The translations under genes and the position numbers were made by a program. A stretch of DNA of 32,000 nt, taken from Candidatus Methanoperedens sp. (GTDB taxonomy: Archaea > Halobacteriota > Methanosarcinia > Methanosarcinales > Methanoperedenaceae). This document shows, one piece after another, positions 1-32,000 of the stretch. Location of the stretch: the NCBI GenBank assembly GCA_041494705.1, contig JBGQBI010000003.1:180001-212000 (forward strand), given 5' to 3'. The number at the start of each line of letters is the position of its first letter. Positions within the stretch are counted from its first letter, which is position 1. The notes under the pieces are model-generated. The model was not told the DNA's origin. It saw nothing but the letters and a program-made list of their open reading frames with translations, and made no database searches.

Positions 1-139
1 AGCTATAATAATAGCAATCTTAATTGTACTTTTTATAGTAATACCAAAATTCACACATTCGATGGATACCCTGGTCAGCAAACTACCCCTGTCAATACCC
101 TGAAAACCAGCTGGAATCCAAAAATAATGAGTATAATGA

Positions 140-216
140 AAACCTTTAAGAAAGGTTTATCAAACGACGGGTATGGTGCGCCATACCCGGACACGCCCTC
201 CCGAGGCGTGACTCGG
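140..216 (+). repeat. 77-nt three-hairpin repeat element, copy 1 (26 nt upstream of the dehydrogenase ATG)
   Basis: Matches the reverse complement of 18188-18264 at 73/77 positions (hand alignment). It has three perfect stems: aaaccttt/aaaggttt, gggtatgg/ccataccc, cacgcc/ggcgtg. Confidence 0.85.
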
Positions 217-242
217 GACGTCATAAAGGGGCGTAACCCTTT

Positions 243-1244
243 ATGAAAATCGCAATTGTTCCCGGTGACGGCATTGGAAGGGAAGTTATCCCTGCATCTC
301 TTACCGTACTCGATGCCTTTGGTCTTGATATCGAAAAAGTCCCTCTTGATATTGGTTATGGCAAGTGGGAGCGCACGGGGAGCGCAATAACGGATGAGGA
401 TATTAACACCATCAAGGAATGTGATTGCGTGCTTTTCGGGGCAATCACGACGCCGCATGATCCGAATTATAAAAGTGTGCTTGTGCGCCTACGGAAAGAA
501 CTTGATTTATATGCCAATATACGACCATTTGCGCCCCTGAAAACTGTAAAATTGCCCTGCGCCGGGAAATTCGATTTTGTAATCGTAAGGGAAAATACCG
601 AAGGTATGTATTCCGGGATTGAGGAACTGCATGAAGACGCGGCATATACCACACGGGTTATTACCAGAAAGGGCTGCGAGAGAATAGCAATGCGCGCTTG
701 CTTGCTCGCAAAGGAAAGAAAACAGTCGATTACAATAGTGCATAAGGCAAATGTGTTAAAATCGGATTCTTTTTTCCGCGACGTCGCTATAGGCGTTGCA
801 AAGAAAAACGGAATATCTTATAATGAAATGCTGGTTGATGCAATGGCGTATGATTTAATCCTGCGCCCGCAAAAATATGATGTGATAGTGACCACGAACC
901 TTTTCGGCGATATCCTGAGCGATGAGGCAGCCGCCATATCAGGCGGGCTTGGCCTTTGCCCGAGCGCCAATATCGGCGACCGCTATGCGCTTTTCGAGCC
1001 CATCCACGGCAGCGCGCCTGATATTGCAGGGAAGGGCATTGCCAATCCGATTGCGGCTATCCTGAGCGTCAGGATGATGCTTGAATGGGCAGGAAAGGCT
1101 AAGGAAGCAGAGTCAATCAGCAGGGCTGTGGACGATGTTCTTAAGCAGGGGATAGTAACGCCTGACCTCGGGGGTTCTTATTCAACTGCTGATGTATCGA
1201 ATGCCATCGCAGAATCGGTTAGTAGACTTATAGGAAAGCAATAA
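243..1244 (+). CDS. Isocitrate/isopropylmalate dehydrogenase family protein (short archaeal LeuB/AksF type; substrate not assignable)
   Basis: 333-aa ORF with family blocks KIAIVPGDGIGREV, IVRENTEGMYSG, HKANVL, NLFGDILSDEAA, GGLGLCPSANIG, FEPIHGSAPDIAGKGIANP, VTPDLGG. Confidence 0.9.
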   Translation: MKIAIVPGDGIGREVIPASLTVLDAFGLDIEKVPLDIGYGKWERTGSAITDEDINTIKECDCVLFGAITTPHDPNYKSVLVRLRKELDLYANIRPFAPLKTVKLPCAGKFDFVIVRENTEGMYSGIEELHEDAAYTTRVITRKGCERIAMRACLLAKERKQSITIVHKANVLKSDSFFRDVAIGVAKKNGISYNEMLVDAMAYDLILRPQKYDVIVTTNLFGDILSDEAAAISGGLGLCPSANIGDRYALFEPIHGSAPDIAGKGIANPIAAILSVRMMLEWAGKAKEAESISRAVDDVLKQGIVTPDLGGSYSTADVSNAIAESVSRLIGKQ

Positions 1245-1444
1245 TACTGAAAATGATGCCTTTGTCTGGAGGCAGAACTTCGCTGCAAACACGTAAACTA
1301 TAAATGTACATTATTCATAAAAGGTTTGATAGAAACTGCAAAATAACAAACATGGGTATTTGCAGCAGTTATGAACAAAAAAGTGAAAAACTTACCGGTG
1401 GTATCAATCGAGCCTCTGTATCCGGTGGAATCAACGGAGGATAG

Positions 1445-3925
1445 GTGGTGACCGGCGATAAAGGCGTAAAACCAGGGTTTGCAGGTTTTGGAGGATTAAT
1501 AGGGATCAGCATAGGACTTGCAGCAATTGCCTGGGTTCTGGATTCAATTTCAGATTCTATTATATTCCATGATGGGACTCTTATCGGGCAGCTACTATCC
1601 CCAACTGCTCATGAAATCGGGATCCGGGTTTTATTTGGGTTCGTTCTAATCGTGTTCGGTACCTACACCCAGTTGAACACAGGTCGGAGCAAGCGGGTGG
1701 AGGAGGAGCTTCGACAATCCGAGGAAAAATACCGGATGTTAATTGAGAATATCCAGGAAGGCGTATTTATTATCCAGGATGGTAAACTTCAATTTGTCAA
1801 TGAAGCATTTGCAAGAACGGCTGGCTACAATGTGGGGGAAATTATCGGCAGGGATTTCAGGGATTTAGTTGCGCCTGAGGATTTGGAAATGGTAGCAGAC
1901 CGTTATTATCGAAGGCAGGCGGGAGAAAATGTCCCTGATGAATACGAATTCCATGTGATGTGTAAGGACGGGACAAGAATCGTTGTCAATATGAATGTGG
2001 GGCTTGTAACTTATCGCGGCAGGGTAGCAAGTATGGGGATTTTGAAAGATATCACCGGGCGTAAACAGGTGGAAGAGGCGTTGAAAGAAGCTACCATAAA
2101 GGCTGAGGAGGAGAAAAACAAATCCGAGGCGATTATTGCATCTTTAGGTGATGGCATCATCATCCAGGATACTGATTATAAGGTAATATATCAGAACCAG
2201 GTTCAGAATGGTTTGTTCGGGAACCGTATTGGGGAGTACTGTTACAAAGCTTATGAAGGCAGGGATACTATTTGTGAGTGGTGCCCTGTGGAAATATCTT
2301 TCAGGGATGGAAAGATTCACAGAACAGATAGAGAGGTTAATACTGAGAGTGGGACAATGTATTACGAACTTACCTCATCACCTTTAAGAGATTCTACTGG
2401 GAAAATCATAGCAGGAATCAAAGTTGTGAGGGATATCACTGAACGCAAGCGTGCGGAAGAGAAGTTGCGTGAAGGAGAACAGTTCCTTGCAAGCATTTTT
2501 GAAAGCATACAGGACGGCATTGGCATCATCGACAAAGACATGAACGTTATCCATGTAAATACAACAACTGAAAGGTGGTATCCGCATACCTCGCGGTTCA
2601 TAGGCAGGAAATGCTACGAAGTCTATCACGGCAGAAGCGAGCGATGTGAGGCCTGCCCCGCCTGGCGAACACTTAAAACAGGCGAATCCGCTCACGATGT
2701 TGTTCCCAAACATGGGCCCGGGGGAAATGAAGTTGGCTGGGCTGAAATTTACAGTTTCCCTCTATTCGATACAACAACAGGGCAAATGAATGGGGTAATC
2801 GAATATGTACGCGACATCACCGAACGCAGGCGGGTGGAAGAGGAACTGGCTAAAAGCAGGATGATGCTCATAAAAGCCCAGGAGATCGGGCGCATGGGGT
2901 CATGGGAATGGGACATCACCACGAATGAGGTCGTCTGGTCAAAAGAGGTCTATACGATTTATGGTCTGGATACTGGAATATGTAAACCAAATTATGACCT
3001 CGTTTTAAATACTATGACGCCTGCAAGCAAAAATGACTTCTTGAAAGCTATTGATGATGCTCTTAAAAGGCGAAAGCCTTTCGAGATGGAATACAGCCTC
3101 ATCCGTCCGGACGGAGCAAGGGGGTATATCCACACAAAAGGCGAAGTGCTGTATGATAGCGAAGGTCATCCATTATCAATGTATGGAATGGTGCAAGACA
3201 TCACAGAGCGCAAAAAAGTCGAAGAAAAAATCCGCAATTACACAAGAGAGCTTGAGGAATCCAATCGCATGAAGGAACTTTTCACTGATATCATGCATCA
3301 TGACCTTTTGAATCCACTGACTACCGCTAACGGCTTCATTGAACTTCTTAAGGAAAATGAGACTATTTCCCGGAAAAAAGCCTATCTTGAAACCATTGAA
3401 AGAAGTCTTGTAAAGGGAATGGAACTCATAGATAGCGCCATGAAATTTTCAAGGTTTGAGAGTTTGAAAAGTATTGAACTGGAAGAGCTGGACTTAAAAA
3501 AGATTATCGAAGAAGTCATTGAAGCCCTCACCCCGATGGCGGATAATGCGGGAATGGAAATCGTGAATCGCATAACTTTGGATTTGCCTGTGAGAGCCAA
3601 TAAAATAATTGAAGAGGTCTTTTCAAACCTCCTATCCAATGCTATAAAATATGCATCAAGTGGTAAAAGAATAATTATAGAAAGCGAGGATAAGGGAGAA
3701 AGCCTGCAAGTCAGGATAATAGATTTCGGGGAAGGTATAAAGGAAAGCGATAAGACCATGATTTTCGAACGATTCATAAGGGGAGGAAAAACGGGCGTTA
3801 AGGGTTCAGGTCTCGGCCTTGCCATTGCAGGGAAGATTATGGAATTGCACAATGGAAGGATATGGGTTGAAGATAATCCCGAAGGCGGGGCAATTTTTAT
3901 TGTCGAGATTCCAAGGAATCTATAG
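1445..3925 (+). CDS. Membrane-anchored multi-PAS sensor histidine kinase
   Basis: 826-aa ORF with a GTG start just after GGAGGA. N-terminal hydrophobic helices are followed by repeated PAS-like modules, each ending in DITERK/DITGRK/DITERR. Kinase motifs: H-box MHHDLLNPL, N-box NLLSNAIKYA, G1 IDFGEGI, G2 GSGLGLAIA. Confidence 0.9.
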   Translation: MVTGDKGVKPGFAGFGGLIGISIGLAAIAWVLDSISDSIIFHDGTLIGQLLSPTAHEIGIRVLFGFVLIVFGTYTQLNTGRSKRVEEELRQSEEKYRMLIENIQEGVFIIQDGKLQFVNEAFARTAGYNVGEIIGRDFRDLVAPEDLEMVADRYYRRQAGENVPDEYEFHVMCKDGTRIVVNMNVGLVTYRGRVASMGILKDITGRKQVEEALKEATIKAEEEKNKSEAIIASLGDGIIIQDTDYKVIYQNQVQNGLFGNRIGEYCYKAYEGRDTICEWCPVEISFRDGKIHRTDREVNTESGTMYYELTSSPLRDSTGKIIAGIKVVRDITERKRAEEKLREGEQFLASIFESIQDGIGIIDKDMNVIHVNTTTERWYPHTSRFIGRKCYEVYHGRSERCEACPAWRTLKTGESAHDVVPKHGPGGNEVGWAEIYSFPLFDTTTGQMNGVIEYVRDITERRRVEEELAKSRMMLIKAQEIGRMGSWEWDITTNEVVWSKEVYTIYGLDTGICKPNYDLVLNTMTPASKNDFLKAIDDALKRRKPFEMEYSLIRPDGARGYIHTKGEVLYDSEGHPLSMYGMVQDITERKKVEEKIRNYTRELEESNRMKELFTDIMHHDLLNPLTTANGFIELLKENETISRKKAYLETIERSLVKGMELIDSAMKFSRFESLKSIELEELDLKKIIEEVIEALTPMADNAGMEIVNRITLDLPVRANKIIEEVFSNLLSNAIKYASSGKRIIIESEDKGESLQVRIIDFGEGIKESDKTMIFERFIRGGKTGVKGSGLGLAIAGKIMELHNGRIWVEDNPEGGAIFIVEIPRNL

Positions 3926-3978
3926 TTGAGAACCTAATTTTTCAAGCATATTCCTGTGCATACTTCGCGTACTTGGCG

Positions 3979-4264
3979 CCTTTGCGGTGTGCGATTTTAT
4001 TCACCGCAGAGCCGCAAAGGTCACAAAGATAGTTTTATAATCACGTTCTTAAATAATCATAATCCTGAATAAAAAGCTTCGGGGTCTGGACAGGATTAAC
4101 AGGATGAACTGGATTTATCCCGTCAATCCTGTTATCCCGTCTAAAAATGATAAATGTGTCATTGGTTAAGAGTAATATTGTGATGGAACACGGATTGCAC
4201 GGATGACACAGATGCGCGCGGATACGTAAATAAATCCGTGAAAATCCGTCTAATCCGTGTCATC
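3979..4264. repeat. Cluster of REP-like palindromic modules in a ~500-bp convergent intergenic region
   Basis: Module 1: cctttgcgg(3979-3987)/ccgcaaagg(4012-4020), with the competing inner stem tgcggtg/caccgca. Module 2: taacaggat(4097-4105)/atcctgtta(4126-4134), enclosing ggatttatcc, plus the direct repeat ttatcccgtc x2 (4115-4124, 4132-4141). Module 3: three CGGAT motifs (4190-4223) facing three ATCCG motifs (4234-4258), plus gatgacac/gtgtcatc. Confidence 0.7.
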
Positions 4265-4428
4265 AGTGTTCGATTTAAACTAAATTGGAAATTACGAGAA
4301 ATCATTTGTTTTTTGAAAAACGATACTTATCAAGTCAGTCAGACTCCTTAACCGATGACCAATGAAAAATGGTACGTCAAGATTTGAAATTGTAGATATT
4401 TACGAACCTTGCTATAATTGTTTGGTTT

Positions 4429-5406
4429 TTAACTGATTAATTTCATTAATGCAAACGCCAGCGTTCCCGCAAGGACCGGGGATACGAACCATGCAACCAC
4501 AATTTTTTTGACGACTTCGCCCCTCATTATATGCATTCCGCTGTTTGCGCACCCTATCCCGATGACCCCTGCGGCGACTATCTCGCCAAGCGATACCGGA
4601 ACACCGAGGATGGAAGCTATATGGACAAGCCCTGCCGATATGAACTCCACGAATGTGGCGCGGATTACACAGAGTTCGGTTATATCATTCCCGACCGTGT
4701 CCAGTATCCTACCGCCAAGAAGAAGTGCCCCAAAGCCGATAGCAAGACCGCCGAAAATCGCGCCATAGAGTACTGAGATTTGACCTGCGCCCACAAACGG
4801 CCCCACCGCATTGGCTGCATTGTTTGCCCCGGCGGAATATGCCACATAACAACCTGAAAAAGTAAGGAGAACGTTCAGGAGTTTCCGTATGGACGCTTCG
4901 GAGTCGCCTCTATCCGCAAGCCAGATAAGTATGTCAGTGTAAAAGTATTTTCCCATAATATACGCAAGCAGCCAGGCAATAATGGGTGTTATTATCCACC
5001 AGCTAACAATATATGCCAGAAGGGAGATATTCAATTTCGATGCCCCGTAGAAAAACCCGATTCCTACAATCGCGCCGACTGCAGCCTGGCTTGTGGATAT
5101 GGGTACGCGCAGCACGTTTGCAAGGAAAACCGTTATACCTGCGGCTCCGACCGCCACAATAGCCCCTTCCATTACGATTGTCCCCGAGGGAAGAATTCCA
5201 TTCCCGAGCGTCTTTATTACTTCGCCCCCGCTGAATACCGCCCCGAGAAGGGAGAATACCCCGATTAGCAATACGGCCTGGTATTTGGTACGGACCTTTG
5301 CACCGTAAGCCGCGCCCATCGAAGCAGCCGCATTATTGCCGCCGATATTCAATCCCATGAAAAGGGCAACAGCAAATGCGGCAATTAAAGTAAATGCGGG
5401 TATCAT
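4429..5406 (-). CDS. pit: PiT-family inorganic phosphate transporter
   Basis: 325-aa polytopic protein with the duplicated PiT signature GGNNAAASMGAAYG and GANNAANAVGPFVG. Confidence 0.9.
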   Translation of the reverse strand: MIPAFTLIAAFAVALFMGLNIGGNNAAASMGAAYGAKVRTKYQAVLLIGVFSLLGAVFSGGEVIKTLGNGILPSGTIVMEGAIVAVGAAGITVFLANVLRVPISTSQAAVGAIVGIGFFYGASKLNISLLAYIVSWWIITPIIAWLLAYIMGKYFYTDILIWLADRGDSEASIRKLLNVLLTFSGCYVAYSAGANNAANAVGPFVGAGQISVLYGAIFGGLAIGFGALLLGGRILDTVGNDITELCVIRATFVEFISAGLVHIASILGVPVSLGEIVAAGVIGIGCANSGMHIMRGEVVKKIVVAWFVSPVLAGTLAFALMKLIS

Positions 5407-5491
5407 AATAATTATCTCAAATCGGACTGGCTATGATATAAGGATAATATAACGTAATGGTTGCGGCAATAATTGACACAATTTACACAAT

Positions 5492-6241
5492 CTACGAAAC
5501 AAGGCGCGAAATGAGCTTTTGTCCTTCCTCGGTCTTGAATATGGGAGGATTCCAGTCCTGTATTATTTTTGCTCTCTGTGTTTTGACCTCGATTTTCCTG
5601 ACCGGGTCGTATCCGGTTTTATCCTGCATTTCCCTGTAAACCAGAATACCGCATCTCTGCCATGCAGGTGTTTCAGCAAGATTGATGCCGTGCTTGAAAA
5701 CAAGTTCGTGGAGCGAGCTTGCTTTCATGTTCTTAAGCTTGGATGCGGCTTCATTCTCGTCTAACCCGGAATTTCGCAGTGTATAAAACCCGTAAGAACT
5801 TACATGGTTCCTCCAGGTCTCCGATTGCCTCCATAAAAGATAACTGTAAATATCCTCTTTTCCAAGGGGAATGACCCGTGAATCGAATGATACAGATTTT
5901 TCAAGCTTCAAGCGGATGGTAAGCGCGGAAGAAATGAAACTTGGGATTATTGAGTCGATTTTCTCTATCCTGTTATTATAGGGGATTTCCTTGAAAAATA
6001 ATGAAATCTCATCTGAAAATGTGAAAGCAAACAGGGGATTCAAGCCGCTTTCCCTGAAAAAAGATTCGATGGAATCCGCCATCGCGTGGGCAAATCTTTC
6101 GTCATACGGTTTTTCAAGTCCTAACAGGTCAAGCGCGCGCCGGAACCCCCGCCCGTCAATCCTGACAGCAAAAGGAGGGAACACCTTAATGCCGGAGTAG
6201 ATTTCCCTCTCCTTCATCTCCTTTTCTAAAAGGTCAATCAC
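5492..6241 (-). CDS. thg1: tRNA(His) guanylyltransferase (Thg1/TLP family)
   Basis: 249 aa with FAVRIDGRGFRRA and FTFSDEISLFF blocks typical of Thg1-like proteins. Its start lies 3 nt downstream of the PRC-barrel gene stop. Confidence 0.85.
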   Translation of the reverse strand: MIDLLEKEMKEREIYSGIKVFPPFAVRIDGRGFRRALDLLGLEKPYDERFAHAMADSIESFFRESGLNPLFAFTFSDEISLFFKEIPYNNRIEKIDSIIPSFISSALTIRLKLEKSVSFDSRVIPLGKEDIYSYLLWRQSETWRNHVSSYGFYTLRNSGLDENEAASKLKNMKASSLHELVFKHGINLAETPAWQRCGILVYREMQDKTGYDPVRKIEVKTQRAKIIQDWNPPIFKTEEGQKLISRLVS

Positions 6242-6244
6242 GAT

Positions 6245-6544
6245 TTACTGTTTTTCCTCTTCTTCATCAGAAATATTATAGTCCTCGGGGATTTCTTCCG
6301 GTTTCTTGAACTGGTCTTTGACGTGCCTGATAAGAACAACATCGCCAACTGCTGTTACCCACCTGTACGGGATAACTACTCCTTTGCCGGTAGATTCGAA
6401 CATTTCAGGATTCAATTTTGTGACCGCAAGACCCGTTGCTTTTTTCTCACTTACTTCAAGAACTACATCATTGACTTTTCCAATGTATACCCCTTTATCA
6501 GTATAAACATTCAAACCGAATAGTGTTGAGACTTCTGCCTGCAT
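6245..6544 (-). CDS. PRC-barrel domain protein
   Basis: 99 aa with a VYTDKGVYIGKVNDVVLE...GLAV...VVIPYRWV pattern typical of archaeal PRC-barrel proteins, plus an acidic C-terminal tail. Confidence 0.75.
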   Translation of the reverse strand: MQAEVSTLFGLNVYTDKGVYIGKVNDVVLEVSEKKATGLAVTKLNPEMFESTGKGVVIPYRWVTAVGDVVLIRHVKDQFKKPEEIPEDYNISDEEEEKQ

Positions 6545-6632
6545 TGTATCACCTTTACCTGAATATGAATGATATTAATATATACTTTATTGATTGTTTT
6601 CGCTTTTTTTCGCAGAAGTTTAATATTACCAA

Positions 6633-8351
6633 ATGACGATTCAGGGTCAAATGTTAACTACTGATGATATAAAACTCCTTATTAAGAAATATGCGCTGCA
6701 AAATGCGGTCAAATATAACAAACTGCCGCAGGCAGGAGCGGTTATGGGCAAGGTCATGGCAGCCCCTGAACTTCGCTCACGCGCAAAAGAAATAAACATG
6801 CTTATCGAGGAAGCGCTCTCTGAAATAAATAAAACGCCTCCCGATTCATGGGAAAAAGAATTAAATTCAATTGCCCCGGAACTCATTGCGGAACTCAAGG
6901 AAAAAAAGGAACCTGATAAAGGTCTTCCACCTCTTGAGTTGAAAGGTGCTCTTGTTATGAGGTTTGCGCCAAATCCCAATGGGCCGCCCACAATCGGAAG
7001 TGCGAGGGGAATCGTGGTGAACTCGGAATACACCAAAAAATACCACGGCAAGCTCATTATCCGTTTTGATGATACAGACCCGGCTACCAAGCGCCCGATG
7101 CTTGAAGCGTATGACTGGTATCTTGACGACTGCGAATGGCTCGGCGCAAAACCGGATGAGGTCATAATAGCATCAGACAGGATTCTGAAATATTATGAAG
7201 TAGCGGAAGAGCTTATTAAAAAGGGCGGTGCTTACGTATGTTTCTGTGAACAGGAAGAGTTCAAGGCGCTAAAGGATGCAAAAAAGCCATGCCCGCACAG
7301 GGAGGAGGCAGCGGAGAAAAACCTTGGATTCTGGAAAAAGATGCTTTCAGGCGGGTATGAAGAGCAGGAAGCGGTGCTGCGCATCAAGACTGATATAACC
7401 CATAAAGACCCGGCAATCCGGGATTGGGTGGCTTTCCGCATTATCAAGACGCCTCATCCAAGACCGCAAGTCGGAGATAAATACGTTGCCTGGCCCCTCC
7501 TTGATTTTGAGGGCGCAGTAGAAGACCACCTTCTGGGAACTACGTTAATCATCCGTGGCAAGGACCTCACTGACAGCGAAACCCGCCAGAGATATGTGTA
7601 TAAATACATGGGATGGACGTATCCTGAAACCATGCACTGGGGACGCGTGCAGATACACGAATTCGGGAAATTGAGTACAAGCGGCTTGAAGAAAGCGATT
7701 GCCGAAGGAGTTTATACCGGATGGGACGACCCGCGCGTTCCCACTATCAGGGCGCTGCGGCGGCGCGGCATACGACCCGAAGCTTTGCGGAAGTTCATGA
7801 TAGACCTGGGTCTTGGCGAGACAGATATAAGCCTGAGCCTGGATACGCTGTATGCCGAGAACCGAAAGCTCATCGACCCGGTTTCGAACAGGTATTTTTT
7901 TGTGTGGAACCCTGTCGAGCTTGAAATCGAAGGCGCGGAGCCGAAAGTTGCAAAGGCGCCGCTCCACCCTGCAAAGAAGGAAATGAGGGAAATTCCTGTG
8001 GGAACGAAGGTGCTTGTGTGCCAGAGCGATGTGGACATACTCAAGGAAGGTGAGAGGCTGCGCCTGAAAGACCTTTACAATATCGAGATAACAGGCATCT
8101 CGCCGCTTAAGGCGAAGTTCATAGGCACAGATATGGACCTTGTCAAGAAGGAGAAAGCGCGTATCATACACTGGGCTCCGCCTGATGGTCTTAAAGTCAA
8201 GGTGCTGTCGCCTGATGGGGAATATACGGGCATCGGGGAGCGCGGGATTGAGAAGGAATTGGACAAGGTAGTGCAGTTTGAGAGGTTCGGTTTCGTCAGG
8301 ATTGACAGCGTTGGAGAAGATGGGGTTGTGGCTTATTTTACGCATAAGTAA
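6633..8351 (+). CDS. gltX: Glutamyl-tRNA synthetase, archaeal type (divergent HIGH motif)
   Basis: 572 aa with RFAPNPNGPPTIGSARG, IIRFDDTDP, WPLLDFEGAVEDHLLGTTLIIRGKD and KLSTSG (KMSKS-equivalent) blocks of archaeal/eukaryal GluRS. Confidence 0.9.
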   Translation: MTIQGQMLTTDDIKLLIKKYALQNAVKYNKLPQAGAVMGKVMAAPELRSRAKEINMLIEEALSEINKTPPDSWEKELNSIAPELIAELKEKKEPDKGLPPLELKGALVMRFAPNPNGPPTIGSARGIVVNSEYTKKYHGKLIIRFDDTDPATKRPMLEAYDWYLDDCEWLGAKPDEVIIASDRILKYYEVAEELIKKGGAYVCFCEQEEFKALKDAKKPCPHREEAAEKNLGFWKKMLSGGYEEQEAVLRIKTDITHKDPAIRDWVAFRIIKTPHPRPQVGDKYVAWPLLDFEGAVEDHLLGTTLIIRGKDLTDSETRQRYVYKYMGWTYPETMHWGRVQIHEFGKLSTSGLKKAIAEGVYTGWDDPRVPTIRALRRRGIRPEALRKFMIDLGLGETDISLSLDTLYAENRKLIDPVSNRYFFVWNPVELEIEGAEPKVAKAPLHPAKKEMREIPVGTKVLVCQSDVDILKEGERLRLKDLYNIEITGISPLKAKFIGTDMDLVKKEKARIIHWAPPDGLKVKVLSPDGEYTGIGERGIEKELDKVVQFERFGFVRIDSVGEDGVVAYFTHK

Positions 8352-8356
8352 GTGTA

Positions 8357-10807
8357 TTACCCCTCCATCCCCTCCCTCAACCCCCTCGCCTTCTCGCCCA
8401 GCTCCCTCTTCCCAAAAATCCCTGCAATCAACTCCACAGCCTCCAGAGTCCTCGCAGCCTGGTCAAGGTAACCAAGCACATCCCCGGCATACGCATAAAC
8501 CCCGTACTGCTTCGTAAGCTCCTCTATAATCCCTTCGGGCGAGTGCCCTTCAGCGCAAAGCTCAATGACCCGGCGCGAGAATTTTTTCTCGGCACAGCCG
8601 CAATACGGCGAATCCTTGCATGTGCATGCCATGAACTCCCGCGCAAAATCAAGCATGGTTCGCTTTACATTCTCTTTTAACTTTGACATACCGTCTGCCG
8701 AGAAAACGATATCAAGACCTGCGCCGAAAACACGGGTCGGGATATCAGTCCCCAGCGCATCGGATAACTGTGAAGCATACCTGAAATACACTGAATCTAT
8801 GGTCCCAAGCTCTGTGACTATTTCAAGCGGCTCCCTCCCTTCAAGTATTGCATTCTTTATCAGGAAAGTCTGCTCAACGCTCAGGAAATGCGATGCCACG
8901 ATGCTCCCAAGTTTTGTTGGGGAAAAACCTGGCCCTCTTTTTTCAATAAACCCGTATTCCTGGAGTTTGCCAAGGAGGTAACTGAGGTCTCCATCGCATA
9001 GCAATAATCCCCCGATTTTCCTGATATCGGAAAGCGCATGGGCGACTACGATATTGGAAAGCGTCTCTTCAAGCAGTTCATCATCCCCATAGTCCACGCC
9101 GAAATGCGAAAGTTCCCCATTCAAAAGCCGAAAAGCCACCTCATCCTCTGAATCGCCTTTCCCGAACCTGCTCTCAGGGTCTGCAAGAAGCACCACTTTT
9201 CCCAGGTCATGGTAATCGGGTCTTCCCGCGCGCCCGAGCATCTGCTGGAACTCGCGCACGGTCAGCCATTCAATACCCATTGCAAGGGATTCAAAAATTA
9301 CCTGAGAGGCAGGGAAATCAACGCCCGCTGCAAGCGCCGCTGTAGTCACCACAACAGGAAGGTTTCCGCTGCCGAATTGCTCTTCCACCCTCTTTCGTTC
9401 ATTGTAAGTCAGTCCTGCATGATACGGCATCGCCTTAATGAGAAGCCCGTCCGCAAGCAGGTGGCATTTCCGGCGCGAGTTGGTGAATACAATGGTCTGC
9501 CCCTGGAAACCTTTGGAGGAGCGCTTATCATATTCCTGCCTTGCAAGCTGCTCTATCAACCGCTTCTTCTCGTATTCGGGCGCAAAGATGAGGTGCCGCT
9601 CTATTGGGACAGGCCGCTCCTCAAATTCGATTAAACTTGCCCCGAGTTTTTCAGCAAGCCAGCCGGGTTTTCCAACTGTGGCAGATAGGTAAATAAATTG
9701 TGCATCGGGCGCGGTGAATTTCAGGCGCGCTATAAGACCATCCAGCCTGTGACCTCTTTCTTCGTTCTCAAGCATATGCACTTCATCAATAACTACCGTC
9801 CCGATGTTTCCCAGCATTTCCGAATTGCCCAACCTGATTATAAAATCAATCCCTTCATAGGTGCCCACGATTATGTCCGAAGATGGCGAGGTCCGGATGC
9901 CTTTTACCTTACTGCTTATACGGCTTGTACCCACGCGCAGGGAAGTGGTCGCGACAGAAGAATAACGTTTTGTGAATTGTTCATACTTCTGGTTTGCAAG
10001 CGCGACAAGAGGGACAAGAAAGAGCATCTTACCTTTTTTATTCAGGATGTTCTGGATGCCGGCAAGTTCCCCGACAAATGTTTTCCCCGTAGCCGTTGCT
10101 GAAACGATTAACTGGTTTTTTCCTTCAAGGAGCCCTGCCTTTACAGATAGCGCCTGGACAGGCATAAGTTCATCAAGTTGAGATTCGAGTATCTTTTTAA
10201 ATTCTTCATGAAGTGGCAGGTCTTTTACTTTTAAATAACTCCCGACCCTGCTTGCTTCTATCGTATCGAACCTGGTTAAGCCGGAATCCAGTTTTTCCGG
10301 GCTTATCATTGCTAGCACTTTATCAAGATTTCTTGTTCCTAATAAGAGCTGGATAAGCCTTTCCTGGCCATGTTTTCCCAGCCGGATAGTTTTTGATTCC
10401 TTTAAAAGTTCTTTTTTTGCGCAGTCTTCGCATATCGATTCATTATGAAACCTGATGGAACTGCTATCCAGTACTGTATATTTCCCGGTAATAAGGCAAA
10501 GACGGCATGGGTTCGTATAACCGTAATCCAGTTGATATGCTGACAGCAATTCCTTGAATTCAGCCTCAGAGGTTTCGTTCCCTTCAGCAATCAGAATCTT
10601 ATCCGAAAGGCGGAGAAGTTCGATAAGTTCCGCTGGCGGCCTGAATTCTTCCTTTTCTCCCTGCTTTATCCTGAATTTGCCAACGCGCGCGCCTTTGGGG
10701 GTTTGCTTCAATATCAGGGTTCCGTGGAATGAGGGCACATTTCCGCTGTCTTTTATGGGAAGGATGATGAGCTTTGACTTTTGGGGGTGGATGATGACTT
10801 GGAGCAT
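8357..10807 (-). CDS. Superfamily-2 Ski2-like helicase with N-terminal 4-Cys zinc finger (ASH-Ski2/Eta-like)
   Basis: 816 aa. Helicase motifs: Walker A ATATGKTF, motif II VIDEVH, motif III LSATVG, motif VI QMLGRAGRP. The N-terminal CRLC...CEDC pair and the size match the euryarchaeal ASH-Ski2/Eta family. There is also a Cys-rich C-terminal CTCKDSPYCGC. Confidence 0.8.
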   Translation of the reverse strand: MLQVIIHPQKSKLIILPIKDSGNVPSFHGTLILKQTPKGARVGKFRIKQGEKEEFRPPAELIELLRLSDKILIAEGNETSEAEFKELLSAYQLDYGYTNPCRLCLITGKYTVLDSSSIRFHNESICEDCAKKELLKESKTIRLGKHGQERLIQLLLGTRNLDKVLAMISPEKLDSGLTRFDTIEASRVGSYLKVKDLPLHEEFKKILESQLDELMPVQALSVKAGLLEGKNQLIVSATATGKTFVGELAGIQNILNKKGKMLFLVPLVALANQKYEQFTKRYSSVATTSLRVGTSRISSKVKGIRTSPSSDIIVGTYEGIDFIIRLGNSEMLGNIGTVVIDEVHMLENEERGHRLDGLIARLKFTAPDAQFIYLSATVGKPGWLAEKLGASLIEFEERPVPIERHLIFAPEYEKKRLIEQLARQEYDKRSSKGFQGQTIVFTNSRRKCHLLADGLLIKAMPYHAGLTYNERKRVEEQFGSGNLPVVVTTAALAAGVDFPASQVIFESLAMGIEWLTVREFQQMLGRAGRPDYHDLGKVVLLADPESRFGKGDSEDEVAFRLLNGELSHFGVDYGDDELLEETLSNIVVAHALSDIRKIGGLLLCDGDLSYLLGKLQEYGFIEKRGPGFSPTKLGSIVASHFLSVEQTFLIKNAILEGREPLEIVTELGTIDSVYFRYASQLSDALGTDIPTRVFGAGLDIVFSADGMSKLKENVKRTMLDFAREFMACTCKDSPYCGCAEKKFSRRVIELCAEGHSPEGIIEELTKQYGVYAYAGDVLGYLDQAARTLEAVELIAGIFGKRELGEKARGLREGMEG

Positions 10808-10940
10808 TCTTGAGGTACTGATTGGAGGGTGGGGATATTAATTATGGGGATGGAGAATAACAATCAATGCACAAATTAGAGCGCGAAAAGAGTCGATTAA
10901 TTTCTCCATCATTATCATTTTGTTCATTCAAACCCCTTCA

Positions 10941-11861
10941 TCAGGAAGTCACAAAGTCAATTTGATAGTACGAATTATTTATTTTAACATAACAATTGCC
11001 GTTTTTCTCATTTGAATTACATTTTTTCTGGTAAACCAGAATATCTCGAAGTGCGTTCCATTCCTCTCTTGGAACTGGTTGGCCATGATATCCGTTTCCT
11101 TTGACAGCCTCTGCAAAAATTGGAAATCTATTAATTTCTTCAGTATTCATGACCACAAAAAATTCAGCATCATTAACTTTCGAAATACTATATCCCACGT
11201 ATTGACTGTTTGTTAACGCAAGACCAAACATAAGTAATATCGAGATTGCTGAGATAATTTTTCCAACTCTCATAAAAGTATGTTTAAATCCATTTTTGCT
11301 TGTATCACTCGTGCCATAAATGTAATAAAATCCAGAGGTGATAAGTCCTCCGAGAATTATAAGAGAGAATAAATTAGAAAAAAATCCTATTAAAGAAGGT
11401 AACACTCCAATATATTTATTTTCCAATACAATAAAATATTGCTGAAAAACTGAAATCAATATCGCTGCAAGCACAATTCCGATGTATAAAATGATAGTTG
11501 TTTTATTGATTTTCTTTTCTGAAGCAGCACGGGCCATTAAAAAAACAGCTAATATAATTCCTGGAAGAAATATCATGAAGGGATTTAAATTTAAAGGGAC
11601 AATTCCACTATACCCGACTATCCCAACAAGAATACCACTAACAACACCTGAAGCCCCGAGTTCCAGTTCTTTATTCCATAATAGTCCTGTATAAATGCCA
11701 AAAATGCCCCATATTAGTGCGATAGGCAAAGCACTCATTATATCAGAAGGAACCTTAAACGGATTTAAAAAAATAATCAACATAAACAGGACAAACCCAA
11801 TTACACTACTGAATATTAATCCTACTGCCCCATGCAAGAAATATTTAATACGGTTGTCCAT
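10941..11861 (-). CDS. Polytopic membrane protein, unknown function
   Basis: 306-aa ORF in a visibly AT-rich stretch. It has about 6-7 hydrophobic segments followed by a ~90-aa soluble tail. I recognise no motif. Confidence 0.6.
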   Translation of the reverse strand: MDNRIKYFLHGAVGLIFSSVIGFVLFMLIIFLNPFKVPSDIMSALPIALIWGIFGIYTGLLWNKELELGASGVVSGILVGIVGYSGIVPLNLNPFMIFLPGIILAVFLMARAASEKKINKTTIILYIGIVLAAILISVFQQYFIVLENKYIGVLPSLIGFFSNLFSLIILGGLITSGFYYIYGTSDTSKNGFKHTFMRVGKIISAISILLMFGLALTNSQYVGYSISKVNDAEFFVVMNTEEINRFPIFAEAVKGNGYHGQPVPREEWNALRDILVYQKKCNSNEKNGNCYVKINNSYYQIDFVTS

Positions 11862-12014
11862 ATTGTTAACTCCTCCTAACTTATTTCAAATATTAACAAC
11901 CTCCATTGTATTAATATTTTCTTGCCATTTTTTATTAGAATTTAAACCGATACCGGAATATTAATTTGTTTCTGAATATACCTTCAAGTTTTTCAATTTC
12001 ACAATTATTCTATT

Positions 12015-12175
12015 GAGCGCCAAGATGCGCGCCGTACTAACCCCGTCCCTCCCCTGTTGCGCCCCACCCACGCGCCCCTCCCCGCTGGCAGACCCGGCGC
12101 GTGCCACATGCGCGTAGGCGGACAGGTGCGGAGAACACAATCAAATGCGGTGCGCACGACCCTGAAGGATTCAGA
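12015..12175. other. GC-rich block with seven C-tracts (G-quadruplex/i-motif prone); possible structured RNA
   Basis: Runs of 3-4 C at about 12041, 12047, 12051, 12062, 12067, 12075 and 12080. These are followed by a G-rich half with ccacgcgcc/ggcgcgtg(c) complementarity. Both overlapping ORFs translate to low-complexity R/P/G strings. Confidence 0.4.
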
Positions 12176-12220
12176 ACAGGTCAGCACATGTTCAGCCGAA
12201 TACGCTTGCATTGAATTAAA

Positions 12221-12243
12221 TTTAAATATATGTTTAAACATAT
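12221..12243 (+). promoter_or_regulatory. vapBC promoter with overlapping 16-bp perfect palindrome (putative operator)
   Basis: The TATA-like tttaaatata (12221-12230) is centred ~26 nt before the vapB ATG at 12252, which fits a leaderless mRNA. The palindrome atatgtttaaacatat (12228-12243) overlaps it. Confidence 0.5.
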
Positions 12244-12251
12244 GTTTACTT

Positions 12252-12467
12252 ATGACAGCCAAGACCATAACCATACGCGGAGATATTTACAAAATGCTCC
12301 TCTCGATAAAGGGAGCAAACGAGAGCTTCAGCAATTTTTTTGAACGGCTCGTAAAATCCCGAAAAAATATTGATAAACTCAAAGAATTGAGAGGCTCTGT
12401 TGAATTCAGTAATAAAGAAGCTCTTTTGAAAGAGTTATCTGATAAAAGAAAGGAGATAAGGTATTGA
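12252..12467 (+). CDS. vapB: VapB-type antitoxin (archaeal short antitoxin family)
   Basis: 71 aa from an internal ATG. MTAKTITIRGDIYKMLLSIKGANESFSNFFERL resembles the archaeal putative-antitoxin family found upstream of PIN genes. Its stop overlaps the PIN gene start (TTGA). Confidence 0.7.
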   Translation: MTAKTITIRGDIYKMLLSIKGANESFSNFFERLVKSRKNIDKLKELRGSVEFSNKEALLKELSDKRKEIRY

Positions 12468-12841
12468 TCCTTGCTGATACTGATGTTCTTATTGAAATTT
12501 TCGATAAGAACTCAAAGAAAGGGGCAGCCGCTTTGCAGAGAATCGAGGACGCTGGAGAGGACATTTCCCTCACTTCACTGAATCTGCATGAAATCCTGTA
12601 TGGTATTTATAAATATGCTGATAAGCAAAAATCCGAGAGAATAATGCTGCTTGAGGTTGTGGATTTCACCAAGGATGATGCAGCTCTCTCTGCAAAACTT
12701 GAAGTAAAAGCAGAGGAAAAAGGGAATAAGATTCCCAGATTTGATTCAATGATCGCAGCAGTTGCCATAAATCGGGGTTTCAAATTATTCACTTTTAATA
12801 AAGACCACTTTGAAGTTTTTGAAGAACTGGAACTGTTTTAA
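12464..12841 (+). CDS. vapC: PIN-domain ribonuclease toxin VapC
   Basis: 125 aa with N-terminal ILADTDVLIE (first PIN acidic residue), later E/D positions (HEILYG, FDSMIAA) and typical length. TTG start preceded by AAGGAG. Confidence 0.8.
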   Translation: MILADTDVLIEIFDKNSKKGAAALQRIEDAGEDISLTSLNLHEILYGIYKYADKQKSERIMLLEVVDFTKDDAALSAKLEVKAEEKGNKIPRFDSMIAAVAINRGFKLFTFNKDHFEVFEELELF

Positions 12842-12900
12842 CGTAAGTTTATCCTGGAAATATTCTACATGTGCCGGAAGTGCGTCGTTATTGACGAACG

Positions 12901-14079
12901 TTATTTATTCAAATGCACAACTTTTGGAGGCGGGAAACCGTTAAAATAGGTGGTCGAGGCGATTGTATAAGCACCAATATTTTCAGCATAAAGCAAATCG
13001 TCAATTTGCAGATCTTCCGGCAGCTCATCGGCCAGTGAAATAGTATCGAAAGCGTCGCAAGTGGGGCCAAACGTAGCGCAAACTTTTTTCTCTCCGCCCT
13101 TGAAAGAATGCAGCGGATAATGCTGATGATCAAAAACCTGTCCTGAAAAAGTATGATAAACACCGTCGTTCAGATAATAGCATGTTTTTCCATCACGAAC
13201 AGCTTTGCCAACAATTTTCGTGACTAAAGTACAGGCCGTCGCCACCATAAATCTCCCCGGTTCGGCAATAACCTGAATATCATCTTTGGGGAACATACGC
13301 TTGATTTCCGAATTCAATTTTTCAGCAAGGACGGCAAAAGATTTCACGTCCGGCGTATACTTTACCGGAAACCCGCCGCCAATATCTAATATTTTTCTTT
13401 TCTTGTTTTCCTTGCCAGTAAACCCAATATGATAATTTCTCAATTCTGCTTCCTTGAAAATCGAGGAGGCGAAATTCAAAGCCTGCGAATAGTTATCAAA
13501 ATTATTACACTGGCTGCCGACGTGGAAACTAATGCCTTCAACTCCAAGCCCCAGATTAACAGCTTCGGCGATAAGATCAACCGCTTCTCCGGGATGGGCT
13601 CCAAATTTTGAAGAAAGCTCAACCATAGAGCCTGTATTGGGTACGCGTATCCGCAAAATCAGACCAACATCCGGGGCATGTTTTTTTATCTTTCTTAATT
13701 CTTCAATATTGTCAAAAGTAACTAATATTTTATATTCATTTAACTTAGCCAGGACTTCGGCAGGCTTAATGGTATTAGCATAAATAATCTTATCCCAGAT
13801 AAAATCCTGCCGTTCTTTCTCTGGCAAAAGTTTGATATTATCATGAACCAGCATAAATTCAGGGAAAGAAGCCACGTCAAAACTTGCACCCATATCATAC
13901 ATAGTTTTGATAATTTCAGGATTGGAATTTGCCTTAACAGCAAAATATGCCTGCACATCAGGCAATTTTTCCCTGAATTCACGATAATTCTTCCTGATTT
14001 TTTCATGATCTATAATAAAAACCGGCGTACCGTGTTCTCGGGCAATTTTTTCTAACACTTTATTTTGTTTTTCGATCAT
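12901..14079 (-). CDS. PLP-dependent ornithine (Orn/Lys) decarboxylase, group IV
   Basis: 392 aa with YFAVKANSNPEII (PLP lysine), GGGFPV, EPGRFMVA and GPTCDAFD motifs of eukaryote-type ODC. Confidence 0.85.
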   Translation of the reverse strand: MIEKQNKVLEKIAREHGTPVFIIDHEKIRKNYREFREKLPDVQAYFAVKANSNPEIIKTMYDMGASFDVASFPEFMLVHDNIKLLPEKERQDFIWDKIIYANTIKPAEVLAKLNEYKILVTFDNIEELRKIKKHAPDVGLILRIRVPNTGSMVELSSKFGAHPGEAVDLIAEAVNLGLGVEGISFHVGSQCNNFDNYSQALNFASSIFKEAELRNYHIGFTGKENKKRKILDIGGGFPVKYTPDVKSFAVLAEKLNSEIKRMFPKDDIQVIAEPGRFMVATACTLVTKIVGKAVRDGKTCYYLNDGVYHTFSGQVFDHQHYPLHSFKGGEKKVCATFGPTCDAFDTISLADELPEDLQIDDLLYAENIGAYTIASTTYFNGFPPPKVVHLNK

Positions 14080-14112
14080 ATTGTATCCGATATTATTAGC
14101 TATTACTAATTA

Positions 14113-15561
14113 TTAACCTATGAAAATAAAATTTTCAATTTGCCATGGATCGGGATTATATTTCGCTGCCGGATTTTCTTTAAAAAATATTTTGCGATTT
14201 TTAAGAGGTGTCCAATCAGTTGGAGTCGAAATAAATTTTCCGAGATACGGTTTGGCAATATCCAGGACAAAATCATGAGGCAGGTCGTCGGGCAATTTAA
14301 TACCTTCCCGCGGATTTTCAAGCATCCAGAGTACAGCAGCAACAATACCTGCCGCCACTTGAAGTGTAGTGGCGTTCTGGCCGGGAGCAAGAGATCTGGC
14401 TTCGTCAATGCTCAAAGAGCTGCCTGTCCACCAGGAATTATAATGATGCCCCATCAAGAGCGCTCCCAGAGTATCCTCGCCAGATATAATTTCATTTCTC
14501 ATGATCCTGATCCTGGGTTGGAGTTCGTAATTCCGGCCGCGCAATTCCCAAAGAGAGGAAAGCGTATCGTGACATGGCATATAAGCATAATTTACGGTAG
14601 GCCGGTAGATCGCCTTGCCATCTTCCCAGACAGTTAACCGGTCTGAAAGGCCAAATGCTTCACCATGGCGGATCATCATACCGATAATTTCTTCATTCGG
14701 TATCCACGATCTGACCCATGTATTAATGCCCATCTGGGGTAAGAAAATCTGATTTTTCGGTCCGCACGGAGGTATATTCGCCAGGGGCGGCAGCTTCCTC
14801 TCATGCGTTCCCCAACCTATTTCAGCCGGAGCCGTCCCTTCTTCCCGCAATCCTTCAATGCTCCATGTCCCTACAAATTCGTTAACCTCTTTTGGCCTGT
14901 TGGCAATTTGAGTATCCCGCTCGCTGCAATGGATCACTTTTATTCCTAATTTCTTCGCCAGTCGGGCAAAATCCCTGTCTTTTGCAAGGTGGGCAATTTC
15001 TTCTTCATCTTGCGGAGAAACTTTCTTATCTAAACTGATGCGCGCAGCAATATCCAGCAAGGCTTGCTTGACAAAGTGAGATATCAAGCCGGGATTTGCA
15101 CCATGGTCAATAACAGCGGTTGGCGCATCTTTCCAATCACGGGAAAGTTCGCGCAATTGCATCTGGCGCCAGTAGAGCGACTTTTCAAAGGGGCTTTTTG
15201 TATAAATTCCCTCAGTAGGATCCCAGAGTTCAACCGAAGTATTAACGTACAATACTTCGTGATCATGGCACCATTTTATAATATCATTGGCGCCGATATT
15301 CCACGCTAAATCAATGAGCAAGCCCCCATTATCCAGATATTTTGACAAAACTTGATCTATATTTTCCGGGGTAATTTTTTCACGGAAATATTTTAATCCC
15401 TGATCGGTATATTTTTTCAGATCTTTTGATTTGTCTTCAAAATCAATTATGGTAATGCTTTCTAGCGGAACATCGATTTTGTCTATTAAAATGGGCAGGG
15501 TGCATTGTGAAACTGCGCCATAACCGATAATAAGGATTTTATTGTTGAATTTTTTTTTCAT
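14113..15561 (-). CDS. hss: Homospermidine synthase (bacterial type)
   Basis: 482 aa with GANPGLISHFVKQAL, SERDTQ, GTWSIEGL, AEIGWGTHE, YRPTVNYAYMPC, GQNATTLQVAAG, TDWTPL and DPWQ blocks, as in the Rhodopseudomonas-type enzyme. Confidence 0.88.
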   Translation of the reverse strand: MKKKFNNKILIIGYGAVSQCTLPILIDKIDVPLESITIIDFEDKSKDLKKYTDQGLKYFREKITPENIDQVLSKYLDNGGLLIDLAWNIGANDIIKWCHDHEVLYVNTSVELWDPTEGIYTKSPFEKSLYWRQMQLRELSRDWKDAPTAVIDHGANPGLISHFVKQALLDIAARISLDKKVSPQDEEEIAHLAKDRDFARLAKKLGIKVIHCSERDTQIANRPKEVNEFVGTWSIEGLREEGTAPAEIGWGTHERKLPPLANIPPCGPKNQIFLPQMGINTWVRSWIPNEEIIGMMIRHGEAFGLSDRLTVWEDGKAIYRPTVNYAYMPCHDTLSSLWELRGRNYELQPRIRIMRNEIISGEDTLGALLMGHHYNSWWTGSSLSIDEARSLAPGQNATTLQVAAGIVAAVLWMLENPREGIKLPDDLPHDFVLDIAKPYLGKFISTPTDWTPLKNRKIFFKENPAAKYNPDPWQIENFIFIG

Positions 15562-15842
15562 TTTTTTCCATTCCGCAAGAGACCTAATAATTATTCATAG
15601 TTTTTAAATTTTTCCTTGATTCGAAAAAATCATTTGCTCCTTCAGCATAATTGGTATATCCATTTCTTCCTTGCTCGCGACGTAAACGTAACACAAAGAT
15701 ATAATTCTTCGTATTGAATGCGACCTGATGCCAGCCGATTTACGGCGATGTCGTGTGGCAAGAAACCCCGTTTCTCCCATAATCCGCAGAGTTTATGTGT
15801 ATGCTTAACATAGAACCGCAGAGCAAAAAGGAGTTCTCGAAC

Positions 15843-16802
15843 ATGGATACATTAGCATTGATCACGCGAAACACCGAAGAGATCGTCACCCAGGAAGAAT
15901 TAGAAGCGCTCATCAACTCAAAAAAGCAGCCCAGCGCTTACGTGGGCTACGAACCCAGCGGGAAGATCCACATGGGCCACGTACTTACGGTGAACAAGCT
16001 CCTCGACCTCCAGCAGGCAGGTTTTAAAATTACAGTGCTTCTTGCGGATGTCCATGCTTATCTTAACGAAAAGGGAACGATGGATGAGGTAAGAAAAATC
16101 GCCGACTATAACAAGAGATGCTTTATCGCTCTTGGTCTTGACGAAGAAAAGACAAATTTCGTGCTTGGCTCCTCGTACCAGCTTAAGCCTGAGTACATGC
16201 TGGATGTACTGAAACTTGCCCGAAGCACCACGTTAAACAGGGCGCGGCGCAGTATGGACGAGGTGAGCCGGGACGCCGAGAACCCCAAAGTTTCCCAGAT
16301 GATATATCCGCTCATGCAGGCACTGGATATTGCCCATCTTGGCGTGGACGTGGCTGTCGGGGGCATCGACCAGCGAAAGATTCACATGCTTGCAAGGGAA
16401 GGACTGCCCGAGCTTGGATTCGCAGCGCCAGTCTGTATCCATACACCAATTCTTCTCGGGCTTGACGGCAAGAAAATGTCATCGAGCAAGGGAAATTACA
16501 TTTCTGTTGATGATACGCCTGAAGATATGAAAAAGAAAATGAAAGGGGCGTTCTGCGTGGAAGGCGAGGTCAAGGATAATCCGGTGCTTGCTCTTTTCAA
16601 ATACCATATCATGCCACGCTACCCGCAGATACTCATCAAGCGGTCTGAAAAATACGGCGGCAACCTGCAATATGAGAATTATGAAGCGCTTGAAGCCGAT
16701 TTTGGTAGAAAGGCTCTTCATCCGATGGATTTGAAGGCAGCGGCTGCCGAGTATATGAATGAGATACTTGAGCCGGTAAGGAAATTAATGGTGGAAAAAT
16801 GA
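15843..16802 (+). CDS. tyrS: Tyrosyl-tRNA synthetase (archaeal)
   Basis: HIGH motif GKIHMGH and KMSKS motif KMSSS. Start placed at ATG 15843, preceded by AAAGGAG; the ORF is open from 15795. Confidence 0.92.
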   Translation: MDTLALITRNTEEIVTQEELEALINSKKQPSAYVGYEPSGKIHMGHVLTVNKLLDLQQAGFKITVLLADVHAYLNEKGTMDEVRKIADYNKRCFIALGLDEEKTNFVLGSSYQLKPEYMLDVLKLARSTTLNRARRSMDEVSRDAENPKVSQMIYPLMQALDIAHLGVDVAVGGIDQRKIHMLAREGLPELGFAAPVCIHTPILLGLDGKKMSSSKGNYISVDDTPEDMKKKMKGAFCVEGEVKDNPVLALFKYHIMPRYPQILIKRSEKYGGNLQYENYEALEADFGRKALHPMDLKAAAAEYMNEILEPVRKLMVEK

Positions 16803-17089
16803 TTACGCACATAGTCTTTTTTAAATTAAAAGACCGAAGCCGGGGGAGCGTCGAAAAGGCGATGGATGTTTTACTGGGAATGAAAGGCAGTATCCCACAG
16901 CTTCGCCATCTGGAGGTCGGGAGCGACGTGCTTCATTCCCAGCGTTCGTTTGACATCGCCCTTGTTACGAAATTCGATTCGCTGGAAGAGCTTGAGGCGT
17001 ATCAAAAACATCCTGTGCATGTTGAAGTGGCGAAATACATGACATCGGTGAGAAAATTTTCGGTGGTTGTGGATTATGAGTCAAAATGA
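16799..17089 (+). CDS. Stress-responsive A/B-barrel (Dabb) domain protein
   Basis: 96 aa. ITHIVFFKLKD ... LEVG ... FDIALVTKFDS.EELEAYQKHPVHVEV is the Dabb pattern. Its ATGA start/stop overlap with tyrS suggests co-translation. Confidence 0.8.
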   Translation: MITHIVFFKLKDRSRGSVEKAMDVLLGMKGSIPQLRHLEVGSDVLHSQRSFDIALVTKFDSLEELEAYQKHPVHVEVAKYMTSVRKFSVVVDYESK

Positions 17090-17090
17090 A

Positions 17091-17594
17091 TTATCCCAGA
17101 TAATCTCCCTGTATCTTTACAACTTCCGTGCTATCTTTTGCAGCAGAATACCTCTCCAGAGGTTCCCTGTTAAGTTCTAAAAATACTGGTCCCCATTTGA
17201 ACTTGTTCAGTATGAGTGCTGCCTGCTCTTTCTCCCCCAGTATGTATAGCGCCGCGGCAAAAGCCTCCACTGTGCTGAGCTTGAACGGCTTGCCGAAGTT
17301 CACCGCATTGGCAGCAAGAAGATACGGCAGGGCGCGGTGTTGGAGCCGTAGCCTCTGCAATACCGGGAATACTCTTTCCACCTCTTCCCATGAACAGTCA
17401 AGTACCACGATGCCCCTTCCTGCATCATCAGCCGGTGATAGCGCCTGCTCGGAAAATGGGTCAAGGAATATCGCCCCGCCGGGAAGTTTCCTCGGGTTAT
17501 CATGCAGGGTGGCGAGGTTGAACCTGGCAAGCTTTTTCCCTGTGCATTTCTTGGGGTCGCACTGGTTGGCATGGTAGAGGTGGAGTGGAATCAT
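17091..17594 (-). CDS. tsr3: 16S rRNA aminocarboxypropyltransferase Tsr3
   Basis: [17 protein letters not shown] and VVLDCSW motifs of Tsr3/DUF367. Start placed at internal ATG 17594 (167 aa); the ORF is open to 17648. Confidence 0.85.
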
Positions 17595-17769
17595 GTAGTG
17601 TAATTGATGCTGCAGGTTTATATTATGTCTGAATTCAGTCACGAACACTGTAATAAATTACGGTGCATCGACGGGGTACTTCGCCTTCGGCTCAGAGAAG
17701 GATGCATAAACATCTTTTTGCTATTAGAATCCGAGAGTATTTATATGCATAAAGCCCATTTATTATTGG

Positions 17770-18036
17770 ATGTACGACGTTGAAGCCTTTAAAAGAGCAT
17801 ACCCAGAATGGTTTCCTCCTACAACAGCTATGGATATTCTCACCAGAGTCTTTATTTTCGCCCTTATCTTTTTGATTCCATATATATATGTAAGATTTGT
17901 TGAGAGGAGATTAGTTTCATTTGTAAGAAATAGAGTAATTCCATTTATTCGATTTAAATTACATTTAGAAAAACCTATCATCCTTATTGAGCGCATTCTC
18001 AAAACCCCGGTATTTAAATCAAAATCAAAATCTTAG
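17770..18036 (+). CDS. Hypothetical small membrane protein
   Basis: 88-aa ORF in an AT-rich stretch with one clear hydrophobic helix (ILTRVFIFALIFLIPYIYV) and a basic tail. No motif, so it may be spurious. Confidence 0.35.
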   Translation: MYDVEAFKRAYPEWFPPTTAMDILTRVFIFALIFLIPYIYVRFVERRLVSFVRNRVIPFIRFKLHLEKPIILIERILKTPVFKSKSKS

Positions 18037-18099
18037 CTATAATACAACCTATAATAAGTCAAGTCACCCCAAAGCATGTATTAAAGTGTTGAAAACAAG

Positions 18100-18184
18100 T
18101 GCGGAGGATGGGATTTGAACCCACGAATTCCTACGAAACCAGCCCCTCAAGCTGGCGCCTTTGACCTGTCTGGGCAACCTCCGC
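18100..18184 (-). tRNA. tRNA-Leu (anticodon GAG)
   Basis: Hand fold: acceptor GCGGAGG/CCTCCGC, anticodon stem CCAGC/GCTGG with loop TTGAGGG, long variable arm, T-arm GTGGG TTCAAAT CCCAT, discriminator A. No CCA is encoded. Confidence 0.9.
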
Positions 18185-18187
18185 AAT

Positions 18188-18264
18188 CCGAGTCACGCCT
18201 CGGAAGGGCGTGTCCGGGTATGGCGTGCCATACCCGTCGTTTGATAAACCTTTCTCAAAGGTTT
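18188..18264 (-). repeat. 77-nt three-hairpin repeat element, copy 2 (3 nt upstream of the tRNA-Leu 5' end)
   Basis: Reverse complement of 140-216 with 4 substitutions, all in the predicted loops. It has the same orientation relative to the downstream gene as copy 1. Confidence 0.85.
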
Positions 18265-18328
18265 AATGGAATATCTCTTATAGCAGAGCCTTACCATATA
18301 AATAATGCCCTGATAAGAGATTTTTTCT

Positions 18329-19114
18329 TCAAAGGGTATTAAGTATCTCACCTAATTGTTCGGCTCTCTTCCTGATACTGCCTGCAGCCTCAAGAGCAAG
18401 TTCAGCCGCTGTGAGGGCGCCAGTTGTTTCAAACGCCATTACAAATGAATCAGGGTCAGAACTTACCTTAATTGAATCCATATCACATGCTTTTTCGCAT
18501 AACTTGCACATTGAACATTCGATAATGTCTACAATTTTTACCTTGTTACCTTCCATTTTCAAGATATTACGGGGACATACTTCTATGCATTTGCCGCAAT
18601 AATCGCAGTTTCCGATTGTTATCACGGGCATATTCTTGAACCCGCTTGCAACGCCGGCCTGCCATTTACTGTGATTCCTGCCGGTTCCAAGCCTTGCTAT
18701 TGCTTCCACTACGACCTTATGTTTCTCCTTAAGCTCGATAATGGGTACTGTCGCATCAGCCGGGCGCACCTCCGGGTCTGTGGAAACCATATCGCCTGAA
18801 TACACAACCTTGGGACCTTCGGCGCTCAGGGTCAAAGAAACCTGGCATAACGTGCAGCCGGCGCCTTTGCAGGAACACTCCTCACGAAGAGTATATGATT
18901 TCGTATCAGTTTTCAGGGGAATCAAACCCAATCTCAAAGAGAGCTGTTCATCAAAAAGGACAGAGGTATTTTCATAGATATTAACATCATCAATAGCCAG
19001 TACCGGGACTTCCGCAAGGACGCTCCTTCGGAATGCGTTGGCAAAAGATGTAGAGACGCCAGATAAAATAAATCTGGCTTTGCGTTCTGACAATTCTATT
19101 ATGTCAATATCCAT
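18329..19114 (-). CDS. rpoD: DNA-directed RNA polymerase subunit D (Rpo3) with ferredoxin-like Fe-S domain
   Basis: N-terminal IDIIELSERKARFILSG..FANAFRR. Two cluster motifs, CDYCGKCIEVCP and CSMCKLCEKAC. Start placed at ATG 19114, directly after the rps11 stop. Confidence 0.9.
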   Translation of the reverse strand: MDIDIIELSERKARFILSGVSTSFANAFRRSVLAEVPVLAIDDVNIYENTSVLFDEQLSLRLGLIPLKTDTKSYTLREECSCKGAGCTLCQVSLTLSAEGPKVVYSGDMVSTDPEVRPADATVPIIELKEKHKVVVEAIARLGTGRNHSKWQAGVASGFKNMPVITIGNCDYCGKCIEVCPRNILKMEGNKVKIVDIIECSMCKLCEKACDMDSIKVSSDPDSFVMAFETTGALTAAELALEAAGSIRKRAEQLGEILNTL

Positions 19115-19115
19115 C

Positions 19116-19496
19116 TTACACGCGCCTGCCTTTCTTAGGTTTTGTGCCGTCATGCGGGATTGGAGTCACATCTTCTATGCGTCCTATCTTTATGCCGGCA
19201 CGGGCAAAAGCACGAATTGCAGCCTGCGCGCCGGGTCCGGGGCTTCTCTGCATGTTGCCGCCGGGCGCCCGTACCTTTATATGAATACCGGTGACGCCTT
19301 TATCGCGTATTTTGTCAGCGAGCTGGTTTGCCATTTGCATTGCAGTATAGGGGGAACTTTCCTCCCTGTCCGCTTTGGTGACCATACCGCCGCTGCTTTT
19401 AGCTATTGTCTCAGCGCCTGTTAAATCAGTGATAGTTATCAGGGTATTATTAAACGAGGAATAGATATGTGCTACACCCCATTTCTCTGTTGCCAT
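19116..19496 (-). CDS. rps11: 30S ribosomal protein S11 (uS11)
   Basis: 126 aa with [18 protein letters not shown] and [15 protein letters not shown] blocks. Confidence 0.95.
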
Positions 19497-19498
19497 TG

Positions 19499-20104
19499 TT
19501 AAGCCTCCATTTTGGGTTCATTTTTTGTTTCAACAGTTTCAGGTTTTGTTGTTTCATGCGCAATGGCCTTTCCAACCTGTCCCGGTCTTGACGCATGCGA
19601 TTCGTTTGATAATGCTGAACCGCCATAATAGTCCAGGAGCAGCTCCTCATTCGAGGGCACTATATAACCCGGGATAGTGACCTTCCTGCCCCCGACCGAG
19701 ATATGCCCGTGCACAATGAACTGCCGTGCCTGTTTTACTGTATTGGCAAATCCCTGTTTGTGAACCTGGGTCTGAAGTCTTCTCTCAAGGAAATTAGTCA
19801 CTTCAAGAGAAAGAATATCATCAAGTCCGGCATCGGTTTTCAAAAGACCGTACCGCTTCAGCCTGTTAAGGATGTTCTCTGAATCGGTTTTTATATGACC
19901 TTTCAATTGCCCTTTTGCGCTCTCTGCAAGCAGTTTTCTTGCCAGTTCCCTGTATTTTTTAAGAGAGCTGTGGGCTTTCCAGACCTCTCTTTTATTTCTC
20001 AGGCCATACCTCTTTACAAGTTCGACCTCGGGCTCTATTCTGGCAGCCTGCCAGGGATGTTTTGGAGTTTCATACGATTTGCGGTTTTTTCCAGGGTAGC
20101 CCAT
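19499..20104 (-). CDS. rps4: 30S ribosomal protein S4 (uS4)
   Basis: 201 aa with [23 protein letters not shown] and [10 protein letters not shown] blocks, plus a ~35-aa non-conserved C-terminal tail. Confidence 0.95.
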
Positions 20105-20850
20105 TATTTACCAACTCCTTTTGGTTCTTCTTTCTTTTCTCCTTCTTTGGCTGCTGCAGCTTTTGCCTGGATTGCTGCCCTTGTGACTCCTACAGTCCTG
20201 CCTTTCCTGCCTGTTGACCTGGTGCGCTGACCGCGTACCCGAAGACCTTTATCATGTCTTACTCCCTTGTATGAACGCATCTTCTTCATCAGGTTCAAAT
20301 CTTCATTAAGGCCCAGCATAACGTCTATTCCGATAAGATGCCTGTCTTCGCCTGACATTATGTCGTTTTGCTTGTTGACCATCCATGTTGGAACAATAGT
20401 AGTTATGTTATCTACAGATGATTGTAATTTTTCCAGTTCGGCGTCCTTGAGATATCCGATTGTTGCTTTCGGGTCAAGTCCTGCATTGGTAGAAATGATC
20501 TTTGCGGTTCTCCTGCTGATGCCCTTTATCCCCGTGAGCGCATACTGGACGCTTCTTTTTCCCTCAAGGTCACTGTTGGCGATGCGCACGATGTGCCTTA
20601 TCTCAGGTTCGCCTTCTTTTGCTTTGGGAACTTCCTTTTTCCCCTCTTTTGGAGCGCCTTTCCGTTCTTTTTTATGGTGCTCTTTTCCTTCGCCTTCACC
20701 CTCGTGCTTTTCGTGCTTCTTTTCTTCTTTTTTCTCTTTCTTTGCTTCTTTGGGCACTTCTGCTTTAGGTGCTTCTTTCTTGGGAGCCTCTTTCTTTGGG
20801 GCTTCCTTCTTTGTTTCTTTTACTTCTTTTGCTTCTTCTTTTTTAGCCAT
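20104..20850 (-). CDS. rps13: 30S ribosomal protein S13 (uS13) with ~85-aa Lys/Glu-rich N-terminal extension
   Basis: The core [28 protein letters not shown] ... [22 protein letters not shown] is uS13. The only in-frame ATG is 85 codons upstream and is preceded by GGAGG. Confidence 0.9.
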
Positions 20851-20963
20851 CTGATTCCTCCTGTGGCTTTAGCCCCGGAATTATCCGGCGCAGCCCTCAC
20901 ATAATGGGCAGGGCTAATAGTGGGGCATAGCATTTATATTTTATGTATGTGTGATGTGTAACA

Positions 20964-21686
20964 ATGTTCCGCATAATCCCCGCCATCGACCTCAAAAACA
21001 AAAAATGCGTCTCCTTAGTGCAGGGTATCCCCGGAACCGAGCGCGTGTCGCTTGACGACCCGCTTGCTGTTGCGGTGCGCTGGATTGGTGAAGGCGCAAA
21101 TATTCTGCATCTCATCGACCTTGACGGCGCAATCGGGGGACAGAGGTTAAACAGTTCCATAATCGAATCAATAATTAAAAAATTCAAGGTCGAAACGCAG
21201 GTGGGAGGCGGCATCAGGTCAAAAGATGATGCCATAGGGCTTCTCAATCTTGGCGTGAATCGGATAATTCTCGGTACGGCTGCCATAAACAATCCTTCGC
21301 TCGTAGAAGAACTCGCCCTCGAATTCGGAAGCGAGCGCATCATGGTTGCCCTTGATTCCAAAAACGGCAGGGTAACCACTCATGGCTGGGCAAAGCAGTC
21401 GGTTTACACCCCAGTTTCGCTTGGCAGGAAATTTGAGGAACTCGGAGCAGGGAGCATCCTTTTCACCGATATCGATACAGAAGGATTGCTGAATGGAGTA
21501 AACCCGGAGCCGACACGGGAACTTGCACAGGCGCTTGGCATACCTGTAATAGCTTCAGGCGGTATCACCACGCTTTCGGATATTGAAGAAATAAAAAAAA
21601 CAGGAGCAAACGGGGTTGTGGTTGGAGCAGCGCTGTATGTAGGGAATTTTAAACTGCGTGAGGCTCTTGAATTAGAGGAAAAATAG
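20964..21686 (+). CDS. hisA: ProFAR isomerase HisA
   Basis: 240 aa with IPAIDLKNKKCVSLVQG, VGGGIRS, TDIDTEG and IASGGI blocks. Confidence 0.92.
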   Translation: MFRIIPAIDLKNKKCVSLVQGIPGTERVSLDDPLAVAVRWIGEGANILHLIDLDGAIGGQRLNSSIIESIIKKFKVETQVGGGIRSKDDAIGLLNLGVNRIILGTAAINNPSLVEELALEFGSERIMVALDSKNGRVTTHGWAKQSVYTPVSLGRKFEELGAGSILFTDIDTEGLLNGVNPEPTRELAQALGIPVIASGGITTLSDIEEIKKTGANGVVVGAALYVGNFKLREALELEEK

Positions 21687-22092
21687 CGGTTTGATTGTGA
21701 ACAGGATGCCGGTGTTGCGGCAGCACCCGGATTATATAGGGGATGAACATTAACCGCTGGCCCGGTCAATCCGCCGCACATGCATGGCTTCGCCATGCGT
21801 GGACAAACTTTTTTAATTTTTCTCTGCGCCCTCTGCGTTCTCTGTGGTTTTTCAAAAATGATTTCAAGAAATGATTACTTTCACTCCGCTCTTGGCTCGC
21901 GCATATATCACTGTCTGAACTATTACCATTTTGAGGTGATTCAAATGGATTTATTCTGGAGCGGTCTTGCAAGGCGTGCAGCCGAACATACAAGGGTTGA
22001 AAGGCGAAGCCAGTTCAGCAAAGTGCATGAAATCGCCATCAAAGAACTTGAAATCAAGAACCATGCGGATGCAATTTAGAACAGGTTATAAG

Positions 22093-23433
22093 CTACATTC
22101 TTCCTTTCAACCTTGAAACGCCCTGCCTCACTTTGAGGAGCAATTTATCAGGCACGCATTCAAGGAACGCAGGAGACAGACAAACTGCGCGTATCATTGC
22201 CTGGGCTGCCCTTTCAAAACTATTCTGTGCATAATAGACAAGCCCCATTCCGAGGTAGGCTTCTGGAAATTCAGGGTCAAGCAGCAGCGCCTCCTGGAAC
22301 TCCCGGATTGCGTCTTCGTGCCTGCCCGCTTCCGCATAAGCGTTGCCAAGATTGTTATGGGCAGGGGCATAATCAGGATTAATCCGAAGCGCCTCCTTGA
22401 ATTCCTGTATTGCCTCTTCATTTCTTTTTTGAAGCGCATAGATATTGCCAAGGTTATTATGCGCGATTGCAAGCTCCGGATTTATCCTGAGCGCTTCCTG
22501 AAGTTCTCCGGCTGCCTCTTCGTATCTGCCTGAGCGGGCATAGATATTGCCAAGGTTGCAATGCGCCTCGGTATAATCGGGATTAAGCTTCAGCGCTTCT
22601 TTCAGTTCATTTACCGCTTCCTCATGCCTTCCCATCCTGTCATAAGTTACACCAAGGTTATTGTGAACTTCAATATAATAAGGATTAAGCCTGAGAGCTT
22701 CTTTGAGTTCCCTTATTGCTTCCTCATATTTTCCTATCCTGTCGTAAGCAAGACCGAGATTATTATGGATATTGTGGCTTAAGCCGATGCCTGAAGCAAG
22801 CTTGAAAGACTGGTAATACCCGGTCAATAGCTCAACGGTTTCCCCGTCCAATCCATCCGTATTCAGCAGTTGGTAATAATTTCCTTTCCGTTCGTATTTC
22901 CGGGCATCTATTTCTTTTATCGAGTCAATGCTGAAATCCACGAAAATGAGCGAATCGAAAGAGTTACCCTTTATCACAAGGAAAACATGCGGACCCGCAT
23001 TGGCTGCCTTCACTTTGGAGACAATGGAGCTTAAGAGGATATAGCCAAGCTGGGTGATAGCAGCGCAGGATGCAAGGAGTTCCTTTTCCTCCGATTTTTC
23101 TTTTTCAGGGATATCGGCATTATCAAGAAGGAAAAAGATATCCTCATTTGCAAGATTAAGCCCATTGACCAGTTGCATTATCAGGCGCGTCGGGGCATCG
23201 GGACGGTAGTAGCCCTTATTTTCCAGGCGAAGCATCAGGTCTTTCAGGGAATTTATCAATCCGGCGGTGTCCTTTGCAACTATGGCGGTGTCAGCGGTTT
23301 GTTTTATCTTTTCAAATTCTATATCTTCGAATAACGTGTAAAGTTCTTTGAGTATTTCCTCTATGTAGTTTTCGTTGTAACCGAGGTGTGTGAGGCTATC
23401 TTTGAGATAGGGAAATGTGTTTTCAATGGTCAT
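22093..23433 (-). CDS. TPR-repeat protein with unknown N-terminal domain
   Basis: 446 aa. The C-terminal half holds about 6-7 tandem 34-aa TPR units (NNLG.AY...G.YEEAI.E.KEAL.(L/I)NP). Confidence 0.85.
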   Translation of the reverse strand: MTIENTFPYLKDSLTHLGYNENYIEEILKELYTLFEDIEFEKIKQTADTAIVAKDTAGLINSLKDLMLRLENKGYYRPDAPTRLIMQLVNGLNLANEDIFFLLDNADIPEKEKSEEKELLASCAAITQLGYILLSSIVSKVKAANAGPHVFLVIKGNSFDSLIFVDFSIDSIKEIDARKYERKGNYYQLLNTDGLDGETVELLTGYYQSFKLASGIGLSHNIHNNLGLAYDRIGKYEEAIRELKEALRLNPYYIEVHNNLGVTYDRMGRHEEAVNELKEALKLNPDYTEAHCNLGNIYARSGRYEEAAGELQEALRINPELAIAHNNLGNIYALQKRNEEAIQEFKEALRINPDYAPAHNNLGNAYAEAGRHEDAIREFQEALLLDPEFPEAYLGMGLVYYAQNSFERAAQAMIRAVCLSPAFLECVPDKLLLKVRQGVSRLKGRM

Positions 23434-23623
23434 TTTTTTACTATCCGTTGCATTTATCGGTTATAAAGTATTGTGTTGATATGTTAATAACAAGATTGTC
23501 TGGCAACTCAGACTGAAAGGCATAACCACATCGCTGAGGGTTCAGCTAACATATTTATTCAAAGCTAAAGGCTTAATCAGAAATAAAAGCTATGACGAAG
23601 CATCAATTAAATCAGGACTGACA

Positions 23624-24085
23624 ATGCCGGAATCAATTGATATTATTTTTTCGCGTTTGCTTGATAGTTATATCGAAATAGGATATAATAAAAAACTGCG
23701 CTCCATCAGATTTACCGGGTCGGGCAATCTAAAAGAAAAAAAGACGCATGAAGCCACTTTTGAATTAGTTCGATATTTTGAAGGTGAGAAAATAGATTTT
23801 TCATCCGAGGTCGATTTATCTTCTCTATCACCTTTTACCAGGAAAGTGCTTAACGAGACAAGAAAAATCAGGTATGGAACAACAATCACATATTCCGAAC
23901 TTGCAAGGAATATCGGCAGCACCGCTGTTCGCGCAGTAGGCGGGGCGCTTGCAAGAAACCCAATTCCGATTATCATTCCATGTCACAGGGTGGTTGCAAA
24001 AAACGGAATTGGCGGGTATTCAGCAGGCATTGGTATAAAAACCAGATTGCTGGAACTTGAAAAAACCAAAGCCAATAACCTTTAA
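23624..24085 (+). CDS. ogt: Methylated-DNA--protein-cysteine methyltransferase
   Basis: 153 aa with active-site IPCHRVV, preceded by YSELA..IG..AVRAVGGALARNP. Confidence 0.92.
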   Translation: MPESIDIIFSRLLDSYIEIGYNKKLRSIRFTGSGNLKEKKTHEATFELVRYFEGEKIDFSSEVDLSSLSPFTRKVLNETRKIRYGTTITYSELARNIGSTAVRAVGGALARNPIPIIIPCHRVVAKNGIGGYSAGIGIKTRLLELEKTKANNL

Positions 24086-24112
24086 TAGGTTACAAATGAA
24101 TGTTGAGCCAGA

Positions 24113-24184
24113 GCCCCGATGGGGTAGCGGATATCCTTTGAGATTGCGGATCTTAAGACCTGGGTTCAAGTCCCAGTCGGGGCG
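24113..24184 (+). tRNA. tRNA-Arg (anticodon GCG)
   Basis: Hand fold: acceptor GCCCCGA/TCGGGGC, anticodon stem TGAGA/TCTTA with loop TTGCGGA, T-arm CTGGG TTCAAGT CCCAG, discriminator G. Confidence 0.85.
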
Positions 24185-24439
24185 CTTAATAATCGTAAAA
24201 TCCCGTCGATATATTTAATACCTAATATATCTTAAAGCTATTGTTTTAAGGCTACTGACAATGGTTTTAATATCAATGAAAAGAGCATATTTATAAGAGC
24301 AAATCTTATAATATTCGATAATCAACGAAAAGCCTTTCGACAGTTCTTGGCTTTACGATTTCACTTTTATAAAAATCCTATGCTTTGCGAAGTTTGAAAA
24401 TTCGATATGCTGCATTGTTGTGGTGAAAAACTCACCACC

Positions 24440-24706
24440 CATTTATACAACCTACTAGTCCCGCTCACGCCAGCCTGTGGTCACCTGCGCCACGCTGCCG
24501 GCGCTTCGCTTCATCCGGCAGCGTGTGAAGCCTCCTAGAACGCTCCGCAAGGACGTCCTTAACAGTCGTTTGACGACGTTATCAAGATTGCCCCTTACTG
24601 CGGTAAGTGGCTGGGTACGAAGTGGTAGTGCGCCCTACAGCGCTAGAATATCCCTCCGGGACGTTCTTAGTATCGCGCTTGAAGGATGTGGGTGTTTTTT
24701 TACCCA
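24440..24706 (+). ncRNA. GC-rich structured block, candidate ncRNA (strand tentative)
   Basis: Strongly GC-rich inside AT-rich DNA. Perfect 11-bp stem cacgctgccgg/ccggcagcgtg (24490-24500/24514-24524). Long-range helix ctagaacgctcc (24534-24545) with ggacgttcttag (24658-24669). Hairpins at 24564-24576, 24593-24606 and 24629-24642. Terminal hairpin gtgggt-gTTTTTTT-acccac (24687-24706). TATA-like catttataca at 24438-24447. The overlapping 142-aa ORF is not protein-like. Confidence 0.4.
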
Positions 24707-24854
24707 CAACGTTAGAAAAACCGACAATTTTTATTCTTTTAATTTTTGTACATTGTATATTATTGTTGTATGTTTATCTATTTCAGTGATCCATTTAATA
24801 GTTTTTAATAAAAGTCCTTGCGCAATTATTATAGCAGTAATTAAACAGGGGCAA

Positions 24855-24977
24855 AATGCCCCTTTACAAACTGCTACAACAATCCTCTTTTATATTCTAA
24901 TCTAAACCCGAACTCCTCATATCAGAACGCGCGCCGCTTGTTAGCGTGCCCTCCGGGATACTTAACTTATAGCTTTT
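24855..24977 (+). ncRNA. Candidate small RNA gene A (paralog of B)
   Basis: The conserved box aattattatagcag (24824-24837) lies 31 nt upstream of the conserved 34-nt core aatgcccctttacaaactgctacaacaatcctct (24855-24888). A GC-rich 3' segment follows (..gccctccggga..), then a TTTT run at 24974-24977. Confidence 0.4.
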
Positions 24978-25119
24978 CTAAAATGCCTGGCAAAAATAGC
25001 TCTGTTCCTTTTGGTTTGTATAAATTTAAAGTTGACTTTATCCAAGGAGCCACTTTGTAAATACCTCTTTTACGAACCCCGATATCATCCTCGATGCATT
25101 CCAATAATCCTTTTTTCAT
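24967..25119 (-). CDS. Hypothetical 50-aa protein (hand-translated)
   Basis: MKKGLLECIEDDIGVRKRGIYKVAPWIKSTLNLYKPKGTELFLPGILEKL. The TATA box atataaaaacc (25147-25157, + coordinates) lies ~30 nt upstream of the ATG. The composition is not that of a typical shadow ORF. Confidence 0.4.
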   Translation of the reverse strand: MKKGLLECIEDDIGVRKRGIYKVAPWIKSTLNLYKPKGTELFLPGILEKL

Positions 25120-25146
25120 CAAGAAAACTCGTTATTGTACATTTGT

Positions 25147-25183
25147 ATATAAAAACCTGGTCAATTTATCCTATTTGGGATAA
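25147..25183 (-). promoter_or_regulatory. Promoter (TATA) plus upstream palindrome for the 50-aa ORF
   Basis: The 11-mer atataaaaacc is identical to the one upstream of the spike-like gene (30518-30528). The palindrome ttatcc-N6-ggataa (25166-25183) lies just upstream on the transcribed strand. Confidence 0.45.
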
Positions 25184-25389
25184 GATTTTGTTGTTTTTGG
25201 ATAATATAAGAGCTAGATAACTCCCTGTTCCAGCTACACCAGGATAGTCAATTCATCCTTCGCTTATCGATGTACATTTAGACAATTATTAAAGCACTAA
25301 ATTTACCAAGGGTTGCTAACCGAAAGATTACTTTCGCTTTGACACTTCCAGCACTAAAAATCATTATTAATCGTTATGTTATACGATAT

Positions 25390-25569
25390 CTATTTGTTTT
25401 CAAGTGTAGTTATGCGCCGTTCTTGGGTTTTAAGTTCAACCTTTATCTCTTTCACATCATCAATAACATTGTCCAGCTTTTGAAGTATTCTTCCAGCTTT
25501 AAGGCTAATACCTACAATTGTTACCACTACACCAAAAATAGGAATCAGGTCAAAAGAGGTTAAAGTCAA
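25390..25569 (-). CDS. Hypothetical 59-aa membrane/coiled-coil protein (hand-translated, TTG start)
   Basis: MTLTSFDLIPIFGVVVTIVGISLKAGRILQKLDNVIDDVKEIKVELKTQERRITTLENK. One TM helix plus an amphipathic helix. Its start overlaps the stop of the upstream 37-aa ORF (TTGA). Confidence 0.35.
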   Translation of the reverse strand: MTLTSFDLIPIFGVVVTIVGISLKAGRILQKLDNVIDDVKEIKVELKTQERRITTLENK

Positions 25570-25679
25570 GGTATCTTCCCAACAAGCTTACCAATTATCC
25601 AAAATAGAACAATCGCTATGCCTAACCATATCAAGATATCTGTATAATCGAAATTACGATGTTTTTCTATTGTGGCCAT
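25566..25679 (-). CDS. Hypothetical 37-aa single-TM peptide (hand-translated)
   Basis: MATIEKHRNFDYTDILIWLGIAIVLFWIIGKLVGKIP. A polar N-terminus is followed by one TM helix and a basic end. Confidence 0.35.
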   Translation of the reverse strand: MATIEKHRNFDYTDILIWLGIAIVLFWIIGKLVGKIP

Positions 25680-25765
25680 AATCTATACTTGAATTTCATG
25701 CTATTTAACTTTTAGTTTCTTTGGTTAATTTGGGAAATTATTATAACAGCTTTCTACCAGGAACA

Positions 25766-25878
25766 GAATGCCCCTTTACGAGCTGCTACAAAAATCCTCT
25801 CCAGTACATCAATTAGATCAGCTACAGCTTTTCAAACTATCAATTGCGCTGCCTTCAGGCAGCCCTTCGGGAAGTTTT
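25766..25878 (+). ncRNA. Candidate small RNA gene B (paralog of A)
   Basis: Box aattattataacag (25735-25748) sits at the same 31-nt distance from the core aatgcccctttacgagctgctacaaaaatcctct (25766-25799; 31/34 identical to A). The 3' hairpin gctgcc/ggcagc (25847-25862) is followed by ccc-ttc-ggg and TTTTT (25874-25878). Confidence 0.45.
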
Positions 25879-25912
25879 TACAAAAAAAGTATTATATTGG
25901 TATATGTTATAA

Positions 25913-26386
25913 ATGAACAATATGGTATTTGATGAAGAGAATTTTAAAAAAGGAGTGGCCTTCGAAAGAAAAATTATCGGACTTTTCAATCTTCAAACTT
26001 TTGCTATCCATGATTGGACCAGAGATATATGGCGTAAACACGGAGACATTAAAGTCGAATCAGACTCAAACCCGGATTTGGTGATACGCCATAAACCATC
26101 AAATGAAAAATTCGCTATAGAATGTAAATTTCGCTCAGAAATTTACCAAAATGCAATCAGATTTGATTACCGAAATAAAATAGATAATTATATAAAATAT
26201 TCTCAAGATTCTAATATCCCTGTGTTCGTAGTTATTGGAATAGGAAAAGATATTTTGAACATTGATAGAATGTTCTGCATACCATTAGAAGAGGCAACAT
26301 TAACAAATATCAAAGCAGATGTTTATGAAAGATTTGAAAGAAAACCTGATTTAAATTTTAGGTGGATGTATGACCAATTAACCTAG
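25913..26386 (+). CDS. PD-(D/E)xK nuclease-fold protein (restriction-endonuclease/Mrr-like catalytic core)
   Basis: 157 aa with FERKI ... NPDLVIRHKPSNEKFAIECKFRS, which gives the E ... PD ... E-x-K arrangement. The TATA-like gtattatatt lies ~20 nt before the ATG, which fits a leaderless mRNA. Confidence 0.6.
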   Translation: MNNMVFDEENFKKGVAFERKIIGLFNLQTFAIHDWTRDIWRKHGDIKVESDSNPDLVIRHKPSNEKFAIECKFRSEIYQNAIRFDYRNKIDNYIKYSQDSNIPVFVVIGIGKDILNIDRMFCIPLEEATLTNIKADVYERFERKPDLNFRWMYDQLT

Positions 26387-26483
26387 TGTTTGAACCGAAA
26401 AGAAAAAAATGTAGCCGATCCAAGTCAAGAAGATCTGAACAGTGGACCATAAAGCCAAGAGAAAATTATTTCTTACGAAATAA

Positions 26484-26726
26484 TTAACCTTTTTTAATGA
26501 GGATATCGCCATTATCCGCTTCATAAAATACAATGATATCGCCTTCATCAGCTTCGAGCTTTTTAGAGATATCAGATATCAAAGCTATTTTTTTGCCTTT
26601 TGTAACCTTAGCAGTCCCTATAATCCTCATAAGTCTTATAAACACCCAAAGATTTATAAACATTATGGTACTTATAGATACTATAGAGATTAAAAACACT
26701 ATAATCTCTAAAGGAGAAATAAACAT
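26484..26726 (-). CDS. AbrB/SpoVT-like domain protein (start uncertain; possibly 26630)
   Basis: The C-terminal 45 aa, KVTKGKKIALISDISKKLEADEGDIIVFYEADNGDILIKK, fit the AbrB/MazE looped-hinge pattern. The longest ORF adds a hydrophobic N-terminus and overlaps the divergent gene start by 2 nt, so an internal Met (M22 or M33) may be the real start. Confidence 0.5.
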   Translation of the reverse strand: MFISPLEIIVFLISIVSISTIMFINLWVFIRLMRIIGTAKVTKGKKIALISDISKKLEADEGDIIVFYEADNGDILIKKG

Positions 26727-26949
26727 GGAATATATAGAAAACCCAGAAATGGTAAAAATGGAAATCGAGATCTCTAAAGAACAAGCAGAATTCGCAGAAT
26801 TCTATGCTAAAATATGCAATATGGAAACTGGACGCATGCTAGGAATAATCCTGGCAACCCAGTTAAACACATATAAGAAAAAAGTCTTTGAACTGCCATT
26901 GATCACGATAGAAAGAAGCAAGAAAACTAAGAAAAACTGGCAGATTTAA
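26725..26949 (+). CDS. Hypothetical 74-aa protein
   Basis: Starts at an internal ATG of the 138-aa ORF, preceded by AAGGAG at 26711-26716. MEYIENPEMVKMEIEISKEQAEFAEFYAKICN... is predicted helical. T-rich runs follow the stop. Confidence 0.45.
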   Translation: MEYIENPEMVKMEIEISKEQAEFAEFYAKICNMETGRMLGIILATQLNTYKKKVFELPLITIERSKKTKKNWQI

Positions 26950-27207
26950 TCTGCCTTCCTTTTTTTCATTTTTTCGCTTAACTGCTTTCAGTATTCAGCA
27001 TTCTTTTTTTCATACAGCCTTCTAAACTGGATCATTACCACTAGGCCCCCGAAACCCAGATAACAAAAATGAGGACAATGATAAAAACACCAAGGAACTC
27101 ACCAACTTTATCTTCTATTTTCATCTCTAGGACTCATGACATGCCGAAAAAAAACAACCACATGATCTTAGATCACAGAACAAAATAAAAATCTGAAACT
27201 CAATACA

Positions 27208-27231
27208 CCAGAACCTTTTTTTAGGTTCTGG
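27208..27231. terminator. Bidirectional terminator-like hairpin between convergent units
   Basis: ccagaacc-ttttttta-ggttctgg is a perfect 8-bp stem. It has a T7 run on the + strand and T5/T4 runs 12-25 nt downstream on the - strand. Confidence 0.5.
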
Positions 27232-27271
27232 CTTAAATATTTCAATTGCTACATAAGGCTTTGTATCCATT

Positions 27272-27466
27272 TCACTTTTTAAAAATAAACTGTTTTAATC
27301 CTAGGAATACAAGTCCGAAGCCTATCATACTGAACCCGGAAGCTAACATCAGGCCTCCGATCAACCCGCTGTCCATACCTGCAATGATAACCATTACGCC
27401 ACCAACAATCAATACGAAAACACCGGCATTATATAATTTCTCAGATCGGTCCGTGTTATCTTTCAT
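27272..27466 (-). CDS. 64-aa protein with two Gly-rich TM helices (possible virion/membrane structural protein)
   Basis: MKDNTDRSEKLYNAGVFVLIVGGVMVIIAGMDSGLIGGLMLASGFSMIGFGLVFLGLKQFIFKK. Start chosen at the ATG that overlaps the upstream stop (ATGA); the ORF is open to 27529. Confidence 0.55.
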   Translation of the reverse strand: MKDNTDRSEKLYNAGVFVLIVGGVMVIIAGMDSGLIGGLMLASGFSMIGFGLVFLGLKQFIFKK

Positions 27467-27855
27467 ACCGAACCCTCCGTCGGAATCTTTGCTACAAGCC
27501 AATCTACTGTGAACAATGAAAAGACCCATCCAATTGGACGTAGGAAAAACAAATTGATAAAAGTATACGCATCAGGACTAATTGGATTAAACATGCTATA
27601 TACCACTCCCTTTACAATTAACCAGGGAGAAAGATCACTGGTAACTTCTAACCCTAAGTCAAAAAAACTCCCAAAAGGTAAGATTGAAACAATATGGCCA
27701 ATATAAGGCAATTTGTCAATCAAACCAACCACATTAAACAGAGGTTGGCCGCTACCGAGAGACCAGAAATATGATAAAGCATACATTGTGCTAAATACAA
27801 ATACAGCCGAAACAAACGAAGACTGGAACGGTTTAATTACTGTAATTTCAGACAT
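27463..27855 (-). CDS. 130-aa polytopic membrane protein, unknown function
   Basis: About 3-4 hydrophobic segments. The ATG at 27855 lies 1 nt after the stop of the upstream 28-aa ORF (TAATATG). Confidence 0.55.
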   Translation of the reverse strand: MSEITVIKPFQSSFVSAVFVFSTMYALSYFWSLGSGQPLFNVVGLIDKLPYIGHIVSILPFGSFFDLGLEVTSDLSPWLIVKGVVYSMFNPISPDAYTFINLFFLRPIGWVFSLFTVDWLVAKIPTEGSV

Positions 27856-27856
27856 A

Positions 27857-27943
27857 TTAGTCAACACTTCCTTTATACTTTTTAAATTCTTTATTCAGTT
27901 CTTGTTGGACAAGACTATTCACATCATTTTCTTTTGTTTCCAT
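27857..27943 (-). CDS. 28-aa hydrophilic peptide, first cistron of the small-protein operon (hand-translated)
   Basis: METKENDVNSLVQQELNKEFKKYKGSVD. The only support is tight coupling to the next cistron. Confidence 0.25.
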   Translation of the reverse strand: METKENDVNSLVQQELNKEFKKYKGSVD

Positions 27944-28189
27944 TTTATCATATCCTTTATATTTTTATCATATATTCAGTCTTTTTTTTAAAAACTGGAT
28001 AATATTATAAACTCTAAAATTGTCTAGTTCATAATAGCTTTGATTTGAGTATGTGTAACTATGAGTATAGTAACAAACAACAGCAAACAAAAAATTACCA
28101 AAACTAATTTGTTCTTGAAAAGATTTACAAAAGAAATTCAACCACCTCCTAAAAGTATTTTTAAAACTTGATAGTGCTCAACCACAATA

Positions 28190-30400
28190 TCACTCCGAAC
28201 CCAATGAAACTTCCTTCCCATATTTCCATTTTACACCCATCAGTACCACAATAATGACTACTACAAAAGGGGTATAAGGGGCCCATAACCCGACTATAGC
28301 CTCGAGGATTGCAAGAATAATACCTGTAAGCTCAATTGTTTTCCCTCCTTTTCCCGAAACCGAATATATACATAATATCCATAGTATAACACCCCAGAAC
28401 GCAGGCATAACCATGAAGCCTAATAGATTATTACTCATTGTGGAAGCTGCCTGGCTATTCGGAGTGGAAGTAGGAGTTGGCGTACCTGTTGGAGTTACCG
28501 CTCCTGAAACTGTTACTTGCTGTCCCATCTGGATATTATTAGATAAATCAAAAAGAAGGATCCCATAAACCCCGGCTTCATTAAAAGTCATAGTAAGCGT
28601 TTTTGTGCCTACTGATAAATTAAATCTTTCAGAATACCCGCCACTTGCTAAACCGTTTGCCTGAACAATAATATATGCCCCTATATTCGGAGTTGTTGCA
28701 GTTACTAAAACAGTACCGCCGACAATAACATTCAAAGGAGAAACATAAAGCCCATATCCAGCCTGATTTATTGAACTCAAACTAAAATTATCAGTAGCAA
28801 GAATAGATGAAGTTCCATTAGGATATTGAACCATAAGCCGGATAGAATTATTCCCGGGCTGCCAATAACCGGATACTCCGACATCAGGTTTATTATTGAT
28901 AACAAGTCCGAAAAGCCCAGCGTCTGTTACCCCGACGGTTGTCATGCCATTACCGAAATATTTTAGTGTCTCGGCTCCGATATCGATATTATAAACATCA
29001 ACATAAAAAACTCCCTGCCGTGAAAACACAGAGCCCTTAATCGAATAGTTGCCATCTATGAGGTCAGTTAGATAATACTGCCCTCCTGAACCGCCAGTCC
29101 CATTTTTTGCAATTAATTTAATACTGCTCGTTGAAAAATTATTCGTAGGTGTTCCGCCAATGTCAAAAGAAGTTTTTATCGTTCTGACTGCAAAAATCTG
29201 GCCATTTACAGAACCGTCTTTCAGATAGACATTATAGACCCCAACACGAGAAAATGAAATGTTTATACTCCCGTCAGTATCCATTATAGCTTCACGATTT
29301 TCTCTCACTTCAACACCATTATCTATAAAATACCATTCAAGAGAACCTATGATATTCGCTTTTCCGATATGATACGTAGCAGTTACATTTTGTTTGATTA
29401 GAGCAATTGAAGGAATGTTCATGTATGATGTGCTTTCAGCCCTTACAGTCATTGTATCCGTAGAAACTATAGAGCAGATATAAAAAGCGCATTTTTGTAA
29501 ATTTGCAGTGTAAACTCCAGCAAAATCATTGTAAGGATTATACGAACCTGTCTGAGTTCCAATATCTATTGCAAATAAAATATTTGATTCAGGAACAGGA
29601 CTTATTGTGTCATATACTGACCAGGAACATGGGAATTTAGACCACGGCCCGCATGACCAGGTATTCCAGTCAGTATCAGAAATAGACCATGATACCGGGG
29701 TATTAGATTTAACAATAGTATCATTTGAAGCCCATGATATTGATGTTGAAATTGAAGGGGAAACAGAAGATGCAATTATATTATCAAAATAAACACTCTG
29801 TGCAGCCCCACCAACGCCTATCTGTATTCTATCAGATGTTGAAATATCATAAGCGATAACAACATTCTGAGTATTAATAATCGTACCATTGTTGGGATAC
29901 GAAACAGTTATATTTATTGTACTCCCTGTTTTTAAAACCTTAAATCTAATCCATGTATTTACCCATGGCATTATAGCCCACGGCACATAACTGGTTGCTT
30001 CTCCCATCAATGCAACATTATAATAACTCCCCGTATCAGTATGTAAACCGATAGCCAGACCTTTTGAAACAGAAGTTCCAAAAGTTGTAGTAGCGTTTGA
30101 ACCTATCGTTACATACGCATCTGAAGTTACCCCACTAAAAGTTTTAAAATTCACATCAAATTGTAAATAATTATTTGGAGAACTCAGAACCCATAACCGA
30201 CTATCTACACCCCCACTTTGAACATAGGCGGCCTGTGTCAAATCCCAGCTGGAATTTGACGGTACACTCCATGCAGATGGATTAATTACAGTACAGCAAT
30301 TAACCGTACCATCATTAAAATTCAAAGTTAAAGCGCTTGCAGAGCTTGAAAAAGCTATCAAAACAATGAGCGCAAATAAAAGTAATTTAATTTGTTTCAT
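28190..30400 (-). CDS. Secreted, membrane-anchored surface (spike/adhesin-like) glycoprotein
   Basis: Signal peptide MKQIKLLLFALIVLIAFSSSASA from ATG 30400; the ORF is open to 30442. I hand-count about 14 N-x-S/T sequons. Composition is beta-rich and S/T/N/G/V-rich. The Thr/Pro linker PTGTPTPTSTP is followed by three C-terminal hydrophobic helices. Confidence 0.8.
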   Translation of the reverse strand: MKQIKLLLFALIVLIAFSSSASALTLNFNDGTVNCCTVINPSAWSVPSNSSWDLTQAAYVQSGGVDSRLWVLSSPNNYLQFDVNFKTFSGVTSDAYVTIGSNATTTFGTSVSKGLAIGLHTDTGSYYNVALMGEATSYVPWAIMPWVNTWIRFKVLKTGSTINITVSYPNNGTIINTQNVVIAYDISTSDRIQIGVGGAAQSVYFDNIIASSVSPSISTSISWASNDTIVKSNTPVSWSISDTDWNTWSCGPWSKFPCSWSVYDTISPVPESNILFAIDIGTQTGSYNPYNDFAGVYTANLQKCAFYICSIVSTDTMTVRAESTSYMNIPSIALIKQNVTATYHIGKANIIGSLEWYFIDNGVEVRENREAIMDTDGSINISFSRVGVYNVYLKDGSVNGQIFAVRTIKTSFDIGGTPTNNFSTSSIKLIAKNGTGGSGGQYYLTDLIDGNYSIKGSVFSRQGVFYVDVYNIDIGAETLKYFGNGMTTVGVTDAGLFGLVINNKPDVGVSGYWQPGNNSIRLMVQYPNGTSSILATDNFSLSSINQAGYGLYVSPLNVIVGGTVLVTATTPNIGAYIIVQANGLASGGYSERFNLSVGTKTLTMTFNEAGVYGILLFDLSNNIQMGQQVTVSGAVTPTGTPTPTSTPNSQAASTMSNNLLGFMVMPAFWGVILWILCIYSVSGKGGKTIELTGIILAILEAIVGLWAPYTPFVVVIIVVLMGVKWKYGKEVSLGSE

Positions 30401-30517
30401 CAATACATCATCCCCGAAATCCCCATTGCAATAATGATGCAACTTGTCAGTTCAAGAAAAAGATTTCTTACCTTTAAAAATTTCCAAGTTTCCATCAAGG
30501 AAGTAAAAAATCTTCAC

Positions 30518-30587
30518 ATATAAAAACCCATAATTTTTGTGGATAATTTATCCCATCAAATGATGGGAAAAAGCTATTACTTTTCAA
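30518..30587 (-). promoter_or_regulatory. Promoter/operator module upstream of the spike-like gene (repeat copy 1)
   Basis: Contains the TATA atataaaaacc (30518-30528), tggataa (30540-30546) and the perfect palindrome tcccatca-aa-tgatggga (30551-30568). About 37/48 identity to 31534-31581. Confidence 0.5.
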
Positions 30588-31515
30588 CTGAAAAAGGGTT
30601 TTTCAAGGCATGAACAGCCCTCTTTTTCTTCCTTGGAACAGCCACATAACGCATCGTACTTGAAATGCTTTCATGCCTCATCAGTTCCTGGATCATTTTG
30701 ATATCCACGTCCTGATCAAAAAGATATGTAGCAAATCCGGCACGTAAACGATGAGTGCCCTTATTGAAATATTTTTTAACAACCCTCAGATATCCAAGGT
30801 AGCCCAGAGCCTTACCTTTACAAGCCCCCCTATGTGAATACCACAGCCTTTTACCATTTGGATAACGAGAAAAATACCACTCTTTAAGCATTTTTGTAGT
30901 TTCAGGATCCATGAAAACATAACCGTCTTTTGCCCCCTTGCCTGAAGGAATGTAAATTTCCCCGGTATCCCAATCTATATCCTCCTGGGGATTACAGGCA
31001 AGAGATTCAGAAGCACGCCAACCGGTAACGTACGCCGTACGGATTATAAAATAATTCCTTAATTCTATTTCATAATCGTTCCCCTTACGAAGCTCTTTGA
31101 ACATCTCGTCAAGGGTTTTCATCACAGTATCACAGGAAATGAAATCTATTTCCTGCTTAGGAACCCGAGGAGATTCAAGCTTCCGGGTTGGATCCAAAGT
31201 CAATGAATCATCTTTGCACAAAAACCCGAAAAATACCTTCAGATATGAAACGTAAATACTCATTGTACTGGGTTTTAAGCCCTTCAGGGCAAGAAAATTA
31301 ACATAATCCTCTATTATCTCACAGGTAACAACTCTCATGTCATGGAAAGCATCCTGATGATTTTTAGAAAGCCATTCAGCGAACATAAGGCAAAACCACT
31401 TTCTTGAACGAATACTCTTTTTTGAGAATACCCTTCTTAGCATTGAAGCCTCATATTTTTGAATAGCCTTTTCAAATGTTAAACGCATATTTTTACTCCG
31501 AAATCCAAACAGCAT
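30577..31515 (-). CDS. int: Tyrosine recombinase/integrase (XerC/D-like); start possibly at 31488
   Basis: Catalytic pattern: TGWRASE (Arg I), HRLRAGFATYL (H-x-x-R), LMRHESISSTMRYV (His ... Tyr), plus an N-terminal SAM-like core-binding region. A TATA-like ctttatat overlaps the first ATG, which favours Met10. Confidence 0.88.
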   Translation of the reverse strand: MLFGFRSKNMRLTFEKAIQKYEASMLRRVFSKKSIRSRKWFCLMFAEWLSKNHQDAFHDMRVVTCEIIEDYVNFLALKGLKPSTMSIYVSYLKVFFGFLCKDDSLTLDPTRKLESPRVPKQEIDFISCDTVMKTLDEMFKELRKGNDYEIELRNYFIIRTAYVTGWRASESLACNPQEDIDWDTGEIYIPSGKGAKDGYVFMDPETTKMLKEWYFSRYPNGKRLWYSHRGACKGKALGYLGYLRVVKKYFNKGTHRLRAGFATYLFDQDVDIKMIQELMRHESISSTMRYVAVPRKKKRAVHALKNPFSVEK

Positions 31516-31581
31516 ATAAAGCCCAGTGTTTTCTGGATAGATTTTCCCATCATTTAATGGGAAAAAGCAGTTACATTTAAT
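31513..31581 (-). promoter_or_regulatory. Promoter/operator module upstream of the integrase gene (repeat copy 2)
   Basis: Contains tggatag (31534-31540), the palindrome ttcccat-N6-atgggaa (31544-31563) and the shared aaaaagc..ttac tail. The TATA-like element lies at 31513-31520. Confidence 0.5.
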
Positions 31582-31610
31582 ACCAAAAATACCGTTACAT
31601 ACAAAATATT

Positions 31611-31829
31611 ATGAAATTATCAGAAATGCTTAAAAATACTGCCTATGCGGTTATGTTTGGGTTCTTCGGGCTTATAATTGGTATCTGGATTGCCGATCTT
31701 CTATCCAACCTGATATTTAAAAATTTGGAACGGGTCACCACTATTTACATATCTTTAGTAATAATAGTATTGGTAATCGTATCGGCTTCCATACTTGGCT
31801 TTACCAAAGGCAAGAATTTACTTGAATAA
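31611..31829 (+). CDS. Hypothetical 72-aa protein with two TM helices
   Basis: AVMFGFFGLIIGIWIADLL and IYISLVIIVLVIVSASILGF. The gene is AT-rich and may still belong to the element. Confidence 0.5.
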   Translation: MKLSEMLKNTAYAVMFGFFGLIIGIWIADLLSNLIFKNLERVTTIYISLVIIVLVIVSASILGFTKGKNLLE

Positions 31830-31934
31830 TTTAACCTGAAAAATCAGGGAATTCCTGCATACCTTTGATGAAAAGCCCCCGAAAATTTTGAATAAGCTTT
31901 AATATACACATCGCCATTACGGGATTTGATTTAG

Positions 31935-32000
31935 ATGAACATCATTTTACTCGGTCCCCCTGGCGCGGGAAAAGGCACGCAGGCCAAGAAAATATCAGAG
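31935..32000 (+). CDS. adk: Adenylate kinase, 5' end (truncated by window edge)
   Basis: MNIILLGPPGAGKGTQAKKISE is the canonical Adk P-loop N-terminus. Confidence 0.9.
   Translation, partial: MNIILLGPPGAGKGTQAKKISE

What the first reader, a model, noticed from the sequence alone, without database searches (positions are those of the whole stretch)
24185..31610. tRNA-Arg-adjacent ~7.4 kb AT-rich element with virus-like content but no recognisable replication or packaging gene
**Seen.**
- Composition changes sharply right after tRNA-Arg(GCG), with an intact tyrosine recombinase at the far end.
- Nearly all genes sit on the minus strand, in the order int, a 736-aa secreted TM-anchored glycoprotein, then an operon of small membrane proteins. 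A nuclease, an AbrB-like protein and small RNAs follow.
- The transcription units share an element-specific promoter/operator.

**Inference.**
- This layout (integrase + spike-like protein + small hydrophobic structural proteins in 7-8 kb) resembles small enveloped or spindle-shaped archaeal proviruses such as pleolipovirus- or fusellovirus-like elements.
- However, I see no Rep, NTPase or ATPase.
- It could therefore be a new minimal provirus or vesicle-forming element, or a decayed one.
Basis: partly seen in the sequence, partly recalled or inferred. Interest (0 to 1): 0.72.

Follow-up and report, generated by a model that had tools for sequence, protein, structure and literature searches.

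The report
Capsid-less remnant of archaeal spindle-virus provirus
A 7.4-kb mobile element sits next to a tRNA-Arg gene in a methane-oxidising archaeon (Candidatus Methanoperedens); it is a cut-down relative of small spindle-shaped-virus-like proviruses not recorded in the databases and papers searched, and it keeps the integrase and a large surface adhesin but has no capsid, assembly or replication genes, so it is most likely defective or helper-dependent.

Summary
- A 7,362-bp AT-rich segment (36% vs 45% GC) is inserted 28 bp downstream of tRNA-Arg(GCG). It is bounded by a 10-bp direct repeat, ATTTAATACC (24213-24222 and 31575-31584).
- Two related Candidatus Methanoperedens genomes lack it at the same site.
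- It encodes an intact tyrosine recombinase and a 736-aa secreted, membrane-anchored multi-β-sandwich protein. Small membrane proteins, a weak PD-(D/E)XK-like protein and a weak AbrB-like protein follow. No frame has a Walker A motif.

**What it is related to.**
- The 736-aa protein defines a rare family of 53 representatives among 1.8 billion proteins.
- All six best homologues lie on small mobile-element contigs or proviruses that also carry a His1/SSV1-type spindle-virus capsid gene.
- Contig L086 shares four genes with the window: the integrase, the large protein, the conserved 134-aa protein and the 157-aa protein. It also carries about 5.5 kb of extra structural genes, including the capsid gene.

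**Verdict.**
- The window element has no capsid homologue, none of that structural block and no replication gene.
- It is best read as a deletion-type derivative of a spindle-shaped-virus-like provirus lineage absent from the databases searched. It is either defective or helper-dependent, not a self-sufficient minimal virus.
- A pleolipovirus affinity is not supported.

The parts
24113..24185 (+). Host tRNA-Arg(GCG). The integration site lies 28 bp downstream of it, not inside the gene.
   Evidence: ARAGORN and Rfam tRNA at 55.3 bits. The gene is conserved in L001-L003.
24213..24222 (.). attL core: ATTTAATACC, the left copy of the flanking direct repeat.
   Evidence: Read directly from the sequence. 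Only two good copies exist in the window. The uninterrupted site is seen in L001 and L002.
24376..24725 (.). GC-rich (53-59%) structured island, possibly a non-coding RNA of about 300 nt. Strand and function are unknown. A TTTTATAAAA box lies at 24366-24375 and a T7 run at about 24693.
   Evidence: Fold z-scores are -3.1 (+) and -4.3 (-). There is no Rfam match at E<=5, no plausible ORF, and no homologue in any fetched locus.
24818..24888 (.). Copy 1 of a 71-nt direct repeat (79% identical to the copy at 25730-25800). It contains the hairpin AGGGGCAnnnTGCCCCT.
   Evidence: the repeat finder family D2; terminator-like hairpin.
25390..25679 (-). Two overlapping small membrane-protein genes of 37 aa (25566-25679) and 59 aa (25390-25569). 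They form a cassette also found elsewhere in a chromosomal setting.
   Evidence: ORFs and TM segments. Window 25388-25718 is 91% identical in DNA to L093 7117-7447, which lies among ordinary host genes.
25730..25800 (.). Copy 2 of the 71-nt direct repeat, between the 37-aa gene and the 157-aa gene.
   Evidence: the repeat finder family D2.
25913..26386 (+). 157-aa protein, a putative PD-(D/E)XK-fold nuclease with the motif PDLVI...FAIECK. It is shared with related contig L086.
   Evidence: Sub-threshold Pfam hits PDDEXK_15 (E 0.0037) and Mrr_cat_2 (E 0.0097). The L086 homologue scores E 1.4e-18 and keeps the motif. No PDB or NCBIfam hit.
26484..26726 (-). 80-aa protein with an N-terminal TM segment and a weak AbrB/MazE-like C-terminus. 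It is a candidate regulator by inference only.
   Evidence: Pfam MazE_antitoxin E 0.06, below threshold; TM prediction.
26725..26949 (+). 74-aa protein of unknown function. The public gene call gives a 94-aa version.
   Evidence: ORF and exact look-up. No family hit.
27272..27466 (-). 64-aa protein with two TM helices. It has the shape of a spindle-virus capsid protein but is not related to one.
   Evidence: TM prediction. hhalign against the capsid alignment gives probability 0.1%, and the capsid HMM scores it below zero. JGI/IMG labels it 'predicted phage tail protein'.
27463..27867 (-). 134-aa hydrophobic protein. It is the conserved partner of the large protein, encoded directly downstream of it in relatives.
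   Evidence: Homologues lie immediately 3' of the large gene in L086 (E 3e-27), L090 (4e-20), L082 (4e-13) and L085 (4e-12).
28190..30400 (-). 736-aa secreted protein: signal peptide, an N-terminal β domain, a chain of β-sandwich (Ig/FN3-like) domains, and 3-4 C-terminal TM helices. It is a presumed host-attachment protein, analogous to a tail spike.
   Evidence: 53 family representatives, the best at 38% identity and E 2e-90. AlphaFold2 model with a 42-sequence alignment, mean pLDDT 78.7. Foldseek gives only generic multi-Ig and phage tail-fibre matches with TM-score below 0.2. No Pfam, PHROG, NCBIfam or PDB hit.
30520..30595 (-). Promoter/operator block upstream of the 736-aa gene: palindrome TCCCATCAAATGATGGGA (30551-30568) and a TTTATAT box (30520-30527, minus strand).
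   Evidence: Repeat D1 and inverted repeat I1, sequence, palindrome count.
30577..31488 (-). Tyrosine recombinase/integrase, 303 aa. It is intact and is not split by integration.
   Evidence: Pfam E 8e-20, PHROG_1 E 5.5e-36, NCBIfam XerA-like at 111 bits, below the 220 cutoff. The R...HxxR...H...Y residues are visible in the alignment. Homologues of 47-83% identity sit at the ends of Methanoperedens proviruses.
31514..31589 (-). Promoter/operator block upstream of the integrase gene: palindrome TCCCATCATTTAATGGGA (31545-31562) and a TTTATAT box (31514-31521). It overlaps the attR core.
31575..31584 (.). attR core: ATTTAATACC, the right copy of the flanking direct repeat.
   Evidence: Host sequence resumes at 31572 relative to L001 and at 31564 relative to L002.

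Best explanation
**What it is.** Window 24223-31584 is a 7.36-kb integrative element in a Candidatus Methanoperedens chromosome.

**How it got there.**
- Its own XerA-like tyrosine recombinase inserted it at a 10-13-bp core (ATTTAATACC) 28 bp downstream of tRNA-Arg(GCG).
- The integrase gene stays intact. This is unlike SSV-type integrases, which are split on integration.

**Which lineage it belongs to.**
- It belongs to a lineage of small temperate elements of Methanoperedens and related archaea that is absent from the phage/virus, plasmid and IMG/VR collections searched.
- The hallmark of that lineage is an integrase gene, then a 700-1,500-aa secreted multi-β-sandwich protein with a C-terminal TM anchor, then a protein of about 130 aa.
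- Fuller members add a His1/SSV1-type two-helix major capsid protein and further structural genes. Their other modules vary (D5-type primase, PrimPol or ParB-like). They are therefore predicted to be spindle-shaped viruses.

**What is missing here.**
- The window copy keeps the integrase, both att sites, the attachment-protein module, the 157-aa nuclease-like gene and a duplicated operator-plus-TATA block in front of the integrase gene and the large gene.
- It lacks the capsid gene, the roughly 5.5-kb structural block and any replication gene.
- It therefore cannot make virions or replicate on its own. It is a deletion/replacement derivative: a defective provirus that may still be able to excise.

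**Shown and inferred.**
- Shown: the insertion, its ends, the empty sites, the homologies and the absence of a capsid homologue.
- Inferred: spindle morphology of the relatives, the attachment role of the large protein, operator function, and loss rather than primary absence of the structural block.
For: **Insertion and ends.**
- Flanks are 93% identical to L001 and about 70-90% identical to L002, and both lack the 7.4-kb segment. In L002 the tRNA is followed within about 20 bp by the right flank.
- The direct repeat occurs only at the two ends.
- GC is 36% in the element against 45% in the host.

**The large-protein family and its neighbours.**
- 53 representatives were found among 1.84 billion proteins.
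- All six best homologues lie on small contigs of unannotated genes with mobile-element markers: D5-type primase plus resolvase, PrimPol plus methyltransferase, an integrase, or ParB.
- The L081 neighbour matches Pfam His1_capsid at E 3.7e-10 and 40 bits, above the 27-bit cutoff.
- A capsid HMM built from L081-L084 finds a capsid-like gene in L086 (E 4e-6) and L085 (E 4e-4). The extended HMM finds one in provirus L090/L091 (E 2e-13). Three of seven members match His1_capsid at E up to 1 in Pfam (best 3.7e-10).

**Closest fuller relative sharing the gene set.**
- L086 shares the integrase (61% identity), the large protein, the 134-aa protein and the 157-aa protein, in the same order and orientation. 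It has nine further genes between the 134-aa and 157-aa homologues, including the capsid-like gene.
- L090 repeats the L086 order next to tRNA-Ile.

**Absences in the window.**
- The best capsid-HMM E-value is 0.5-0.8, and hhalign gives probability 0.1% for the only two-helix candidate.
- There is no trace of the L086, L090 or L087 structural genes at E<5.
- No Walker A motif and no Rep domain were found.

**Conserved regulatory layout.** A duplicated operator-plus-TATA block with element-specific sequence is also present in L086 and L087.
Against: - The integrase (303 aa) and the 736-codon ORF are intact in AT-rich DNA, both palindromic operators are perfect, and the att repeats are intact. 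This argues against long decay and fits a recent deletion or a maintained, functional short element.
- The 1.1 kb between the 134-aa and 157-aa genes is not empty. It holds small ORFs with no homologues in the relatives, so this is replacement, not simple deletion.
- Capsid proteins of this type are short and fast-evolving, so a very divergent one could escape profile searches.
- No second copy of the short form and no excised form was found, so neither decay nor activity is shown directly.
- Spindle morphology of the relatives is inferred only from the capsid gene.
Confidence: 0.6

Rival explanations
1. It is a helper-dependent integrative satellite. The element is kept on purpose without capsid or replication genes. 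It excises with its own integrase and is packaged and spread by a co-resident full-length spindle-type virus of the same lineage. It supplies its own attachment protein, in the manner of pSSVx/pSSVi with SSV helpers.
For: - The integrase, the large ORF, the att sites and the operators are all intact.
- It shares four genes with capsid-encoding relatives that could act as helpers.
- There is published precedent for small capsid-less integrated archaeal elements proposed as satellites (PMC4158269), and for the fusellovirus satellite pSSVx, which spreads with an SSV2 helper (PMC9608457, PMC1635272).
Against: - It has no replication protein, whereas pSSVx and, from memory, pSSVi encode their own.
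- No helper provirus lies within the 32-kb window.
- No excised form was detected, though none was specifically searched for.
Confidence: 0.15
2. It is an autonomous minimal virus or vesicle-forming element. The 64-aa two-helix protein and other small membrane proteins would form a novel shell or envelope, and host enzymes would replicate the DNA.
For: - The 64-aa protein has the two-hydrophobic-helix, basic-tail shape typical of spindle-virus capsid proteins.
- At 7.4 kb the element is within my recollection of the smallest pleolipovirus genomes (about 7-8 kb; not checked here).
- The large membrane-anchored surface protein is intact.
Against: - The 64-aa protein shows no detectable relation to the capsid family.
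- Every sampled relative carries a canonical capsid gene plus several more structural genes.
- There is no NTPase, Rep or packaging function.
- There is no match to pleolipovirus or any archaeal virus record.
Confidence: 0.08
3. It is a mosaic island, not one element. The right 5.7 kb (integrase to the 157-aa gene) is the provirus remnant. The left 1.7 kb (GC-rich island, 51-aa ORF, the 37/59-aa cassette between 71-nt repeats) was added separately at the same hotspot. This is compatible with the best explanation.
For: - The 37/59-aa cassette is 91% identical in DNA to a chromosomal site in L093 that has no other element genes.
- 71-nt direct repeats bracket 24889-25729.
- The site is a hotspot: L001 carries a HicAB cassette there.
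- The GC-rich island differs sharply in composition.
Against: - Only two att cores exist, at the outer ends, so there is no internal junction.
- L086 also continues with small same-strand genes beyond its 157-aa homologue.
Confidence: 0.3
4. It is an ordinary cellular adhesin or S-layer paralogue island with a stray integrase, and is not of viral origin.
For: - Foldseek matches of the large protein are generic multi-Ig proteins, including an S-layer protein.
- The L090 homologue has weak S-layer and CarboxypepD_reg Pfam hits.
Against: - Empty sites and flanking repeats show an insertion.
- All the best homologues sit in mobile-element contigs next to capsid genes.
- The family is very rare, with 53 representatives in 1.84 billion proteins.
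Confidence: 0.02

Closest known systems
Fuselloviridae (SSV1 and relatives)
   Same: - A temperate element integrating at or near a tRNA-Arg gene.
- Relatives encode a VP1/His1-type two-helix capsid protein.
- A large (700-800 aa) terminal-fibre/tail-spike-type protein with TM helices (SSV1 VP4/C792). Split versions occur in some genomes, as in L087 here (PMC9608457).
   Different: - No sequence or fold-level match to SSV VP4 or the SSV19 tail.
- No DnaA-like B251 ATPase or other fusellovirus core genes.
- The integrase is XerA-like and stays intact, rather than being an SSV-type integrase split by integration.
- The window copy has no capsid gene at all.
- The host is a mesophilic methane-oxidising archaeon.
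Halspiviridae (His1) and metagenomic spindle-shaped viruses of methanogens (contigs C1359 and C1697, PMC9796341)
   Same: - The capsid genes of the relatives match Pfam His1_capsid.
- Genomes are small (about 8-16 kb).
- Hosts are Methanosarcinales-type archaea.
   Different: - His1 and C1697 are linear genomes with protein-primed polymerases and no integrase.
- The present lineage is integrative, with variable replication modules.
- No homologue of the 736-aa protein was found in phage/virus records.
pSSVx / pSSVi satellites and the capsid-less small integrated elements proposed as satellites (PMC4158269)
   Same: - Small size.
- No capsid gene.
- Genes shared with a capsid-encoding virus lineage.
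- An integrase and tRNA-Arg association in pSSVi (from memory, not checked here).
   Different: - Those satellites encode their own replication protein, and this element encodes none.
- This element keeps a large attachment-type protein, which the satellites do not.
- Helper dependence is untested here.
Pleolipoviridae (HRPV-1, HHPV-1, SNJ2)
   Same: - A genome of 7-17 kb.
- A spike protein with a signal peptide and a C-terminal anchor.
- Small membrane proteins.
- Some members integrate at tRNA genes.
   Different: - The conserved NTPase is absent.
- There is no VP3 or VP4 homology.
- There is no structural match to the solved spike.
- The relatives carry spindle-type capsid genes instead.

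Membership tests
Site-specifically integrated mobile element (tyrosine-recombinase type) | Encodes a tyrosine recombinase with the catalytic R...HxxR...H/W...Y residues | tested here: met
   Pfam Phage_integrase E 8e-20. TGWRASE, HRLRA, MRHES and RY are conserved across four homologues.
Site-specifically integrated mobile element (tyrosine-recombinase type) | Flanking direct repeats (att core) at both ends | tested here: met
   ATTTAATACC lies at 24213-24222 and 31575-31584. These are the only two good copies in the window.
Site-specifically integrated mobile element (tyrosine-recombinase type) | Unoccupied site in related genomes | tested here: met
   L002 has the tRNA-Arg followed directly by the right flank. 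L001 lacks the element and has a HicAB cassette instead.
Site-specifically integrated mobile element (tyrosine-recombinase type) | Excised circular form or attP junction | not tested
   Reads are not available.
Spindle-shaped archaeal viruses (Fuselloviridae/Halspiviridae type) | His1/SSV1-type major capsid protein with two hydrophobic helices | tested here: not met
   The window has no hit: best HMM E 0.5-0.8, hhalign probability 0.1%, and none in the whole 32 kb. Relatives L081-L086 and L090/L091 have one.
Spindle-shaped archaeal viruses (Fuselloviridae/Halspiviridae type) | Large tail-spike or terminal-fibre protein homologous to SSV VP4 | tested here: inconclusive
   A 736-aa membrane-anchored multi-β-sandwich protein is present. 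It has no sequence hit to PDB, including the SSV19 tail, and only generic Foldseek hits. This is analogy, not shown homology.
Fuselloviridae | Core DnaA-like AAA ATPase (B251), and an SSV-type integrase gene split on integration | tested here: not met
   No frame has a Walker A motif. The integrase ORF is intact and lies inside the element.
Pleolipoviridae | Conserved NTPase (VP8-like) plus VP3/VP4-like membrane and spike proteins | tested here: not met
   No NTPase motif. No PHROG or Pfam hit for any ORF other than the integrase. No pleolipovirus spike appears among the top structural matches.
Virus satellite (pSSVx/pSSVi-like) | Lacks capsid genes but shares genes with a capsid-encoding helper lineage | tested here: met
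   There is no capsid gene. The integrase, the large protein, and the 134-aa and 157-aa proteins are shared with L086.
Virus satellite (pSSVx/pSSVi-like) | Own replication initiator | tested here: not met
   No Rep, primase, helicase or ATPase domain or motif was found.
Virus satellite (pSSVx/pSSVi-like) | Packaging and spread only in the presence of a helper virus | not testable with these tools
   This needs the complete host genome or metagenome, and culture or virome data.

The most novel reading that the evidence does not exclude
The element is a maintained, helper-dependent integrative satellite of a spindle-shaped virus lineage of Methanoperedens that is absent from the databases searched. 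It has given up capsid, assembly and replication genes but keeps its own integrase, regulatory switch and host-attachment protein. It could then ride in a helper's capsid while setting its own host range. To my knowledge this would be the first virus-satellite system in anaerobic methane-oxidising archaea, and an unusual satellite that brings an adhesin rather than a replicon.
Probability: 0.12. Interest if true: 0.7.

Novelty: new member of a known kind. Interest (0 to 1): 0.42.

Why it matters
- Methanoperedens archaea are important methane sinks. The mobile elements described for them so far are Borgs, mini-Borgs, plasmids and viruses of 40-94 kb (bioRxiv 10.1101/2023.08.02.551345).
- The work points to a separate, small lineage (at least 11-16 kb in the fuller members). 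It is integrative, carries a His1/SSV1-type capsid gene, and is found in Methanoperedens chromosomes and related metagenome contigs. It has no match in IMG/VR, phage or plasmid collections.
- The window copy is a stripped-down member of that lineage.
- It gives a defined att site, an integrase and an operator pair that could be tested or used as genetic tools. It also raises a concrete question: is this defective or a satellite?
- As an object in itself it is a fairly ordinary kind of thing, an incomplete provirus at a tRNA-linked hotspot.

Tried and rejected
**Searches that found nothing.**
- Word-indexed homologue searches with the 736-aa protein and with a 21-sequence alignment returned nothing, probably because low-complexity words saturated the candidate list. 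The full HMMER scan was needed.
- IMG/VR scans with the protein and with a 6-sequence alignment found no relatives.
- Phage/virus and plasmid collections gave no DNA or protein match.
- The first metagenome scan with the integrase alignment chose poor N-terminal patterns and found nothing. The second found only four short loci.

**Structure.**
- The single-sequence structure model was useless (pLDDT 35). The alignment-based model was usable (pLDDT 78.7).
- Foldseek returned only generic multi-Ig matches.

**Tests that came back negative.**
- The 64-aa two-helix protein as a divergent capsid protein: rejected.
- The GC-rich island as a known RNA: no Rfam hit. As a homologue of a GC-rich spot in L098: the alignment showed no meaningful similarity.
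- Enrichment of glycosylation sequons: not significant.
- The 157-aa protein against PDB and NCBIfam: only noise.
- Remnants of the structural genes of L086, L087 or L090 in the element: none at E<5.


Full report
**1. Host and setting.**
- The gene just upstream of the tRNA encodes a methylguanine methyltransferase-type DNA-binding protein (Pfam E 4.6e-29).
- It is 93% identical to one in a Candidatus Methanoperedens genome bin (L001), and 67% and 62% identical to those of two other Methanoperedens genomes (L002, L003).
- The rest of the window holds ordinary archaeal housekeeping genes, such as HisA-like, a tRNA synthetase and an RNA polymerase subunit.
- tRNA-Arg(GCG) lies at 24113-24185.

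**2. The insertion is real and its ends can be fixed.**
- By blastn, window 23601-24185 matches L001 9976-10563 and window 31572-32000 matches L001 11481-11909.
- In L002 the tRNA (ending about 6915) is followed by the right flank from 6938.
- Both relatives therefore lack the 7.4-kb segment. L002 is essentially an empty site. L001 has an unrelated 0.9-kb HicA/HicB cassette at the same spot.
- Reading the junctions gives an unbroken target of ...AATCCCxTCGATATATTTAATACCAAAAATACC....
- In the window the core ATTTAATACC occurs at 24213-24222 and 31575-31584 (13 bp with one mismatch). No other good copy exists.
- The element is thus 7,362 bp and lies 28 bp downstream of the tRNA, not inside it.
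- Its GC content is 36.2% against 44.7% for the host part of the window.
- The 72-aa membrane ORF at 31611-31829 and the adenylate kinase start at 31936 are host sequence.

**3. Gene content.**
- *Integrase.* The recombinase is intact and has the catalytic residues. Its real start is the ATG at 31488, giving 303 aa, as in its homologues and the public gene call.
- *The 736-aa protein.* It has a signal peptide and C-terminal TM helices. It has no Pfam, PHROG, NCBIfam or PDB match.
- *Its structure.* With a 42-sequence alignment, AlphaFold2 gives mean pLDDT 78.7. The model shows an N-terminal β domain, a chain of β-sandwich domains and 3-4 terminal helices. Foldseek returns only generic multi-Ig proteins and phage tail-fibre, FN3 or Big-1 proteins at TM-scores below 0.2. 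This fits an attachment protein but proves nothing more.
- *Downstream genes.* These are a 134-aa hydrophobic protein, a 64-aa two-helix protein and several very small ORFs of doubtful status. A 74-aa protein, an 80-aa protein with a weak AbrB/MazE-like end (E 0.06) and a 157-aa protein follow. The 157-aa protein has a PD...ExK motif and sub-threshold nuclease hits.
- *Absent functions.* No Walker A motif occurs in any frame.
- *Glycosylation.* N-glycosylation sequons are not enriched (14 against 10.9 +/- 2.9).

**4. Regulatory repeat.**
- A 76-nt repeat lies upstream of the integrase gene and of the 736-aa gene on the minus strand.
- Each copy holds a perfect palindrome, TCCCATCAnnnnTGATGGGA, followed by a TTTATAT box. 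These are the only two exact copies in the window.
- L086 and L087 have the same layout, with a duplicated block before the integrase gene and the next operon, but with their own sequences.
- This looks like an element-specific switch that controls integration and the structural operon together. Operator function is my inference. The binding protein is unknown; the 80-aa and 74-aa proteins are candidates.

**5. Relatives of the large protein.**
- A full HMMER scan of 1.84 billion representatives found 53 family members, mostly 670-890 aa. The best has 38% identity and E 2e-90.
- I looked up the genomic context of the six best.
- All lie on contigs of 4-16 kb made of small unannotated genes plus mobile-element markers:

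| Locus | Marker genes |
|---|---|
| L082 | D5-type primase, resolvase |
| L083 | PrimPol, methyltransferase |
| L085 | small integrase |
| L086 | integrase, ParB |

- In L081 a 65-aa neighbour matches Pfam His1_capsid at E 3.7e-10, 40 bits against a 27-bit cutoff.
- L082, L083 and L084 have obviously similar two-helix proteins.
- An HMM built from those proteins detects a capsid-like gene in L086 (E 4e-6) and L085 (E 4e-4). After extension it detects one in L090/L091 (E 2e-13).
- The 134-aa protein has homologues encoded directly after the large gene in L082, L085, L086 and L090.

**6. Relatives of the integrase.**
- Homologues of 47-83% identity sit at the ends of proviruses inside Methanoperedens-type chromosomes.
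- L087 (80% identity) has a large protein split into 169 and 537 aa.
- L090-L092 (63% identity) lie next to tRNA-Ile. Their order is integrase, a 1,571-aa expanded large protein, a 134-aa homologue, then genes of 428, 89, 112, 274, 217, 69 and 242 aa, then the capsid-like gene.
- L100 (47% identity; NCBI names its source Candidatus Methanoperedens sp.) has an 840-aa family member.
- L086 shows the same order as L090.

**7. What the window copy lacks.**
- With L086 it shares only the integrase, the large protein, the 134-aa protein and the 157-aa protein, in the same order and orientation.
- Between the last two, L086 has about 5.5 kb. This holds a 510-aa DUF2341-like secreted protein, membrane proteins of 96 and 108 aa, proteins of 286, 219 and 242 aa, the 132-aa capsid-like protein and a 214-aa protein.
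- The window has 1.1 kb there, with small ORFs that match nothing in the relatives.
- Capsid HMMs score nothing in the element (best E 0.5-0.8) or anywhere in the 32 kb.
- The only two-helix candidate is unrelated by hhalign (probability 0.1%).
- No replication gene is present, while relatives carry varied modules (primase, PrimPol or ParB-like).

**8. Interpretation.**
- The element belongs to a lineage of small integrative elements whose fuller members encode the signature capsid protein of spindle-shaped archaeal viruses. I infer that those members are temperate spindle-shaped viruses. This is not shown.
- The large protein is the positional and architectural counterpart of the fusellovirus tail spike VP4/C792. 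That protein also has TM helices, and split variants of it are known (PMC9608457). Homology is not demonstrated.
- The window copy cannot build a capsid or replicate by itself. I rate a deletion/replacement derivative (defective provirus) at about 0.6.
- Its intact integrase, intact 2.2-kb ORF in AT-rich DNA, perfect operators and intact att sites keep a helper-dependent satellite reading alive, at about 0.15. Capsid-less small integrated archaeal elements have been proposed as satellites before (PMC4158269).
- An autonomous minimal virus or vesicle-former is unlikely (about 0.08).
- A cellular adhesin island is essentially excluded.

**9. The left 1.7 kb.**
- It holds a 350-bp GC-rich island that folds better than shuffled controls on both strands (z -3.1 and -4.3). 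It has no Rfam match and no homologue in any locus I fetched.
- It also holds a 37/59-aa membrane-protein cassette that is 91% identical in DNA to a chromosomal site in another genome (L093).
- 71-nt direct repeats bracket 24889-25729.
- This part may have been added separately at what is clearly a hotspot. However, there is no internal att core.

**10. Comparison with what is known.**
- The Methanoperedens viruses described so far are 40-94 kb (bioRxiv 10.1101/2023.08.02.551345).
- Spindle-type contigs have been reported for Methanobacteriales and Methanosarcina from metagenomes (PMC9796341).
- A large archaeal provirus survey does not mention Methanoperedens in its main text (PMC13573593).
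- The lineage has no match in IMG/VR, the phage/virus collection or the plasmid collection.
- The lineage therefore appears new as a member of a known kind, and the window copy is an incomplete member of it.

Noticed in passing
window 24376-24725: A 350-bp island of 53-59% GC inside 36%-GC DNA. It folds more stably than shuffles on both strands (z -3.1 and -4.3). It has no credible ORF, no Rfam match and no homologue in any fetched locus. A TTTTATAAAA box lies just upstream on the + strand and a T7 run lies at its + strand end. It may be a novel element-borne non-coding RNA.
   Followed up: partly
window 25388-25718; L093 7117-7447: A two-gene cassette of tiny membrane proteins (37 and 59 aa, overlapping) is 91% identical in DNA to a site among ordinary chromosomal genes in another Methanoperedens-type genome. 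This suggests a small mobile or duplicated cassette. Its role is unknown.
   Followed up: partly
window 24818-24888 and 25730-25800: 71-nt direct repeats (79% identical), each with a GC hairpin (AGGGGCAnnnTGCCCCT in copy 1). They bracket the segment that holds the cassette and a 51-aa ORF. They could be terminators, promoters or the ends of a small insertion.
   Followed up: no
L001 10565-11470: The closest relative genome has a HicA/HicB toxin-antitoxin pair inserted between the same tRNA-Arg and the same att sequence. The site is therefore an insertion hotspot.
   Followed up: partly
L086 (GCA_028715625.1, JAQURL010000058.1): This 16.3-kb contig is the fuller relative that shares four genes with the window element. 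NCBI labels its bin Candidatus Margulisbacteria, a bacterial group, although the contig has an archaeal-virus-type capsid gene and a Methanoperedens-type integrase. It is probably mis-binned.
   Followed up: no
L087 10224-12404: In the provirus with the closest integrase (80% identity), the large protein is split into a 169-aa N-terminal gene and a 537-aa gene. This parallels the split VP4 tail-spike variants reported in some fuselloviruses.
   Followed up: partly
window 10941-12841: A second AT-rich patch (32% GC) holds a 306-aa protein with no Pfam match, followed by a VapB/PIN (VapC) toxin-antitoxin pair. It is another small accessory island, unrelated to the finding.
   Followed up: partly
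window 27272-27466: JGI/IMG annotates the 64-aa two-helix membrane protein as 'predicted phage tail protein'. Nothing I ran supports that name.
   Followed up: yes

What the first reader, a model, noticed from the sequence alone, without database searches (positions are those of the whole stretch)
24824..25878. Two paralogous candidate sRNA genes with conserved promoter box, 34-nt core and divergent GC-rich 3' hairpins
**Seen.**
- The box aattattata(g/a)cag lies exactly 31 nt upstream of a 34-nt core that is 31/34 identical between the two loci (24855-24888 and 25766-25799).
- Both loci continue for ~80 nt into alignable GC-rich segments (tatca..gcgc.gcc...ccct(c/t)cggga). Each ends at a T-run (TTTT 24974-24977; TTTTT 25874-25878).
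- The hairpin sequences differ between copies (cgct/agcg versus gctgcc/ggcagc) while the position is kept.

**Inference.**
- The box has the spacing expected for an archaeal TATA element, so these look like ~110-120 nt independently transcribed RNAs.
- Copy A ends convergently on the 3' end of the 50-aa ORF.
- Copy B sits just upstream of the orphan nuclease gene.
- I know of no RNA family with this core.
Basis: partly seen in the sequence, partly recalled or inferred. Interest (0 to 1): 0.66.

Follow-up and report, generated by a model that had tools for sequence, protein, structure and literature searches.

The report
Duplicated control module in archaeal provirus

Summary
The repeat is real. 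A 71-nt block is 79% identical between the copies and the 34-nt core is 31/34. The homologous module is larger: 24780-24958 versus 25693-25872, 64% identity.

It lies inside a roughly 7.4-kb integrated element, between tRNA-Arg and a tyrosine integrase.

The sRNA reading is partly supported.
- **For it:** the box matches the element's other promoters, one of which is conserved across genomes. The conserved block starts 22 nt after the TATA box, as in the neighbouring leaderless genes. U-tracts follow 110-120 nt downstream, and no reading frame is conserved.
  - Box and core are complementary arms of a roughly 60-bp imperfect palindrome that overlaps the predicted start site.
  - The plus-strand RNA shows no significant fold.
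  - The module also carries a conserved back-to-back minus-strand promoter.
  - The "orphan" nuclease has 40 homologues and is a separate mobile cassette.

No relative of the module turned up in Rfam, GTDB representative genomes, JGI metagenomes, IMG/VR, phages or plasmids. Covariation therefore rests on two sequences.

Best reading, about 45%: a duplicated divergent promoter with a palindromic operator, whose plus-strand output is a short RNA. Interest is modest.

The parts
24780..24958 (+). Module A, the full duplicated unit (179 nt)
   Evidence: Local and global alignment with module B: 124 of 193 columns identical; score 93 versus shuffles -37 +/- 12.
25693..25872 (+). Module B, the full duplicated unit (180 nt)
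24818..24833 (+). Plus-strand BRE/TATA-like element of A (GCGCAA + TTATTATA)
   Evidence: 17 of 20 positions conserved with B. There are 22 nt from the TATA 3' edge to the ATG at 24856. It resembles the conserved p157 promoter AAGTATTATA.
25730..25745 (+). Plus-strand BRE/TATA-like element of B (GGGAAA + TTATTATA)
24825..24883 (.). Imperfect palindrome of A. Outer arms ATTATTATAGCAGT / ACTGCTACAACAAT; inner arms AGGGGCA-AAA-TGCCCCT.
   Evidence: As RNA it folds at -30.5 kcal/mol (z -5.5) on the minus strand and -19.9 (z -3.9) on the plus strand.
25737..25795 (.). Imperfect palindrome of B
   Evidence: Minus strand -25.9 kcal/mol (z -3.6); plus strand -9.9 (z -0.05). Across the two copies, 48 of 50 pair cells are paired on the minus strand, with 1 compensatory pair and 4 GC/GU changes.
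24852..24888 (+). Conserved core of A (33/37 identical); predicted 5' end of the plus-strand transcript; starts at the ATG at 24856
25764..25800 (+). Conserved core of B; ATG at 25768
24929..24958 (+). 3' segment of A: a small GC hairpin followed by CCCTCCGGGA
   Evidence: The fold is weak (z +0.5).
25848..25872 (+). 3' segment of B: GCUGCC-UUCA-GGCAGC hairpin followed by CCCTTCGGGA
   Evidence: z -1.95.
24974..24977 (+). U4 tract, candidate 3' end of the A transcript. It overlaps the 3' end of the convergent 50-aa gene (24967-25119, minus strand).
   Evidence: U4 tracts are archaeal termination signals (PMC8716108).
25875..25879 (+). U5 tract, candidate 3' end of the B transcript
   Evidence: It may be part of the p157 cassette's upstream edge.
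24791..24798 (-). Minus-strand TATA-like TTAAATGG in module A
   Evidence: TTAAAT[AG]G occurs only twice in the window, at homologous places in A and B.
25701..25708 (-). Minus-strand TATA-like TTAAATAG in module B, 22 nt upstream of the ATG of the 37-aa gene (25679)
25390..25679 (-). 37-aa and 59-aa membrane-protein genes, transcribed divergently from module B
   Evidence: called genes. The transmembrane segments are judged from the sequence.
24397..24710 (.). GC-rich structured region C. It holds the third copy of CCCTCCGGGA and lies downstream of module A's minus-strand promoter.
   Evidence: Minus strand z -4.3; plus strand z -3.1. No Rfam hit. Apart from the shared 10-mer, its similarity to A and B is not significant.
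25885..26401 (+). p157 (PD-(D/E)XK-like) gene cassette with its own promoter. It adjoins the module but is not part of it.
   Evidence: 86-88% nucleotide identity to L046-L049 with sharp ends; 40 protein homologues.
30577..31515 (-). Tyrosine integrase of the integrated element
   Evidence: Pfam PF00589, E = 8e-20; PHROG integrase.
24113..24185 (+). tRNA-Arg(GCG) at the left flank of the element

Best explanation
A and B are two copies of a roughly 180-bp control module in a small integrated archaeal virus-like element.

Each module holds two back-to-back promoters.
- **Minus-strand promoter** (TTAAATRG): in B it drives the leaderless 37-aa/59-aa membrane-protein operon. In A it points towards the GC-rich region C.
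- **Plus-strand promoter** (TTATTATA): it drives a short transcript of 110-125 nt. That transcript begins at the conserved core (AUGCCCCUUUAC...), has a divergent middle, carries a small GC hairpin plus CCCUYCGGGA near its end, and stops at a U4/U5 tract.

A roughly 60-bp imperfect palindrome spans the plus-strand TATA box and positions +1 to +27. I read it as the binding site (operator) of an element-encoded regulator that gates this promoter. The short RNA is probably non-coding and would act through its unstructured conserved 5' end. For copy A it could also act as a cis-antisense RNA to the 3' end of the convergent 50-aa gene.

**Shown:** the duplication, the palindrome, the promoter-like geometry, the lack of a conserved reading frame, the independence from p157, and the integrated-element context.

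**Inferred:** that the promoters fire, where the transcripts end, that a protein binds the palindrome, and what the RNA does.
For: **Context**
- The element carries an integrase and shows a drop in GC content.
- By tblastn it shares integrase, p750, p134 and p157 homologues with the 16-kb contig L043.

**Promoter**
- The box is identical in both copies apart from one purine.
- It resembles AAGTATTATA, which is invariant upstream of p157 in three independent genomes.
- The distance from the TATA 3' edge to the ATG is 22 nt in A, B and p37, 24 nt in p157 and 26 nt in p50. TATA boxes lie 19-22 nt from mapped start sites in Methanolobus (PMC5378194).

**Conservation profile**

| Segment | Identical positions |
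|---|---|
| BRE/TATA | 17/20 |
| Spacer | 6/14 |
| Core | 33/37 |
| Middle | 16/35 |
| 3' segment | 26/43 |

- The right half of the palindrome, which would be transcribed, differs at 3 of 29 positions; the left half differs at 9 of 29 (one search list). That suggests an extra constraint on the transcribed side.

**Transcript end and boundaries**
- U4 and U5 tracts follow; these are archaeal terminators that need no hairpin (PMC8716108).
- The small hairpin keeps its position while changing sequence.
- B is bounded by an independent p157 cassette.

**Coding**
- Copy A stops after 14 codons and copy B after 54.
- The shared 10-mer is 93 versus 95 nt from the ATG, so it lies in different frames (read from the sequence).

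**Divergent promoter**
- TTAAAT[AG]G occurs only at the homologous sites of A and B.

**Positional analogue**
- The relatives L043 and L044 carry a conserved structured RNA of about 95 nt, with 5 compensatory pairs, in the same place and orientation and with the same TATA geometry.
Against: - There is no transcript evidence of any kind.
- The plus-strand RNAs fold no better than shuffled sequence, z = 0.02 and -0.64. Their consensus structure is only -6.1 kcal/mol.
- No homologue was found in Rfam, GTDB representatives, JGI metagenomes, IMG/VR, or phages and plasmids. Nothing supports function beyond two paralogues.
- No trans target in the window beats shuffled cores.
- The palindrome folds better as minus-strand RNA, which a DNA-operator reading does not predict.
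- No DNA-binding regulator could be identified with confidence. p74 and p50 gave models with pLDDT about 53, and the C-terminus of p80 matches MazE/AbrB only at E = 0.022.
- B's U5 tract may belong to the p157 cassette.
Confidence: 0.45

Rival explanations
1. DNA-level regulatory repeats only. The modules are duplicated divergent promoter/operator regions, comparable to the paralogous OL and OR control regions of phage lambda. Any short plus-strand transcript would be an incidental by-product with no function of its own.
For: - The palindrome overlaps the TATA box and the predicted start site in both copies.
- A back-to-back minus-strand promoter is conserved.
- The plus-strand RNA is unstructured.
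- No target was found.
- The 3' hairpins are weak.
Against: - The core is conserved beyond the palindrome's right arm, and more strongly than the left arm.
- Homology continues 90 nt past the palindrome to CCCTYCGGGA, with a position-conserved hairpin. An operator alone would not need that.
Confidence: 0.2
2. A structured minus-strand RNA element. The 60-70-nt hairpin would form in transcripts of the element's main coding strand. For A that would be the 3' UTR of the 50-aa gene. It would serve as a stabilising, processing or termination structure, or as an ssDNA hairpin.
For: - The minus-strand folds give z = -5.5 and -3.6, against -3.9 and -0.05 on the plus strand.
- 48 of 50 pair cells are paired on the minus strand, with G-C to G-U changes and one compensatory pair.
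- Only 1.35% of random 19-substitution derivatives of A fold as well as B does on the minus strand.
- Region C also folds better on the minus strand.
- Most element genes lie on this strand.
Against: - When the substitutions are kept at their observed positions, the test gives only 10.5%.
- The G-U bias is expected anyway if the left arm must stay A/T-only as a TATA box. The left arm's stem positions also hold 6 G against 2 C (my count from the sequence).
- In B nothing upstream on the minus strand is known to transcribe through the hairpin. The p80 transcript meets a T8 run at 26403-26410, and p37 has its own promoter downstream of the hairpin.
- No U-tract follows hairpin B on the minus strand.
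Confidence: 0.15
3. Leaderless micro-ORF mRNAs. The conserved core would encode the N-terminus MPLY(K/E)LLQ(Q/K)SS of a very small protein, translated from a 5'-terminal AUG.
For: - An ATG sits exactly where the element's genuine leaderless genes start relative to their TATA boxes.
- About 16% of Methanolobus mRNAs are leaderless.
Against: - The ORF lengths are 14 versus 54 codons. The downstream homologous segments are in different frames (from the sequence).
- The three core differences fall at codon positions 1, 3 and 1 and change two residues (K to E, Q to K). There is no sign of purifying selection on the peptide.
- The 54-aa ORF has no Pfam hit. It also runs into the separately acquired p157 cassette.
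Confidence: 0.1
4. Recombination, replication or mobile-element sites. Candidates are integrase or att-type sites, integron attC-like hairpins, IS200/IS605-type subterminal hairpins, or an origin.
For: - Two directly repeated imperfect palindromes lie 912 bp apart and flank three small genes.
- They sit beside a demonstrably mobile gene cassette, inside an element that encodes a tyrosine recombinase.
Against: - The repeats are 64-79% identical over 180 nt, not a short exact crossover core.
- Neither strand contains an attC R'/R'' consensus (GTTRRRY / RYYYAAC), by inspection of the sequence.
- No TnpA, TnpB or Rep domain was found in the element's ORFs.
- The integrase gene is 5 kb away.
- The candidate att core is a different sequence, ATTTAATACC at 24213 and 31575.
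Confidence: 0.05

Closest known systems
Paralogous adjacent sRNA pairs with shared ends and a divergent centre (for example OmrA/OmrB of enterobacteria; from general knowledge)
   Same: - Two nearby paralogous short units.
- Near-identical 5' segment (31/34).
- Divergent middle.
- Related 3' end followed by a U-tract.
- Each has its own promoter.
   Different: - The host is an archaeon and the setting is a provirus.
- There is no sequence relationship to those sRNAs.
- Transcripts and targets are unverified.
- The 5' segment is also one arm of a promoter-spanning palindrome.
Duplicated operator/promoter control regions of temperate phages (lambda OL/PL and OR/PR-PRM; from general knowledge)
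   Same: - Paralogous control regions about 1 kb apart in a prophage.
- Back-to-back divergent promoters.
- Imperfect palindromes overlapping a promoter.
   Different: - The promoters are archaeal BRE/TATA elements.
- The copies are in direct rather than inverted orientation.
- There is one long nested palindrome instead of three 17-bp operators.
- No repressor has been identified.
The roughly 95-nt structured RNA 'X' of the related elements L043 and L044
   Same: - Same place: the divergent control region, upstream of and co-oriented with the p157-like or lipoprotein gene.
- Same TATA-to-AUG geometry.
- Similar length.
   Different: - X has a strong fold with a 9-bp closing stem and 5 compensatory pairs.
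- A and B have no such fold on the plus strand.
- The covariance model of X does not match the window.
Archaeal sRNAs mapped by dRNA-seq in Methanosarcinales (intergenic non-coding start sites in Methanolobus, PMC5378194)
   Same: An intergenic unit of about 100 nt with a BRE/TATA promoter and a U-tract end.
   Different: There is no expression data here, no homology to any curated family, and the unit is carried on a mobile element.

Membership tests
Any curated RNA family (Rfam 15) | A covariance-model match at or near the gathering score | tested here: not met
   Only the two tRNAs pass. The permissive scan of 24150-26000 gives only noise, with E >= 0.13 and scores far below the thresholds.
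Archaeal BRE/TATA promoter | An A/T-rich 8-bp TATA box whose 3' edge lies about 19-22 nt from a purine start site, with a purine/A-rich BRE just upstream | tested here: met
   - TTATTATA is preceded by GCGCAA or GGGAAA.
- Purines lie 19-22 nt downstream in both copies.
- Geometry as in PMC5378194.
- This is a sequence-level test only.
Archaeal BRE/TATA promoter | Transcription actually initiates there | not testable with these tools
   No transcriptome data are available.
Archaeal intrinsic terminator | A U4 or longer tract at the transcript's 3' end; no hairpin is required | tested here: met
   U4 at 24974-24977 and U5 at 25875-25879. The criterion is from PMC8716108. A single U4 is a weak signal.
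Trans-acting base-pairing sRNA | A discrete stable transcript | not testable with these tools
   No RNA data are available.
Trans-acting base-pairing sRNA | A conserved, accessible seed with complementary targets | tested here: inconclusive
   The core is conserved and predicted to be unpaired. However, no target in the 32-kb window scores better than targets of shuffled cores, and the rest of the genome could not be searched.
Structured RNA supported by covariation | Compensatory changes across several independent homologues | tested here: inconclusive
   Only two paralogues exist. On the minus-strand hairpin, 1 pair is compensatory and 4 are GC/GU changes. The shuffle control is uninformative with n = 2, and the simulation gives p = 0.013 or 0.105 depending on the null model.
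CRISPR solitary repeat unit / RNA anti-CRISPR | The core matches a CRISPR repeat of the host or of a known array | not testable with these tools
Neither strand of the core ends in the ATTGAAA(C/G) that I recall for archaeal type I/III repeats; that recollection is a lead, not a test.
Integron attC site | R''/R' core sites (RYYYAAC ... GTTRRRY) at the base of an imperfect hairpin, in an array next to intI | tested here: not met
   Neither consensus is present on either strand of 24818-24892 or 25730-25804 (inspection). The integrase lies 5 kb away and there is no cassette array.
IS200/IS605-type element ends | Subterminal hairpins together with a TnpA (Y1) and/or TnpB gene | tested here: not met
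   None of the element ORFs scanned (all but the 37-aa one) matches a transposase family in Pfam, and those scanned against PHROGs match none either.
RNA 'X' of the related elements L043 and L044 | A match to the covariance model R2 (23 pairs) | tested here: not met
   The best hit in the window is E = 0.23 at an unrelated place. A and B are not hit in the plus orientation.

The most novel reading that the evidence does not exclude
A and B found a new family of provirus-encoded, trans-acting archaeal sRNAs. Each would be a 5'-seed RNA made from a promoter gated by a palindromic operator. The element would use them to control its own lysis/lysogeny genes or host genes in a Methanoperedens/Methanosarcina-type archaeon.
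Probability: 0.2. Interest if true: 0.55.

Novelty: new member of a known kind. Interest (0 to 1): 0.3.

Why it matters
Almost nothing is known about how small integrated viruses or plasmids of methanogenic and methanotrophic archaea are regulated. If the two units are expressed, they would give a compact, testable control region: divergent promoters, a palindromic operator and a short RNA. They would also add an archaeal provirus example to the small set of archaeal regulatory RNAs. As it stands, this is an orphan pair in one uncultivated strain with no expression data. Its present value is as an annotation and a target for mapping metatranscriptomes, not as a discovery.

Tried and rejected
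**Searches for relatives, all negative**
- Exact-pattern scans for the core found only chance matches that do not extend:
  - GTDB representative genomes: 28 hits.
  - JGI metagenomes: 3 hits.
  - IMG/VR: 0 hits, and 7 chance hits with a second pattern.
- blastn of 24186-25912 against phage and plasmid collections found nothing.
- The covariance model of the hairpin (R1) hits only A and B, across the window and all fetched loci.
- Related elements were reached through integrase homologues. Only the integrase gene is similar at the DNA level; no A, B or C homologue appears in the parts fetched. The far ends of those elements could not be reached.
- The 750-aa protein had no hit in the protein database search.
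- The integrase and p750 have no relatives in IMG/VR.

**Other checks that led nowhere**
- **Empty integration site:** every contig carrying the flanking MGMT gene or the integrase also carries the element, at 100% identity.
- **Link from region C to A and B:** not significant apart from the shared 10-mer.
- **Target search for the core in the window:** no better than with shuffled cores.
- **Regulator identification:** AlphaFold models of p74 and p50 reached only pLDDT 53 and were not taken to fold search. Pfam and PADLOC were uninformative.
- **B as the leader of the nuclease gene:** rejected.
- **attC, IS605 ends, att sites, ORB-like origin boxes:** considered from memory. The first two were rejected on their missing defining features, att sites on the evidence given under the recombination rival, and ORB-like boxes were left untested.

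**A correction to my own reasoning**
I first read the G-U asymmetry as strong evidence for a minus-strand RNA. I downgraded it after noting that the TATA-box constraint and the G-rich left arm explain most of it.
Full report

Yes. The box AATTATTATA(G/A)CAG is at 24824-24837 and 25736-25749. The 34-nt core is 31/34 identical and starts 31 nt after the box start in both copies.

The ungapped 71-nt repeat, 24818-24888 versus 25730-25800, is 79% identical. The core pattern occurs twice in the window against 0.03 expected.

Of 193 alignment columns, 124 are identical. The alignment scores 93, against -37 +/- 12 for shuffles.

Identity by segment:

| Segment | Identical positions |
|---|---|
| Upstream part | 26/44 |
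| BRE/TATA | 17/20 |
| Spacer | 6/14 |
| Core | 33/37 |
| Middle | 16/35 |
| 3' segment | 26/43 |

CCCTYCGGGA occurs exactly three times in 32 kb, all on the plus strand, at 24652, 24949 and 25863.

**2. Context**

The window is an archaeal chromosome. It carries ribosomal protein genes S13, S4 and S11, RpoD, and downstream Cbf5 and a thermosome gene. All public contigs that carry this locus are 100% identical to the window.

A low-GC segment of about 7.4 kb lies between tRNA-Arg(GCG), 24113-24185, and a tyrosine integrase, 30577-31515 on the minus strand (Pfam PF00589, E = 8e-20). Its GC content is 0.32-0.39 against about 0.45 for the flanks. Its ORFs are mostly orphans.

By tblastn the integrase, the 750-aa protein, the 134-aa protein and the 157-aa protein all have homologues on one 16-kb contig, L043. 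I therefore read the segment as an integrated virus- or plasmid-like element, with A and B in its control end.

The att sites are not resolved. The only candidate is a weak one, ATTTAATACC at 24213 and 31575.

**3. The nuclease gene is neither an orphan nor linked to B**

The 157-aa protein has 40 homologues, some annotated in Ca. Methanoperedens and Methanosarcina records. Window 25885-26401 is 86-88% identical at the nucleotide level to loci in unrelated genomic neighbourhoods (L046-L049).

That homology begins exactly at the gene's own TATA box (AAGTATTATAT), just after B's U-tract. It ends 15 nt after the stop codon. The homologues are 154 aa long, which places the start at the ATG at 25922.

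B is therefore a separate unit, not a leader of this gene.

**4. Evidence for plus-strand short transcription units**

The element's genes share one geometry: a TATA box, then 22-26 nt, then the ATG. The distance is 22 nt for p37, 24 nt for p157 and 26 nt for p50. A and B have the same 22 nt between TTATTATA and a conserved ATG.

In Methanolobus, BRE/TATA elements lie 19-22 nt from mapped start sites and about 16% of mRNAs are leaderless (PMC5378194). Conservation is high in the TATA box, low in the spacer and highest from the predicted start onward.

U4 and U5 tracts follow 110-120 nt downstream. Archaeal termination uses U-tracts and needs no hairpin (PMC8716108).

No reading frame is conserved. 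Copy A stops after 14 codons and copy B after 54. The shared 10-mer lies 93 and 95 nt from the ATG, so it is in different frames. The three core differences change two residues.

**5.

The box and the 3' half of the core are complementary. In A the arms are ATTATTATAGCAGT and ACTGCTACAACAAT, with an inner pair AGGGGCA-AAA-TGCCCCT.

Folded as RNA, the 75-nt region gives:

| Copy | Minus strand | Plus strand |
|---|---|---|
| A | -30.5 kcal/mol (z -5.5) | -19.9 kcal/mol (z -3.9) |
| B | -25.9 kcal/mol (z -3.6) | -9.9 kcal/mol (z -0.05) |

On the minus strand 48 of 50 pair cells are paired. One pair is compensatory (U-A to C-G), four change between G-C or U-A and G-U, and two are broken.

Only 1.35% of derivatives of A carrying 19 random substitutions fold as well as B does on the minus strand. 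When the substitutions are kept at their observed positions the figure rises to 10.5%.

The G-U bias is also expected for two other reasons. The left arm must stay A/T-only if it is a TATA box, and its stem positions hold six G against two C. So the palindrome is real and kept in both copies, but the strand preference is only suggestive.

The right half of the palindrome, which would be transcribed, differs at 3 of 29 positions; the left half differs at 9 of 29. This points to an additional constraint on the transcribed side.

**6. The plus-strand RNAs are poorly structured**

Their z-scores are 0.02 and -0.64. The consensus structure is -6.1 kcal/mol, made up of one 4-bp hairpin (2 of its pairs compensatory) and two C-G pairs. 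The 3' segments alone give z = +0.5 and -1.95.

**7. A second, divergent promoter**

TTAAAT[AG]G occurs only twice in the window, on the minus strand, at homologous positions in A and B. In B it lies 22 nt upstream of the ATG of the 37-aa/59-aa membrane-protein operon. In A it points towards region C.

C spans 24397-24710 and is GC-rich. It gives z = -4.3 on the minus strand and -3.1 on the plus strand. It has no Rfam or Pfam match.

Each module is therefore a back-to-back promoter region.

**8. Relatives**

None was found for A, B or C. The collections searched and the call numbers are listed under "tried and rejected".

The related elements L043 and L044 do carry a conserved structured RNA of about 95 nt, with 23 pairs of which 5 are compensatory. 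It sits at the equivalent place, in the same orientation and with the same TATA geometry. Its covariance model does not match the window. It is a positional analogue only.

**9. Targets and regulators**

No site in the window pairs with the core better than sites do with shuffled cores. No DNA-binding protein could be established:
- p74 looks like a ribbon-helix-helix protein by eye, but its model has pLDDT 53.
- The p50 model also has pLDDT 53.
- The C-terminus of p80 matches MazE/AbrB only at E = 0.022.

**10. Verdict**

The best-supported reading, about 0.45, is a duplicated divergent promoter with a palindromic operator whose plus-strand output is a short RNA. That RNA is probably non-coding and has a conserved, unstructured 5' end.

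Rival readings:

| Reading | Confidence |
|---|---|
| DNA-level operators only | 0.20 |
| Minus-strand RNA or ssDNA hairpin | 0.15 |
| Leaderless micro-ORF | 0.10 |
| Recombination or origin sites | 0.05 |

The feature is a new, orphan example of a known kind of thing. Its interest is modest until transcripts are mapped.

Noticed in passing
L043 9876-9974 (-) and L044 9363-9455 (-): A conserved structured RNA of about 95 nt ('X') in the control region of two 16-kb relatives of the element. It has a 9-bp closing stem and 23 predicted pairs, 5 of them compensatory. It starts with AUGGG 18-19 nt after a TATA box. Rfam has no match.
   Followed up: partly
window 25885-26401: The PD-(D/E)XK-like 154-aa gene, with its own leaderless promoter, is a discrete cassette. 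It is 86-88% identical at the nucleotide level to copies in unrelated neighbourhoods rich in toxin-antitoxin genes (L046, L048), and it has 40 protein homologues. It looks like a small mobile gene cassette.
   Followed up: partly
window 24397-24710: A GC-rich (about 58%) structured stretch of about 300 nt, bounded by GTGGTGA...TCACCAC and GTGGGTG...ACCCAC hairpins with A/T-run loops. It folds better on the minus strand (-122 kcal/mol, z -4.3). It has no Rfam or Pfam match and contains the third copy of CCCTCCGGGA. It is possibly an unknown ncRNA of the element or the host.
   Followed up: partly
window 140-216 (+) and 18188-18264 (-): A 77-nt repeat, 95% identical: AAACCTTTAAGAAAGGTTTATCAAAC followed by two GC hairpins. 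One copy lies directly upstream of tRNA-Leu(GAG). Partial copies lie upstream of the EMC3-like gene (L029 16735-16770) and of secD in L048. It is probably a shared strong host promoter and 5' leader.
   Followed up: partly
window 25284-25297 (+): A third copy of the box, with two mismatches (AATTATTAAAGCAC). It would drive a plus-strand RNA of about 85 nt, antisense to and convergent on the 3' end of the 59-aa gene, ending at UUUGUUUUC near 25394-25402.
   Followed up: no
window 31543-31584 and 24213-24229: The palindrome TTTTCCCATCATTTAATGGGAAAA lies upstream of the integrase gene. Beside it is ATTTAATACCWAAWATA, which recurs 28 nt after tRNA-Arg. These are candidate attR and attL cores, but the match is short and the sequence AT-rich.
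   Followed up: no
window 26403-26410: An A8 run on the plus strand, which is T8 on the minus strand, sits exactly at the 3' junction of the p157 cassette. It is a likely terminator for the minus-strand p80 transcript.
   Followed up: no
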